Positions 1 through 64,000 of a stretch of DNA of 64,000 bases are shown one piece after another. Numbering within the stretch: the stretch's first letter is position 1; the number at the start of each line of letters is the position of its first letter. The translations under genes were made by a program, and so were the position numbers. This stretch comes from Pristiophorus japonicus (Eukaryota): NCBI RefSeq assembly GCF_044704955.1, contig NC_091999.1, positions 57,970,001 through 58,034,000 of the forward strand. Reading direction: 5' to 3'. The notes beneath the pieces are model-generated. The model made no database searches. It saw only the letters and a program-made list of their open reading frames with translations, and was not told the origin of the DNA.

Positions 1-483
1 CAGCCAGAGTCAGCACCTTCAGGGGAGGGGAACTAGTGAATGTAGAATTGAACCCAGCCAGAGTCAGCACCTTCAGGGGAGGGGAACCAATGAGTGTAGA
101 ACTGAACCCAGCCATAGTCAGTAACTTCAGGGGAGGGGAACCAGTGAGTGTAGAACTAAACCCATCCATGGTCAGTACCTTCAAGGGAGAGGAACCAGTG
201 ACAGTAGAAGTAAACCCAGCCAGAGTCAGCATCTTCAGTTGTGGGGAAAGAGGGGAGGGACGGAGGGGACCCAGTGATTGCAGAAATGACCCCAGCCAGA
301 GACCGCACCATCAGGGGAGCAGAGGTAGGGAACCAGTGAGTCCGGAACTGAACACAACCAGACTCAGCATTTTCAAGGGATGTGGGGAACCAGTGAGTGT
401 CGACCTGAACCCAGCCACAGTCAGAACATTCAGGGGAGGAGAGGGACGGGAACCAGTGAGTGTAGAACTGAACCCAACCAGAA
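1..483. repeat. Degenerate ~54-bp tandem repeat associated with the ZNF gene module
   Basis: The unit CAGCCAGAGTCAGCACCTTCAGGGGAGGGGAACCAGTGAGTGTAGAACTGAACC recurs at 1, 55, 109, 163 and onward. The 54-bp (18-codon) period explains ORF 36..506. Single copies also occur at ~10520-10550 (+) and ~17035-17075 (-). Confidence 0.85.
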
Positions 484-995
484 TTGGTGGTGAAAACTGG
501 GAGTAGAGGAGAAACAGGCTAGAAATGTGTGTTGATTTGGATTTCAGCGCTGCAGGAGGGACACTGTGTGGGATAGGGATTTACAGCTTTGGATGAACAA
601 GAGAGAAAAGAATGTTCCATGGAAACTAGATGTGTCTATCCTGAATTTGTGTCTTGTACTGACAGTGATGAGTTTTGTTATCTCCTTTTACAGCATATTA
701 GAAGGGGAGATTTTCAGACAGGAAACACAAACCAAACATCGTGTCAAGATCTGACGGAGTCAATCGATTCATCAGGACCTGAATATCATCGGCCTTTCAA
801 AGTGGAAGGAGAAATGTTTGTCTGTTCTGTCTGTGCGAAAAGATTTCAAATATCTGTGGAAAGAGCTTTAACCAGTTACACAGCCTGAAGAAACATCGCA
901 CCATTCACAGCGGGGAGAAACTGTAAACGTGTTGTGTGTGTGGGTGAGGCTTCAACTGATCGTCCAACCTGGAGAGTCACAAGGATACCCGCACC

Positions 996-2006
996 ATGGA
1001 GAAACCGTGGAAATGTGGGGACTGTGGGAAGGGATTCAGATCACCATCTGTCCTGGAAATTCATCAACACAGTCATACTGGGGAGAGGCCATTCACCTGC
1101 TCTGAGTGTGGGAAGCGATTCACTCAGTCATCCGACATGCTGAAATACCAGCGAGTTCACACTGGGGAGAGGCTGTTCACCTGCTCGGAGTGTGGGAAGG
1201 GATTCACTGCATCATCCGACCTGCTGAAACACCAGCGAGTTCACACTGGGGAGAGGCCGTTCTCCTGCTCGGAGTGTGGGAAGGGATTCATTTGTTCATC
1301 CAACCTGCTGAAACACCAGCGAGTTCACACTGGGGAGAGGCCGTTCACCTGCTGTGAGTGTGGGAAGGGATTCACTTGTTCATCCAACCTGCTGACACAC
1401 CAGCGAGTTCACACTGGGGTGAGGCCGTTCACCTGCTCTGAGTGTGGGAAGGGATTCACTCAGCCATCCATCCTGCTGACACACCAGCGGGTTCACACTG
1501 GGGAGAGGTCGTTCACTTGCTCTGAGTGTGGGAAGGGATTCACTCAGTCATCCCACCTGCAGTCACACCAGCGAGTACACACTGGGGAGAGGCCGTTCAC
1601 CTGCTCGGAGTGTGGGAAGGGATTCACTTGTTCATCCAACCTGCTGGCACACCAGCGAGTTCACACTGGGGAGAGGCCATTCACCTGCTATGAGTGTGGG
1701 AAGGGATTCACTTGTTCATCCCACCTGCTGACACACCAGGGAGTTCACACTGGGGAGAGGCCATTCACTTGCTCTGAATGTGGGAAGGGATTTACTCAGT
1801 CATCCAACCTGCTGACACACCAGCGAGTACACACTGGGGAGAGGCCGTTCACCTGCTCGGAGTGTGGGAAGGCATTTACTCAGGCATCCCACCTGCTGAC
1901 ACACCAGCGAGTTCACACTGGGGAGAGGCCATTCACCTGCTCGGAGTGCGGGAAGGGATTCACTCAGTCATCCACCCTGCTGAAACACCAGCGAGTTCAC
2001 AAGTGA
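996..2006 (+). CDS. Tandem C2H2 zinc-finger protein, 12 fingers, no KRAB/SCAN domain visible
   Basis: Open 336-aa ORF of CxxC-x12-HxxxH fingers joined by TGERPF linkers. Finger 2 has H>Y. The upstream part of the exon (candidate acceptor TTTACAG ~693) carries two decayed fingers with three in-frame stops (~925-960), so this is either N-terminally truncated or an incipient pseudogene. Confidence 0.88.
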
Positions 2007-2499
2007 CGACAGGAGTTGGATTCTGCTGTTATTGAGGCTGTTAATCATATCCTGACTGAACCATGTTCATTCTGACAGTTGGGGTTTGTCTCTGTTGATG
2101 TTAATAACCCTGTAACTGGGCTGGACTTTAATATTCTGGATATATTGCTGATTGTGTTCTCAGGGCTGCAGTGTCCATTTAAGAAACACTGTGGGTTATC
2201 TTTCCCCTTAATTCAGCAATTCTCAACATAAATTTAGTTTGCAATAAAATGATGAACTTTTACTTTAATCCTAAATTGATCTTTGGTACAAAATCTACAA
2301 TAGTGTGTGAAAGTTTCCACTGAATAAAATCTCCAATTGGAAAGAGCTTGCTGACAATTCTTAATGACTTGCTCATTACACACAGTGGCCCCTCCATATC
2401 CACCAGAAAGAAGGGGAATGGGAATTGGTGGGGAATCAGTGTACTCAAATGTTGTCCTTCCCATCTGGGTGTATCAATCCTCTCGGCACGAGAATGGAG

Positions 2500-3961
2500 A
2501 CAAGTCCAGACCAAAACTGTGCGCAGTAGCCCAGGTGTGGTCTTACAGTTGTAGCAGTACTTCTCTACTTTTAGACTCCATCCCCTTTGCAATAAAGGCC
2601 AGCTGTACCTGCATGCAAACATTTTGAGTTTCATGTACAAGAATCCCCAGATCTCTCTGTATAACAGCATTTTATAATTGTCCACATCTAAATAATAATT
2701 TGCTTTTTTTTTCCTACCAAAGGAAATCACCTGATATTTTACCACATTATAGTCCATCTGCCAGATTTTTGCCCACTCACTGAGCCTATCTATACCCCTT
2801 TGTCGATTCTTTGCGTCCTCCTCACAACTTGCTTTCCCACCTATCTTTGTACCATCGGCAAATTTGGCTGCGTTACACTCGGTCCCTTCATCCAAGTCAT
2901 TGATATAAATTGTAATTAGTTGAGGCCCCAGTACTTATCACTGCGGCACCCCACTAGTTACTGTTTGCCAACCTGAAAATGATCCATTTATCCGGACACT
3001 CTATTTTCTGTTAGTTCGACAATCCTCTATCCATGCTGATATATTATCCCCAACCCCATGAGCTCTTAGCATGTGCAGTAATATTTTGTGTGGCACCTTA
3101 TCGAATTCTTTCTGGAAATTAAAATATACAACATCAAGTGGTTCTCCCTTATCCACTCTGCTCGTTACATCCTCAAACAACTACAGCAAATTTGTCAAAC
3201 CTGATTTCTCTTTCATAAAACCATGCTATCTCTGCCTAACTGCAGTATGGTTTCCTAAATGTCCTGCTAGTACTTCCTTAATGATGAACTCGATTATTTT
3301 CCCACTGACAGCTGGTAAGCTAACTGATGTATAGTTTCCTGCTCCCTGTCTCCCTCCTTACTTGAATAGGCGTGTTACATTTGCAGTTTTCCAGTCCACT
3401 GGGACCTCTCCAGAATTCAGGGAATTTTGGTGGATTACAACCAATGCATGCATTATTTCTGCAACTAATTATTTTAAGACCCGAGGATTTATGCCGTCAG
3501 GTCCAGAGGACTTGTCCACCTTTAGTCACATTAGTTTGATTAGCACTTTATCTGTAGTGATAGTGATTGTTTTAAGTCATCCCCCCCACTCCCCCTCCGC
3601 AATAGCTCCTTGGTTATCAACTGTTGGTATGTTTCTAGTGTCCTCTACCGTGAAGCCTAATACAAAATATTAGTTCAAAATCTCTGCCATTTCCGTGTTT
3701 CCCATTAGTAATTCTCCAATGTCATCCTCTAAGCGAGCAATGTTTACTTTAGATACTCGTTTCCTTTTTATATCCCAGCAGAAGCTCTTACTGTTTGTTT
3801 TTATATTTCTTGCTAGTTTGCTCTCATCTGCTATCTTCTCTATCTTTTTCATTTTTCGTCATCCTTTGCAGGTTTCTAAAAATTCCCAATCCTCTGGCCT
3901 TCCACTGTCCTTCACAACATTATCTGCCATTTTTTCCAATTTGATACCATCCTTTACTTCC
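2500..3961 (-). mobile_element. CR1 LINE ORF2 fragment (degenerate)
   Basis: Minus-strand translation gives KFADGTKIGG...IDRLSEWAKIWQMDYNV and ARNIKTNSKSF, typical CR1 RT motifs, with frameshifts. Confidence 0.9.
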
Positions 3962-4224
3962 ATGACGACACTTGTTGCACACGTGATTGACCAGGACATG
4001 AGAAGTGTGGTTGCTCCACAACGACAGGGTTTCATCTGTTTCAACAGAAACAACTACACTGTTTTATTTCCAGAAATAATCCCCGCTGTCTGGCCTGAAT
4101 GAATCCATGTCACTACCAAATGCTGCAATGTTTCCTCCACCCCACAGAGTTCCATCTGTTTAAAGCCACGACAGAAATGTCCCATTTCCTCCTGGAGTTT
4201 GAGGGACATCAGCTTTAACAATGG

Positions 4225-4530
4225 GGCAGAGTTTCAGCCAATGAGCGAGATCCAGACCCAGCCCCGCCCACTGCGGGGCTGCAAGCCTCACCTCTCACAC
4301 AGTCTGATTGGCTGGAGGACCAACCGCCTGCCTGGTCCTCCAGCCCCGCCCCCATTCTCCCTATTGGTCGGGAGCTGCTGTCAATCAGCCAGGCAGTGTG
4401 AACTGAGCATGCACACTGGGTGAGTCAGCAGGTGAGAGATGGGCGGAGGGAGGGAGCGGGTTAATAAAGAACATGCTTATTTGTACTGCCAAAATGGCCG
4501 CCACGCCGCACCATTTGTCTATGATTGGTC
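4225..4530 (+). promoter_or_regulatory. Promoter-like island (CCAAT boxes, GC boxes, YY1 site, candidate splice donor)
   Basis: AGCCAATGA ~4237, GCCCCGCCC ~4261 and ~4343, CTGATTGGCT ~4304, CTATTGG ~4361, GGTGAGT ~4419, AAAATGGCCGCC ~4491. Confidence 0.55.
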
Positions 4531-4689
4531 CCTTGGAGGATAAGCCACACCCTGAGATTTCACTGGAATGTGTAACTGGAACCGCCCATCCCAAGGTCTC
4601 ACTGACTTTGCAAATTGAAACTTGATCCACTTTGAATTGCTGAAGTGCCAGAGGACAGAGCTCCCCATAAGATAGCAAGGGCCAGCCAA

Positions 4690-7600
4690 AGTACCTTGCC
4701 CCCATCCCAGTGCATGCCTCCCCCAGCCGAAGTGCATTACCCCAGTCCCAGTACATGCCTCCCCCAGCAGAAGTGCTTTACCCCAGTCCCAATACATGCC
4801 CCCCCCAGCAGAAGTGCTTTACCCCAGTCCCAATACATGCCTCCCCCAGCCAAAGGGGTTTACCCCAGTCCCAATACATGCCTCCCCCAGCCGAAGTGCT
4901 TTACCCCAGTCCCAATACATGCCTCCCCCAGCCGAAGGGCTTTACCCCAGTCCCAAGATATGCCTCCCCCAGACGAAGTGCCTTACACCAGTCCCAGTGC
5001 ATGCCTCACCCAGCAGAAGTGCCCGACACTAGTCCCATTGCATTTCTCCTCCCGCCGAAGTGTCTTACCACCATCCAAGTATATGCCTCCCACAGCCAAA
5101 GTGCCTTACCCCAGTCCCAGTATATGCCTCCCCAGCCGAAGTGCCTTACCAAAGTTCAAGTGCATGCCTCTCCCAGCCGAAGTGCCTTACTCCAGTCACA
5201 GTGCATGCCTCCCCCAGCCGAAGTGCCTTACCCCAGTCAGAGTGCATGCCTCCCCCAGCCGAAGTGCCTTACCCCAGTCCCAGTGCAACCCTCCACCAGC
5301 TGAAGTGCCTTACCCCAGTCCCAGTGCATGCCTCCCCCAGCTGAAGTGCCTTGTCACAGTGTGAGTGCATGCCTCCAACAGCCAAAGTATTTTACCCCAG
5401 TCGCAGTGCATGCCTTGCCCAGCCGAAGTGCCTTACCCTAATCCCAGTATATGCCTTCCCCAGCCAAAGTACCCTACCCCAGTCCCAGTGCATGCCTCCC
5501 CCGCCGAAGTGCCTTACCCCAGTCCCAGTGCATGCCTCCCCCAGCCGAAGTGCCTTATCCCAGTCCCAGTTTATGCCTCCCCCAGTTGAAGTGCCTTACC
5601 CCAGTGCCAGTGTATCCCTCCCTCAGTTGAAGCGCCTTACCCCAGTCCAGTCTATGCCTCGCCCAGCCGAAGTGCCTTACCCCAGTCCCAGTGCAACCCT
5701 CCCCCAGCTGTGGTGCCTTATCCCAGTCACAGTATGTGCCTCCCCCAGCCGAAGTGCCTTACCCCAGTCCCATTGCATGCCTCCCCCAGCAAAAGTGCCT
5801 TATCCCAGTCACAGTGCATGCCTCCCCCAACCAAAGTGCCTTATCCCAGTCACAGTGCATGCCTCCCCCAGCTGAAGTGCCTTAGCCCAGTCCCAGTGCA
5901 TGCCTCCACCAGTTGAAGTGCCTTACCCCAGTCCCAGTGCATGCCTCCACCAGCCGAAGTGCCTTATCCCAGTCCCAGTTTATGCCTCTCCCAGTTGAAG
6001 TGCCTTACCCCAGTGCCAGTGTATCCCTCCCTCAGTTGAAGCGCCTTACCCCAGTCCAGTCTATGCCTCGCCCAGCCAAAGTGTCTTACCCCAGTCCCAG
6101 TGCAACCCTCCCCCAGCTGTGGTGCCTTATCCCAGTCACAGTATGTGCCTCCCCCAGCCGAAGTGCCTTACCCCAGTCCCATTGCATGCCTCCCCCAGCC
6201 AAAGTGCCTTATCCCAGTCACAGTGCATGCCTCCCCCAACCAAAGTGCCTTATCCCAGTCACAGTGCATGCCTCCCCCAGCTGAAGTGCCTTAGCCCAGT
6301 CCCAGTGCATGCCTCCACCAGTTGAAGTGCCTTACCCCAGTCCCAGTGCATGCCTCCACCAGTTGAAGTGCCTTAGCCCAGTCCCAGTGTCAGTTGAAGT
6401 GCCTTAGCCCAGTCCCAGTGCATGCTTCCCCCAGCCGAAGTACCTTACCCAAGTCACAATATATGCCTCCCCCAGCCGAAGTAGCGTTTCTCAGTGCAAA
6501 TGCATGCCTCCATCAGCCAAAGTACCCTACCCCAGTCCCAGTATATGCCTCACCCAGCCAAAGTGCCTTACCCCAGTCCCAGGGTATCCCTCCCCAGCTG
6601 AAGTGCCTTAGACCGGTCCCGGTGGAAGCCTCCCGCAGTTGAAGTGCCTTATTCCAGACCCAGTGTATCCCTCCCACAGTTGAAGTGCCTTTCCTCCAGT
6701 CAAAGTGTATTGCTCCCCAGCCGAAGTTTCTTACTCCAGTCCCAGTGTATGCCTCCCCCAGTTGAAGTGCCTTACCCCAGTGCCAGTTTATCCCTCCCCC
6801 AGTTGAAGTGCCTCCCCCAGCCATTGTGCCTTACCCCAGTCCCAGTGCATGCCTCCTCAGCCAAAGTGCTCTAACCCAATCCCAGTATATGCCTCCCCCA
6901 GCTGTAGTGCCTTAATTCAGTCCTAGTGTAACCCTCCCTCTGTTGAAGTGCCTTACCCCAGTCCCAGTGTATGCCTCCCGCAGTTGAAGTACCTTGTTCC
7001 TGTCCCAATGTATCCCTCCCACATTTGAAGTGCCTTACCCCAGTCCAAGTATATACCTCCCCCAGTTGAAGAGCCTACCCCGAGTCCCAGTGCATGCCTC
7101 CCCGAGTTGAAGTGCATTGTTACAGTCCCAGTGCATCCCTCCCCAGCCGAAGTACCTTACCCCAGTCCCACTGTATCCCTACCCAGATGCAGTGCCTTAC
7201 CCCAGTCCCAGTACATGCCTCTCCCAGTTGAAGTGCCTTACTCCAGTCCGAGTGCACACCTCTGCCAGCCGAAGTCGCTTACACCCGTCCCAGTGCATGC
7301 CTCTCCCAGCCAAAATGCCTTGTCCCAGTCCCAGTATATGCCTCCACCAACCAAAGTGCCTTAAACCAGTCACAGTTTATGCCTATCCCAGCCAAAGTGC
7401 CTTACCCCAGACCCAGTGCACACCTCCCCCACAACCGAAGTCCCTTACCCCATCCCAGTGCATGCCTCCCCCAGCCGAAGTGCCTTGCCACAGTATGAGT
7501 GCATGCCACCCCCAGCCAAAGTATTTTACCCCAGGCGCAGTGCATGCCTTGCCCAGCCGAAATGCCTTACCCCCATTGCAGTGCTTGCCTCCCCCAGCCG

Positions 7601-9490
7601 AAGTACCCTACCCCATTCCCAGTATATTCTCCACCAGCCGAAGTGCCTTACCCTAGTCCCAGTGCATGCCTCCCCCAACCGTAGTGCCTTATCCTAATCC
7701 CAGTGTATCCCTCCCCCAATTGAAGTGCCCTTAACACAGTCTCAGTTTATGCCTCCCCCATTTGAAGTGTCTTATTCCAGACCCAGTGTAGCCCTCCCAC
7801 AGTTGAAGTGCCTTTCCTCCAGTCCCAGTGTATCCCTCCACCAGTTGAAGTGTCTTACTCCAGTCCCAGTGTTAGCATCCCCCAGTTGAAGTGCCTTACC
7901 CCAGTCCCAGGGTATCCCTCCCAGCTGAAGTGCCTTTGCCCAGTCCTGGTGTAAGCCTCCCGCAGTTGAAGTGTCTTATTCCAGACACAGTGTATCCCTC
8001 CCACAGTTGAAGTGCCTTTCCTCCAGTCACATTGTATCGCTCCCCAGCCAAAGTTTCTTACTCCAGTCCCAGTGTATGCCTCCCTCAGTTGAAGTGCCTT
8101 ACCCCAGTGCCAGTTTATCCCTCCCCCAGTTGAAGTGCCTTACCCCAGTGCCAGTTTATCCCTCCCACAGTTGAAGTGCCTTACCCCAGTCCCAGCGCAT
8201 GCCTCCCCCAGTTGAAGTACCTTGTTATTGTCCCAATATATCCCTCCCACATTTGAAGTACCTTACCCCAGTCCCAGTGTATCCCTCCCCAGCCGAAGTA
8301 CCTTACCCCAGTCCATGTGTATCCCTCCCCCAGTTGAAGCACCTTGTTCCTGTCCCAATGTATCCCTCCCACATTTGAAGTGCCTTACCCCAGTCCCAGT
8401 GTATCCCTCCCCAGCCGAAGTACCTTACCCCAGTCCATGTGTATCCCTCCCCCAGTTGAAGTACGTTGTTCCTGTCCCAATGTATCCCTCCCACATTTGA
8501 AGTGCCTTACCCCAGTCCCAGTGTATTCCTCCCCAGCCGAAGTGCCTTACCCCAGTCCCAGTGCATGCCTGCCCTAGTTGAAGTGCCTGAACCCAGTCCC
8601 AGTGCATGCCTACCCTAGTTGAAGTGCCTTAACCCAGTCCCAGTGCATGCCTACCCTAGTTGAAGTGCCTTAACCCAGTCCCAGTGCATGCCTGCCCAAG
8701 TTGAAGTGCCTTAACGCAGTCCCAGTGCATGCTTACCCGAGTTGAAGTGCCTTACCCCAGTCCCAATGTATCCCTCCCCCAGCCGATGTGTCTTACCCCA
8801 GTCCCAATGTATCCCTCCCCCACCGATGTGCCTTACCCCAGTCCCAATGTATCCCTCCCCAGCTGAAGTGCCTTACCCCAGTCCCAATGTATCCCTCCCC
8901 CACCGATGTGCCTTACCCCAGTCCCAATGTATCCCTCCCCCAGTTGAAATGCCTTACCACAGTCCCAATGTATCCCTCCCCCAGTTGAAATGCCTTACCC
9001 CAGTCCCAATGTATCCCTCCCCCACCGATGTGCCTTTTCCCAGTCCCAATGTATCCCTCCCCCAGTTGAAGTGCCTTACCCCAGTCCCAGTGCATGTGTC
9101 CCCGACCCGATGTGCCTTACCCCAGTCCTAGTGCATGTCTCCCCCAGCCGATGTGCCTTACCCCAGTCCTAGTGCATGTCTCCCCCAGCCGATGTGCCTT
9201 ACCCCAGTCCTAGTGCATGTCTCCCCCAGCCGATGTGCCTTACCCCAGTCCTAGTGCATGTCTCCCACAGCCGATGTGCCTTACCACAGTCCTAGTGCAT
9301 GTCTCCCCCAGCCGATGTGCCTTACCACAGTCCTAGTGCATGTCTCCCCCAGCCGATGTGCCTTACCCCAGTCCCAGTGCATGTCTCCCCCAGCCGATGT
9401 GCCTTACCCCAGTCCCAGTGCATGTCTCCCCCAGCCGATGTGCCTTACCCCAGTCCCAGTACATGTCTCCCCCAGCCGAAGTGCCTTCCT
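4690..9490. repeat. 41-bp C-rich/G-rich minisatellite, ~4.8 kb
   Basis: The unit CCCAGTCCCAGTGCATGCCTCCCCCAGCCGAAGTGCCTTAC is repeated over 100 times with regional variants. It produces all the Pro-rich ORFs in this interval. Confidence 0.97.
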
Positions 9491-9774
9491 CAAGTCCTAT
9501 TTCCCTGCACCACCTGCATGGAATGATTCGGGCTAGGAGGGGGCGGGGCTTGCCGCTTGTCAATCACAAAGTGCAGAACCAATAGTTTTCTGGGTTAATA
9601 AACCCGGGGAGTGAGTGGGGTCACACAGCCCGAGTGTGGGCCCAGGCCCGAGAGACAACACTCCGCACCATCCGCTTCACACACACCTGGGCTCGTCCCC
9701 AGGCCCAGAATCACAGCCTGCAGACCCCGTGTTTACCCACCGGTAACAGACACGGTCAATGAGCGTCCGGGGGA

Positions 9775-10012
9775 GTGGGCTCAGCGGCCATCATCTTGGT
9801 CAGGGCGGGGCGAGCGGGCTCAGCGGCCGCCATACTGGTCAGGGTGGAGGGAGCGGGCTCAGTGGCCGCCATCTTCGCCATCTTGGTCATGGTGGAGGGA
9901 ACGGGCTCAGCGGCCGCCATCTTGGTCATGGTGGGGGGGTGGGAGATGGGCTGAGCGGCCGCCATCTTGGCCAGGTTGGAGGGAGCGGGCTTAGCGGCCG
10001 CCATCTTGGTCT
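9775..10012 (-). promoter_or_regulatory. Tandem array of YY1 consensus sites (~39-bp unit) in a CpG-rich patch
   Basis: About 6 copies of GAGCGGGCTCAGCGGCCGCCATCTTGG; the minus strand reads CAAGATGGCGGC, the YY1 consensus. Followed by NRF1-like GCGCATGCG ~10027 and a GC box ~10063. Confidence 0.7.
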
Positions 10013-10169
10013 GGGCGGATCTCGCGGCGCATGCGTGGCTTTTTCAGCAGGGACAATGGGTGGGCGGGGCTTCAGGTTGTCTGTCAGTTTGATTGGACCA
10101 GATGTTTGTGACCAGGTCAGTGGCCCCTGAAAGGGAGTCTTCTTGTGCTGATTGTTGCCTGGTGACTCT

Positions 10170-10460
10170 AGGCCAGCCCGACTCACCTTATTGGGCCAGC
10201 CTGGGCTCAACCGATTGGGCCAGCCTGGGCTCAACCTATTGGGCAGCCTGGGCTCACCCTATTGGTCCAGCCCAGGATCTTACTATTGGGCTAGCATGGG
10301 CTCATCCAATTGGGCAAGCACGGGCTGACCCTATTGGGCCAGCACGGCCTCACCCTATTGGGCCACTCAATTGCACTCTTTTGGGCCAGCCCAGGCTCAG
10401 CCTACTGGCCAGCCCGGGCTCACCTTATTGGGGCAGCATGGGTTCACCCTATTGGACCAG
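10170..10460. repeat. ~24-bp tandem repeat, most units containing an inverted CCAAT box
   Basis: The unit CCTATTGGGCCAGCCCGGGCTCAC recurs about 11-12 times, with ATTGG in most copies. Confidence 0.8.
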
Positions 10461-10519
10461 CACAAAAGACGCAGTGTCCAGCAGAGAGAATCAGCAGCTC
10501 ATTGATTTTATTCTCACTC

Positions 10520-10810
10520 TGCGCACAGCGGGTGCAGAATTGAACCCAACCTTGTAAACTGGAAATGCATCATCACAGTCACATTGGGGAGAGGACGTTC
10601 ACCTGCTCTGATTGTGGGAAGTGATTCACTCAGTCATCCAACCTGCTGACACACCAGCGAGTTCACAAGTGACTGCAGGGGTTAGATTCTGCTGTTATTG
10701 CTGGTGTTAATGGCTTCCTGACTGAATCTTGTTTCTTGTGTTGGTTGGAATTTGTTTCTGCTGATGTGAATAACCCCTATAACTGGGCTGGAGTTTAATA
10801 ATTTGATATT
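10520..10810 (+). pseudogene. Collapsed C2H2-ZNF paralog (end of finger 1, terminal finger and 3' UTR)
   Basis: Translates as [36 protein letters not shown], followed by a 3' UTR homologous to 2007-2145. Confidence 0.8.
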
Positions 10811-11097
10811 TTAAATAACAGAGTGTGTCGATATTTGATGTCTCCAAGATAAGAGGGGACTAAGTTATTTCCTGTTACCGACTGCACCATTTTGTGCATT
10901 TTCTACTTTCTAATTCTCCATTATTTCAGTCTCATATCTTTGGTTACTCTCAGGGACAAGTCCCAGTTCCTCTTACCTTCCAGAGTACCTCTCCTTGCCT
11001 TGGTATCGAGCAAAGGTGTCAGAAACACGCCCGGGATCACTAAACACAATACACCGTCTCTTAATCACTTTCAGATACTGGACTGAGTGTGTGCCCC

Positions 11098-11663
11098 TGT
11101 TGGAGCGGATTTTTGGACATATACTTGATTAGTATACGGGACCAAATATTTGTTTTTATTTTCCCCTTGAATAAATTTTGTAAGGGACAATACTGATGCA
11201 TTATGCTTTATATAAAAAAAGCGCAGTTAGACTTCAAGGTATGCTGGCCTTGAGTTATGGAGATAGGAAAGTGAGATAATGAACGACTGGAGAGATAAGT
11301 GGGGGTATGTTTGTTTATACCGGTGCCAAAAAGCCTGCCACTTGTTTTTTTGTTGATAAAAGGAGAACTAGTCCTCTTGGATGTATATAATTCCTGTCAC
11401 AATGCGAGGCTGGTTTATATCAAGAGCTCAGCCTTGGACAGTAATTGTATGAAAAGCTTTGTAAACCTTGTAATGCGATGATTGGACTTAAGGACGTGAT
11501 GTAAAGTGACATAATTTGTAAGATAAAAAATTTCACTGTAGATATCAAATTGAGAAGCTGGTTCAAAGACAGGGGTCTCTAACACTTCTCCCAAAGCTTT
11601 GTCTCCGATTTAATAAACCTCTCTTTATATATTATACAGTCTCGGAAATATTTTTCCACAACA
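11098..11663 (+). repeat. ERV 5' LTR
   Basis: Starts TGTTG and ends CAACA. TATA-like GTATATAA ~11383, AATAAA ~11611. Direct repeat of 15839-16410. Confidence 0.95.
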
Positions 11664-11666
11664 AAA

Positions 11667-11684
11667 TGGCGTCACAAACAGGAT
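11667..11684 (+). promoter_or_regulatory. Primer-binding site, tRNA-Ser(CGA)-like
   Basis: TGGCGTCACAAACAGGAT lies 3 nt after the LTR. It differs at one base from TGGCGTCACGAACAGGAT, the complement of the 3' end of a vertebrate tRNA-Ser(CGA) as I recall it. Confidence 0.7.
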
Positions 11685-13102
11685 ACTGTCCGATCAGACG
11701 TGATCACTTAAGACAGTATTTGGAATCTGGTGTTTGAGACTGAGAGAGAGGTGTATGAGCACGACGGGATAGTGTATAAGATACGAGTAAGTAGATAGCA
11801 GGAGGAGGCTGACTAACCAGTTTGACTTGTCCCTTTAGCAAATAAGGTCGGTGCAGAAGGGAGCTGATCACTCCAACCTAGAGCCGAAACTCCGGTGGTA
11901 AGGAAACACACTAGCTTTGTTGCGAAGACAAAGGGTCTCCACAGAGTAGTCATGGCCGTGAGTATTACAGAAACAAAGGGAAACGTCCAAGACTGGCGAA
12001 CATGGAAGGTAAGGAAGGGAATGTAAAACGCGGGCTGCCCGGGTCATTAATTAATTCCTATCATTAATTGTAACTTGCGTAATTACATAATGCCATAAGA
12101 AATCTGATAGTGACTATCTTAAGTGACATATGGATCCAAAAATAGAACTGGCCAGACTGAAGCTTTGTTGAATGAAGAGAGACTTTTGTGAATGTCTATT
12201 TTGAATGAGAATACTTGAGTGATTTTGACTGCGGAATGAATGAAAAGCCTGTTTGGGAAGGTATGGAGTGGCTGACTGTTTTAGCTCCACCCACCTTTTC
12301 CAAACAGGGTGAAAGTTTTTTTTAACCCTTCGCAGTGTTGTCCTATATATGGGAAGTTTAAGAAAGTGTGAACCTTATGGTATTACATTTTAAGTTAGAA
12401 ACGCAGGTGTGGATATATTCGGATGATAAGTTACAGAGCTAGGAAATGCACAAAGGATAGGTTTGTTCAATAAAAGATAAAAAATACATGGTCCCAGTAG
12501 TTAAAAAAAAAAGAATTTATTTGACACACTCACTTACTTGTCGAAAGAAAACATGCAATTGGGTTGAAAGACATAAATTTAGTCGAGGAATGAGATAAAG
12601 AATGCCTTTTAAAATGCTCCCATTTTCCTTTGTGTAAAACCTTGACACAAAAGCTTCTAGTTCAGTAAAAAAAAAGATTTAAATTGAGAAATACCTTCAG
12701 GGATCAGGCCAACTCCTGGGCTAGTGGTGAGCTATCTGTGAAGGTGTAAAAGGGACATTTGAAAAATGCTAAAACAGTAAGCTTTAGCAGTTTAGAAAAG
12801 AAAAAGATAAAGACGCAACTTTGAAAATAAACAAATTGAACGATTGGAAAGAAAAACTGTCTTCGATTGTCTGATGATTTTCAATACAAAACCTAATTTG
12901 AAGAAAGGTGATCTAAAAAAAAAAGACGTAATACAATAATTAGGTGCTGGAAAAAATAAAGGGGTGTTTGCGATGGGTAAAGACATAACTTACTAAATAC
13001 CAGTTGATATCAGCTGTGAAAAAGATATTGGTTTAATTGGAAAAAAAAATTTGAAGAGGTAAAAAACACTCTCCATTGATAATGATTTTAAATTATTAAA
13101 AT

Positions 13103-14238
13103 TAAGTCAGTGCTGCTGGAGCCCGAGACGAACAGATAAGTATTGAGAAACTACACCAGGACACTTCTGAGGAGGAAATAGGTATGTGGACAAAGCAGGG
13201 CGCAACGCAAGGGAAGGATAATGTTTGGAGACGAAATTACAAGGTAATGGCGCTTGAATGCATACAGAATACCTTATTGGAGTTGCATCATGGCCTGTCT
13301 CAATCAGGATGAGAGGCCATGACCGGGAGTCTTGGGAGAGATTGGTGGTGGAAAGGGATGGGGAGAGATATCACCAAACATTGCCATCGATGCATTACGT
13401 GCGCACAATATGATCCAGGCCGGCCCATTAAAATTAAAATGGGACACCAGCCCCGTCAACGGGTGCCATGGGAACATGTACAAATTGATTTCACAGGTCC
13501 TTTGTCCCCATCCCATCGAAAAAAGATATTGCCTAGTGATTATAGATCAACTTACCCGGTGGGTAGAAGTTTTCCCCACACGTGATTGCACTGCCTCAAC
13601 AGTGGTAAGGATATTCTGACCAAGGCACCCACTTCACCAGGAAGATTGTAAAAACAATATGCCAGCTGATGGGCATAAAATAAAAATTCCACATCCCCTA
13701 CCACCTGCAGAGTTCTGGGATGGTAGAGCGCATGAACCATACCCTTAAGAACGCCCTGGCAAAGGCCATGCAAACGTCAGGAAAAACGTGGACGGAAGTA
13801 GTACCCATTATATTGAGGAAGTTAAGAGCCACGACAAACTGGACAACCGGATTAACCCCTTATGAACTAATGACAGGAAGGGCGATGCAATTACCAGAGA
13901 ACATCATAACAGGGGGGGCCGATGTAGGCCCATTAAAAGACAAAATAAAAAGGTGTGCCTTGGAACTAAGTACTCAATTAAAAGGGATGTGTAAATTAGT
14001 TAGGGACAATCAGCAAGAAAGATACGCGGAAGCAGAGCTTACAAAGCTCCCTGAAGTCCCGTTGGCGGGAAGTCGCGTTATGGTAAGGGTCCTCCCGGGA
14101 AAACTGGGGTTTGCCCCAAAATGGATAGGACCATATGAGGTTATAATCAGCGGGGACACTTGTGCCTGCATCGATGTTAAAGGGAACGGACAATGGAAGC
14201 ATTGGACCCAGCTTAAGGTTTTTGAACCAGCCGTTTAG
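13103..14238 (+). pseudogene. pol: Retroviral integrase (disrupted)
   Basis: Zinc-binding region (LHHGLSQ...CHRCITC), core PWEHVQIDFTGPL / LVIIDQLTRWVEVFP / DQGTHFT / QSSGMVERMNHTLK, and C-terminal KWIGPYEV...HWTQLK. Contains stops, frameshifts and an internal deletion. Confidence 0.92.
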
Positions 14239-14351
14239 CACACGTATTATTTGTTGTTGTTTGTCTATTTACAGATTGACAGCGAGAGATTCTTCAAGCA
14301 AGCCATATGGCCATTTTGCCTTTGACTATTTGTTAATTATAGAGTAATAAG

Positions 14352-15590
14352 ATGAAACTATATATTGTGACCGGTGCGATTATCATAGTTCATGTTTGGT
14401 CCGGCCTGCTAGCTAGACCGAAACGAGAGTTACATGTGAATACCTTTTTATACATGTCTTATGTTTACGCGCAAAATGGGAACTTTTCTGGTTGCTGGGT
14501 ATGTTTGCACATCCCCATACATAGCAAAGGAGGCATCCCTTTGAGGTCAATCTCCCTCAACATTTCGGAAGTAGTGGAGTGGGTAATAAAGAAACGTGGA
14601 GATGGGGGGGGTTACCTTTTGGATGCATTGATGGATGGTACCAGCCGGAATACAATAGGTCGGTACGACACCCATTCATGGTTTTGACCAACACCTCAGG
14701 AGTTGGAAGGCTCACCGCTGACATTTGTTTCACTCGAAACCTGACTGGTGAGGAAACAGGTTTTGAGCAGGATATAGCAATTGTACGCAATACTTTAACC
14801 TCACCAGGTGGAACATAACAGACAGCGAAACAATAAACCAGGGGTTCCTTGAAATGAAGGGTTTGAAGAATCAGACAAGTAGCCAGGACTGGGACCCTGA
14901 GATTAGGTGGCGACGGGGGCTGAGAGAGAGAGATTGGGATCGAATCTAAAAGCATACAATGGCACTTATTTTGTGTGCGGGCACAAGGCCTACCCCTGGT
15001 TGCCACAGGATTGGAGGGGGTCCTGTTATTTGGGATATGTGGTCAGCTTTGTCAGACGGGTACATACTTTAGCAGAAGCACAGACACCAGGTCGAATATG
15101 ACGAGCTCTTACCCCGGTAGAGAGGCTATTTGGGGTCATGATGCTCCCATTCGGGATAGGACGCACCATGGATGAATTACGTAACCTAGAGAGGGTACTG
15201 GAACAGATAGTTAACGACATTGCTGAAGCAATGGAGGGCATAACGGCTGAAATGGTAGCCATGCGCACAATGGTACTCCAGAACCGAATGGCCCTAGATA
15301 CTAGCACAAAGTGGGGGCACATGTGCTTTAATTGGAGCTGAATGTTGCACTTACATTCCCGATAATTCAGAAAACATAACCAACCTCGCTGATCACATAA
15401 GAAGGGACGTAAAGAAGTTATCCACGACAGCAGGAGGATCTGGCTGGTTTGACTGGCTGTTAGGGGAATCCTGGGGGTCCTATCTTATGCATGGAGTAAT
15501 TATTCTGGTTGTAATAATAATTACTTGCTGTCTGATTATCGGGTGTTTTAATATCTGCTGTAAAGTTATGATGGCCCGACTGATCCAGTA
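14352..15590 (+). pseudogene. env: Retroviral envelope (gamma-type, disrupted)
   Basis: Signal peptide, CWVC (CXXC) motif, furin site RI*R (probable CGA>TGA), fusion peptide, immunosuppressive domain LQNRMALD, CX6CC (CALIGAECC), and hydrophobic TM helix. Several frameshifts. Candidate splice acceptor TTTACAG at 14274. Confidence 0.92.
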
Positions 15591-15824
15591 GCCAGTGTAA
15601 TCGCCGAAGAAGCAGCAGCACACCTGATGGAAATACCTGAAGACACCAAGGATGAAGAAACAGACGACGTTGACACTGACCACTATCTTTGAAGGGTAGC
15701 CTAGAGCTACTGGCAAGGTGGACATACGGAACATCAGGGAAGTAACATACCCCAAAGGACGAATATATGACACCATGCTACGATCATTGTGGTCATCTAG
15801 ATTTCGCGAACATCCTCCAGGACC

Positions 15825-15835
15825 AAAAGGGGGAA
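15825..15835 (+). promoter_or_regulatory. Polypurine tract
   Basis: AAAAGGGGGAA lies 3 nt upstream of the 3' LTR. Confidence 0.85.
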
Positions 15836-15838
15836 TAT

Positions 15839-16410
15839 TGTTGGAGCGGATTTTTGGACATATACTTGACTAGTATACGGGACCAAACATTTGTTTTTAT
15901 TTTCCCCTTGAATGAATTTTGTAAGGGACAATACTGATGTAATATGCTTTATACAAAAAAACACAGTTAGACTTCAAGGTATGCTGACCTTGAGTTATGG
16001 AGATAGGAAAGTGAGATAATGAACGACTGGAGAGATAAGTGGGGGTATGTTTGTCTATACCAGTGCCAAAAAGCCTGCCACTTGTTTTTTTATTGATAAA
16101 AGGGGAACTAGTCCTCTTGGATGTATATAATTCCTGTCACAATGCGAGGCTGGTTTATATCAAGAGCTCAGCCTTGGACAGTAATTGTATGAAAAGCTTT
16201 GTAAACTTTGTAATGCGACTTAAGGACTAGTGCTAAAGCACGTGATGTAAAGTGACGTAATTTGTAAGATAAAAGAAGCTCACTGGAGATATCAAATTGA
16301 GAAGCTGGTTCAGAGACAGGGGTATCCAACACTTCTCCCAAAGCTTTGTCTCCGATTTAATAAACCTCTTTTTATATATTATACAATCTCGGAAATATTT
16401 TTCCACAACA
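15839..16410 (+). repeat. ERV 3' LTR
   Basis: TGTTG...CAACA, roughly 93-95% identical to the 5' LTR by eye, followed by the CCCC duplication. Confidence 0.95.
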
Positions 16411-16539
16411 CCCCACAGCATCTCTCTCTAAACCAATCACATCAAATAATTGGCAAAGGTTTAGAATCAACTAGATGAATAAGTAAACAAATCACAGCCG
16501 AATAACCTAGCTCTATTTTCACAGGAGAAAGTCTGTTAT

Positions 16540-17075
16540 CTAACGCCTCGAATGTGAATTGGTGAGATGAGCGACTGAATCACTTTCCACGTGCAACAGC
16601 ATCCATTCCCACTGTCCCCACATTTACAGTGTTGAGTCAGGTGGGCGCACGAGTCTCACAGGCTGAACGATTGGTTGAAGGTACATTCACACACAGAACA
16701 TGTGTCCTGTTTCTCCCCGCTGTGATTGGTGCTTTTACAAAGGCTGATGATAAGGTGATCCTAATCAATCCAGGGAATCTCTCAAATCTTGACGTGATGT
16801 CCGGTTTGAGTTTCCCAGCTGCAGATCCTCCTCTTCTAATACCCTGCAAATGGTGGTTACAAACGTTGTTAGATTAAGTAAAGGATTGAAATTCAGAACA
16901 CACTATTCCAGATTCTACAGAACATCCTGTCCTCTCCTGTCCCCCCTAAGCTGTAAATTCCTTATTCAAGACTCTCCCCTCCATCCTCACTCTCTAAAAT
17001 CAACATTCCTTTCATCGCCTGAGATGTATTATCTCCAGAAAGTGCTGAATCTGGCTGGGTGCAATTCCACAGACA
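16540..17075 (-). pseudogene. Degenerate ZNF gene module remnant (intron, acceptor and first fingers)
   Basis: The reverse complement matches 686-760 (CAG-ATTAGAAG...ACATC..GTCAAGAT) and 905-975 (CACAGCGGGGAGAAA..TGTGTGTG), and includes a copy of the 54-bp unit at ~17035-17075. Confidence 0.65.
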
Positions 17076-18589
17076 TTAGAAAACCTCTCGTGCCTCACCG
17101 TCAGTCGACACAGTGAGTGCCAGCAGGATTCCCACTTTGGTAGGCATCACAGCCTCAAATCCTGTCCTCAAATGACATCCACACTCTTCCCAGTTGACGT
17201 CACTTGATCGGTCTGAAGAGCAGGGGCAGTGTCTGATTTTTACTCTTATTTAGCCCAATGGTATTGAGGACAATTATAACGCCTGAACTGCTGCCTTGGC
17301 TGAGGTCAACCAACAGCCCAGATCAAGGATTAAACTTGGGACCTTCCCAGTCAGTATTGTAGTGTTCTAAAATTTGGGGGGTTGGGGAAGGATTAGAACA
17401 GAATATTTTGAAACAAATTTTACTCCACCTTTAAATGAAATCTTCCTCACACTGCACAATTCTGGACTCTTTCCAAATTATACAATTGGATCATCAAAAT
17501 CAGTGAGACATTTTAGAAATGTTCAAGTAACTGAAATGGACAGCTTTACAATCACTGCACAGTACAGAAGGGAGCGACTGTCAATGGGAACTCTGTTAGT
17601 GAAGTCCTCCGACACCCCAAGATAAACTGGACTGTCCCTTTAACTATAAAGAAGCAGAGAAAGGGGAGTCCCGGTTCCTTTAAATACCTGCCCCATTCCC
17701 CCAGGCAGTGGGAGGAGGAACAGCGCACGGTCTCTTTATATCCTGACCCGGCAAGCACCGCCGGATGGGCTGCCGCAGGGTCCTAAAATGCACATCGTAA
17801 AAACGGTCGGGTTGAGCAGAACAATTGAAAAGGGCAAACACAGAGTCTTTGCTATATATATAAATATTTATGTGTGTTTGTAAACAAAACACGACACTCT
17901 TAATGTTTGCTAGTCAATTCCACAGAGATAAATAATTATTTTCACCAATTATTTTCCAACAATTTATTTCCATTCTGTTTACAATGCAATTGCGGGGTGT
18001 TTAATAACTTTACCATTTATTGATAACACATTGTCTTGTGTGCTCTTGTTCAAAAGGTGACGTCACATTGACCATTCTGTTACAAGGTGACCATGTCTGT
18101 CTGCAGTAATCAGTGGGAAAGTGGATTAAATCACATCGAGGATAATGAGCAGCCCCCACCCCCCCGCCCTCCCCGCCGTCTCTGCGCTTTATTGTCCAGT
18201 GATCATCGCACCGTCACACAGAAGCTCCTGAGATTTACCTCCAGTGGGAAAGAGGAGCTGGGGTGAGGAGTTGTATGTAGAGAGGGAGTTGAAGAGTCGG
18301 GTTGAAGGAGGTGTATGAGTGAAAGGGATTTACTGAAATTAATCACCTCTGTTGTGCTATGATGCGGTTCATTTTTATTTTAAAATGTTTATAATTCACT
18401 GAAGTTAAATGCGGGGCAGCAGTTACTTGTGGGCACTGGGTTGTTTCTGTTGAATTAATGTGGACCGTGTTAATTGGGAATAGACTGAGTGGGATCATTC
18501 TGTGCTGAATGCAATGCTGGGCTGCGGGTTTGCACTCAGTCCCAGTGACGAGGTGCTTTCGACAACAAATCCAAAAACTACTCGCATTG

Positions 18590-18775
18590 TGACACCAAAC
18601 CCAGGGACCGCTTACACTGAGACACCAAATCCAGGGACCACTTACACTGAGACACCAAATCCAGGGACCACTTACACTGAGACACCAAATCCAGGGACCA
18701 CTTACACTGCGACACGAGATCCTTGGACCAGTTATACTGAGGCACCAAATCCAGGGACCACTTACACTGAGACGA
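18590..18775. repeat. 30-bp tandem repeat (~6 copies)
   Basis: Unit CTTACACTGAGACACCAAATCCAGGGACCA, giving the TYTETPNPGT repeats in ORF 18502..18822. Confidence 0.9.
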
Positions 18776-18979
18776 CAAAATTACACAGGATTTACGACAC
18801 ACAAATGGGCCATTCGGAATAACCAGTCCATGCTGGCGTTTGTGCACCTTTCGGGAATTAGAGAGTCTTAGTGTGGGCAATGGTCATGATGCTGAAACCA
18901 GCTCTAGTGAGGGCAAAAGCTGAGTAATGGATGAAGATATGACGGTGGCATCACATGGTGACTGGTGGAGCCTGGTACA

Positions 18980-19730
18980 GGAACATAAGTAGGAACAGGA
19001 GTCGGTCACCTGGCCCCTCATGGCTGATCTGATCATGGACTCAGCTCCACTTTCCTGCCCGTTCCCCATAACCCTTTATTCCTTTATTGCTGAAAAATCA
19101 ACGTATCTCCGCCTTAAATATATTCAATGACCGAGCCTCCACAGCTCTCTGGGGCAGAGAATTCCACAGATTTACAACCATCTGAGAGAAGAAATTCCTC
19201 CTCATCTCAGTTTTAAATGGGCGGTCCCTTATTCTGAGACTTTGCCCCTTAGTTTTAGTTTCCCCTGTGCGTGGAAATATCCTCTCTGCAAGCATATTGT
19301 CGAGCTTCCTCATGATCCTATATTTTTCAATAAGATCACCTCTCATTCTTCTGAACTCCAATGAGTATAGGCCCAACCTACTCAACCTATCTTCATAAGT
19401 CAATCACCTCATCACTGCAATCAACCCAGTGAACTTTCTCTGAACCACCTCCAATGCAAGTATATTCCTCCTTAAATACGGAGATGAAAACTGTATGCAG
19501 TACTCTTGGTTTGGATTCACCAATACCTTGTGCAGTTGCAGCAGAAATTTTCAGCTTTTCTAATCCATCCCCCTTGCAATAAAGGTCATCATTCCATTTG
19601 CCTTCCTGATTACTTGCTGTACCTGCATACTAACGCTTTGTGTTTCATACACAAGGACCAATAACTCCCTCTGTATTGCAGCACTTTGCAATTTTTCTCC
19701 ATTTAAATTATAATTTGCTTTTCTATTTTT
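18980..19730 (-). mobile_element. CR1 LINE 3' fragment
   Basis: LGLYSLEFRRMRGDLIE...EMRRNFFSQ.VVNLWNSLP plus CR1 3' UTR. Confidence 0.9.
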
Positions 19731-20034
19731 TTCAATTTTGTAATAGGTTATTGTCAGAAGCACTTTTCAGACAGGCTGATAATTTGATGTAACCAGCACA
19801 GCAAACGTATACGTCTGTTCTTGTTCCAAAATACCAAAATCTAATGTCCCTAATTAAATGTTCGGTGAGATTATGTAGAGAAGGGAGGAAATGAGGCTTG
19901 CAGGAAAGAAGGTTCTTTGAATGAACAGTTTGTGAGGCAGGTTTGTGACTCGTCTGCATGAGGTTAAAGGCATGAAATGGAAAAGGACACAACCAGTGAC
20001 ACTTATATTGTCAATAATGGTTTCTGTGTTAATT

Positions 20035-20545
20035 ACTCATCATCATAGGCTGTTCCTCGGAATCAAGGAAGACTTGCTTCCACTCCTGTAGTAAGTTCTT
20101 TGGTGGCTGAACAATCCAATACGAGAGCCACTGACTTGTCACAGATGGGGCAGATAGTCGTTGAGGGAACGGGTAGGTGGGACTGGTTTGTGTACGCTCT
20201 TTCTGCTGCCTGCACTTGATATCTGCATGCTCTCGGCGTTGAGACTCGAGGTGTTCAGAGAATTACTATCTCCTAAGCCTCATCATCATCATCATAGACA
20301 ATCCCTCGAAATTGAGGAAGAAATGCTTCCACTCTAAAAGTGAGTTCTCAGGTGATTGTACAGTGCAATATGGGAATTATAGTCACTGTCACTGGTGGGA
20401 CAGACAGTCGCTGATGGAAAGTCTGGGTGAGGAGTCTGCTTTGTCAGATGCTCCTTCCACTACCTTCGCTTGTTTTCTGCATGCTCTCGGCGATGAGACT
20501 CGAGGTGTTCAGTGCCCTCCTGGAAGCTCTTCCCTCGCTTATGGT
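20035..20545. mobile_element. Two adjacent copies of a short interspersed element with a (CAT)n end; family unassigned
   Basis: CATCATAGG..CCTCG.AAT..AGGAAGA..TGCTTCCACTC starts at ~20038 and ~20288. Both share TCTGCATGCTCTCGGCG.TGAGACTCGAGGTGTTCAG. A related start occurs at ~38141. Confidence 0.55.
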
Positions 20546-21186
20546 GGACTTTGGCCAGGGATTCCAAGGTGCCTAATATCCTACTGACTATCCCAACCAC
20601 TAACCCCAATCCTAACAAATAACAACAACCACTAAACCCTAAACCCGCGCCCAAACCCAGTCCCGAATCAAAGGTTGTTCACAGGGATCAGTGGAGGAGC
20701 TAAAGACCCGATAATGGAAGTATTTCAACAATTATCTTGATGCAAGAAATTCTGCAAGCTATGTTAGTAACAAGAAATTATATCAACAAAACTATTACAT
20801 CAGGAAAGACAGTTAAAAAGATCACACATTTCAAAGACGATTACATATAGTAACCACATTCAAAAAGCATTAAACAATGTACAAAATAATAGATTTCCAG
20901 TCTTAAGCAACATAATACTTTCAATGGTTGCTTGAAAGGAATGTCATATGAGTGTAATGTGAAACATTCCGGTTCAGTTTATGACACCCACAAGCCGTAT
21001 ACTCATAGAGAACAACCTTGGTATTTGATATCATAAAAGATCAACTGGGGTAGAAGTGAAATAATCTATAGTAAGAAAAGGCCCAAAATGGAACAGTCGG
21101 TAACAGAACATTAATTAGTTATTATTATGGAGAAATCAAACATTCGACACACTGTGTTTGAACCAAGCTGATTTATTCAATATTTA

Positions 21187-21507
21187 TAGAAACATAGAAA
21201 ATAGGTGCAGGAGTCGGCCATTTGGACCTTCGAGCCTGCACCGCCATTCAATGAGTACATGGCTGAACATGCAACTTCAGTACCCCATTCCTGCTTTCTC
21301 ACCATACCCCTTGATCCCCCGAGTAGTAAGGACTACATCTAATTCCTCTTTGAATATATTTAGTGAATTGGCCTCAACAACTTTCTGTGGTAGAGAATTC
21401 CACAGGTTCACCACTCTCTGGGTGAAGAAGTTTCTCCTCATCTCGGTCCTAAATGGCTTACCCTTATCCTAAGACTGTGACCCCTGGTTCTGGACTTCCC
21501 CAACATT
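21187..21507 (-). mobile_element. CR1 3' end (same subfamily as 23961-26911)
   Basis: Near reverse complement of ~26590-26910, including the (AGAAACAT)n tail. Confidence 0.9.
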
Positions 21508-23960
21508 AATAAGAACATAAGAACAGAAGAACATAAGAATTAGGAACAGGAGTTGGCCATCTAGCCCCTCAAGCCTGCTCCGCCACCCAACAAGATCACC
21601 GCTGATCGAGCCGTGGACTCAGCTCCACTTACGCGCCCGCTCCCCATAACCATTAATTCCCTGACTGGTTAAAAATCTATCTATCTGTGATTTGAATATA
21701 TTCAATGAGCTAGCCTCAACTGCTTCCTTGGGCAGAGAATTTCACAGATTCACAACCCTCTGGGAGAACAAATTCCTTCTCAACTCGGTTTTAAATTGGC
21801 TCCCCCGTATTTTGAGGCTGTGCCCCCTAGTTCTAGTCTCCCCGACCAGTGGAACAACCTCTCTGCCTCTATCCTGTCTATCCCCTTCATTATTTTAAAT
21901 GTTTCTATAAGATCACCCCTCATCCTTCTGAACTCCCAACGAGTAAAGACCCAATCTACTCAATCTATCATCATAACGTAACCCCCTCTTCTCCGGAATC
22001 AGCCTCGTGAATCGTTCTGTACCCCTACCAAAGCTAATATATCCTTCCTTAAGAAAGGTGACCAAAACTGCACGCAGTACTCCAGGTGCGGCCTCAACAA
22101 TACCCTGTACAGTTGCAGCAGGACCTCCCTGCTTTTTACTCCATCCCTCTCGCAGTGAAGGCCAACATTCCATTTGCCTTCCTGATTACCTGCTGCACCT
22201 GCAAATTAACTTTTTGGGATTCATGGACGAGGACCCCCAGATCCCTCTGCACTGCAGCATGTTGTAATTTCTCCCCTTTCAAATAATATTCCCTTTTACT
22301 GTTTTTTGTCCCAAGGTGGATGAACTCACATTTTCCGACATTGTATTCCATCTGCCAAACCTTAGCCCATTCGCTTAACCTATCTAAATCTCTTTGCAGC
22401 CTCTTTGTGTCCTCACACAACCCGCTTTCCCACTAATCTTTGTGTCATCTGCAAATTTTGTTACACTACACTCAGTCCCTTCTTCCAGGTCATCTATGTA
22501 TATTGTAAACAGTTGTGGTCCCAGCACCGATCCCTGTGGCACACCACTAACCACCGATTTCCATCCCGAAAAGGACCAATTTATCCCGACTCTCTGCTTT
22601 CTGTTAGCCAGCCAATTCTCGATCCATGCTAAAACATTTCCTCTGACTCCGCGTACATTAATCTTCTGCAGTAACCTTTTGTGTGGCACCTTATCGAATG
22701 CCTTTTGGAAATCTAAATACACCACATCCATCTGTACACATCTATCCATCATGCTCTTTATATCCTCAAAGAATTCCAATAAATTAGTTACACATCATTT
22801 CCCCTTCATGAATCCAGCTTGCGTCTGCTTGATTGCAGTATTCCTATCTAAATGTTCCGCTATTTCTTCCTTCATGATAGCTTCAAGCATTTCCCCACTA
22901 CAGATGTTAAACTAACCGGCCTATAGTTACCTGCTTTTTGTCTGCCCCCTTTTTTAAACAGAGGCGTTACATTAGCTGCTTTCCAATCCGACGGCACCTC
23001 CCCAGAGTCCAGAGAATTTTGGTAGATTATAACGAAAGCATTTGCTATAACTACCGCAATCTCTTTTAATACCGTGGGATGCATTTCATCAGGACCAGGG
23101 GACTTGTCTACCTTGAGTCCCATTAGCCTGTCCAGCACTACCCCCCTAGTGAAAGTGATTATCTCAAGGTCCTCCTTTCCCACATTCCCGTGACCAGCAA
23201 TTTTTGGCATGGTTTTTGTGTCTTCCACTGTGAAGACCGAAGCAAAATAATTGCTTAAGTTCTCAGCCATTTCCACATTTCCCATTATTAAATCCCCTTT
23301 CTCATCTTCTAAGGGAACAACATTTACTTTAGTCACTCTTTTCCATTTTATATATCTGTAAAAGCTTTTACTATCTGTTTTTATGTTTTGTGCAAGTTTA
23401 CATTCATAATCTATCTTCCTCTTCTTTATTGCTTTCTTAGTCATTCTTTGATGTCGTTTAAAATTTTCCAACTCTTCTAGTTTCCCACTAACCTTGGCCA
23501 CCTTATACGCATTGGTTTTTAATTTGATACTCTCCTTTATTTCCTTGGTTATCCACGGCTGGTTATCCCTTCTCTTACCACCCTTCTTTTTCACTGGAAT
23601 ATATTTTTGTTGAGCACTATGAAAGAGCTCCTTAAAAGTCCTCCACTGTAACTCAATTGTGCCACCGTTTAGTCTGTGTTCCCAGTCTACTTTAGCTAAC
23701 TCTGCCCTCATCCCACTGTAGTCCCCTTTTTTAAGCATAGTACGCTCGTTTGAGACACTACTTCCTCACCCTCAATGTGTATTACAAATTCAACCATACT
23801 GTGATCAATCATTCCGAGAGGATCTTTTACTGTGAGAACGTTTAGTATTCCTGTCTCATTACACAGGACCAGATCTAAGATAGCTTGCTCCCTTGTAGGT
23901 TCTGTAACATACTGTTCTAAGAAACTATCCCGTATGCATTCTATGAATTCCTCCTCAAGG

Positions 23961-26911
23961 CAAAGAACAAAAAGGGCCACTGTACAGCAAAATTGTAAAA
24001 GGACAAAGGGTGTTAAAAAAAAAGCCTGAAGTCTTTGTGTCTTAATGCAAGGAGTATCCGCAATAAGGTGGATGAATTAACTGTGCAAATAGATGTTAAC
24101 AAATATGATGTGATTGGGATTACGGAGACGTGGCTCCAGGATGATCAGGGCTGGGAACTCAACATCCAGGGGTATTCAACATTCAGGAACGATAGAATAA
24201 AAGGAAAAGGAGGTGGGGTAGCATTGCTGGTTAAAGAGGAGATTAATGCAATAGGAAACACATTAGCTTAGATGATGTGGAATCTATATGGGTAGAGCTG
24301 CAGAACACTAAAGGGCAAAAAACGTTCGTGGGAGTTGTGTACAGACCTCCAAACAGTAGTAGTGATGTTGGGGAGGGCATCAAACAGGAAATTAGGGCTG
24401 CATGCAATAAAGGTGCAGCAGTTATAATGGGTGACTTTAATATGCACATAGATTGGGCTAGCCAAACTGGAAGCAATACGGTGGAGGAGGATTTCCTGGA
24501 GTGCATAAGGGATGGTTTTCTAAACCAATATGTCGAGGAACCAACTAGGGGGTTGGCCATCTTAGACTGGGTGTTGTGTAATCAGAGAGGATTAATTAGC
24601 AATCTCATTGTGCGAGGCCCCTTGGGGAAGAGTGACCATAATATGGTGGCATTCTGCATTAGGATGGAGAATGAAACAGTTAATTCAGAGAACTTAAAGA
24701 AGGGAAATTTTGAATGTATGAGGCGTGAATTGGCGAGGATAGATTGGCGAATGATACTTAAGGGGTTGACTGTGGATGGGCACTGGCAGACATTTAGAGA
24801 CCGCATGGATGAACTACAAATATTGTACATTCCTGTCCAGCGTAAAAATAAAAAAGGGAAGGTGGCTCAACCGTGGCTATCTAGGGAAATCAGGGATAGT
24901 ATTAAAGCCAAGGAAGTGGCAAACAAATTGGCCAGAAATCACAGCGAACCCGGGGACTGGGAGAAATTTAGAACTCAGCAGAGGAGGACAAAGGGTTTGA
25001 TTAGGGCAGGGAAAATGGAGTACGAGAAGTAGCTTGCAGGGAACATTAAGGCGGATTGGAAAAGTATTTATAGGTATGTAAAGAGAAAAATGTTAGTAAA
25101 GACAAACGTAGGTCCCCTGCAGTCAGAATCAGGGGAAGTCATAACGGGGAACAAAGAAATGGCAGACCAATTGAACAAGTACTTTGGTTCGGTATTCACT
25201 CAGGAGGACACAAATAACCTTCCGGATATAAAAGGGGCCAGAGGGTCTAGTAAGGAGGAGGAACTGAGGGAAATCTTTATTAGTCGGAAAATTGTGTTGG
25301 GAAAATTGATAGGGTTGAAGGCCGATAAATCCCCAGGGCCTGATGGACTGCGTCCCAGAGTACTTAAGGAGGTGGCCTTGAAAATAGCGGATGCATTGAC
25401 AGCCATTTTCCAACATTCCATTGATTCTGGATCAGTTCCTATGGAGTGGAGGGTAGCCAATGTAACCCCACTTTTAAAAAAAGGAGGGAGAGAGAAAATA
25501 GGGAATTATAGACCGGTCAGCCTGACCTCAGTCGTGGGTAAAATGATGGAATCAATTATTAAGGATGTCACAGCAGCGCATTTGGAAAATGGTGACATGA
25601 CAGGTCCAAGTCAGCATGGATTTGTGAAAGGGAAATCATGCTTGACAAATCTTCTGGAATTTTTTGAGGATGTTTCCAGTAAAGTGGACAAAGGAGAACC
25701 AGTTGATGTGGTATATTTGGACTTTCAGAAAGCTTTCGACAAGGTCCCACACAATAGATTAATGTGCAAGGTTAAAGCACATGGGATTGGGGGTAGTGTG
25801 CTGACGTGGATTGAGAACTGGTTGGCAGACAGGAAGCAAAGAGTAGGAGTAAATGGGTACTTTTCAGAATGGCAGGCAGTGACTAGTGGAGTACCGCAAG
25901 GTTCTGTGCTGGGACCCCAGCTGTTTACATTGTACATTAATGATTTAGACGAGGGGATTAAATGTAGTATCTCCAAATTTGCGGATGACACTAAGTTGGG
26001 TGGCAGTGTGAGCTGTGAGGAGGATGCTATGAGGCTGCAGAGTGACTTGGATAGGTTATGTGAGTGGGCAAATGCATGGCAGATGAAATATAATGTGGAT
26101 AAATGTGAGTTTATCCACTTTGGTAGTAAAAACAGAGGCTCAGACTATTATCTGAATGGTGACAGATTAGGAAAAGGGGAGGTGCAACGAGACCTGGGTG
26201 TCATGGTACATCAGTCATTGAAGGTTGGCATGCAGGTACAGCAGGCGGTTAAGAAAGCAAATGGCATGTTGGCCTTCATAGCGAGGGGATTTGAGTACAG
26301 TGGCAGTGAGGCGTTGCTACAGTTGTACAGGGCCTTGGTGAGGCCACACCTGGAGCATTGTGTGCAGTTTTGGTCTCCTAACTTGAGGAAGGACTTCTTT
26401 GCTATTGAGGGAGTGCAGCGAAGATTCACCAGACTGATTCCCGGGATGGTGGGACTGACCTATCAAGAAAGACTGGATCAACTGGGCTTGTATTCACTGG
26501 AGTTCAGAAGAATGAGAGGGGACCTCATAGAAACGTTTAACATTCTGACGGGTTTAGACAGTTTAGATGCAGGAAGAATGTTCCCAATGTTGGGGAAGTC
26601 CAGAACCAGGGGTCACACTCTAAGGATAAGGGGTAAGCCATTTAGGACCGAGATGAGGAGAAACTTCTTCACCCAGAGAGTGGTGAACCTGTGGAATTCT
26701 CTACCACAGAAAGTAGTTGAAGCCAATTCACTAAATATATTCAAAAGGGAGTTAGATGAAGCCCTTACTACTCGGGGGATCAAGGGGTATGGCGAGAAAG
26801 CAGGAAGGGGGTACTGAAGTTTCATGTTCAGCCATGAACTCATTGAATGGCGGTGCAGGCTAGAAGGGCTGAATGGCCTACTCCTGCACCTATTTTCTAT
26901 GTTTCTATGTT
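23961..26911 (+). mobile_element. 5'-truncated CR1 LINE with near-intact ORF2
   Basis: APE endonuclease (LNARSIRNK, ITETW, GDFN, SDH) at 24035-25032 with a frameshift and one stop, then RT, ending in a (TTTCTATG)n tail. Confidence 0.95.
25090..26817 (+). CDS. CR1 ORF2 reverse-transcriptase domain (open, 575 aa)
   Basis: Uninterrupted ORF with [36 protein letters not shown] and the CR1 C-terminus. Confidence 0.9.
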   Translation: MLVKTNVGPLQSESGEVITGNKEMADQLNKYFGSVFTQEDTNNLPDIKGARGSSKEEELREIFISRKIVLGKLIGLKADKSPGPDGLRPRVLKEVALKIADALTAIFQHSIDSGSVPMEWRVANVTPLLKKGGREKIGNYRPVSLTSVVGKMMESIIKDVTAAHLENGDMTGPSQHGFVKGKSCLTNLLEFFEDVSSKVDKGEPVDVVYLDFQKAFDKVPHNRLMCKVKAHGIGGSVLTWIENWLADRKQRVGVNGYFSEWQAVTSGVPQGSVLGPQLFTLYINDLDEGIKCSISKFADDTKLGGSVSCEEDAMRLQSDLDRLCEWANAWQMKYNVDKCEFIHFGSKNRGSDYYLNGDRLGKGEVQRDLGVMVHQSLKVGMQVQQAVKKANGMLAFIARGFEYSGSEALLQLYRALVRPHLEHCVQFWSPNLRKDFFAIEGVQRRFTRLIPGMVGLTYQERLDQLGLYSLEFRRMRGDLIETFNILTGLDSLDAGRMFPMLGKSRTRGHTLRIRGKPFRTEMRRNFFTQRVVNLWNSLPQKVVEANSLNIFKRELDEALTTRGIKGYGEKAGRGY

Positions 26912-27874
26912 TCTACCCCGTGTGATTTCATTTGACCAATCGATATGTAGATTAAAATCCCCCATGATTACTGCTGTTCCTTTTTCACATGCCTCCATTA
27001 TTCCCTTGATTATTGTCCGCTCCACCGTGAAGTTATTATTTGGGGGCCTATAAACTAAGCCCATCAGTGACTTTTTCCCCTTACTATCTCTAATCTCCAC
27101 TCACAATGATTCAACATTTTGTTCATTAGAGCCAATATCGTCTCTCACAACTGCCCTGATATCATCCTTTATTAACAGAGCTAACACCCCTCCTTTCCCG
27201 TCTTGTCTATCTTTCCGAATTGTCAGATAACCTGTATGTTTAATTCCCAGTCTTGGCCACCCTGCAACCTCGTTTCTGTAATGGCCACCAAATCATACCC
27301 ATTTGTAATGATTTGTGCCGTCAACTCATTTACATTATTTTGAATGCTGCGTGCGTTTTGGTAGAGTATTTTAATACTAATTTTTACACCATGATTTTTA
27401 GTTTTGACCCCTCCTGCAGCCCCTTTATATTCATACATATTGTTCCTTCTTATCACCTTGTGGTTTCCACTTCCACCAGTGCTACTCTGCTTTGTTGCCT
27501 CCTGGCTTTTGCATTCTTTCTTGGGGTTCTGTTCATCTGAGCTCTCACCCACTCCAGCTAGCTCAGAGACCTCTCCTGGGTACCCATCCCCCTGCCAAGC
27601 TAATTTAAAGCCCTCCCAACTGTACTTTCAAAACCACGCGCGGGAACATTGGTCCCGTCGCTGTTGAGGTGTATCCTGTCCCGACTTGCACAGGTCCCAC
27701 CTTCCCCAGAAGCGGTCCCAATTGTTCAGGAAACTAAAGCCCTCCCTCCTACACCAACGGGAGAGTGGAGAGCACCAGCTCCAAATGTCGCAGGAGAGAG
27801 AGTGGAGAGCACCAGCTCCAAATGTCACAGGATAGAGCGAGGAGAGCACCAGTTCAAACTATCACAGGACATTA

Positions 27875-27965
27875 ATATAGAACATTAATCTCCAGCGCAG
27901 ATATAGGGGTTATTAAGATCAGCAGAAACAAACAATAACTGCCAGAATGAATATGGTTCAGTGCC
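27875..27965 (-). other. Isolated copy of the ZNF 3' UTR element
   Basis: The reverse complement matches 2055-2140 (CTGAACCAT.TTCATTCTG.CAGTT...TTAATAACCC). Confidence 0.6.
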
Positions 27966-29309
27966 CAATGCAATCCCAGTAAATCCTGTTCAATTCACCA
28001 ACGCAGTATTACACTTTGAAGTGTAATTATCCGACATCACCTCCTCACCCTTCTTTTTTCTCATGCATTCAGCAGCCAGAGGCAAATCCGCAATAAATAC
28101 TGCAAAGCTCGAGCCAGAAAAAATGTAATTGCCTTTGGGAAGTGTCTGCTCTAGTTACATTAGACAATGCCATAGGAACTGTTCCTTTAACCATTCAATA
28201 TTGCCAGGTGTCTAACAGCGTCATTTATTACTGTTCACTGGGTACAATGTGCTCTGTGCACAATGTGCATGGTTGAAAGCCGGCTTTTCCCATCTGTCAA
28301 GCTCCAACTTGACAGATCCTCCACATCTCAGCAGCCAGCACATTCGGATGGGCAAGATTGCGTTATTTATCCATATCTTGCCCAGTAAATGTCCTGAAAA
28401 CTTGAACCTGATAAAAGCATTTGCATAGCCTTCTTTTAGAGGCATAGAGTTTTAAATCATAAAATTCATAGAAAAATAAAATTTAAAACACATTTTTTGT
28501 CAAAAGCCCTGCCCACTGAGGTAAGTTTATTTTAAAGTGGAAATTAAAAAAAACTTTTAAAAATTTGGAAAGTTTTTTTTAATTGGACAAAAATAGCTTT
28601 AATTTAAATAAATATTAAATATGTGGTGTATTTTCTATTTTTTTCTTTTTGTTTTGATGTTTGGCGGGTGTGTTTCTCAATCATAATAATCGGAATACCA
28701 ACTTATGGAGTTCCCATTATTTTAAATGAGAAAATATTGTATCGTGATTGGCTGCCCAGGGCCATGTGATTCCAGCTCAAGCTTATGGACGTTAAGACGT
28801 GCACGCCTCCGCTGCACAGCGTGGAGGCCTCAAGGCCTGAATTGATGGTAGTCGCAGCATTTGAAGGTCGTTCTGCAACTTTTAAAATTTTTTAGTCAAT
28901 CGCCTTCGGGAAGACCTCGACTGGGATTTCTAGGCCATTATTAAAAAAGAATGTAAAGATTGCAGTTGCGACTGTGTTTGCTGACAGAAATTTCGATGTA
29001 CCACATGGTCGAGACCGTGCCTGTGATTGTATCAAAACCTAATGTGCAGCGTCAGGAAAACATTGTGCCAATTTGGAACAGTAAGAGGAGGGCAGACCTT
29101 CCAATGATGAAGTTTCTTCTTGAGAACTTAACTTTGGTATTTTTTGCCCAAGAGCGCACACTTTAATAGGTTTAAAGTCCATGTTAAGAAAATACACAAA
29201 GGAATGTATTACACATTTGTTCGTGTTCCTTTGTGAACTTTGCTGACCTGACGATTTGCCAGATCATTTTGCATTATCCTTTGATTTCCTCAGGGTTAAA
29301 ATGGAGTAG

Positions 29310-29765
29310 GGAGTGGCCTCGTGTCAGACAGAGAGATTAAAGCTTGAGTAGAGTGGGCCTATATTCTCTGGAGTTTAGAGGAATTAGGTGATCCCATTGA
29401 AATGGGGACAATTTTAAGAGGGCTTGGCAGTGTCGATGATGAGAGGATGATTACCCTCGCTGAAATTCTAGAACGAGGGTTGATAGACCCAGCATAACGG
29501 GTCAGCCATTTAGGACTGAGATGAGGAGGGATTACTTCACTCAGAAGATGGTGAATATTTTGAATTTTTATGTTCCCGGGGGCTGTGGAGGCTCAGTCGT
29601 TGTATATTCGAGGCAGAGGCCAATAGATTTTTGGGCTCAAAACGAATATGGCGATGGGAAGTGGAGATGATGTACAAGTTCAGCCATGACCTTATTGACC
29701 GGCAAAGCAGGCTGGAAGGGCTACCTGACCTTCTCCTGCACATATTTCTTACGTTCTTATGTTCT
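29310..29765 (+). mobile_element. Old CR1 3' fragment
   Basis: Degenerate GGCCTATATTCTCTGGAGTTTAGA...TTTAGGACTGAGATGAGGAG and a TTCTTATG tail. Confidence 0.8.
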
Positions 29766-29957
29766 TCAGAGGAAACTAGTCACGGACGAAGGGGGCAGTC
29801 TTGAAGGGAGCAGCAGTGCAAAGCTGGCAATAGCGAATCGGCTGCACATTTTACAAGGCCGACAAAGACCAATGTCATGACAGAATGTTAGACCGAAGAA
29901 AAGAAAGACACCAAGATATAATCCGAGTAGTAATTGAAGCCGACTCTTAAAGCTTTC

Positions 29958-30865
29958 CTAGTTTACTAACATTACAATTCGATTGCAAAAATATTTTGCC
30001 GCATGCTTTAACTCCTCCCTGAATTTTTTCTGAGTCACTTCATAAATAGACGTGTTGGTGCAGCAACTTAGGAGCTGGAGCATGTTTCCCCTTTCCTGGC
30101 GAATGAACCTGGGGTCATTGAAATTGGAACCTGCGAAATAAGATTCGTTTGTAATTTTCACATACAAGAAATCTACAACATACGTCATCCATAACAGGAT
30201 AAAACTGCCCGAGATGGTGAAGAGTAAAATGATGGACTTTCTGCGCCTCTCCATCTCTGGATCACTCTCATTCTTTCCATTGATGTGGGCCCGGAGCCTC
30301 CTGCGGGCTCTGTTGGCTCCTACAATGTCTCTGACGGTCAGAGCATTCAGCAGCAAGATCAGGAAGAACGGGAGGCCTGGGTTTAAAAGACGAGCAAACC
30401 AATCATACGCTGTCCACGCGAGTGAAGTGTAGAAGCTGGATTTAATATTACAAAACCAAGGGACCTTGTTGATTATATCGAGTGGTTCGTATATAAAGTA
30501 CCAGCGAACGCTTTTTAAACAGCTCAGTAAACAGACCGTTCATATAACCACAGCCGCTGTTTTCTCGGTGCAATAATTTGTTTTCAGCTTCTGGCAACAA
30601 ATGGCTACAAATCGATCAAAGATGAAAGCGACCGTTAATCAGACCGAACTCTCCGTGGCTGCATACATTACCACAGTACTAAGAGTACACGCCGGGGTCA
30701 GGGACAAGAAACTAACTGGAAAATAAATGCCACTATTCCGATTGAATATCACAGCTGTGATAACGACCAGAAGATCCGTCACCGCCATGGACACAAGGTA
30801 CCGAGTGATACATCTGGAGAGACCGCACCTTCCTCGGGACAGGATCACAATTGCCACTAAATTAA
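29958..30865 (-). pseudogene. GPR139-like class A GPCR main exon, pseudogene
   Basis: After acceptor CTCAG the reading is VNLVAIVILSRGRCGLSRCITRYLVSMAVTDLL...SV*LTVAFIFDRFVAICCQKLKT.YCTEKTAAVVI*...DPEMERRRKSIILLF...LLSCCTNTSIY. It has two in-frame stops and a frame change before TM5. Exon 1 was not identified. Confidence 0.85.
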
Positions 30866-31531
30866 CTGAGAGTAAGAAGAAAGTTAACATTGGGAAGCTA
30901 CCAGTCAAAGTCTCAGCAAACACCTAAGTGTGACAGTTATTCTGTGACATTTTGAGACTTCATCCAACCACATCAGAACACCGTTTACAAAATATACCCC
31001 AAAAAATATTAGTGCGTTTCCAGTGTCACCTGTATCTCGACATTACTCGCGATAATTAGTTGTCAACTGTAGGATACAGTATAATATAACAGGAAAGTAG
31101 CTTCAAAATATAATCGTCAGTATTAATAACTTTGTATTATGAGAATGTATTATTTGATAGAGCCGACCACGGTTTAGATGTGGCCATTGGGATACTGCAT
31201 GATAATACTCAGTAAGCAGGAGGATTCATGTTAATGCAATTTAAGGAGCATCAAAGGGTATGTGTAAGAATTCTCGCTTGTATGGAGCTAACACGCCTCC
31301 AAACTGTTCTAGATTCTGTTGATATCTGATCTTTATAACCAAACAAACTCGATATCTTCAACACAAACACAACTCTAATCCCAGCGAGACTGGAGTGTCT
31401 ATGGTGCCACACTTCCATTTACAGGTGATGTGGCACATGACAACAGAAACACGACATGAGAATAATCTCAGAATTGATAGGTTCACAGCTACTGATCTCA
31501 CATCTAGGTGTATAAATCGGCAAAAGCTCAC

Positions 31532-33352
31532 GGAGCGAAATTGCCCTGCACCCTGATTGGTGTTGGTAACCTGCTGGGGTTGGGACGTCCTGCTCCCAGT
31601 GTGGAAGTCCCACCCCGATTGCTGAATTGTGCTTATTGCCGCTCAAATGAAATGGAGTGCAAACTCGCGCATTCCACTTACTTTAGAGGCGGTACCAGCA
31701 GCGCTAACAGGGTGAGTAGTGCAGTGCTACACAGATGCTCCACATAACGCTGATGCGGTTTAATGCCCCTACCCTTCGCCTAAAGCGGACGGCCTCTGTG
31801 CACTTTGCAAACCTCTGGTGGTCTCCACTAAACCGCCAGGACAGCGTGGAACCGGCCCTGCAGCCCGGCACCCAAAAGAGAATAACGGGCTCCACGATGG
31901 TGGCTCGGACCATAAGAACATAAGAACATAAAAAATATGAACAGAAGTAGGTTATACGGCCCCTCGAGCCTGCTTTGTCATTCAATAAGTTCATGGCTGA
32001 TCTGATCATGGACTCAACTCCACATCACCACCCGCTCCCCATAACCCCTTATCCCCTTATCGTTTAAGAAACTGTCTATTTCTGAATTTAAATTATTCAG
32101 TACCCCAGCTTCCACAGCTCTCTGAGGCAGCGAAGTCCATAGATTTACAACCATCTGTAAGAATAAATTCCTCCTCATCTTTGTTTTAAATCGGCGGCCC
32201 CTTATTCTAAGATCATACCCCCTAGTTCAAGTCTCCCCCATCAGTGGAAACAGTCTCTCTGCATGCATTTTGTCAAACCCGCTCATAATCGTATACGTTT
32301 CGATCAGATCACCTCTCCTTCTTCTGAACTCCATAGACTATAGGGCCAACCTTCTCAGCCTTTCCTCATAAATCAACTCCAGAATTCCCGGAAGCAACCT
32401 AGTGAACCTTCTCTGAACTGCCTGCAAAGCAATGATACCCTTCCGTATATATGGAAACCAAATCTGCACACATTATTCCAGGAGAGGCCTCACCAAAACT
32501 TTTTATAGCTGTAGCAAGCCTTCCCTGTTTTTATACTCCATCCCCTTTGCAATAAAGGCCAAGATACCATTGGCCTTACTGATCACTTGCTGCACCTGCG
32601 TACTATCCTTTTGTATTTCATGTACAATTACGCCCAGGTCCCGTGGACTGCGGCACTTTGCAATCTTTTGCCATTCAAATAATGACTTGCTCTTTGATTT
32701 TTTTCGGCCAAACCCTCTCACACTTTCGAACATTTTAGTCCATCTGCCAAATGTTTTGTCCACTCACTTAGCCTTTCAATTTTCTTTGCAGATTTTTGTG
32801 TCCCACTCACACATTTGTTTTCCTCCCATCTTTGTATCGTCAGCAAACGTGGTTACGTTACACTCAGTCCTTTCTTTGAAGTCATGAACATAGATTGTAA
32901 ATAGTTGGGGTCCCAGCGTGATCCCTGCATCACCCCACTAGTTACTGGTTGCCAACCAGAGAATGAACTATTCATCCCGACACTCTGTTCTCTGCTTGTT
33001 AGCCAATCCTCTTTACATGTCACAACCAAGTGAACTTTATCTTGTGCAGTACCTTTGACCATGCCAGATGGGTACATGTAGAGCCAACCCGAGAGTCGGC
33101 AAAACGAGGAAGATGATGTCGCCGGTCTCTGGCGACATTACTTTTAACTTCTGGCTGCAGCGGAAGTCAGAAGCTGGGGTTGGCACCCGCTCGCGCCAGC
33201 CTTGCGGGAAGCGTTCTCCAAATTCCCGTGCAATTTACCAAGAGCCAGGAGAGCCCCCATCACCCCACCTCCACCCCTTGCGAAAATAGTATTTTGCCCC
33301 GTTGGCACCCCTGGAGGCACTAACGGGCCTCTAAAAAGGGCAATTTGGCCCC
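31532..33352. mobile_element. Probable non-autonomous DNA transposon (PIF/Harbinger-like TIRs) interrupted by a CR1
   Basis: GGAGCGAAATTGCCC at 31532 and GGGCAATTTGGCCCC ending at 33352 form an imperfect 15-bp inverted pair with GC-rich arms. No clear TSD. Confidence 0.45.
31912..33060 (-). mobile_element. CR1 3' fragment (degenerate)
   Basis: (CATAAGAA)n tail at 31912; QVQQVISKANGILAFIAKGMEYK. Confidence 0.88.
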
Positions 33353-35284
33353 AGCAGTTGTCCTTTGGGACTCCTTGCTGAGAATGATCCTGGGTTGATC
33401 CATAGTTCTTATAAACCGGTGGGTATCCTACTAGTAAGTGTAGAAGTATGACATTCTTGTATGTTCTGTCAAGATTAATAAAGTAAACAAGTTCGAGAAT
33501 ACATGTGGTTATAGATTTTCGATATATATATGTAGATAGAGAAATGGGAGGGGGAATGTGTGCGCGAATGCTCTGTTCAAGAGAGGATGGATCCTTATAC
33601 TTTATTAAGAGTGTAGCATCGGCTGCGTTTCATTTCCATTTACTTCAATGTTGAACACAAACAGCGATCATTATAATGGGCAAAGTCGATGAAAATATAT
33701 TGGTGTGCAAAAGGGGCTGAGATTGCCTGCGAGACATTTTTTGGCTGGCAGCAAAAGTAGGAATCAACCCAGTCCTACAATACTGATTCAGTATTATTAT
33801 TCCTAGTTAAATAGAAACCGTTACTGAATTTGAGGAAAATAGTTGGTTGAAGATTTGGCGATTTTGTATCGTGTAAAGTAAGCTGCTGTGTAACACCAAA
33901 CTAAAGCGCTATAACACCCTTTATGCCGGAATTGTGTAAGTAAATAGCAATGATTACAGTTAGCAGTTTCTATTAATGTAATGAAATAAATTCGCACACA
34001 CATTTGCCAAAATATAAAAATGGAAAGTCACTTTCCTTTAGACACCAAGAGCAAGCATAAATATGTTTAGCATATTATTATTCAAGATTGCAATCGATAG
34101 ATTTTTGCATATTGAAGGTATCAAGTGATATGGTGATAGTACGGAAAGGTCGAGTTGAAGTCGAATATCAGTGCTGTTGCTGTGATTTTGAAGCAACGGC
34201 CTCATTTAAGCCAGGCCGGCAATTCGGGTCGCCAAACAGGTGTCCCGATGCTGCTCCTGGATTGAGATCTCCCAATATCCGGACCCTACATTCCACGTGA
34301 ATTTCCTGTTCATCACTCTTTCTATCTCAATTTTTTCTCAGAGTTTTGTGTCACACTCAATTCGATGCGAACATATTTTAGATGGAAATTTCATGCAGCT
34401 TACTGTTTTATATCAAACGTTCATCTATCACTAAAATATTATAGCTTCTCTTTGCAACTAAATATAATATTTACAAGACAAAAACATCAAACTTATTCAA
34501 AGTTTATTTAATTATGCGTGGCTACTAATGTACGGTTATTAAATAAATCTTAGCCAAAAACTTGTTTTGTTCTACTGGCCTACGACGAGGCCCTGTGCCC
34601 AACTCTCAACCTCACGACCGTTTCAAGACCTGTTCCAGCTTCCCCGATGTATGCCGACCCCTCCAACTCCCTCCACGGTCAGTATGCCGTGATCCATGTT
34701 AAATTCTAATTCTGTCTACTTAGCCTCAACGATTTTCCTGTCAAACCCATCACTTCTCGGTTATCTAGCCCGGTTTTATGCTGAACGAGCAAGCAGCATG
34801 TCTTCCCTGCCATCTTCCTTGCTCATCCACTTCTGGCCATCAGGAGTGTCTCAGAATCGAGCATCGCGAAATTACCCATTAACACTAAGCAGCCATACCT
34901 GAACAACGTTCTATCCAGTAAATAAACTATTCACCTTATTTGATAGTGATACTGACTCTCTCAATTAATAATTATTGTAAAAATTAAACATAATCACTTA
35001 AGTTAACTTACCCGATAAATGTAATCATTGATTGAATCATTGATTTAACAACCTCACTTTAAAAATTCTATCCGATACATGTGATCGTTCTCGTCTGATC
35101 TCTACATTGGTTTACAAAATGTTGTCTGTATTCAGTTTATATTCAGTCTTTCATTATCAGCAACGCAATCCTTTCCGCCAGGAAACCCACTAGAAGCCGA
35201 CGAAAGATCCAATTTAAAGGCCACAATTAACGCATTATGAGAAATAATAATAAAAAGTGGGTAGCAAAAATGAACCAAAACCCT

Positions 35285-35415
35285 CTGAAATGAAACTGCA
35301 AATGCTGCAGCTCTGAAAATAAACCACTGAGATGGAAATGCACAACAACTCAATCAGCATCTGTAAAGAACACAGAAAGAATCTGGCTTCGGTTGCAGGC
35401 CCTTCACCAGAAATG
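35285..35415 (-). mobile_element. Possible Penelope-like terminal-repeat remnant
   Basis: AAACTGCAAATGCTG...CAGCATCTGT...CCCTTCACCAGAA resembles the common shark Penelope-type repeat as I recall it. The hammerhead-like core is decayed (CTGGTGA...GAAGC on the minus strand). Confidence 0.35.
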
Positions 35416-35664
35416 ATAAATTCCTCACCAATGACCTACACATCAACCCTTACATGTCGAATGCTCCTTACATTCGGGGACACACCTGTTATTCATGTGC
35501 AACATTTCCATGTTGTCATTTCATGCATACTGCACGACAACGAAAATATTGGAGATTGCAATCCCCAATAAAAGTAGCAACTAATTAAATAGGGATAAAC
35601 CCCGAGATTTTATCTCTACTGGAATAGAAAATAAAAGCCAAGAGATAATAATGAAACTATATAA

Positions 35665-36120
35665 GAAAAGAAATTGCATTTATATTGCGCATTTAACGAA
35701 GTAAAGCGTCCCAAGACGCTTCACAGGAGTATCATAATGAGCCAAATATTCGGAACGATAACCAAATACTTGATCAGAGAGATAGGTTTAAGGAACGTCT
35801 TTCATGACGAGAGAGAGATAGCACGGTTCTAGAGAGAATTCCAGAGCTTAACGACTAGGGAGCTGAAGGCATGGCCACCAATGGTGGAATGAAGAACATT
35901 GGGGATGGGGGACAGGCCATAATTCAAGGAATGCATTCATGATCAAAGATAGTAGGGCTGAAGGAGGTTACAAAGTCTGGAGGTGTGGTGCAATGGAAGG
36001 ATTCGACCAAGGCTGATAACGTTCAAATCAAAGCGTTGTTCGACCAGGAACTCGTGTAGGTCAGCAAGCACAGGGCATGATGGATGAAACGGATGGTGGG
36101 AGTTAGTATACGGACAGCAT
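35665..36120 (-). mobile_element. L2-type LINE 3' fragment
   Basis: TTGCATTTATATTGCGC...CCCAAGACGCTTCACAGG and GAATTCCAGAGCTT...GCTGAAGGCATGGCCACCAATGGTGG are typical reversed L2 3' sequence. Confidence 0.6.
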
Positions 36121-36259
36121 GGTTAACGAAATTTAGTTAAGAATACGGTATGAAGTATTGCAGCATCGGAAGGATAGTGAGGCAATAGAGAGAGCAAATC
36201 ACGCGATGCTGATTGGCATGATGAGATACAAATATCAATAAATCTTCCAATTTTAATAT

Positions 36260-37560
36260 GCCGCTTTTTGATTTCTCTGCCCTCCACTCTTACTTTTCTC
36301 CTACCTATCTTTTGCTTCTGCCGCCTTTTTACTTCCCACTGCCTCCCTACAAAAATACCCATCCCCCTGCCATATTCGTTTAAACACTCGCCAACAGCAC
36401 TAGCAAACGCACCACCGAGGACCTCGGTCCCGGTCCTGCCCAGGTGCAGACCATCCGGTTTGTACTGGTCCCCACCTCCCACAGAACCGGTTCCAATGTC
36501 CCAGGAATTTGAATACCTCCCCCTTGCCCCAGTCCTCAAGCCACGTATTCATTTGAACTATCCTGCTGTTCCAACTCTGAATAGCACGTGGCACTGATTG
36601 CAATCCTGAGATTCTACCTTTGAGGCCCGACTTTTAAATTTAACTCCTAGCTCCCTAAATTCAGCTTGTAGAATGTCATCCAGTTTTTTACCTATATTGT
36701 TGGTACCTATATGCACCACGATAGTTGGCTGTTCACCCTCTCCCTCCACAATGCCCTGCACCCGCTCCAAGTCACCCTTGACCCTTGCACCAGGGAGGCA
36801 ACATACTTCTCTGGAGTCTCGTTTGCAGCCGCAGAAACGCCTATCTCTTCCACTTATAATAGAATCTCCTCTCACTATATACCTTCCACTCTTTTTCCAG
36901 CCCACCTGCGCAGCACTGTTATTGCTGCTGCCATGAACTTGGCTGCTGCTCCCTTTCCCTGATGAGCCACCATCCTCAACAGTATCCAAAACTGTATAAT
37001 TGCCCTACCTTCCTTCCCCTGCTCTTCCTGATGGTCACCCATTCCCTATCTGTCTGTGTCACCTTTACCTGCTGTGTGACCAACTCACTAAGCATGCTAT
37101 CCAAGACATCATCAGCATCGTGGATGCTCCAGAGTGAATCCATGCGCAGCTCCAGTGCCTCAATGCGACCTGACAGGAGCTGCAGCTCGACACACTTCAC
37201 GCACACATAGTAGCCAGTGTCCCTGGCTTCCCACATTCCGCAGGAGGAGCAGGACACGGCTCTGGGCTCTCCTGCCATGACTTAACCTTTAGATGAACAT
37301 AATTTGGCAACAATGCCAAAGGTTTCCTACTAATAAGAAAAGAAAAAGAAAACGAAAAAATGCTTACCAATCAACCAGCCAAAAACTTACCCGCTTGGTT
37401 GTGACATTACTCTTCGATTTCATTTTACTTCTATTTTGCTTTTTGTTTTTTGACGCTACACCAGCTGTTCCTGTGACTGCTCTTCCTCCCGATCTGCCGC
37501 AGAACTTTTATCCGCCTCGATCCTCCCGCTCCCTCTAGCTCCTCCAACTGATGCTCCTCC
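36260..37560 (-). mobile_element. CR1 5' region with ORF1 (Zn-finger, coiled coil, SGNH esterase), disrupted
   Basis: MAGEPRAVSCSSCGMWE...CVKCVELQLLSGRIEALELRMDSL; GDSII...CCLPGARV...HIGTNNIG; DGLHL. Confidence 0.88.
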
Positions 37561-37569
37561 GAATCAGAG

Positions 37570-38135
37570 ATCAAGGTTTACTCACATAATACATGGTGTA
37601 CTTATACAATGCAAGCTGAAATTACGCAATACAATCTATTCTCACACAATACAAGGTTTACGCACACAACCCCAAGGTGTAATCACATAATAAAAGGTGT
37701 ACACATACAGTAAAAGGGGTGCTCATACAATACAAGGTGTACACATACAACAAAAGCTTTACTTTCACAATACAAGATGTACTTACACGATACAACGTGT
37801 GCTCACACCATAAATGTTAGACTCACACGATATAAAATGTGAACTCACACCATAATATCAATACTCACACTATATAAGCTGTATTCATACAACAAAGTCA
37901 ATACTCACACAATACAAGGTGTACTCACACAATAAAAGCTTTACTTATAAATACATGGTGTACTCCCACAATACAAGATGTAGTCACGCAACACAAGCTG
38001 TACTCATGCAACACAAATTCTACTCACACAATATATCGTGACTTCACACAATACAAGGTGTACCCACACAAAACAACATATACGGACAAATGTTAATCTG
38101 TACTCACACAACACATTGCATACTCACCCGATACA
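37570..38135. repeat. Degenerate ~21-bp tandem repeat
   Basis: Recurrent TACTCACACAATACAAGGTG-like unit. Confidence 0.8.
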
Positions 38136-39177
38136 AATATCATCATTGGCAGTGCATCGAAACGAGGATGACTTGCTTCCACGCCGAAAAGAATGATGAG
38201 TTCACAGATGTTTCAATGAAGGACCTAATATTCCAGGTTCCAAACTACATCCTGACGGGTGGAAGATGCTTGTGCATGGATTTTTTTAACGTGTGGTGGC
38301 CGTTACACACCAGCCGCCACACGGGCTTGACAGAGCTAGGTCTTATTCCAGTGGCAAGGGTAATCCTAGATGTGCTCTGCTGCGCGGACCTAGTGACCAC
38401 TGTGTGGTCTGGCCCGCGCTGCCCAATGGCCCCGAACTCACGCCTCTGCAAGCTACAAGGCTACGGACTAAGAGCTGGAAAGTGGGATTAGGCTGGATAG
38501 CTCTCTATCAGTCTGCACAAACACGATGGGCCTAAATGGCCTCCTTCCGTGCTGTAAATTTCTATGGTTATATAATGAGAAATAATTTACAATTTCGGGG
38601 GTCGATAAACAGGTGTTTAAAGGCCATTCATTTCTCTCTTTCCATATCGCTGTTAGTTAAAGGAACACAGATTGATTTCCCCTCATTATGCATCTTTAGT
38701 TGTGAAACAAAATTCTTTCCTGTTAATAGAGAGCCACATTCTGCACTGGGGGATACGGCGGGTAGCTTCAGCCTTTAAAATTCTCCTCCTCTTGTTCAAA
38801 TCCCGCCAAAACCTCGCCACTCCCTATCTCTTTAACCTCCTGCAGCCCACCAACCCTCTTAATGAGGGAAAACATTTTCAGTGTCAGACGGCTCGGTAGC
38901 CAGAGGACACCGAATTAAGATGATTGGCAAATGAACCAGATGCCACACGAGCGAAAAACATTCAGTCGCGAAATGTTATGGCCTGGAACGCACTGCCTGT
39001 AAGGGTGGTGGAGGCAGATTCACTCCTTACGTGCAAATGAGATAAATATTTGAGTTGCATAGATTTGCAGGGTTATGAGGCAGAGCAGTAGAGTGGATTA
39101 ATTATACAGCTTAGGATGAGCAAGAGAGGAAAGAATGTTCCAGAGAAACTAGAACTGTCTGTAGAGAATTTATATCT

Positions 39178-39470
39178 TGGGCAGGCAGCTCAGTCCTTTG
39201 GAATGCACATCCTGGGCAGGCAGCTCAGTCCCATGGAATGCACATCCTGGGCAGGCAGCTCAGTCCCATGGAATGTACATCCTGGGCAGGGAAGCTCAGT
39301 CCCAAGGAATGCACATCCTGTGCAGGCAGCTCAGTCACAAGGAATGCACATCCTGGGCAGGCAGCTCAGTCCCATGGAATGTACATCCTGGGCAGGCAGC
39401 ACAGTCCCATGGAATGTACATCCTGGTCAGGGAGCACATTCCCATGGAATACACATACTGGGCCATGTGG
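39178..39470. repeat. 35-bp tandem repeat (~8 copies)
   Basis: Unit GGGCAGGCAGCTCAGTCCCATGGAATGCACATCCT. Confidence 0.9.
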
Positions 39471-39504
39471 GAACACCTGGATGACCACGTTGCGGGAAGT
39501 GTCG

Positions 39505-41880
39505 CCAGCTCCCTAATTGACTGTGTGATGCCCTCCACAACATCACTACTACTGTTTGGATGTCTGTACACAACTCCCACTAACGTGTATTGCCCTTTGG
39601 TGTTCTGCAGCTCTACCCATATAGATTCCATATCATAGGGGTGCATTTTCAGCTCCGGGTTTCGGAGCTTGAGCGGTTGCTAGCGTCAATGCAGTCTATC
39701 CGCGGGGCTCAGAGCTTCGAGGATAACACATTTCAGGAGGTAATCACCCAGCAGCTTAAAATTGTGCAGGCATAGAGGGAATGGAAGATCGTCAGACAGA
39801 CAAGGTGGAACTGGCATGTAGGACAGGAATCCCCTGACTCATTAACCGCTTTCCAGTTCTGGTTAATGAGGAGCACCATGGTTGCTCTGGGGTGTGAATC
39901 CAATGCCAAGTCCACGGAACCATAGGTGGCTCAGCTGCACAGAAGGGAAGGAAGAAGAGTGGAAGAGCAATAGTGGTAGGTCAATTGATACATGGGGAAT
40001 AGACAGACATAGAAACATAGAAAATAGGTGCAGGACTAGGCCATTCGGCCCTTCTAGCCTGCACCGCCATTCAATGAGTTCATGGCTGAACATGCAACTT
40101 CAGTACCGCATTCTGCTTTCTCGCCATACCCCTTAATCCCCCTAGTAATATGGACGTTTGGCGGCTGCAGACGTGACTCCAGGATAGTTATTGCCTCCCT
40201 GGTGCAAGGGTCAAGGTTTGTCACTGAAAGTGTGCAGGACATTGTGAGGGAACCGGGGGGAGGGGGGTTAATAGCCAGAAGTCGTGGTCTATATTGTCAA
40301 AAATGACAAAGGTCGAAAGAGAGATGACGTCCTGCAGGCAGTTCTGAGGGAGCTGGGAAGGAGACTAAAAAACAGGACATCAAAAGTAGTAATCTCCAGA
40401 TTACTCCCAGTACCACGTGCTAGTGAGTACAGGAATAGGAGGATCGAGCGGGTGAATATGTGGCTTGAGACGATGCAGGAGGGAAGACTTTAAATTCTTG
40501 TGGTATTGCGACTGTTTCTGGGGGCTGTATGACCTGGACAAGCCAGTCGGGTTGCACCTGAACAAAGCTGGGACCTAGATCCTCTCCAAGCTGGGGAGAG
40601 CCTCAGCTCGTTTGTGGGAAAAATTTTCGACGAAATGCTGATGGATAGGATAAATCTTCATTTGGGAAGACACGGATTAATCAAGGACAGTCAGCATGGA
40701 TTTGTTAAGGGAAAGTCGGGTCTGTCTACCGATTGACTTTCCTGTATAGCCACTCAAAAAATTTAATGAGGGCAGTGCATTTGATGTAGTGTATATGAAT
40801 TCTAGCAACGATGTTGATAAAGTCCCACAAGGCAGACTGGTCACAAAAGTATAAGCAATTGGGATACAAGGCAAAGTGGCAAGTTGGATTCAAAATTGGC
40901 TCAGAGTCAGGAAGCAAAGGTTAATGGTTGATGGGTGTTTTTGAGACTGGAAGGCTGTCTCCAGTAGCGAATCCATAGGGCTCACTACTAGGTCCCTTTT
41001 TTATCAATAATTTGGACTTGAATCTACAGGGTATGATTAGGAAGTATGCAGATGACACACAAATTGGTCTTGTGGTTGATAATGAAGAAGAAAGCTATAG
41101 ACTGCAGGGAGATGTCAATGGACTGATCAGGTGGGCAGAATAGTAGCAAGTGGACTTCAATCCGCGGAAGTGTGTGGTCTTGCATTTGGGGAGGGCTAAC
41201 AAGGCAAGGGAATACACAATGAATCGTAGGATACTGAGAAGTGTCGATGAATAAAGAGATCTAGGAGTGCATATCCACAGACCCATGAAGGTTTCAGGAC
41301 AGGTAGACATTCTAAATATATTAAGTGGATAACAAGAGAAAGAATGGGGCCTATTAGAGACCACAAAGGAAATGTGTGTGTGGAAGCAGAAGATGTGAAT
41401 CTAATTGTTAATAAATACCCTGCATTTGTTTTCACAAAAGAGAGGGGCGATGCAGATTTTGCAATGAGGGAGGAGTGTGAAATATTGGACGAGGTAAACA
41501 TAGTTAGAGAAGAAGTATTAAGGGACTTAGCAGCTTTGAAAGTGGATAAATCCCCAGGCCCAGATGAAATGTATTTCAGGCTGTTAAGAGAAGCAAACGA
41601 GGAAATAGCAGAGGCTCTGACCATCATTTTCCAATCCACACTGGCTACAGGTGTGGTGCCAGTGGACTGGAGGACCTCTAATGTTTAACCTTTGTTTAAA
41701 AAGGGAGACAAGGATAGATCGATTTATTAAAGGCCTGTCAGCCTAACCTCAGTGGTGGGAATTTTTTTTGGAAAAATCCTGAATGACAGGATAAATCTTC
41801 ATTTGGAAAGACATGGATTAATCAGGAACAGTCCGCACGGATTTGTTAAGGGAAGGTCATGTCTGACTAACTTGATTGAA
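39505..41880. mobile_element. Patchwork of rearranged CR1 fragments (ORF1, RT, 3' tail; both strands)
   Basis: ESIWVELQNTKGQ (-), ORF1 esterase fragments (+), a CR1 tail at ~40008-40148 (-), and RT segments out of colinear order at 40600-41310 and 41340-41880. Confidence 0.8.
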
Positions 41881-43146
41881 TCTGTCCCTTCTTCCCGTTC
41901 ATCCATGCATATTGTAAACAGTTCTGGTCCCAGCACCGATCCCTGTGGCACACCACTAACCACCGGTTTCCAACCCGACAAGGACCCATTTATCCCGACT
42001 CTCTGCTTTCTGTTAGCCAGCTAATTCTCTATCCTTGCAAATACATTTCCTCTGAATCCACGTACCTTTATCTTCTGCCGTAACCTTTTGTGTGGCACCT
42101 TATCGAATGCCTTTTGGAAATCTAAATACACCACATTCATCGGTATATCTCTATCCACTATGCTCATTATATCCTCAAACAATTCAGTAAATTAGTTAAA
42201 CATGATTTCCCCTTCATGAATCCATGATGCGTCTGCTTTATTGCACTATTCCTATCGAGATGTCCCGCTATTTCTTCCTTAATGATAGCATCAAGCATTT
42301 TCCCCACTACAGATGTTAAACTAACCGGCCTATAGTTACTTGCCTTTTGTCTGACCCCTTTGTTAAACAGAGGCGTTACATTTGCTGCTTTCCAATCCGC
42401 TGGTACCTCCCCAGAGTCCAGAGAATTTTGGTAGATTATAACGAATGCATCTGCTATAACTTCCGCCATCTCTTTTAATACCCTGGGATGCATTTCATCA
42501 GGACCAGGGGACTTGTCTACCTTGAGTCCCATTAGCCTATCCAGCACTACCCCCGTTGTGATAATGATTATCTCAAGGTCCTCCCTTCTCACATTCCCGT
42601 GACCAGCAATTTCTGCAATGGTTTTTGTGTCTTCCACTGTGAAGACCGAAGCAAAATAATTGTTTAGGGACTCAGCCATTTCCACATTTCCCATTATTAA
42701 ATCCGCCTTCTCATCTTCTGAGGGACCAACATTTACTTTAGTCACTCTTTTCCGTTTTATATATCGGTAAAAGCTTATACTATCTGTTTTTATGTGTTGC
42801 GCAAATTGACTTTCGTCATCTATCTTTCCTTTCTCTTTTGCTCTCTTAATCATTCTTTGCTGTCGATTAAAATTTTCGCAATCTTCTAGTTTCCCGCTAA
42901 CATTGGCCACCTTATACGCATTGGTTTTTAATTTGATACTCTCCTTTATTTCCTTGGTTATCCACGGCTGGTTATCCCTTCTCTTGCCGCCCTTCTTTTT
43001 CACTGGAATATATTTTTGTTGAGCACTATGAAATAGCTCCTTAAAAGTCCTCCACTGTTCCTCAATTGTGCCACCGTTTAGTCAGCGTTTCCAGTCTACT
43101 TTAGACAACTCTGCCATCATCCCACTGTAGTCCCCTTTGTTTAAGC
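41881..43146 (-). mobile_element. CR1 ORF2 internal fragment, same subfamily as 22470-23735
   Basis: ORF 42167..43003 is very similar to ORF 22872..23738 (KKKGGKRRDNQPWITKEIKESIKLKTNAYKVA). Confidence 0.92.
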
Positions 43147-43147
43147 G

Positions 43148-43292
43148 ACTGTAATATAAATAGAGACAGGGTCTCGTGTAATGAAAATAGGGACAGGGTC
43201 TCGTGTAATATAAACAGAGACAGGGTCTAGTGCAATGTAAGCAGGGACATGGTCTAATGTAATCTCAGCAGAGACAGGGTCTAGTGCAGTAA
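43148..43292 (+). repeat. Short array of the 27-bp satellite
   Basis: About 5 copies of GTAATATAAACAGAGACAGGGTCTAGT. Confidence 0.85.
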
Positions 43293-43659
43293 TCCATTTT
43301 AAATCTCCGGCTTGTGGTTACTGTCCGTCCTACCAGTGGCAAAGGTTTCTAACTATTTACTTGATTAAAACTCCTCATAATTTCGATCGCCACTATTAAA
43401 TCTGCCTTAACATTCTCGGATATAAGGAGCACCGTCCCAGTTTCCAGCCGTTCTACTGATGCACCTCATGAACATCCAGATGAGGAGTCGCTAAGATTTG
43501 ATCCCATTTTACAACAGTGCCAGAATATCATCCCAGGCAAGATAAGAGTATTATCCGAGGGAATTAAACCGACTGTGTAAGACTCGTCTCAGGCTTTGAA
43601 CTTTGGACACTCTGAACTAAATGACAACATCTAAAAAATTAAGCTGTGACGTGCTAAAG

Positions 43660-44095
43660 CCCTGGTACAATGGGATCACTCTCACCTCTGAGTGAGAAGG
43701 CTGTGGGTTCACAACCCCTCTCCAGAGACTGAGCACATAATCTTGGCTGGCACTCCCGGTACCAGTACCGAAGGAGAAGGGGAGGGGGGCTATATTGACG
43801 GTGGAGCAGTCTTTCGGATGAGACGTTACATCTGCTGAGTCTTCGCTTACAGTTGGATGTAAGAGATTGAATGGCACTATTTTAAATAGCAGGGGAGTTC
43901 ACCCCGAAGTCCATTACACATATTTATCCATTAACCAGCATCGCTAAAGAACAGATTCTATGGTTATTATCACATTATGTTTGTGGGAGTTTGCTGTGTG
44001 CAATTTGACTCCACGTTTCCTACATTACAAAAGTGACTACACTTCAAACGTACTTCAATATAAAGCACTTTTGGACATTCTGAGGACGTGAAAAT
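43660..44095 (+). mobile_element. tRNA-derived SINE with Deu-domain-like core (SacSINE1-like)
   Basis: Head CACTCTCACCTCTGAGTGAGAAGG.TGTGGGTTCA, core GTCTTTCGGATGAGACGTTA...GGGGAGTT...GTTTGTGGGAGTTTGCTGTG, and an L2-like tail. Confidence 0.7.
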
Positions 44096-44946
44096 CGTGA
44101 AAGTTATTTCTAAAAGTCAACATTTAAAATACACGTTGCAATGGGTGAATCCTCTGGTCGCATTGTTAACTTGTTTAGTTTAAGTGGCTGGAATCTTACG
44201 CTAAATGGACATTCAGTGAATTACTGATCTGTTCAGCGAGGTTCCATTGACTTTGGTAGCAGAATTTTCAGAATTGAATTATTAATTTTAATATGTTCCC
44301 TTTGATATAAATCATATCTCTTCTAATTGAACAAACCAAAAACCGATGTCACAGCTGGAGATATTTCCATTTCTTTGTACCAACTACCAATATTCATAAA
44401 ATAAACCTGTGCTGTGAGTTAAAACTAATCAGTAAATTACTTTGTGGATCTGCTTTTGCTGCCATGAACACTTCATGGAAATCTGTGAGGTGTTTCTGTA
44501 AATAAACGCAGAAATAGAAGTCCCAGATTAGAATAGTGAACGACAGAATAGAAATAAACAGAGAAAGAAACGCTAATGTCTCAACGGATTCCAGCAACAA
44601 TTGATGTTTGGGATATTTTTTTTCAGTTATTGGTGAACAAATCAACGATGTTATCCGCGGCCAGAATGGGGAAAGATTCCAGTCACCATACATAGTCACA
44701 GCTCAAATGTATTCGTGGCAATTCCCTGCATCCCCTCCCTCTCTGCCTCTCTCTAATATCCCCACCTTTTGCCTTGCCTGTAAAGAATGCGTCATTATTT
44801 TACCTCACAATAAGAAGTCAATGTCTAACAAAAATGTTCTCTAAGGTCTATTTCCAGGCCTCACACCAAATTGGTAGGTGTGCGGAATGGCAGCTTTATA
44901 ATAAAATATGTCGTGTGAACTCAATGATCTTGGGTGTTTGATGTGA

Positions 44947-45420
44947 CTCTGTAGCGGGAACTTTACTCTGCATCTAACTACGTGCTGTACCTGCCCTGCG
45001 AGTGTTTAATGGGACGGTTTCGAGAGAGCTTTGCTCTGCATAGATCAGTGATGTACCTGCTCTGGAAGAGTTTGATGGGACGGTATAGAGGGGGCTTTAC
45101 TCTATAGCTTACCCGTGCTGTACCTGCCCTGGCAGTCTTTGCTGGGACAGTGTTTTGGGAGCTTTACTCTGCATAGACCAGAGCTGTACCTGCCCTGGGA
45201 GAGTTTGATGGGACGGTGTTGAGCAAGATTTACTCTCTATCTAAACCGTGCTGTACCTGCCCTTGGAGATTTTGATGTTACGGTGTAGAGGGAGCTTTAT
45301 TGTTTTTCGAATCGTGCTGTACCTGAGCTGGGAGTGTTTGACGGGACAGCATCGAGGGAGCTTTTCTTTGCATAGACCCGCGCTGTCCCTGCCCTGGGAA
45401 TGTTTTAATGGACAGTGTGA
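44947..45420. repeat. ~66-bp satellite (~7 copies)
   Basis: Unit GTGCTGTACCTGCCCTGGGAGTGTTTGATGGGACAGTGTAGAGGGAGCTTTACTCTG.ATCTAACC. Decayed copies also lie at ~57520-58040. Confidence 0.88.
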
Positions 45421-45641
45421 TATCACTATCGCAGAAAATTGTTTTTGTCAGTGCAACTTCCTGTATATTGCATTTCGTGTTTACCTGTTTGACATCATCA
45501 CGTCAGCAACACGTAAACAATGGGTGACGTCATTGTTTACAACAAAGCAGCGTCATCAACGTGATTTGGTCGCCATTGCTACATCAGTGCGACGTCTGAC
45601 CCTCAGCCAAATGGATTGCTCGATTTGACCTATATATACAC

Positions 45642-46560
45642 CAGGGTCTAGTGCAGTAATAACCGAGACGCGTCCAAGTGTAACATAGACAGAGAGAGGA
45701 TATAGTGTAATATCTACAATGACAGGGACCAGTGTAAAAAAAAAAGACACAGCGTCTAGTGTAATATAAACAGAGACAGGGTCTTGTGTAATATAAACAG
45801 AGACAGTGTCTAGTGTAATATAGAAAATAAAGGGTATCGTGTAATATAAACAGAGACAATGTCGAGTGTAATATAAAAAATACATTTTCTAGTGTAATAT
45901 AAACAGAGACAGTGTCTAGTGTAATATAAACAGAGACAGTGTCTAGTGTAATATAAACAGAGACAGTGTCTAGTGTAATATAAACAGAGACAGTGTCTAG
46001 TGTAATGTAAAAAATACAGTGTCTAGTATAATATAAACAGAGACAGGGTCTAGTGTAATATAAATAGAGACAGGGTCGAGTGTAATATAAATAGAGACAG
46101 GGTCTAGTGTAATATAACCAGAGACAGGACCAATCTATTATAAAGAGACAGGGGATAGTATAATATAAATAGTGACAGAGTCCAACATAATATAACAAAG
46201 GATAAAGTGCTCTAATACTAACTAATACATGAACTATTGTAGTAGAAACATTGACATTTTCTAGTGCAATATAAACTGAGACATGTCGAGTGTAATATAA
46301 AGCGAGACAGGAACTAGTGAAATATTGACAGAAACGTGGTGTACGGTCATATAAACAGTGACAGCGTCTAGTTCAGTAGTAACTGAGAATGGGTCTAATG
46401 TATTATAACGGAGGGTCCAGTACTGTGATAACTGATACAGAGCCGAGCATAATATAAACAGAGACAGGGTCTAGTGCAGTAATAACTGAGACAGGGCCTT
46501 GTGCAATCCGAAAAGAGAGATGTAGTTATAATTAAACAGGGTCCAGAGTAATTTAAACAT
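45642..46560 (+). repeat. 27-bp satellite array, forward orientation
   Basis: GTAATATAAACAGAGACAG(G/T)GTCTAGT units, decaying rightwards. Confidence 0.92.
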
Positions 46561-46715
46561 ATAGAATGTCTGGAATAATTTGATAGTAACATTCCAGCCA
46601 TGCGAATCTTCATGTGGTCTGACTGTCTATCTGTCTGTCGTTCGGTCGGTCGGTCCATTCGTCTGTCCGTCCGTCCGTCGATTCGTACTTCTATCCATCT
46701 ATCTGTACTTCTATC

Positions 46716-48750
46716 TAATATTACACTAGAACCTGTCTCTCTTAAGATCCTGTTCCTGTTAATATTACCCGAGACCCTGTCTCTGTTTATATTACCCGTG
46801 TCCATGTCTCTGTTTATATTGTACTAGACCCTGTCTCTGTTTATATTACACTAGACTCTGTCCCAGTTTTTATTATACTGGACACTGTCTCTGTTTATAT
46901 TAGTCAAGACTCTGTCCCTGTTTATATTATAATGGATCCTGTCGGTGTTTAGATTATACTGGACCCTGTCCCAGTTTATATCGCACTAGACCCTGTTTCT
47001 GTTTATATTAAGTAGACTCTGTTTCTGTTTTTATTACACTGGACCCTGTCTCTGTTTATATTACACTAGACCCTGTCCCAGTTTATATTACACTAGACCC
47101 TGTCTCTGTTTATATTGTACTAGACCCTGTCTCTGTTTATATTACACTAGACCCTGCCTCTGTTTACATTACATTAGACCCACTCCCAGTTCATATTATA
47201 CCAGAGACTGTCTCTGTTTATATTAGTCTAGACCCTGTCTCTGTTTATATTCTACTAGACCCTGTCTCTGTTTATATTACACTGGACCCTGTTTCTGTTT
47301 ATATTAAACTAGACCCTGTCTCTGCTTATTTTACACTAGACCCTGTCTCTGTTTATATTCTTCCAGACACTATCGCTGTTTATATTACACTAGACTCTGT
47401 CTCTGTTTATATTACACTAGACCCTGTCTCTGTTTATATTGTACTAGACGCTGTCTCTGTTTATATTAAACTAGACCCTGCCTCTGTTTACATTACACTA
47501 GACCCTCTTCCAGTTCATATTATACTGGACCCTGTCCCTGTTTATATTAAACTAGATCCTGTCTCTGTTTATTTTACACTGGACCCTGTCTCTCTTCATA
47601 TTACATTAGACCCTGTGTCCTTTTATATTAAACACGACCCTGTCTCTGTTTATATTACACTAGACCCTGTCTCTGTCTATATTCTTCTTAACACTATCCC
47701 TGTTTATATTGGACTCGACCCTGTCTCTGTTTATATTGAACTAGACCCTGTCTCTGTTTTTATTGCACTAGACCCTGTCTCTGTTTATATTACACCAGAC
47801 ACTGCCTCTGTTTATATTCGTTCTGACACTATCCCTGTTTATATTACACTAGACCCTGTCTCTGTTTGTATTACACTAGACCCTGTCCCTGTTTATATTA
47901 CACTAGACCCTGTCTTTGTTTATATTCTTCCAGACACTATCCCTGTTTATTTTGGACTCGACCCTGTCTCTGTTTATATTAAACTAGACCCTGTCTCTGT
48001 TTATATTACACTAGACCATGTTTCTGTTTATATTCTTTCTGACACTATCCCTGTTTATATTACACTATACCCTGTCTCTGTTTGTATTACACTAGACCCT
48101 GTCTCTGTTTATATTACACTAGACCATGTCTCTGTTTATAATACACCAGACACTGCCTCTGTTTATATTCTTTCTGACACTATCCCTGTTTATATTACAC
48201 TGGGCCCTGTCTCTGTTTGTATTACACTAGACCCTGTCACTGTTTATATTACACTAGACCCTGTCTCTGTTTTTATTCTTCCAGACATTATCCCTGTTTA
48301 TATTACACTAGACCCTGTCTCTGTTTATAATACACTAGACCCTGTCTCTGTTTATATTAAAATAGACCCTGTCTCTGTTTATATTACACTAGACCATGTC
48401 TCTGTTTATATTCTTTCTGACACTATCCCTGTTTTTATTACACTAGACCCTGTCTCTGTTTGTATTACACTAGACCCTGTCTCTGTTTATATTACACTAG
48501 ACCATGTCTCTGTTTATATTACACCAGACACTATCTTTGTTTATATTCTTTCTGACACTATCTCTGTTTATATTACACTAGACCCTGTCTTCCCTGTCTT
48601 TTTTTGTATTACACTAGACCTTGTCTCTGTTTATATGCCAGTAGACACTGTGTCAGTTTATATCACACGAGACCCTGTCTCTTTTTATAATACGCCAGGC
48701 ATTGTCACTGTTTATATTATCCTCGACACTGTCTCTCTTTGTATTACCCA
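46716..48750 (-). repeat. 27-bp satellite array, inverted orientation
   Basis: About 75 ACTAGACCCTGTCTCTGTTTATATTAC units, the reverse complement of the preceding array. Confidence 0.95.
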
Positions 48751-49325
48751 GATCATCTTTCCTTTTCAAATATATATTGATTTCCCTATTTGAAAGTTAT
48801 AATTACATTTGCTGCCATCACCCTTTCAGACACTGCATTCCAGGTTATTACTACTCGCTGCATAAAAAATCTCCTTATCTCCCGTCTGGATTTATTTTTT
48901 CATTCATCTTAATCTTTGTGTTCTGGTTACCGATAGACCTACCGATAGAATCCCCACCTTACTATTAACTCAATGAAACCCCTTCACAATTTTGAAAACA
49001 TCTGTTAATTCTCCCCTAAGCATACCCTGCTATAATAAGAATAAACCCATCCTCTCTCGTCTCCACAAAACTGAACTCCCTCATGCCTTCCACCAATCTC
49101 CTCTGCATCCTCGACAAGAGCCCGACAATCTTCTTAAAATGTGGATTGAAAAAAATGCAATCTTTATTTGTCCTTCAGATTATTTCTAAGGATACATGCT
49201 CCCTTCAAATTTGACTGACTGAGAAGCATTAATTATATTGTTTTACTTGTTTTGACAAAACGGACGGTGACTGAAATGCTCAGCAACATCTGTCTCCACA
49301 TGACTCATGTATCAATATGATCTCT

Positions 49326-49358
49326 GTCGCCACCTGCTGATAAACGACATCTACTGCA
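49326..49358 (-). promoter_or_regulatory. Candidate CTCF site with upstream motif
   Basis: The minus strand reads TGCAGTAGA-N6-TTATCAGCAGGTGGCGAC, a CTCF core plus TGCAG upstream module at the typical spacing. Confidence 0.5.
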
Positions 49359-49574
49359 AGCTCCAGAGCTTACTTTAAACATGATTCATAACACCCACTA
49401 CAATAACTTGCTTGAACGTTTAACCAGAGGATTTTTTTTAGAACAAACCACAAGAGGTGCAGATGATCAGGAAGTATCAAGGGCGGAATTAGCAAAATTA
49501 TTATTGCAAATTCACCTTCAGCTCATCATACAGAGCCGTCAGATTAGATAAACATCCATAATGAATAAAAACCT

Positions 49575-50345
49575 CACAGGAAAAATGGTCCAACCGTGGC
49601 TAACAAAGGAAGTTAAAGATAGTAATAGATGAAATTAACAGCCATGGAATGTTGACAAAAAGAGTAATAAGCCCAAAAATTGGGAAGATTTTGGAATTCT
49701 GCAAAAGATGCACATGCAACTGATAATATGGGAGAAATATAAAATTAAATAAGCTATCAATAATCTACAAACAGATTGTTCGAGCTTCTACACGTGTATA
49801 GAAAGATGACTTAAATTAGCGTACTTTACAATACAAAGGTAGGTGGGACAGTAAACAGTGAGGATGTAGTAAGGAGGCTGCAAAGGGATATTGACAGGTT
49901 AAGTGAGTGGGCATGAACATGGCAGATTGAGTATAATGTGGAGAAGTGTGAAGTTACGCACTTTGGTAGGACAAATAGAGACGCATAATAATTTTTGAAT
50001 GCTGAGAAACTGGGTAATATTGTTATTCAGAAAGACCTGGATGGCCTTGTACACGAATCACAGAAAGCTAACATGGAGCCAAAGTGAGCAATTAGGAAAG
50101 CAAATGGTAAGCAACATTTTATTGCAAAGGGATTAGAGTATTAGAAAAAAGAAGTCTTCATGCACTTATATGGGGCTCTGCTGAGACTACACCTGGTGTA
50201 TCGTGCACAGTTTTCTTCTCCTTATCTAAGGAAGGATACACTTGCCTTGGAGGGAGTGCATCTAAGGTTCATCAGACTGATCTGATTCCTGGGACGGCGG
50301 CGGGGGCGTGAGGCTGTTCTATCAGGAGAGATTGAGTATCTAATG
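49575..50345 (+). mobile_element. Old CR1 ORF2 fragments
   Basis: CAACCGTGGCTAACAAAGGAAG; GACAGGTTAAGTGAGTGGGCA...TATAATGTGGAGAAGTGTGAAG. Confidence 0.8.
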
Positions 50346-50994
50346 TCCATATTTCCTCGGAAATCACAACATAAGAACATAGGAATTGGGAGCAGGAGTA
50401 GGCCATATGGTTCAGCGAGCCTGTTCCGTCATTCAACGGGATCATGGCTGCTCTTCTACCTCAACTCCCCTTCCCTGCACTATCCATATATCTGAATGGA
50501 AACATATGCAGGGCTTCAGGGAAATGGCGGGGGATTGGTCAATTATACAAAGTACGACAAGTGTGGTCTAACCAAGTTTAGCATAACTATTGCACTTTTC
50601 AATTCTATCCCTCTAGAAATAAACCCGAGTGTAAGTGTTCTTCTTTTTATAGCTTATTAACCTGCGTCGCTACCTTTAGTGATGTGCGTAATTGCATTCT
50701 CAGAGACCTGTGTTCCTCCATCCCGCATAGGTTCTTATTTTAAACGTGATGAGTGACCTCCTTATTTGTCTTACCAAACTGTAATAACTCATACTTGTCT
50801 GTGCTGAAATGAATTAGTCAATTCATGTATTATTTTAATTAGTTGCAGTGTTCCACAGTATTTACACGCCGACCCGCCCGCCCCAAGTGCATTGGTAAAA
50901 TTTGGAAATTGTGTGTTTGACTCCAAAATCTAAATTGTTAATATAAGTTGTGAACAATAGTGGACCCATCACTGATCTTTGTGGGATCCCTCTT

Positions 50995-51272
50995 NNNNNN
51001 NNNNNNNNNNNNNNNNNNNNNNNNNNNNNNNNNNNNNNNNNNNNNNNNNNNNNNNNNNNNNNNNNNNNNNNNNNNNNNNNNNNNNNNNNNNNNNNNNNNN
51101 NNNNNNNNNNNNNNNNNNNNNNNNNNNNNNNNNNNNNNNNNNNNNNNNNNNNNNNNNNNNNNNNNNNNNNNNNNNNNNNNNNNNNNNNNNNNNNNNNNNN
51201 NNNNNNNNNNNNNNNNNNNNNNNNNNNNNNNNNNNNNNNNNNNNNNNNNNNNNNNNNNNNNNNNNNNNNNNN
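50995..51272. other. Assembly gap (Ns)
   Basis: Run of N. Confidence 1.
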
Positions 51273-52799
51273 NTGGTACTGATACTCCAGCTGACTGCTG
51301 CTACTGACATGGTGTCTGAGACTTTGGATATATTTCCTTTCCTGCAATATGTGAACAGTTACACACATTTACACAACGAAAAAATTTAACTTAACACCAG
51401 TTCTGTTATTGGGTAGATGTGTATATAAATAGGTCTTTTGACAATGTGAATGTTTTGAAGTTGGCTTCCAGGCATGCGGTCAGTAGTGAGAAAACTGACC
51501 TTTGATGGAGTGCACAGAACCCCAGATGCTTTCTGAAAATGACACTGGTGTTCGATGCTCGCTGACGGCAGTCGGTTTGGTTACTGCCAAATATTGTGCG
51601 GGTCAGATTAGCGTGAACAAGAATGAGAGAAAGATGGTATTTAACTATTTAAATATTACATTATTCAGTCGAACTTTTAAAATAAGAAACATTTTACATA
51701 GTATAACATCTCAAGAATGATTTTACGTAAATTGCATGCTCACAATATTACAAAACAGGATCGGAAAATAATGAATTGATCCACACGGTACCTAATGAAA
51801 ACTATTTCCAAATAAAGACCATTCTAAATCTTTCAGTCGATTTATTCAGTACAGCATGAAATGCTGGAGAGAGGTTTAATGTCCTCACCCCACACTGTAA
51901 TGAGATGAGTGGGATTCGGAAATTAACTAAAACAGGTTGAATTGCCTTGAATTATTCTCACAGAGAAGTGCCAGCTGCACTTCTTTAATATTCTCACAGA
52001 ATTTTGCGCCTGGTCTAAACTAATGTCTCCATTATTCGTGATTAGTAGCCGCGCAGTGTGTCGTGTAATTTGAAATGATTTGGATCCCTGAACAAGCCCT
52101 GTCATAGCCCGGCTACCAGTGGGTGGTGAAAGGCCCCAGATTGTGATCTGTTTCTGCTGGAGATGAAGCATTTATTCCTGTGATATTCTGCAACATATCA
52201 CTATGTCCTGATACACCGTGTTCCTGTTACCCGTGTCTGTTACACATTCGGTCGCTATTAAAGTTAGCTGCAAGGCTTTGGATGTCGAGGTTTGCTGATC
52301 ACATTATCGATTCTGATTCACCAGCTTCTCTCATAAAACGCTGGTCTGAAGCGGGCGGGCCCCACTTTCTTATGTGTCTTCGTCAACTCACTCCTTAATC
52401 ATCAGACAAGCGGACTTATTTTACAGCTAAATTTACAAACGGCTGTCTTAGAGTCACAGACTCAGGGGCAGTTAGTGAAATGCAGTGAGAGACAATTTTA
52501 TAATGTGAGGAATATGATCTCATCTCCAGAACAAAAGTGTAGCTTCAGCCAAGTACACTGTAAATAGAATCACATTACCCATCTACCGCACTCGGTTACA
52601 TAGAGTGATATCAATTCAGATTATAGGGGATACTTTATTGGTACAGTTGCATGGATAGATAGCGGGAGATGTAAAAGCACAAACTGGCAGTGTCTTTAGA
52701 TCCTGATTAGGTAATTCATTCTCAAAGATTTACATCCCCTGTGAAAGAGTGAGGAATAAACGGATTTAATTTACAGTCCAGATGTGAGTCCATTCTGTT

Positions 52800-52900
52800 G
52801 GTGATGTGGAAGGAGTGACGTGGATCCAGAAACCGCTTCTATCAGGGAATCAATGGGTGGCGCCTTTCACCTCGCCCCCATCACCCGGGTATTTAGCTGC
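52800..52900 (+). promoter_or_regulatory. IgH V promoter: CRE/decamer-like element, no octamer
   Basis: AGTGACGTGG at 52814 (and GGTGATGTGG ~52800) about 170 bp upstream of the leader ATG; TATA-like TATTTA ~52890. No ATGCAAAT/ATTTGCAT seen nearby. Confidence 0.55.
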
Positions 52901-52988
52901 CGGCCACTGGGAGCGCAATACAACAGTCTGGGAGTGGGTTTGCTCAGTGAGTTCTTGCCGGAACCAGTCACCACACATTGCCATGAGG

Positions 52989-53034
52989 ATGAGGTCGGCG
53001 ATTGCTTTCGTTCTGTTGCTGGCTTTACTTTCCC
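52989..53034 (+). pseudogene. IGHV: IgH V leader exon
   Basis: MRSAIAFVLLLALLS with a phase-1 donor C|GTGTGT. It splices to the acceptor at 53162 to give ...SRVQS|DVVLTQ. Confidence 0.88.
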
Positions 53035-53162
53035 GTGTGTAGATTTTATTGTCCAATTCTCTCATTGTTACTGTCTCAGTGAAAGTCTCTCTCTGGAATT
53101 TTACAGAGTCAGGAATCATTTCTCGAGGATTGATCCTCGGGGTATTTTGATTATTTTTACAG

Positions 53163-53482
53163 GTGTCCAGTCGGATGTGGTGTTGACTCAGCCCGAGGCA
53201 AAGACCAGGATTTCCTGAGGCTTCCTGAGACTGACCTGTAAACCAGCGGGTTCGATCTTAGCGGATATGGCATGAACTGGGTCCGCCAGGTTCCCGCACA
53301 GGAGCTGGAGTGGCTGGTTTACTATTACACTCCATCGAACAAGAATAACGTCCCAGGGATTGAGAGCCGATTTACTGTATCCAAAGACACTTCAAACAAC
53401 ATCTTCACGTTGGACATGAAGAACATGAGGAGCGAAGACACCGCCATCTATTACTGTGCAAGGAAGGACTACGGGAGTGGGT
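53163..53482 (+). pseudogene. IGHV: IgH V segment with D-like sequence fused at its 3' end; pseudogene
   Basis: [22 protein letters not shown][-1][17 protein letters not shown]...[22 protein letters not shown] followed by KDYGSG. There is a stop in FR1 and a 1-nt deletion after the first Cys. Confidence 0.93.
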
Positions 53483-53520
53483 CACGGTGAAATACAGAGC
53501 GAGCTCTCCATACAAAAACC
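53483..53520 (+). promoter_or_regulatory. Recombination signal sequence, 22-bp spacer
   Basis: CACGGTG + 22 nt + ACAAAAACC (consensus nonamer). Confidence 0.93.
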
Positions 53521-53837
53521 CCAGACAGGGAGTTTGCTCAAACCTGCGACCATTACCACGCCAGGAGCGTCGAAGGAACTGAGGCTTAAATAAAAATAAT
53601 TAGAAATAAGTTATATATATATATATATTTAAATGTGTAACAGTTTTCTTCTTTATTACTATTGATTGCCATGTTGAACATGCACAGATGCTTCAGAAGT
53701 ATTCCAATCATTTTTGTAAATATAATGAACGGTAAAAAATGAAATATCTCGCTGATTCACTCTTACGAGAGTCGGAATCGTGTTTTTAGAGCTGTGTGGA
53801 ATTTAATCTCTGTATTTTACAGTTAACAGTCCGCCGG

Positions 53838-53865
53838 AGTATTTGACACAACGTGTCTCACTGTG
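53838..53865 (-). promoter_or_regulatory. Recombination signal sequence, 12-bp spacer, in front of the (D)J segment
   Basis: AGTATTTGA (6/9 match to GGTTTTTGT) + 12 nt + CACTGTG. No nonamer-like sequence at 22/23-nt spacing. Confidence 0.75.
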
Positions 53866-53915
53866 TTACGCAATGGGCTACTGGGGACAAGGGACCATGG
53901 TGACGGTGACTGCAG
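53866..53915 (+). other. IGHJ: IgH J (or DJ) segment
   Basis: YAMGYWGQGTMVTVTA with the WGxG motif and donor G|GTAAG. Confidence 0.95.
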
Positions 53916-56900
53916 GTAAGGAGCATTCACTGATTCAGTAACACTTGTATTTGTGTCTTTATTTTATATTTTTGTTTATTTTAATAATTACTTTGTTCAC
54001 TGAAACTTGGGTTCGGTGGATTTTGTTTTGAGATTTTTTGCAATGTTCAATGTGATTCTGCTGCAAAGTGATTATAGAATTCAACTGTTTCTCCACAGAA
54101 AATGTTGTTGATGTGATTTGGTATTTATTTGCTGACGAGACTGTGTGTCTAGGTTACTTTAAATACTTAATGATTATTACACTGTTTGACGTTTCTGCAA
54201 TGTTTAATCTTGGTGACCCATGATTGCTGCAGTTTTTCTGATCGAATGCAAACATTGTGTTTGAATGTGTTTAAAAGAACATTGTAGGCACAAAGCAGAA
54301 AGCTTAGTGATCAGTAAATACCCTTAAGGAATTTTAAGTTTTTTCATGAAAATTACATTGTCATCTCCTGACCGAATGTTCCCGAATGATCAGATTCAAT
54401 ACGTGAGCTGTAATTAAGAACTGAAAAATTAACATATTTCCAGCTGGAACACATTTAAATTAACATTATTATAACGTAGTAATATCACCAATTATTATTT
54501 AAATATGCTATACTTACAAATTAATGTATTTAACATGATCCATCGAATCACAATTCTCTGTCAGTATTTTATATTTCTGTTGAATTCAATCATTAGTTAT
54601 TTCAGTGTGAGTCGGGTTCGGTGATTGTGTAATGAGATTTTTTTGCAATGATATATTTGATTCTGCTGAAAGGGTTTATAGAATTACGGATCTGCTCCAT
54701 GAAAGGTTCTGTCGAGGGATTCCGCCCCTCAGCGATGTGATTTAGTGTTGATCTTCTGAGGAGAGTTCGTGCCTGTGTTACTCAGAATACTTAGAATTTG
54801 TGAAGCTGTTTGGCGTTTCTACCATGTTTAATATCGGTGACAGCGGGTAGCAGCAGGTTTCTGATCGAATCCAAACACGATATGTATTTTGAAACTGTTT
54901 GAAAACAGTAGGTAGGCAAAGAACAGGACGGGTTTAGACATCAGAAATCATTGAAAGGTATTTTAAAATCACAATTATTGAAGTGATAATTATATATTCA
55001 ACTATTAATCTATGTTGACGATGCTGGTATTTTAATATGTGAAATGTAACTAGTTGCCATCTACATAATTAACTTATTCAGGTTGTAGTTGAATTAAATT
55101 ACTATTAACCAACCGATTATAATGCAATAATATCTCCGAATGTTATTAAAATATGCTATAAGTCCAATGTTCATTTACTTAATATTATTCACCTTCAAAA
55201 ATCCTGCTCTACACTGGGCACTATTAAGGGAAGCAGAAACTTTTAGAGGCTGGATACAGTTGTTAATTATGCCTGCAATTATTTCATTAACAACATACTG
55301 ATTCCACCGCTGTGTTCAGTTTGAGTCGGGAGTTCAATTACTTGCTACCTCCTGTTTACACAGATGAATGACTGAGTGCAATTAATTATAACTTGAAGCC
55401 GTGTTGCAAATTGCATTTTGTCAATTTAATATATCTGCCGGGGTGTGACATTCTCACTGTGTAGCCGAAATTTGTTATTGAATCAATATTGTGTGTTGTT
55501 TGATAAAATTATCACTAAGTTAATCTCGAACACTTTGCAAGAACAAAAGCTGAGAGAGAGGCATCGCTGGCAGTCAAAGAATTGTTCATGTAATTATATT
55601 GAAATTCAAGGCAGGTTCCGACTGCGTATGGCTGGAGAAAGCAAATAATCCATTGAAATTCAAGCAGATTAATTTACTTACAAAAGGTTCATCTGATTTC
55701 GAATTTGATACAAAGTCCTATCTCCCAAAACGCTGCTGTATGCGGAATAGAACGGTAGACAAAGCACAAATCATATCTGAGTGCTATGTTTAATTCTTAT
55801 TAATATTAAATTGATGAACAAAGTCTCTCCTCCATTTGCTCATTCAGTTTCAGTGCCCCAGATGGTCTGAATGAATTGTTATCCTCTAGTTTTACACTGA
55901 CCATTCTGGAAACTATTTTCAAGAAGTAGCAGAATATATTTAATCATTAACTTACGGGCATTTTGTGAATAACTGGAGTGTTCACCCATGAACTCATTGA
56001 ATGGCCTACTCCTGCAGCTATTTTCTATGTTTCTATGAACTTTAAAAGATTGTCTGTCTTATTAAGTAGCGGAGGCTCTGCTACTGACTGCAAAATGCAA
56101 GGATATATTTTAATTAATAAAAACTTTTTTGGGGATTAAGGTTGAGGAGAATATTTCAGCTCGAGATTCCAGCATTAGTAAACAAGCGGTTTACAGCCCA
56201 TCGGAGTTGTGACCCCGGCTGGACAGAGAACTATTTAAATTAGTCCACACCCAAATCCATCATGTGAAATATTCTCTGCGAATAGACGCAGATTATGCGA
56301 TATTATAAACATGCAGAGTTTAAAAAGGTGTCGGTCGAGAGCGGGACAATAGTAGAAATGCGTGATTATTGTCAATTATTCAAATTTGATTCCATTTAAG
56401 TAAAAATAAAGTATATTTATGAGTAGTTATGTATTAATATGCTGCTTAATATTGTAATATTGATTAATTGTTATGGTAAGTTAAGTAAACCATAATATAT
56501 CACAAGTTATCAGGCAGAAAAGGTTTTAAAATTATTAATAATTACTTGTATTTGTATGGCTGAAATTCAAGCACATTAATTTAATTTCAAAAGTTCCAGG
56601 TAGGTATGCTTCTGAGGAGGAAGGGCCAGACTGGCACTCAGATTATTTTCAATATTCAGCTAACATGAACATTAAATTAGAATGTAACATAAGTGCTAAT
56701 TCATTAAAACGTAAGCGAGCCCTTACAATTGTTTTGCATACTGGTCAGTATTACAATTATTGCAACATTTCAAGGGTTGGAGATAATGTTTAATTCATTC
56801 ATAAATTAATTTAGAAAACAATGCATTGATAACTCGGCTGTGCTGAGTTCGACAAGGTGTCGCTGCAGATTTTAGTGAATTAATTTCCTGTTTTGCCGCG

Positions 56901-58769
56901 ATGATATTACAGGTTATATTTACTGATGAAAACATATAAAATCAGTGGGTGATTAGGTATCACTGTATATGTCTCCTGGATTGCGACATTCTTACTCTGT
57001 CACCGAGTCCCGTGTGACGGGCAGACAATTCCCGTGGAATGTGAATTATTTCCAGATACTTGCTTTCAGGGAAGTTAATCTTTGCACGGTTTACAAGATA
57101 GTTGACAGAGATGGGGAAATGGCTGGATGTTGAAGAGTCTCTCAAATTAATATCACATTAATTTCAAAGAATCTGCAGCGTTGAGGTGGTTGGAAATTGA
57201 CAAGAAATAAACTAGAAATCAAACAACTTCATTGAAATTAAAAGATTGAACTGGTCTCTCTCTGCCTGGAGCACCCTTGTTACACCGTTTGTGTCTGTTC
57301 TGTTTATGTGCGCCTGCTCACTGTGTGAGAATCAGGAGTCCTCCTGACGGGTTGTAAACCTTCGGGGTTGTGATCCTGTATTGCGGGGAGTGTCACTTAA
57401 TTCAGTTATTTAAGAAACTGGTATATGTGAGAAACGTGAAAGATTGACTTTAAGGTTGAGGAGTCGCCGTAGAAATGAGATCAGTAACCCAGATTGTGAC
57501 AGTCAGAAGGAGCAGTTCCGAAACACTACGGTGAGACAGTCGAAGGAGCTTTAATCAGTTTCTAACCCGGTTGTACCTGCCCTGACAGTGTTTGATAGGA
57601 AGCTTTACTCTGCAACTAACCCGTGCGTTATCTTATCTGGCAGTGCTTTATGGGACATTGCAGAGATAGCTTTAATCAGTATTTAACCTTTTCTTTACAA
57701 GGACGTGGAACTTAATTGCGTCCTTCAATATAGAATGATCTTCTATTTAATCAGAGCTTTGGAGGGGTGGTGCGCTTTAATGGGAGAGTGTATTGGAAGC
57801 TTTTCTTTGTACTCGTCATAATTGTGCTTAATTAATCGGTCAATTTGATAACACATTTTATGGGGAGACATTTCGTAGCACATCTCTGCAGTACTTGAGC
57901 TGGGAATGTTTGACGGGATAGTATAGATAACATATTACTCTGTGTGCAACACTTGCTATACCTGTCCTGACCACACGGCAGCATAGCGGGAGCTTTGCTC
58001 TCTTATCCGTGCTGTATCTGACCTGAGAGTGCTTGGTCAGGCAGTGTTCTAGTCATCGTTATCTGCGACTAACAGATAGCAGATAAACTGCTCGTGCCAG
58101 ATATATACAATAATTCGTCCCATTGCCCAGATTAAAAAGCGCACATTCTTTGATGTTTATATTCTTTCTGAAAAAATGCCCAATTTTTAATGAGTTATTA
58201 ATGTTTGAACATTTTGAGCATCAGATTACTAATGAACATGATTGGCCTGATCCTCAGCTCACTTTCAGAACAAACAGTTTGAGGAAGTGAATAACGCTCC
58301 AGAAAGCAGCGCCTGTTCTGATCTGATGGGAGGTTACAAGTTATTTCCACAATTAAAATAGAGAATATCGAGACTCCCACTTCAAATAACCGTCATGGGG
58401 ACCTCATGTTTAGAAACATTATGTTGTCCAATTCTTCCTGAGAAGGTTAAAGGCAGGGACAAACTGTGACGAGATGCAGCTAATAGCCTGGGTCACAACA
58501 CAAGGCACACAGTCACTGGGCTGCAATTCTGTGAATCATTTAAAGAGAGAGAGTCAACCTGCAATACGTCATCATTCGCAATGAATTTAAGCCTTTCTAA
58601 CAGCATGCGATTGACTAATTTGCGTCAGATTCATAAGATCCCTTTATTTTAAATATCCTCTTTCATTATAACGAACAATAAAAATAGATCTGGTAGAGGT
58701 ATCGAAAATATGAAGTGTTTCCTTCCATGAAATCTAGAAGAACTATTCCCACTGACTCGTGTAGACTGA

Positions 58770-59680
58770 TAGCATCTCACAGCATTGGAAGAGGCCATTC
58801 AGGCATTGTGCCTGTGCCGGCTCTGAAAGAGCTGTCCAATTTAGTCCAACTCCCCAGAGTTAACATTATAAACGTGCAAATGAGTCCTCCTGACGTACAG
58901 GAGATACTGCCTGGAGCATTCCTGAAATTACCAACCCTCTGTGTGAAAAAAATCACCTGAATTTTACCTTCTGATCTTTTCACAATTATTTTAAAACTGC
59001 GACATTTGGTTACCCACCTATTTTCCAGCGGAACAATTTCTCCCGAGTTAGTATATCAAAACCTGACATAATGTTGAATATCTCTCTTAGGTCTCCTCTT
59101 AACCTCTGCTCTAAGGAGAATATCCCAGCTTCTCCAATCTTTCGACATAACTGAAGACCCCATCCCTGGCATCATCCAGCTAAAAGCCTTCCCTTTACAC
59201 TCCCCAAGGGCTTGACATCCTTCCTACATTGTGGTTACAAAATTGTACGCAATAGTCCAGCTGAAGCCTAACACGTGATCTGTAAGTTTAGCATAACCAC
59301 CTTGATTTTGTAGTGAATGCCCCATTTACAAAGTCAAGTATCCCATACGCTTTCCTAACAGCCTTACCAGTTTGCCCTGCCATCTTCAAAGATTTGTGAA
59401 TATGTACATCCAGATCTCTCTATTCGTGCATCCCCTCAAAATAATACTATTTAGATTATACTGCCTCTCCAACTTCCACCCAATCTGCATCGCTTCTCAA
59501 TGATTCGCATTTAATTGTAATTGCCATGTCCCAGCCTATTTCACTGGTCCATCTGTCTCCTCATGGAGTCTGCTGCTATCATGCTCACTATTCTCTACGT
59601 TGCCAGGTTTTGCATTATTTTTGAACTTCGAAATTGTATTCCCTGTAACCAAGTCCATGTCATTGTTATACAACAAGAAC
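58770..59680 (-). mobile_element. Old CR1 3' fragment in the J-C intron
   Basis: Minus strand FFTQRVGNFRNAP, with degenerate CR1 RT C-terminal sequence. Confidence 0.75.
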
Positions 59681-60443
59681 AACAATGGGAATTGAAACGG
59701 GCCATTTAAGGAGTAACTTCAAATTAATCGGATTTTGGAATGGTATTTTATTCGGATTATTAATTGAGTGGCAGGAAGCAGGCTACTCAAGAGACATGCA
59801 TATAATAGGATGGAATAGAGCTCAGATCACAGTGCGCTGAAGGACATCGCTCTCCCTCAAATGCTGAGAAAATAAGGAATAAATTCGACTCAATCGCGGT
59901 TCATTTACAACTTGCATCTTAGAAACTAGACTATGGAAATGCTACCTGTTGAATTATGTGGTAGGCAAGTTTGGAGGGTTTTTTGCTAACGTCCGAAGCA
60001 GGAATTCCGATGTTACTTTGAAGTGCAGTCACTGTTGTTTTGTACTGATAAACCGCAGGCAACGTGCACAGAGCAAATTTCCCCAAACTGCAATTAAATA
60101 AAGGACAAGAAATGGTGCTGATTGAGAAATAAATGCAGGCCGAAATAACAGGAACATTTCTCTGTTTTGCTATTGTATGATCCAATGAAGGCGTCTTTAT
60201 TGACGAGTTGTGCAAAGGTTCTTGTTGTGTAATGTGATAGAGCTCGGTGATAGAGAGGTGCGTTCCTGACCAGCGCATTGACAAGTGCTTACGATAGAAC
60301 TGACAGAAGCTCAAATGCCTGTGTAGTCTTTGATGGAGAAATGGTGGAATTAGTTTATTCTGCAGTCAAATTTCGATTTGTTTATTTCTTTTATAAGCAC
60401 GGATTACAGAGTCTAACTTGTTCAATGGGCCATTCCTTCCCAG

Positions 60444-60742
60444 TAACACGGTCTCCCCCCACCCTCTGCGCCCTGTTCCCTCCTGTGAACAACCCAGCAC
60501 CGATGGCTCCATCACGTAGGGCTGTTTGGTGATGGACTACTCCCCTGACATCATCAGACTTTTCTGGAAGGAAGATAAAGAGCCGATCACCACTGGATTG
60601 AAGATCTACCCGTCATTGATCAAAAAGAATTGAGCCTACACACTGAGCAGCCAGTTAACCATCACCGAGTCCGAGTTGGGGAGCAGCACAATTTGCTGCG
60701 AGGTTCGACGTGGTGGATCGGTGTGGAACATCACAATGTCAG
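60444..60742 (+). pseudogene. IGHM: IgM heavy-chain CH1 exon (disrupted)
   Basis: [30 protein letters not shown]...[53 protein letters not shown] matches shark IgM CH1. AG/GT boundaries are present, with one frameshift and two stops. Confidence 0.92.
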
Positions 60743-60809
60743 GTTAATGATGTGAGATACAGGGCAAACTCTGATAAGGTGAGAAGTTATGTTCAACTTG
60801 TATAGAAAC

Positions 60810-61110
60810 TTGGTTAGACAACAGTTAGAGTATTGTGCATAGTTCTGGTCTCCATATAATACTTAGAATACTGTGCACAGTTCTAGTTTCCTTATCACAT
60901 TTAGAATATTGTTTACAATTCTGCTTTCCTTCTCATACTTAGAATACTGTGTGAACTTCTGGTCTCCATATCATACTTAGAATAGTATGCACAGCTCTGG
61001 TCTCCCTATCACACTTAGAATACTGTGCATGGTTCTGGTCCCCATATCGCACTTAGAATATTATGCACAGTTCTGGTCTGCATATTACACTGAGTATACT
61101 GTGCACAATC
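60810..61110. repeat. ~40-bp minisatellite amplified from a CR1 RT segment
   Basis: About 8 copies of CACTTAGAATACTGTGCACAGTTCTGGTCTCCATAT (HLEYCAQFWSP), continuing from CR1 sequence at ~60780. Confidence 0.8.
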
Positions 61111-61206
61111 TTGCTCTCTTCAAATGCCAGGTTAGTGTGAATCTGACAGCAAAGAACTTGTTAAAATATAAGGACACTTTGCATTTCTTAATCATTTATT
61201 TTACAA

Positions 61207-61554
61207 GCAATGTCAATAAAATGCCTTCTCGTAAACGTCCTGAACGGATCATCGTTCCTCCAATTGTTCTCCTCTTGCTAAGCTCCACTGAACAAATCAT
61301 CAGCAGCAGATATGCAAGCGCCATGTGTTCAATCATCGAATTAAGGCCAAAGTCACTGACCATGAATTGGCTGAAGAGTGAACAACTCCTGGATTCGGGC
61401 TTCACCACCTCTCCCGCCTTTGAGATGAACAGAAACGTTTTGACGGCCAGTCGGCTGACACTCCCCGACAGGGAATGGTTCACCGGCTCGGTCTACACCT
61501 GCCAGGTCACTCATGAATGGGGCACACAAAGCCGTAACTTCAGCAGATCTCAGG
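61207..61554 (+). pseudogene. IGHM: IgM CH2 exon (frame open, in-phase acceptor not evident)
   Basis: PPIVLLLLSSTEQIISSRYASAMCSII...WLKSEQLLDSGFTTSP...EWFTGSVYTCQVTH..TQSRNFSRSQ, donor G|GTAAGA. The 5' boundary is approximate. Confidence 0.88.
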
Positions 61555-61689
61555 GTAAGAGGCACAATCCAGGGAGGTTCCAGACCATTCTGAGCGTTGA
61601 TCTCAGTCAGGACTTTGATTGAAATTAGTAGAAAGCAGAGGAATATTCCTAATTTCCAATCATGCAGTTTGTGTATTCTTGCGATACAA

Positions 61690-62120
61690 TGTTGCCTTTA
61701 TACAGCGCCTTCAGCGACCACAGACTGAACCAAAGCGCTTGCCAGGCAATGAATTAAGTTGTGAAATGTGGTCACAGTTGTAATGTATAAAGTGCAGCAG
61801 TCATTTAGTGCACAGCAAGCTCCCACAAACAGCAGTGTGATAACGACTATTTTTTTTGTTTAGTGTTATTTCTTGAGGTATTAATATTCCCAGGACACCA
61901 GGGAGAACTCCTCTGCTTTTCATTGAAATAATTCCAGGGGAACTTTTACCTCCACCTGAGAGGCTAGACGGATTCTTGGTTTAACACATGATCCGAAATA
62001 CGGCACCTCTGACAATGCACCACGCCCCCAGTACTGCACTGAGAGACTCAGCTTACATACTGTGATCAAATAACTGGAGTGAGACTTCAACCCACGATCT
62101 TCTGGTTCAGGATTCCTCAT
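61690..62120 (-). mobile_element. tRNA-derived Deu-type SINE
   Basis: Reverse-complement homolog of 43660-44095 (GCACAGCAAGCTCCCACAAACAGC, CCCAGGACACCAGGGAGAACTCC). Confidence 0.7.
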
Positions 62121-62299
62121 TGCTCAGGGTTTATTATCCTCGCCAAAGAAGCTTTCCCCTTGCTCTGGTGTCAGGCAGTGAGTGAAGTGTCCTTAGTCTC
62201 AGGTATATCCTGAGTTGGCTGATCATATACGGAATGGCAATAGGAGTCTGGAATCCTTTAATGCTAACTGTCCAGGAACCCACTGCAAGAATGGGCATC

Positions 62300-62822
62300 T
62301 ACCCTATTCAGAGTACTGAGCCCAATTCTGGGCTCCGCACCTGAGGAAGGATATACGTGGAGGTGCTAAACTGCAGGTTTACCCGAATTATACCGGGGCT
62401 AATAATGTAAAATGATCAGGTGGTGAGTATAGAACGTCAAGAGATGATACAATTGACGTGTTTAAGTTGATAAATGGAATTGTATCGATTAGTTATAGAA
62501 ACATTTATTTAGTTTGATGTGAGAGTCCACAACAAGTAGCAGAACCTTAACATTAGAGTTAGGCCGTGCAGAGGTGATGTCAGAAAGGATTTTCTCACAG
62601 GAAGAATAGTGCAAGTCGGGATTTCCCTCCCCAAAAGCTGCTGACACTTGCTTTCAATTGAAAAGTTGAAAACTGAAATTGATAGATTTTTGTTCGGCAA
62701 GGTTATCATGGGTTACATAACCAAGGCGTGAAGATGGTGTTGAGTGTTGATCAGCCATGATCTAACTAGATGGCGGGACAGAATGGATGGGCTGAATGGC
62801 CTTCTCCTATTCCTATGTTACT
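62300..62822 (+). mobile_element. Old CR1 3' fragment
   Basis: GAGTACTG..CAATTCTGGGCTCCGCAC and 3' UTR GATCAGCCATGATCT...GGGCTGAATGGCCT..TCCTATGTT. Confidence 0.78.
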
Positions 62823-63525
62823 ATTAATGCCCTGAGGTCATAGTGCTTTCTGAATCTCTCTCACCAGACATGATAAATGTTCAGTAATTACAGATATTAA
62901 CAAACTACCTCACATCATTACAAATGATGCCCCACCACAAAAGATTCCTTGCAACTCCATTCTCCGGAATTTGCACTTCTTCTCTGACGGGGGATGTGAC
63001 TGGTTCGTGCACATTTTCATCGCAACAAAAATAGCAGCAAAAGACTAGAAACTTAACTTTGTTTCCTGTTGTCCCATAAATCCTGAAATTAATTTGACAC
63101 TGGTTTTGAACAAGTATAATGCTAGTGTAGACCTCTTGAACTTGGGCTATTCGGGCTTCAGCTATTATAACCAGTGGAGATGCACTTGGGTGCAATAATC
63201 TATAGACGGGCGTAAAGGAGCAAAGGATTTCAGAAAGAGCGCTATTCAGTGCCTATCACAATTGCGTCCCAATGTATTGCCATTTTACGCCAGGTATTTG
63301 TTTCATAGCCCATTACAGGTGGCTCTGGCTCAAATACACAGGAAATATTACAGACCTCCCGGAATCGTTGCCAATTCATTGTCCTTCCATAACGACGGTG
63401 TTCAAGCAATAGCGAGAGGTTGATATCTCAAAAGTGAGAATTTCCCCTTGAAAGAGTTAAGGCTAATTATTGGTGTCCTGATTCTGAAGATGCGGCTTTT
63501 CCTGACTTTCATTCCTGTTTCGCAG

Positions 63526-63833
63526 TGGATGTCCCATGCAGCGATTAAAAATCACTCTTCGCCCACCGTAATTGGAACAGGTTTTACTGGAGGCAACGGT
63601 GACCTTAACGTTTGTCGTGTCTGACGCTCCTTATGGGCTCACCGTGACCTGGACCCGAAAAAACGAGACTTTGAAATCAGAGATTGCCGTCCAACCCAGA
63701 GAGGATCCCAACAGTGTGATCAGCAACTTAAACATCTCGACAAAAGACTGGCTGAGTGGGGATAAGTTCTACTGCGTGGTGAGCCATCAGGATATGCCGA
63801 TTCCTCTCAGAGATTCCAGCCACAAGGAAAAGG
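63526..63833 (+). pseudogene. IGHM: IgM CH3 exon (disrupted)
   Basis: [35 protein letters not shown]...[37 protein letters not shown], with acceptor CGCAG and donor G|GTGAG. It has a frameshift, a stop, and the first canonical Cys replaced by Phe. Confidence 0.92.
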
Positions 63834-64000
63834 GTGAGCGGGGAGATTGTTGCAATAAGTGAGAAACTGCGACAATTTCGATGCGTGTGCAAGGGCCAAT
63901 TGATTATATAAAGTGTTTAATGGCTACTCTGATCATTCAGGTTGGTAATTCCACCAACTCAGCACTCTGGGACCTGAGATTATGTATTTTGGGGGAAACT

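What the first reader, a model, noticed from the sequence alone, without database searches (positions are those of the whole stretch)
53440..53915. IgM cluster apparently frozen in a pre-joined VD-DJ state with one 22/12 RSS pair
Seen: V runs through YYCAR into 19 extra nt (AAGGACTACGGGAGTGGGT) before a 22-RSS. About 320 bp later a 12-spacer RSS precedes J, and no free D segment lies between them. Established: canonical elasmobranch IgM clusters are V22-12D1 22-12D2 12-22J with intervals of a few hundred bp, and germline-joined clusters exist. Inference: the extra bases are D1 (TAC...GTGGGT resembles shark D1) plus junctional nucleotides, and J carries the 5' 12-RSS of D2. That implies two RAG joins fixed in the germline, leaving a light-chain-like single-step V-J locus. 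It would be a fossil of RAG activity in germ cells.
Basis: partly seen in the sequence, partly recalled or inferred. Interest (0 to 1): 0.75.

Follow-up and report, generated by a model that had tools for sequence, protein, structure and literature searches.

The report
Shark antibody genes missing second D
This is a dead copy of a shark antibody gene whose pieces are already partly fused in the genome, likely by the antibody-assembly enzyme acting in an ancestor's germ cells, which is a known state; more unusual, none of its close relatives found in this genome keeps a free second D piece, so the intact ones would assemble antibodies in fewer steps than standard shark genes.

Summary
V is fused to a full 17-nt D1 that keeps its 22-RSS. 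The spacer is the D1-D2 interval (79% identical to two-D clusters). J carries D2's 5' 12-RSS. VD-DJ is a published germline state. Three corrections: this copy is a pseudogene (V stop and frameshift, broken Cmu); J keeps only 0-2 nt of D2; and the two joins were not one event. The D2-RSS/J fusion is shared by 44 loci: 26 dead copies with this V-D1 junction, 9 open-frame copies with a second V-D1 junction, and 9 open-frame V23-12D22-12J single-D clusters (4 of 6 checked have intact Cmu1-4). None of 65 family loci examined has a free D2; all 12 two-D clusters found belong to another VH family. So D2-to-J likely came first, then V-to-D1 twice, then amplification. Whether D2 went by a heavily trimmed coding joint (45%), a hybrid joint (40%) or a heptamer-to-heptamer deletion (about 12%) is open. 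A second sample holds the RSS-J junction and spliced J-Cmu1 of single-D genes. Somatic use of the 12-RSS J is not shown. The scan noted other germline-joined genes in this genome, not this one.

The parts
52983..53034 (+). Leader exon (ATG at 52983 or 52989; GT donor at 53035)
   Evidence: sequence
53163..53465 (+). VH exon, pseudogene: TGA at 53216-53218, 1-nt deletion near 53240; last 2 nt (AA) likely V-end remnant
   Evidence: both lesions shared by 25 of 26 copies with this junction
53466..53482 (+). D1 coding segment, full 17 nt, fused to V
   Evidence: same length and start as the free D1 of unjoined paralogues L031-L035, L041, L042, L044, L049
53483..53520 (+). D1 3' RSS, 22-nt spacer, near consensus
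   Evidence: same position as in unjoined paralogues
53521..53837 (+). D1-D2 intervening sequence, with an AT-rich stretch of about 98 nt absent from the two-D family
   Evidence: 226 of 285 aligned positions identical to L070 D1-D2; no signal against V-D1 or D2-J intervals
53838..53865 (-). 12-spacer RSS, originally the 5' RSS of D2, now directly in front of J
53866..53915 (+). JH: 2 extra nt (TT) plus an untrimmed J (14 nt before the Trp codon, as in all 12 two-D clusters); GT donor at 53916
60444..60742 (+). Cmu1 exon, 1-nt deletion and stops
61241..61558 (+). Cmu2 exon, open frame but acceptor reads AC (boundaries approximate)
63527..63834 (+). Cmu3 exon, 1-nt deletion and stop; Cmu4 lies just beyond the window and is 13 nt short (boundaries approximate)

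Best explanation
This is a dead, duplicated IgM heavy-chain cluster in which V is fused to D1 and J sits directly behind D2's 12-spacer signal, and both fusions were likely made by RAG in ancestral germ cells, in two steps at different times. Step 1 (inferred, oldest): D2, its 3' RSS, the D2-J interval and J's own 23-RSS were deleted, leaving 0-2 nt between D2's 5' heptamer and an untrimmed J. This gave a single-D cluster, V23-12D22-12J, of which 9 copies survive with open V frames (shown). I put an ordinary D2-to-J coding joint that trimmed D2 almost away at 45% and a hybrid joint at 40%. Step 2 (inferred): V-to-D1 joins happened twice independently on this background, giving type A (this locus) and type B. 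Step 3 (shown by shared lesions): type A acquired a stop and a frameshift and was then copied to at least 25 places. The window copy cannot make a heavy chain. By the 12/23 rule type B copies would need one somatic cut-and-join (22 x 12), and single-D copies would allow V-D-J or direct V-J joining (predicted, not shown).
For: Interval is the D1-D2 spacer: local scores 105-113 against shuffle maxima 25-29 in 4 of 4 two-D clusters, and 16-21 for the other two intervals. Genome-wide pattern for the D2 5' RSS: 56 matches, 44 in this family, all abutting J, and 12 in intact V-D1-D2-J clusters. D2 3' RSS: 14 matches, none in this family or on C23. The V-end-plus-heptamer pattern gave 25 matches in this family, all loci already examined. 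The 44 intervals form one group against the two-D family (100/100) and all carry the extra AT-rich stretch. Types A (26) and B (9) have different V-D1 junctions and are separate starred clades in V and interval trees. Type B joins through a 4-nt overlap (GGAC) of V end and D1 start. 25 of 26 type A copies share the stop and deletion. Junctions fall at coding ends next to RSSs. A second sample of the same species label holds a contig across the type B RSS-J junction (8 differences to L035; the 4 listed are type B's, and L036 has 8) and a J-to-Cmu1 splice matching L041/L042. Germline RAG joining in sharks is established (PMC2193156).
Against: No member of this VH family with a free D2 was found, so its own D2 and native J end are unknown; D2 was read from a more distant family (Cmu 69-88% identical in protein). 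Trees of V, interval and J intron disagree on where L031/L041/L042 and type A sit, so exchange between clusters blurs the order of events, and D2 could have been lost more than once. The 2 nt before J (TA or TT; none in 12 of 44) do not match the GT that starts D2 in the two-D family. Searches score only the best 40 candidates (92, 90 and 146 found), so counts are lower bounds. Five of the 35 VD-DJ loci lie on small contigs and may be alleles. No sperm or erythrocyte data, and no rearranged transcript using the 12-RSS J was seen.
Confidence: 0.85

Rival explanations
1. Step 1 was a deletional hybrid joint: RAG paired D2's 5' 12-RSS with J's 23-RSS (same orientation) and joined the D2 signal end to the J coding end, swapping J's signal from 23 to 12 and removing D2 wholly.
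For: Intact heptamer, untrimmed 14-nt J and 0-2 non-matching nt between them are what a hybrid joint predicts. The pair obeys 12/23. A germline hybrid joint that swapped RSSs is documented in horn shark (PMC2193153).
Against: In mouse, D-J inversional joints, mostly hybrid, are about 3 logs rarer than normal D-J joints (PMC2194253). Other germline joins in this genome also keep very little D (about 3-6 nt of possible D2 in L055/L064/L065, L043, L066; about 6 nt of D1 in L048), so heavy trimming is not rare here.
Confidence: 0.4
2. Step 1 was a RAG-independent deletion between the two identical CACTGTG heptamers in front of D2 and in front of J.
For: Both sites read CACTGTG in two-D clusters. 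A deletion between them gives exactly the flush junction of 12 of 44 loci (type B and L035, L044, L049).
Against: 32 of 44 loci carry 2 extra nt, and the flush form is nested among them in the trees. Seven bases is a short homology, and the other junctions of the family sit at RAG-type borders.
Confidence: 0.12
3. J natively had a 12-RSS and the V extension is ordinary V sequence.
For: No two-D member of this family was found.
Against: Unjoined paralogues end V 6-8 nt after TGTGC and carry the 17-nt segment as a free D about 480 nt downstream. The RSS and the whole upstream spacer are those of D2. All 12 two-D clusters have 23-RSS J segments.
Confidence: 0.02
4. A somatic lymphocyte rearrangement or an assembly artefact.
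For: VD-DJ is a real somatic intermediate in nurse shark lymphocytes (PMC2435157), and the source tissue is unknown.
Against: The same junction stands in 26 loci 92-100% identical over 751 nt, on both strands, from 23 to 66 Mb of one contig, with nested shared mutations. The type B junction is in a second sample.
Confidence: 0.01

Closest known systems
Partially germline-joined IgM clusters of sharks and skates (VD-J, VD-DJ, VDJ); review PMC5192425 (passages), PMC3308330 (passages); Harding, Cohen, Litman 1990 NAR 18:1015 (not held; VD-DJ in skate is recalled)
   Same: Coding segments fused at RSS borders in inherited DNA, one RSS pair left, many copies, few or no added bases.
   Different: Here J keeps only 0-2 nt of D2; the unjoined-V precursor (V-D-J12) survives in 9 copies; two independent V-D1 junctions and several D-J junctions can be placed on trees.
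Nurse shark germline-joined NS4 light chains (Lee et al. 2000, PMC2193156; abstract and passages)
   Same: Joined and split genes of near-identical sequence in one genome, several independent joins, trimming with little TdT trace.
   Different: Heavy chain, multi-step, with intermediates that can in principle still rearrange.
Horn shark clone 1113 cluster, V23-12D1 12-23D2 12-23J, explained by germline hybrid joints (PMC2191167 passages; PMC2193153 passages)
   Same: RSS type next to a coding segment changed in the germ line.
   Different: There an inversion between D1 and D2 in a single cluster; here a deletion that removes D2 and gives J a 12-RSS across a family of 44 loci. Hybrid-joint origin is not proven here.
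TCR beta / delta signal layout V23-12D23-12J (recalled)
   Same: Same RSS polarity as the single-D clusters; direct V-to-J joining is allowed by the 12/23 rule.
   Different: These are IgM clusters with Cmu exons; the layout is derived from a two-D ancestor. A resemblance, not membership.

Membership tests
Elasmobranch IgM heavy-chain cluster | One V, D and J within about 1.5 kb, followed by four Cmu exons with a secretory tail | tested here: met
   Cmu4 plus tail of paralogue L049 matches mu heavy chains over residues 5-129. Broken in the window copy.
Elasmobranch IgM heavy-chain cluster | Transmembrane exons | tested here: inconclusive
   A single motif search in 20 kb behind J found none in 10 of 10 clusters, two-D ones included; not followed up.
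Germline-joined VD-DJ cluster | V fused to D1 with loss of the V-D1 interval, D1 3' RSS kept | tested here: met
Germline-joined VD-DJ cluster | J preceded by D2's 5' 12-RSS, D2-J interval lost | tested here: met
Germline-joined VD-DJ cluster | Recognisable D2 coding bases on J | tested here: inconclusive
   0-2 nt, not matching the D2 start of the two-D family.
Germline-joined VD-DJ cluster | Present in inherited, non-lymphoid DNA | tested here: met
   Indirect: 26 diverged copies share the junction; type B RSS-J junction in a second sample. Sperm or erythrocyte DNA not testable here.
RAG hybrid joint | Intact signal end of a 12-RSS joined to the coding end of a 23-RSS partner | tested here: inconclusive
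   The sequence fits but a fully trimmed coding joint or a heptamer deletion gives the same letters.
RAG hybrid joint | Reciprocal product (J signal end on D2 coding end) | not testable with these tools
   It would be an excised circle, lost.
Functional one-step (light-chain-like) IgH gene | Open V and C frames | tested here: not met
   Window copy and all 26 type A copies have broken V. Met in type B: 9 of 9 V open; Cmu1-4 intact in the 1 checked fully, and all exons reached intact in 2 more.
Functional one-step (light-chain-like) IgH gene | Somatic joining through the 22/12 pair | tested here: inconclusive
   No such joint among the 3, 5 and 2 contigs laid from three same-species runs; too shallow to say.

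The most novel reading that the evidence does not exclude
One germline RAG hybrid joint rewired the main (VH I-type) IgM family of this shark from V-D1-D2-J to a TCR-beta-like V23-12D22-12J layout; the family then expanded, its intact single-D and one-step VD-J12 genes supply rearranged antibodies with one D and short CDR3, and RAG went on to use the new 12-RSS again in germ cells (the nested D1-J joined class).
Probability: 0.25. Interest if true: 0.75.

Novelty: new variant of a known kind. Interest (0 to 1): 0.5.

Why it matters
The locus itself is an ordinary dead germline-joined gene. The family around it is a near-complete ladder of inherited RAG products in one genome: D2-J, then V-D1 twice, and D1-J. 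It includes intact genes whose signal layout differs from the standard shark cluster. If those genes rearrange, this is a natural case of the germline RSS swapping proposed to explain how Ig and TCR loci came to differ in 12/23 layout and D number. It would make two questions testable: does a heavy-chain gene with V23 and J12 skip its D, and does losing a D shorten the shark CDR3 repertoire.

Tried and rejected
Looked for a family member with a free D2 by V-D1 interval search, J 23-RSS pattern (13 IgM-type matches among 66, none on C23, the rest unrelated repeats or chance), D2 5' and 3' RSS patterns and V-end pattern: none. No RNA holder listed for a single-D cluster. Other species' runs laid at 80% likeness gave no piece that settles the junction: one DNA run shows J with a 23-type RSS, and one contig with 5 extra letters behind the heptamer could not be interpreted. 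No somatic joint through the 12-RSS J seen in three shallow same-species runs. A Cmu1+Cmu2 tree left the classes unresolved, and L031 dropped out for lack of Cmu2. The long type B branch in the 2-kb intron tree (0.36) is likely misalignment, since B's J-Cmu1 intron is about 1.2 kb shorter. The primary skate paper and a nurse shark IgM paper were not held. PMC12227049 passages held nothing on this. Junction tables in the supplements of PMC2435157 were not seen and could bear on how often D2 is trimmed away. No Pfam result was obtained for V. Sequence look-up in earlier scan findings: 0 look-alikes.

Full report
1. Observation. V ends TGT GCA AGG at 53463, then come 19 nt, a 22-spacer RSS (53483-53520; 1 match, 0.01 expected), a 317-nt spacer, a 12-spacer RSS (53838-53865) and J (53866-53915). 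The 12-RSS alone is at chance level; it is established by homology below. The window lies on contig C23 of a 5.9-Gb genome. An earlier AI note calls the animal a sawshark; I did not test this.

2. The gene is dead. V has an in-frame TGA and a 1-nt deletion. Cmu1, Cmu3 and Cmu4 are frameshifted and the Cmu2 acceptor reads AC. The constant region is IgM: intact paralogues have four exons and a secretory tail, and Cmu4 plus tail matches mu chains over residues 5-129.

3. The family. I examined 65 loci of this VH family (L001-L065) and 15 of a second family (L066-L075, L104-L108). By eye, the window's FR1 matches the horn shark VH I primer and the second family's FR1 matches clone 1113 (VH II), both as printed in PMC2191167 (passages). 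The 65 fall into these classes. Type A, V-D1 joined as in the window: 26 (23 on C23, 3 on small contigs). Type B, a different V-D1 junction: 9 (7 on C23). Single-D, V23-12D22-12J with V unjoined: 9, all on C23. V free with D1 joined through to J: 7 (c1), 9 (c2), 3 (c3) and L048. Fully joined: L043. The second family has 12 standard V23-12D1 22-12D2 12-23J clusters, 2 with D1-D2 fused and 1 with D fused to J. Counts are lower bounds: DNA searches scored 40 of 92, 90 and 146 candidates.

4. 53466-53482 is a full D1, as long as the free D1 of the single-D clusters. The two bases before it are AA in 25 copies and GA in L026, and unjoined V ends such as L031 read GGGACC, so they are likely V remnant. 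The spacer aligns with the D1-D2 interval of L070 at 226 of 285 positions, apart from an AT-rich stretch of about 98 nt; with RSSs stripped it scores 105-113 against D1-D2 intervals (shuffle maxima 25-29) and 16-21 against V-D1 and D2-J intervals in 4 of 4 clusters. The RSS before J is D2's 5' RSS. What follows it is J: 14 nt before the Trp codon, as in all 12 two-D clusters, plus 2 nt (TT or TA) in 32 of 44 loci and none in 12.

5. No free D2 was found in this family. The D2 5' RSS pattern gave 56 matches: 44 abut J in this family and 12 are the two-D clusters. The D2 3' RSS pattern gave 14, all in the second family. The J 23-RSS pattern gave none on C23. The V-end-plus-heptamer pattern gave 68 matches, of which 25 belong to this family and all were already examined. 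A diverged cluster could still escape these patterns.

6. Order of events (inferred). The 44 intervals group together against the two-D family and all are 379-401 nt against 286. In the J-intron tree they form a 51-row clade (100/98) with class c1. Types A and B are separate starred clades with different junctions; B joins through a 4-nt overlap of V end and D1 start. The simplest history is D2 loss first, then V-D1 joining twice. 25 of 26 type A copies share both V lesions, so most of that expansion followed gene death; 10 of 26 have since lost the CAC of the J heptamer and 2 that of the D1 heptamer. Class c1 is sister to single-D loci L031/L041/L042 (100/100), and holding the 12-RSS loci together without c1 is rejected (14 rows against 3, p-AU 2e-10). 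That suggests RAG used the new 12-RSS again in the germ line. Caveats: I named the group after seeing an overlapping tree; V, interval and intron trees disagree in places; and c1's junction can also be read as D1 plus 7-8 nt of D2 plus J. I give the reuse reading about 55%.

7. How D2 was lost. Three routes give these letters. (a) A normal D2-J coding joint with D2 trimmed to 2 nt or less: favoured by the rarity of hybrid joints in mouse (PMC2194253 passages) and by the short D remnants in other germline joins here; 45%. (b) A deletional hybrid joint between D2's 5' 12-RSS and J's 23-RSS: predicts an intact heptamer on a J coding end with no D2, and has a germline precedent in horn shark (PMC2193153 passages); 40%. 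(c) A deletion between the two identical heptamers: about 12%. These odds are my judgement.

8. Are the relatives alive? All 9 single-D and all 9 type B loci have open V frames. Of 6 single-D loci checked through Cmu4, 4 are intact (L033, L035, L041, L049); L032 has a 1-nt deletion in Cmu3 and L031 lacks Cmu2-4 within 20 kb. The other 3 are intact in Cmu1-2, the part fetched. Type B L028 is intact through Cmu4; L030 and L039 are intact as far as fetched. Three small runs of the same species label from another study were laid on L035 (3, 5 and 2 contigs laid; run type not on record). Run X20 holds (i) a 106-nt contig bridging the type B RSS-J junction, (ii) a J-to-Cmu1 splice whose letters match L041/L042 among 19 clusters compared, and (iii) a V joined to the c1 D1-J junction with new bases between; by my count it is 46 nt from Cys to Trp codon, so out of frame. 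Thus the type B and c1 junctions exist in a second sample, c1 can take a somatic-type V join, and single-D genes are spliced. None of this shows a somatic join through the 12-RSS J, and each point rests on one contig.

9. Comparison with what is known. VD-DJ is listed among germline-joined shark IgM forms (PMC5192425 passages); PMC3308330 (passages) gives about half of loci as joined. The skate paper I recall as the source was not held. Germline RAG joining with little TdT trace was shown for nurse shark light chains (PMC2193156 abstract and passages). VD-DJ and V-D-DJ are somatic intermediates in nurse shark (PMC2435157 passages). I found no report of germline single-D V23-12D22-12J IgM clusters in searches, but the library lacks most subscription journals and several primary shark papers.

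10. Verdict. The finding as given is real, and its kind is known; the copy is a pseudogene. The new part is at family level: apparent loss of D2 from one VH family, surviving intact single-D and one-step genes with a TCR-beta-like signal layout (that layout is recalled), and a ladder of germline joins. New variant of a known kind; interest 0.5.

Noticed in passing
L068-L074, L104-L108 (C27 and small contigs): All 12 two-D IgM clusters found have a V like horn shark clone 1113 (VH II, single-copy there) but a non-inverted D1-D2 interval; this would make the horn shark inversion derived.
   Followed up: partly
L066, L067, L075: The second VH family also has germline joins: D1-D2 fused with J free (L067, L075) and D fused to J with V free (L066).
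   Followed up: partly
L054, L056-L063; L045-L047, L050-L053; L055, L064, L065; L048: Twenty loci with V free (23-RSS) and D already joined to J behind D1's 12-RSS: another set of predicted one-step IgH genes, most with open V frames. One shows a somatic-type V join in run X20.
   Followed up: partly
family-wide, e.g. L031, L032, L055, L064: Coding ends next to heptamers vary by 1-2 nt between unjoined clusters (V 3' end 8, 7 or 6 nt after TGTGC; D1 and J 5' ends). This could reflect germline open-and-shut joints.
   Followed up: no
G000:C23:9.9-11.6 Mb: Fourteen V-end matches of TCR alpha/delta appearance with RSS heptamers on the same contig as the IgM family; D23 x J12 or V23 x J12 joins between loci would obey the 12/23 rule.
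   Followed up: no
window 1073-2001: Array of 11 C2H2 zinc-finger-like 84-nt units inside a 348-aa stop-free frame.
   Followed up: no
window 4682-9487 and 43150-48747: Long minisatellite arrays (41-nt unit, about 117 copies; 27-nt unit in both orientations) upstream of the IgM cluster.
   Followed up: no
window 54559-54963: A diverged (69%) second copy of the first part of the J-Cmu intron.
   Followed up: no
L043 (G000:C1467): Fully germline-joined VDJ of this family with an open V; the J lacks the usual Asp-Tyr before Trp.
   Followed up: no
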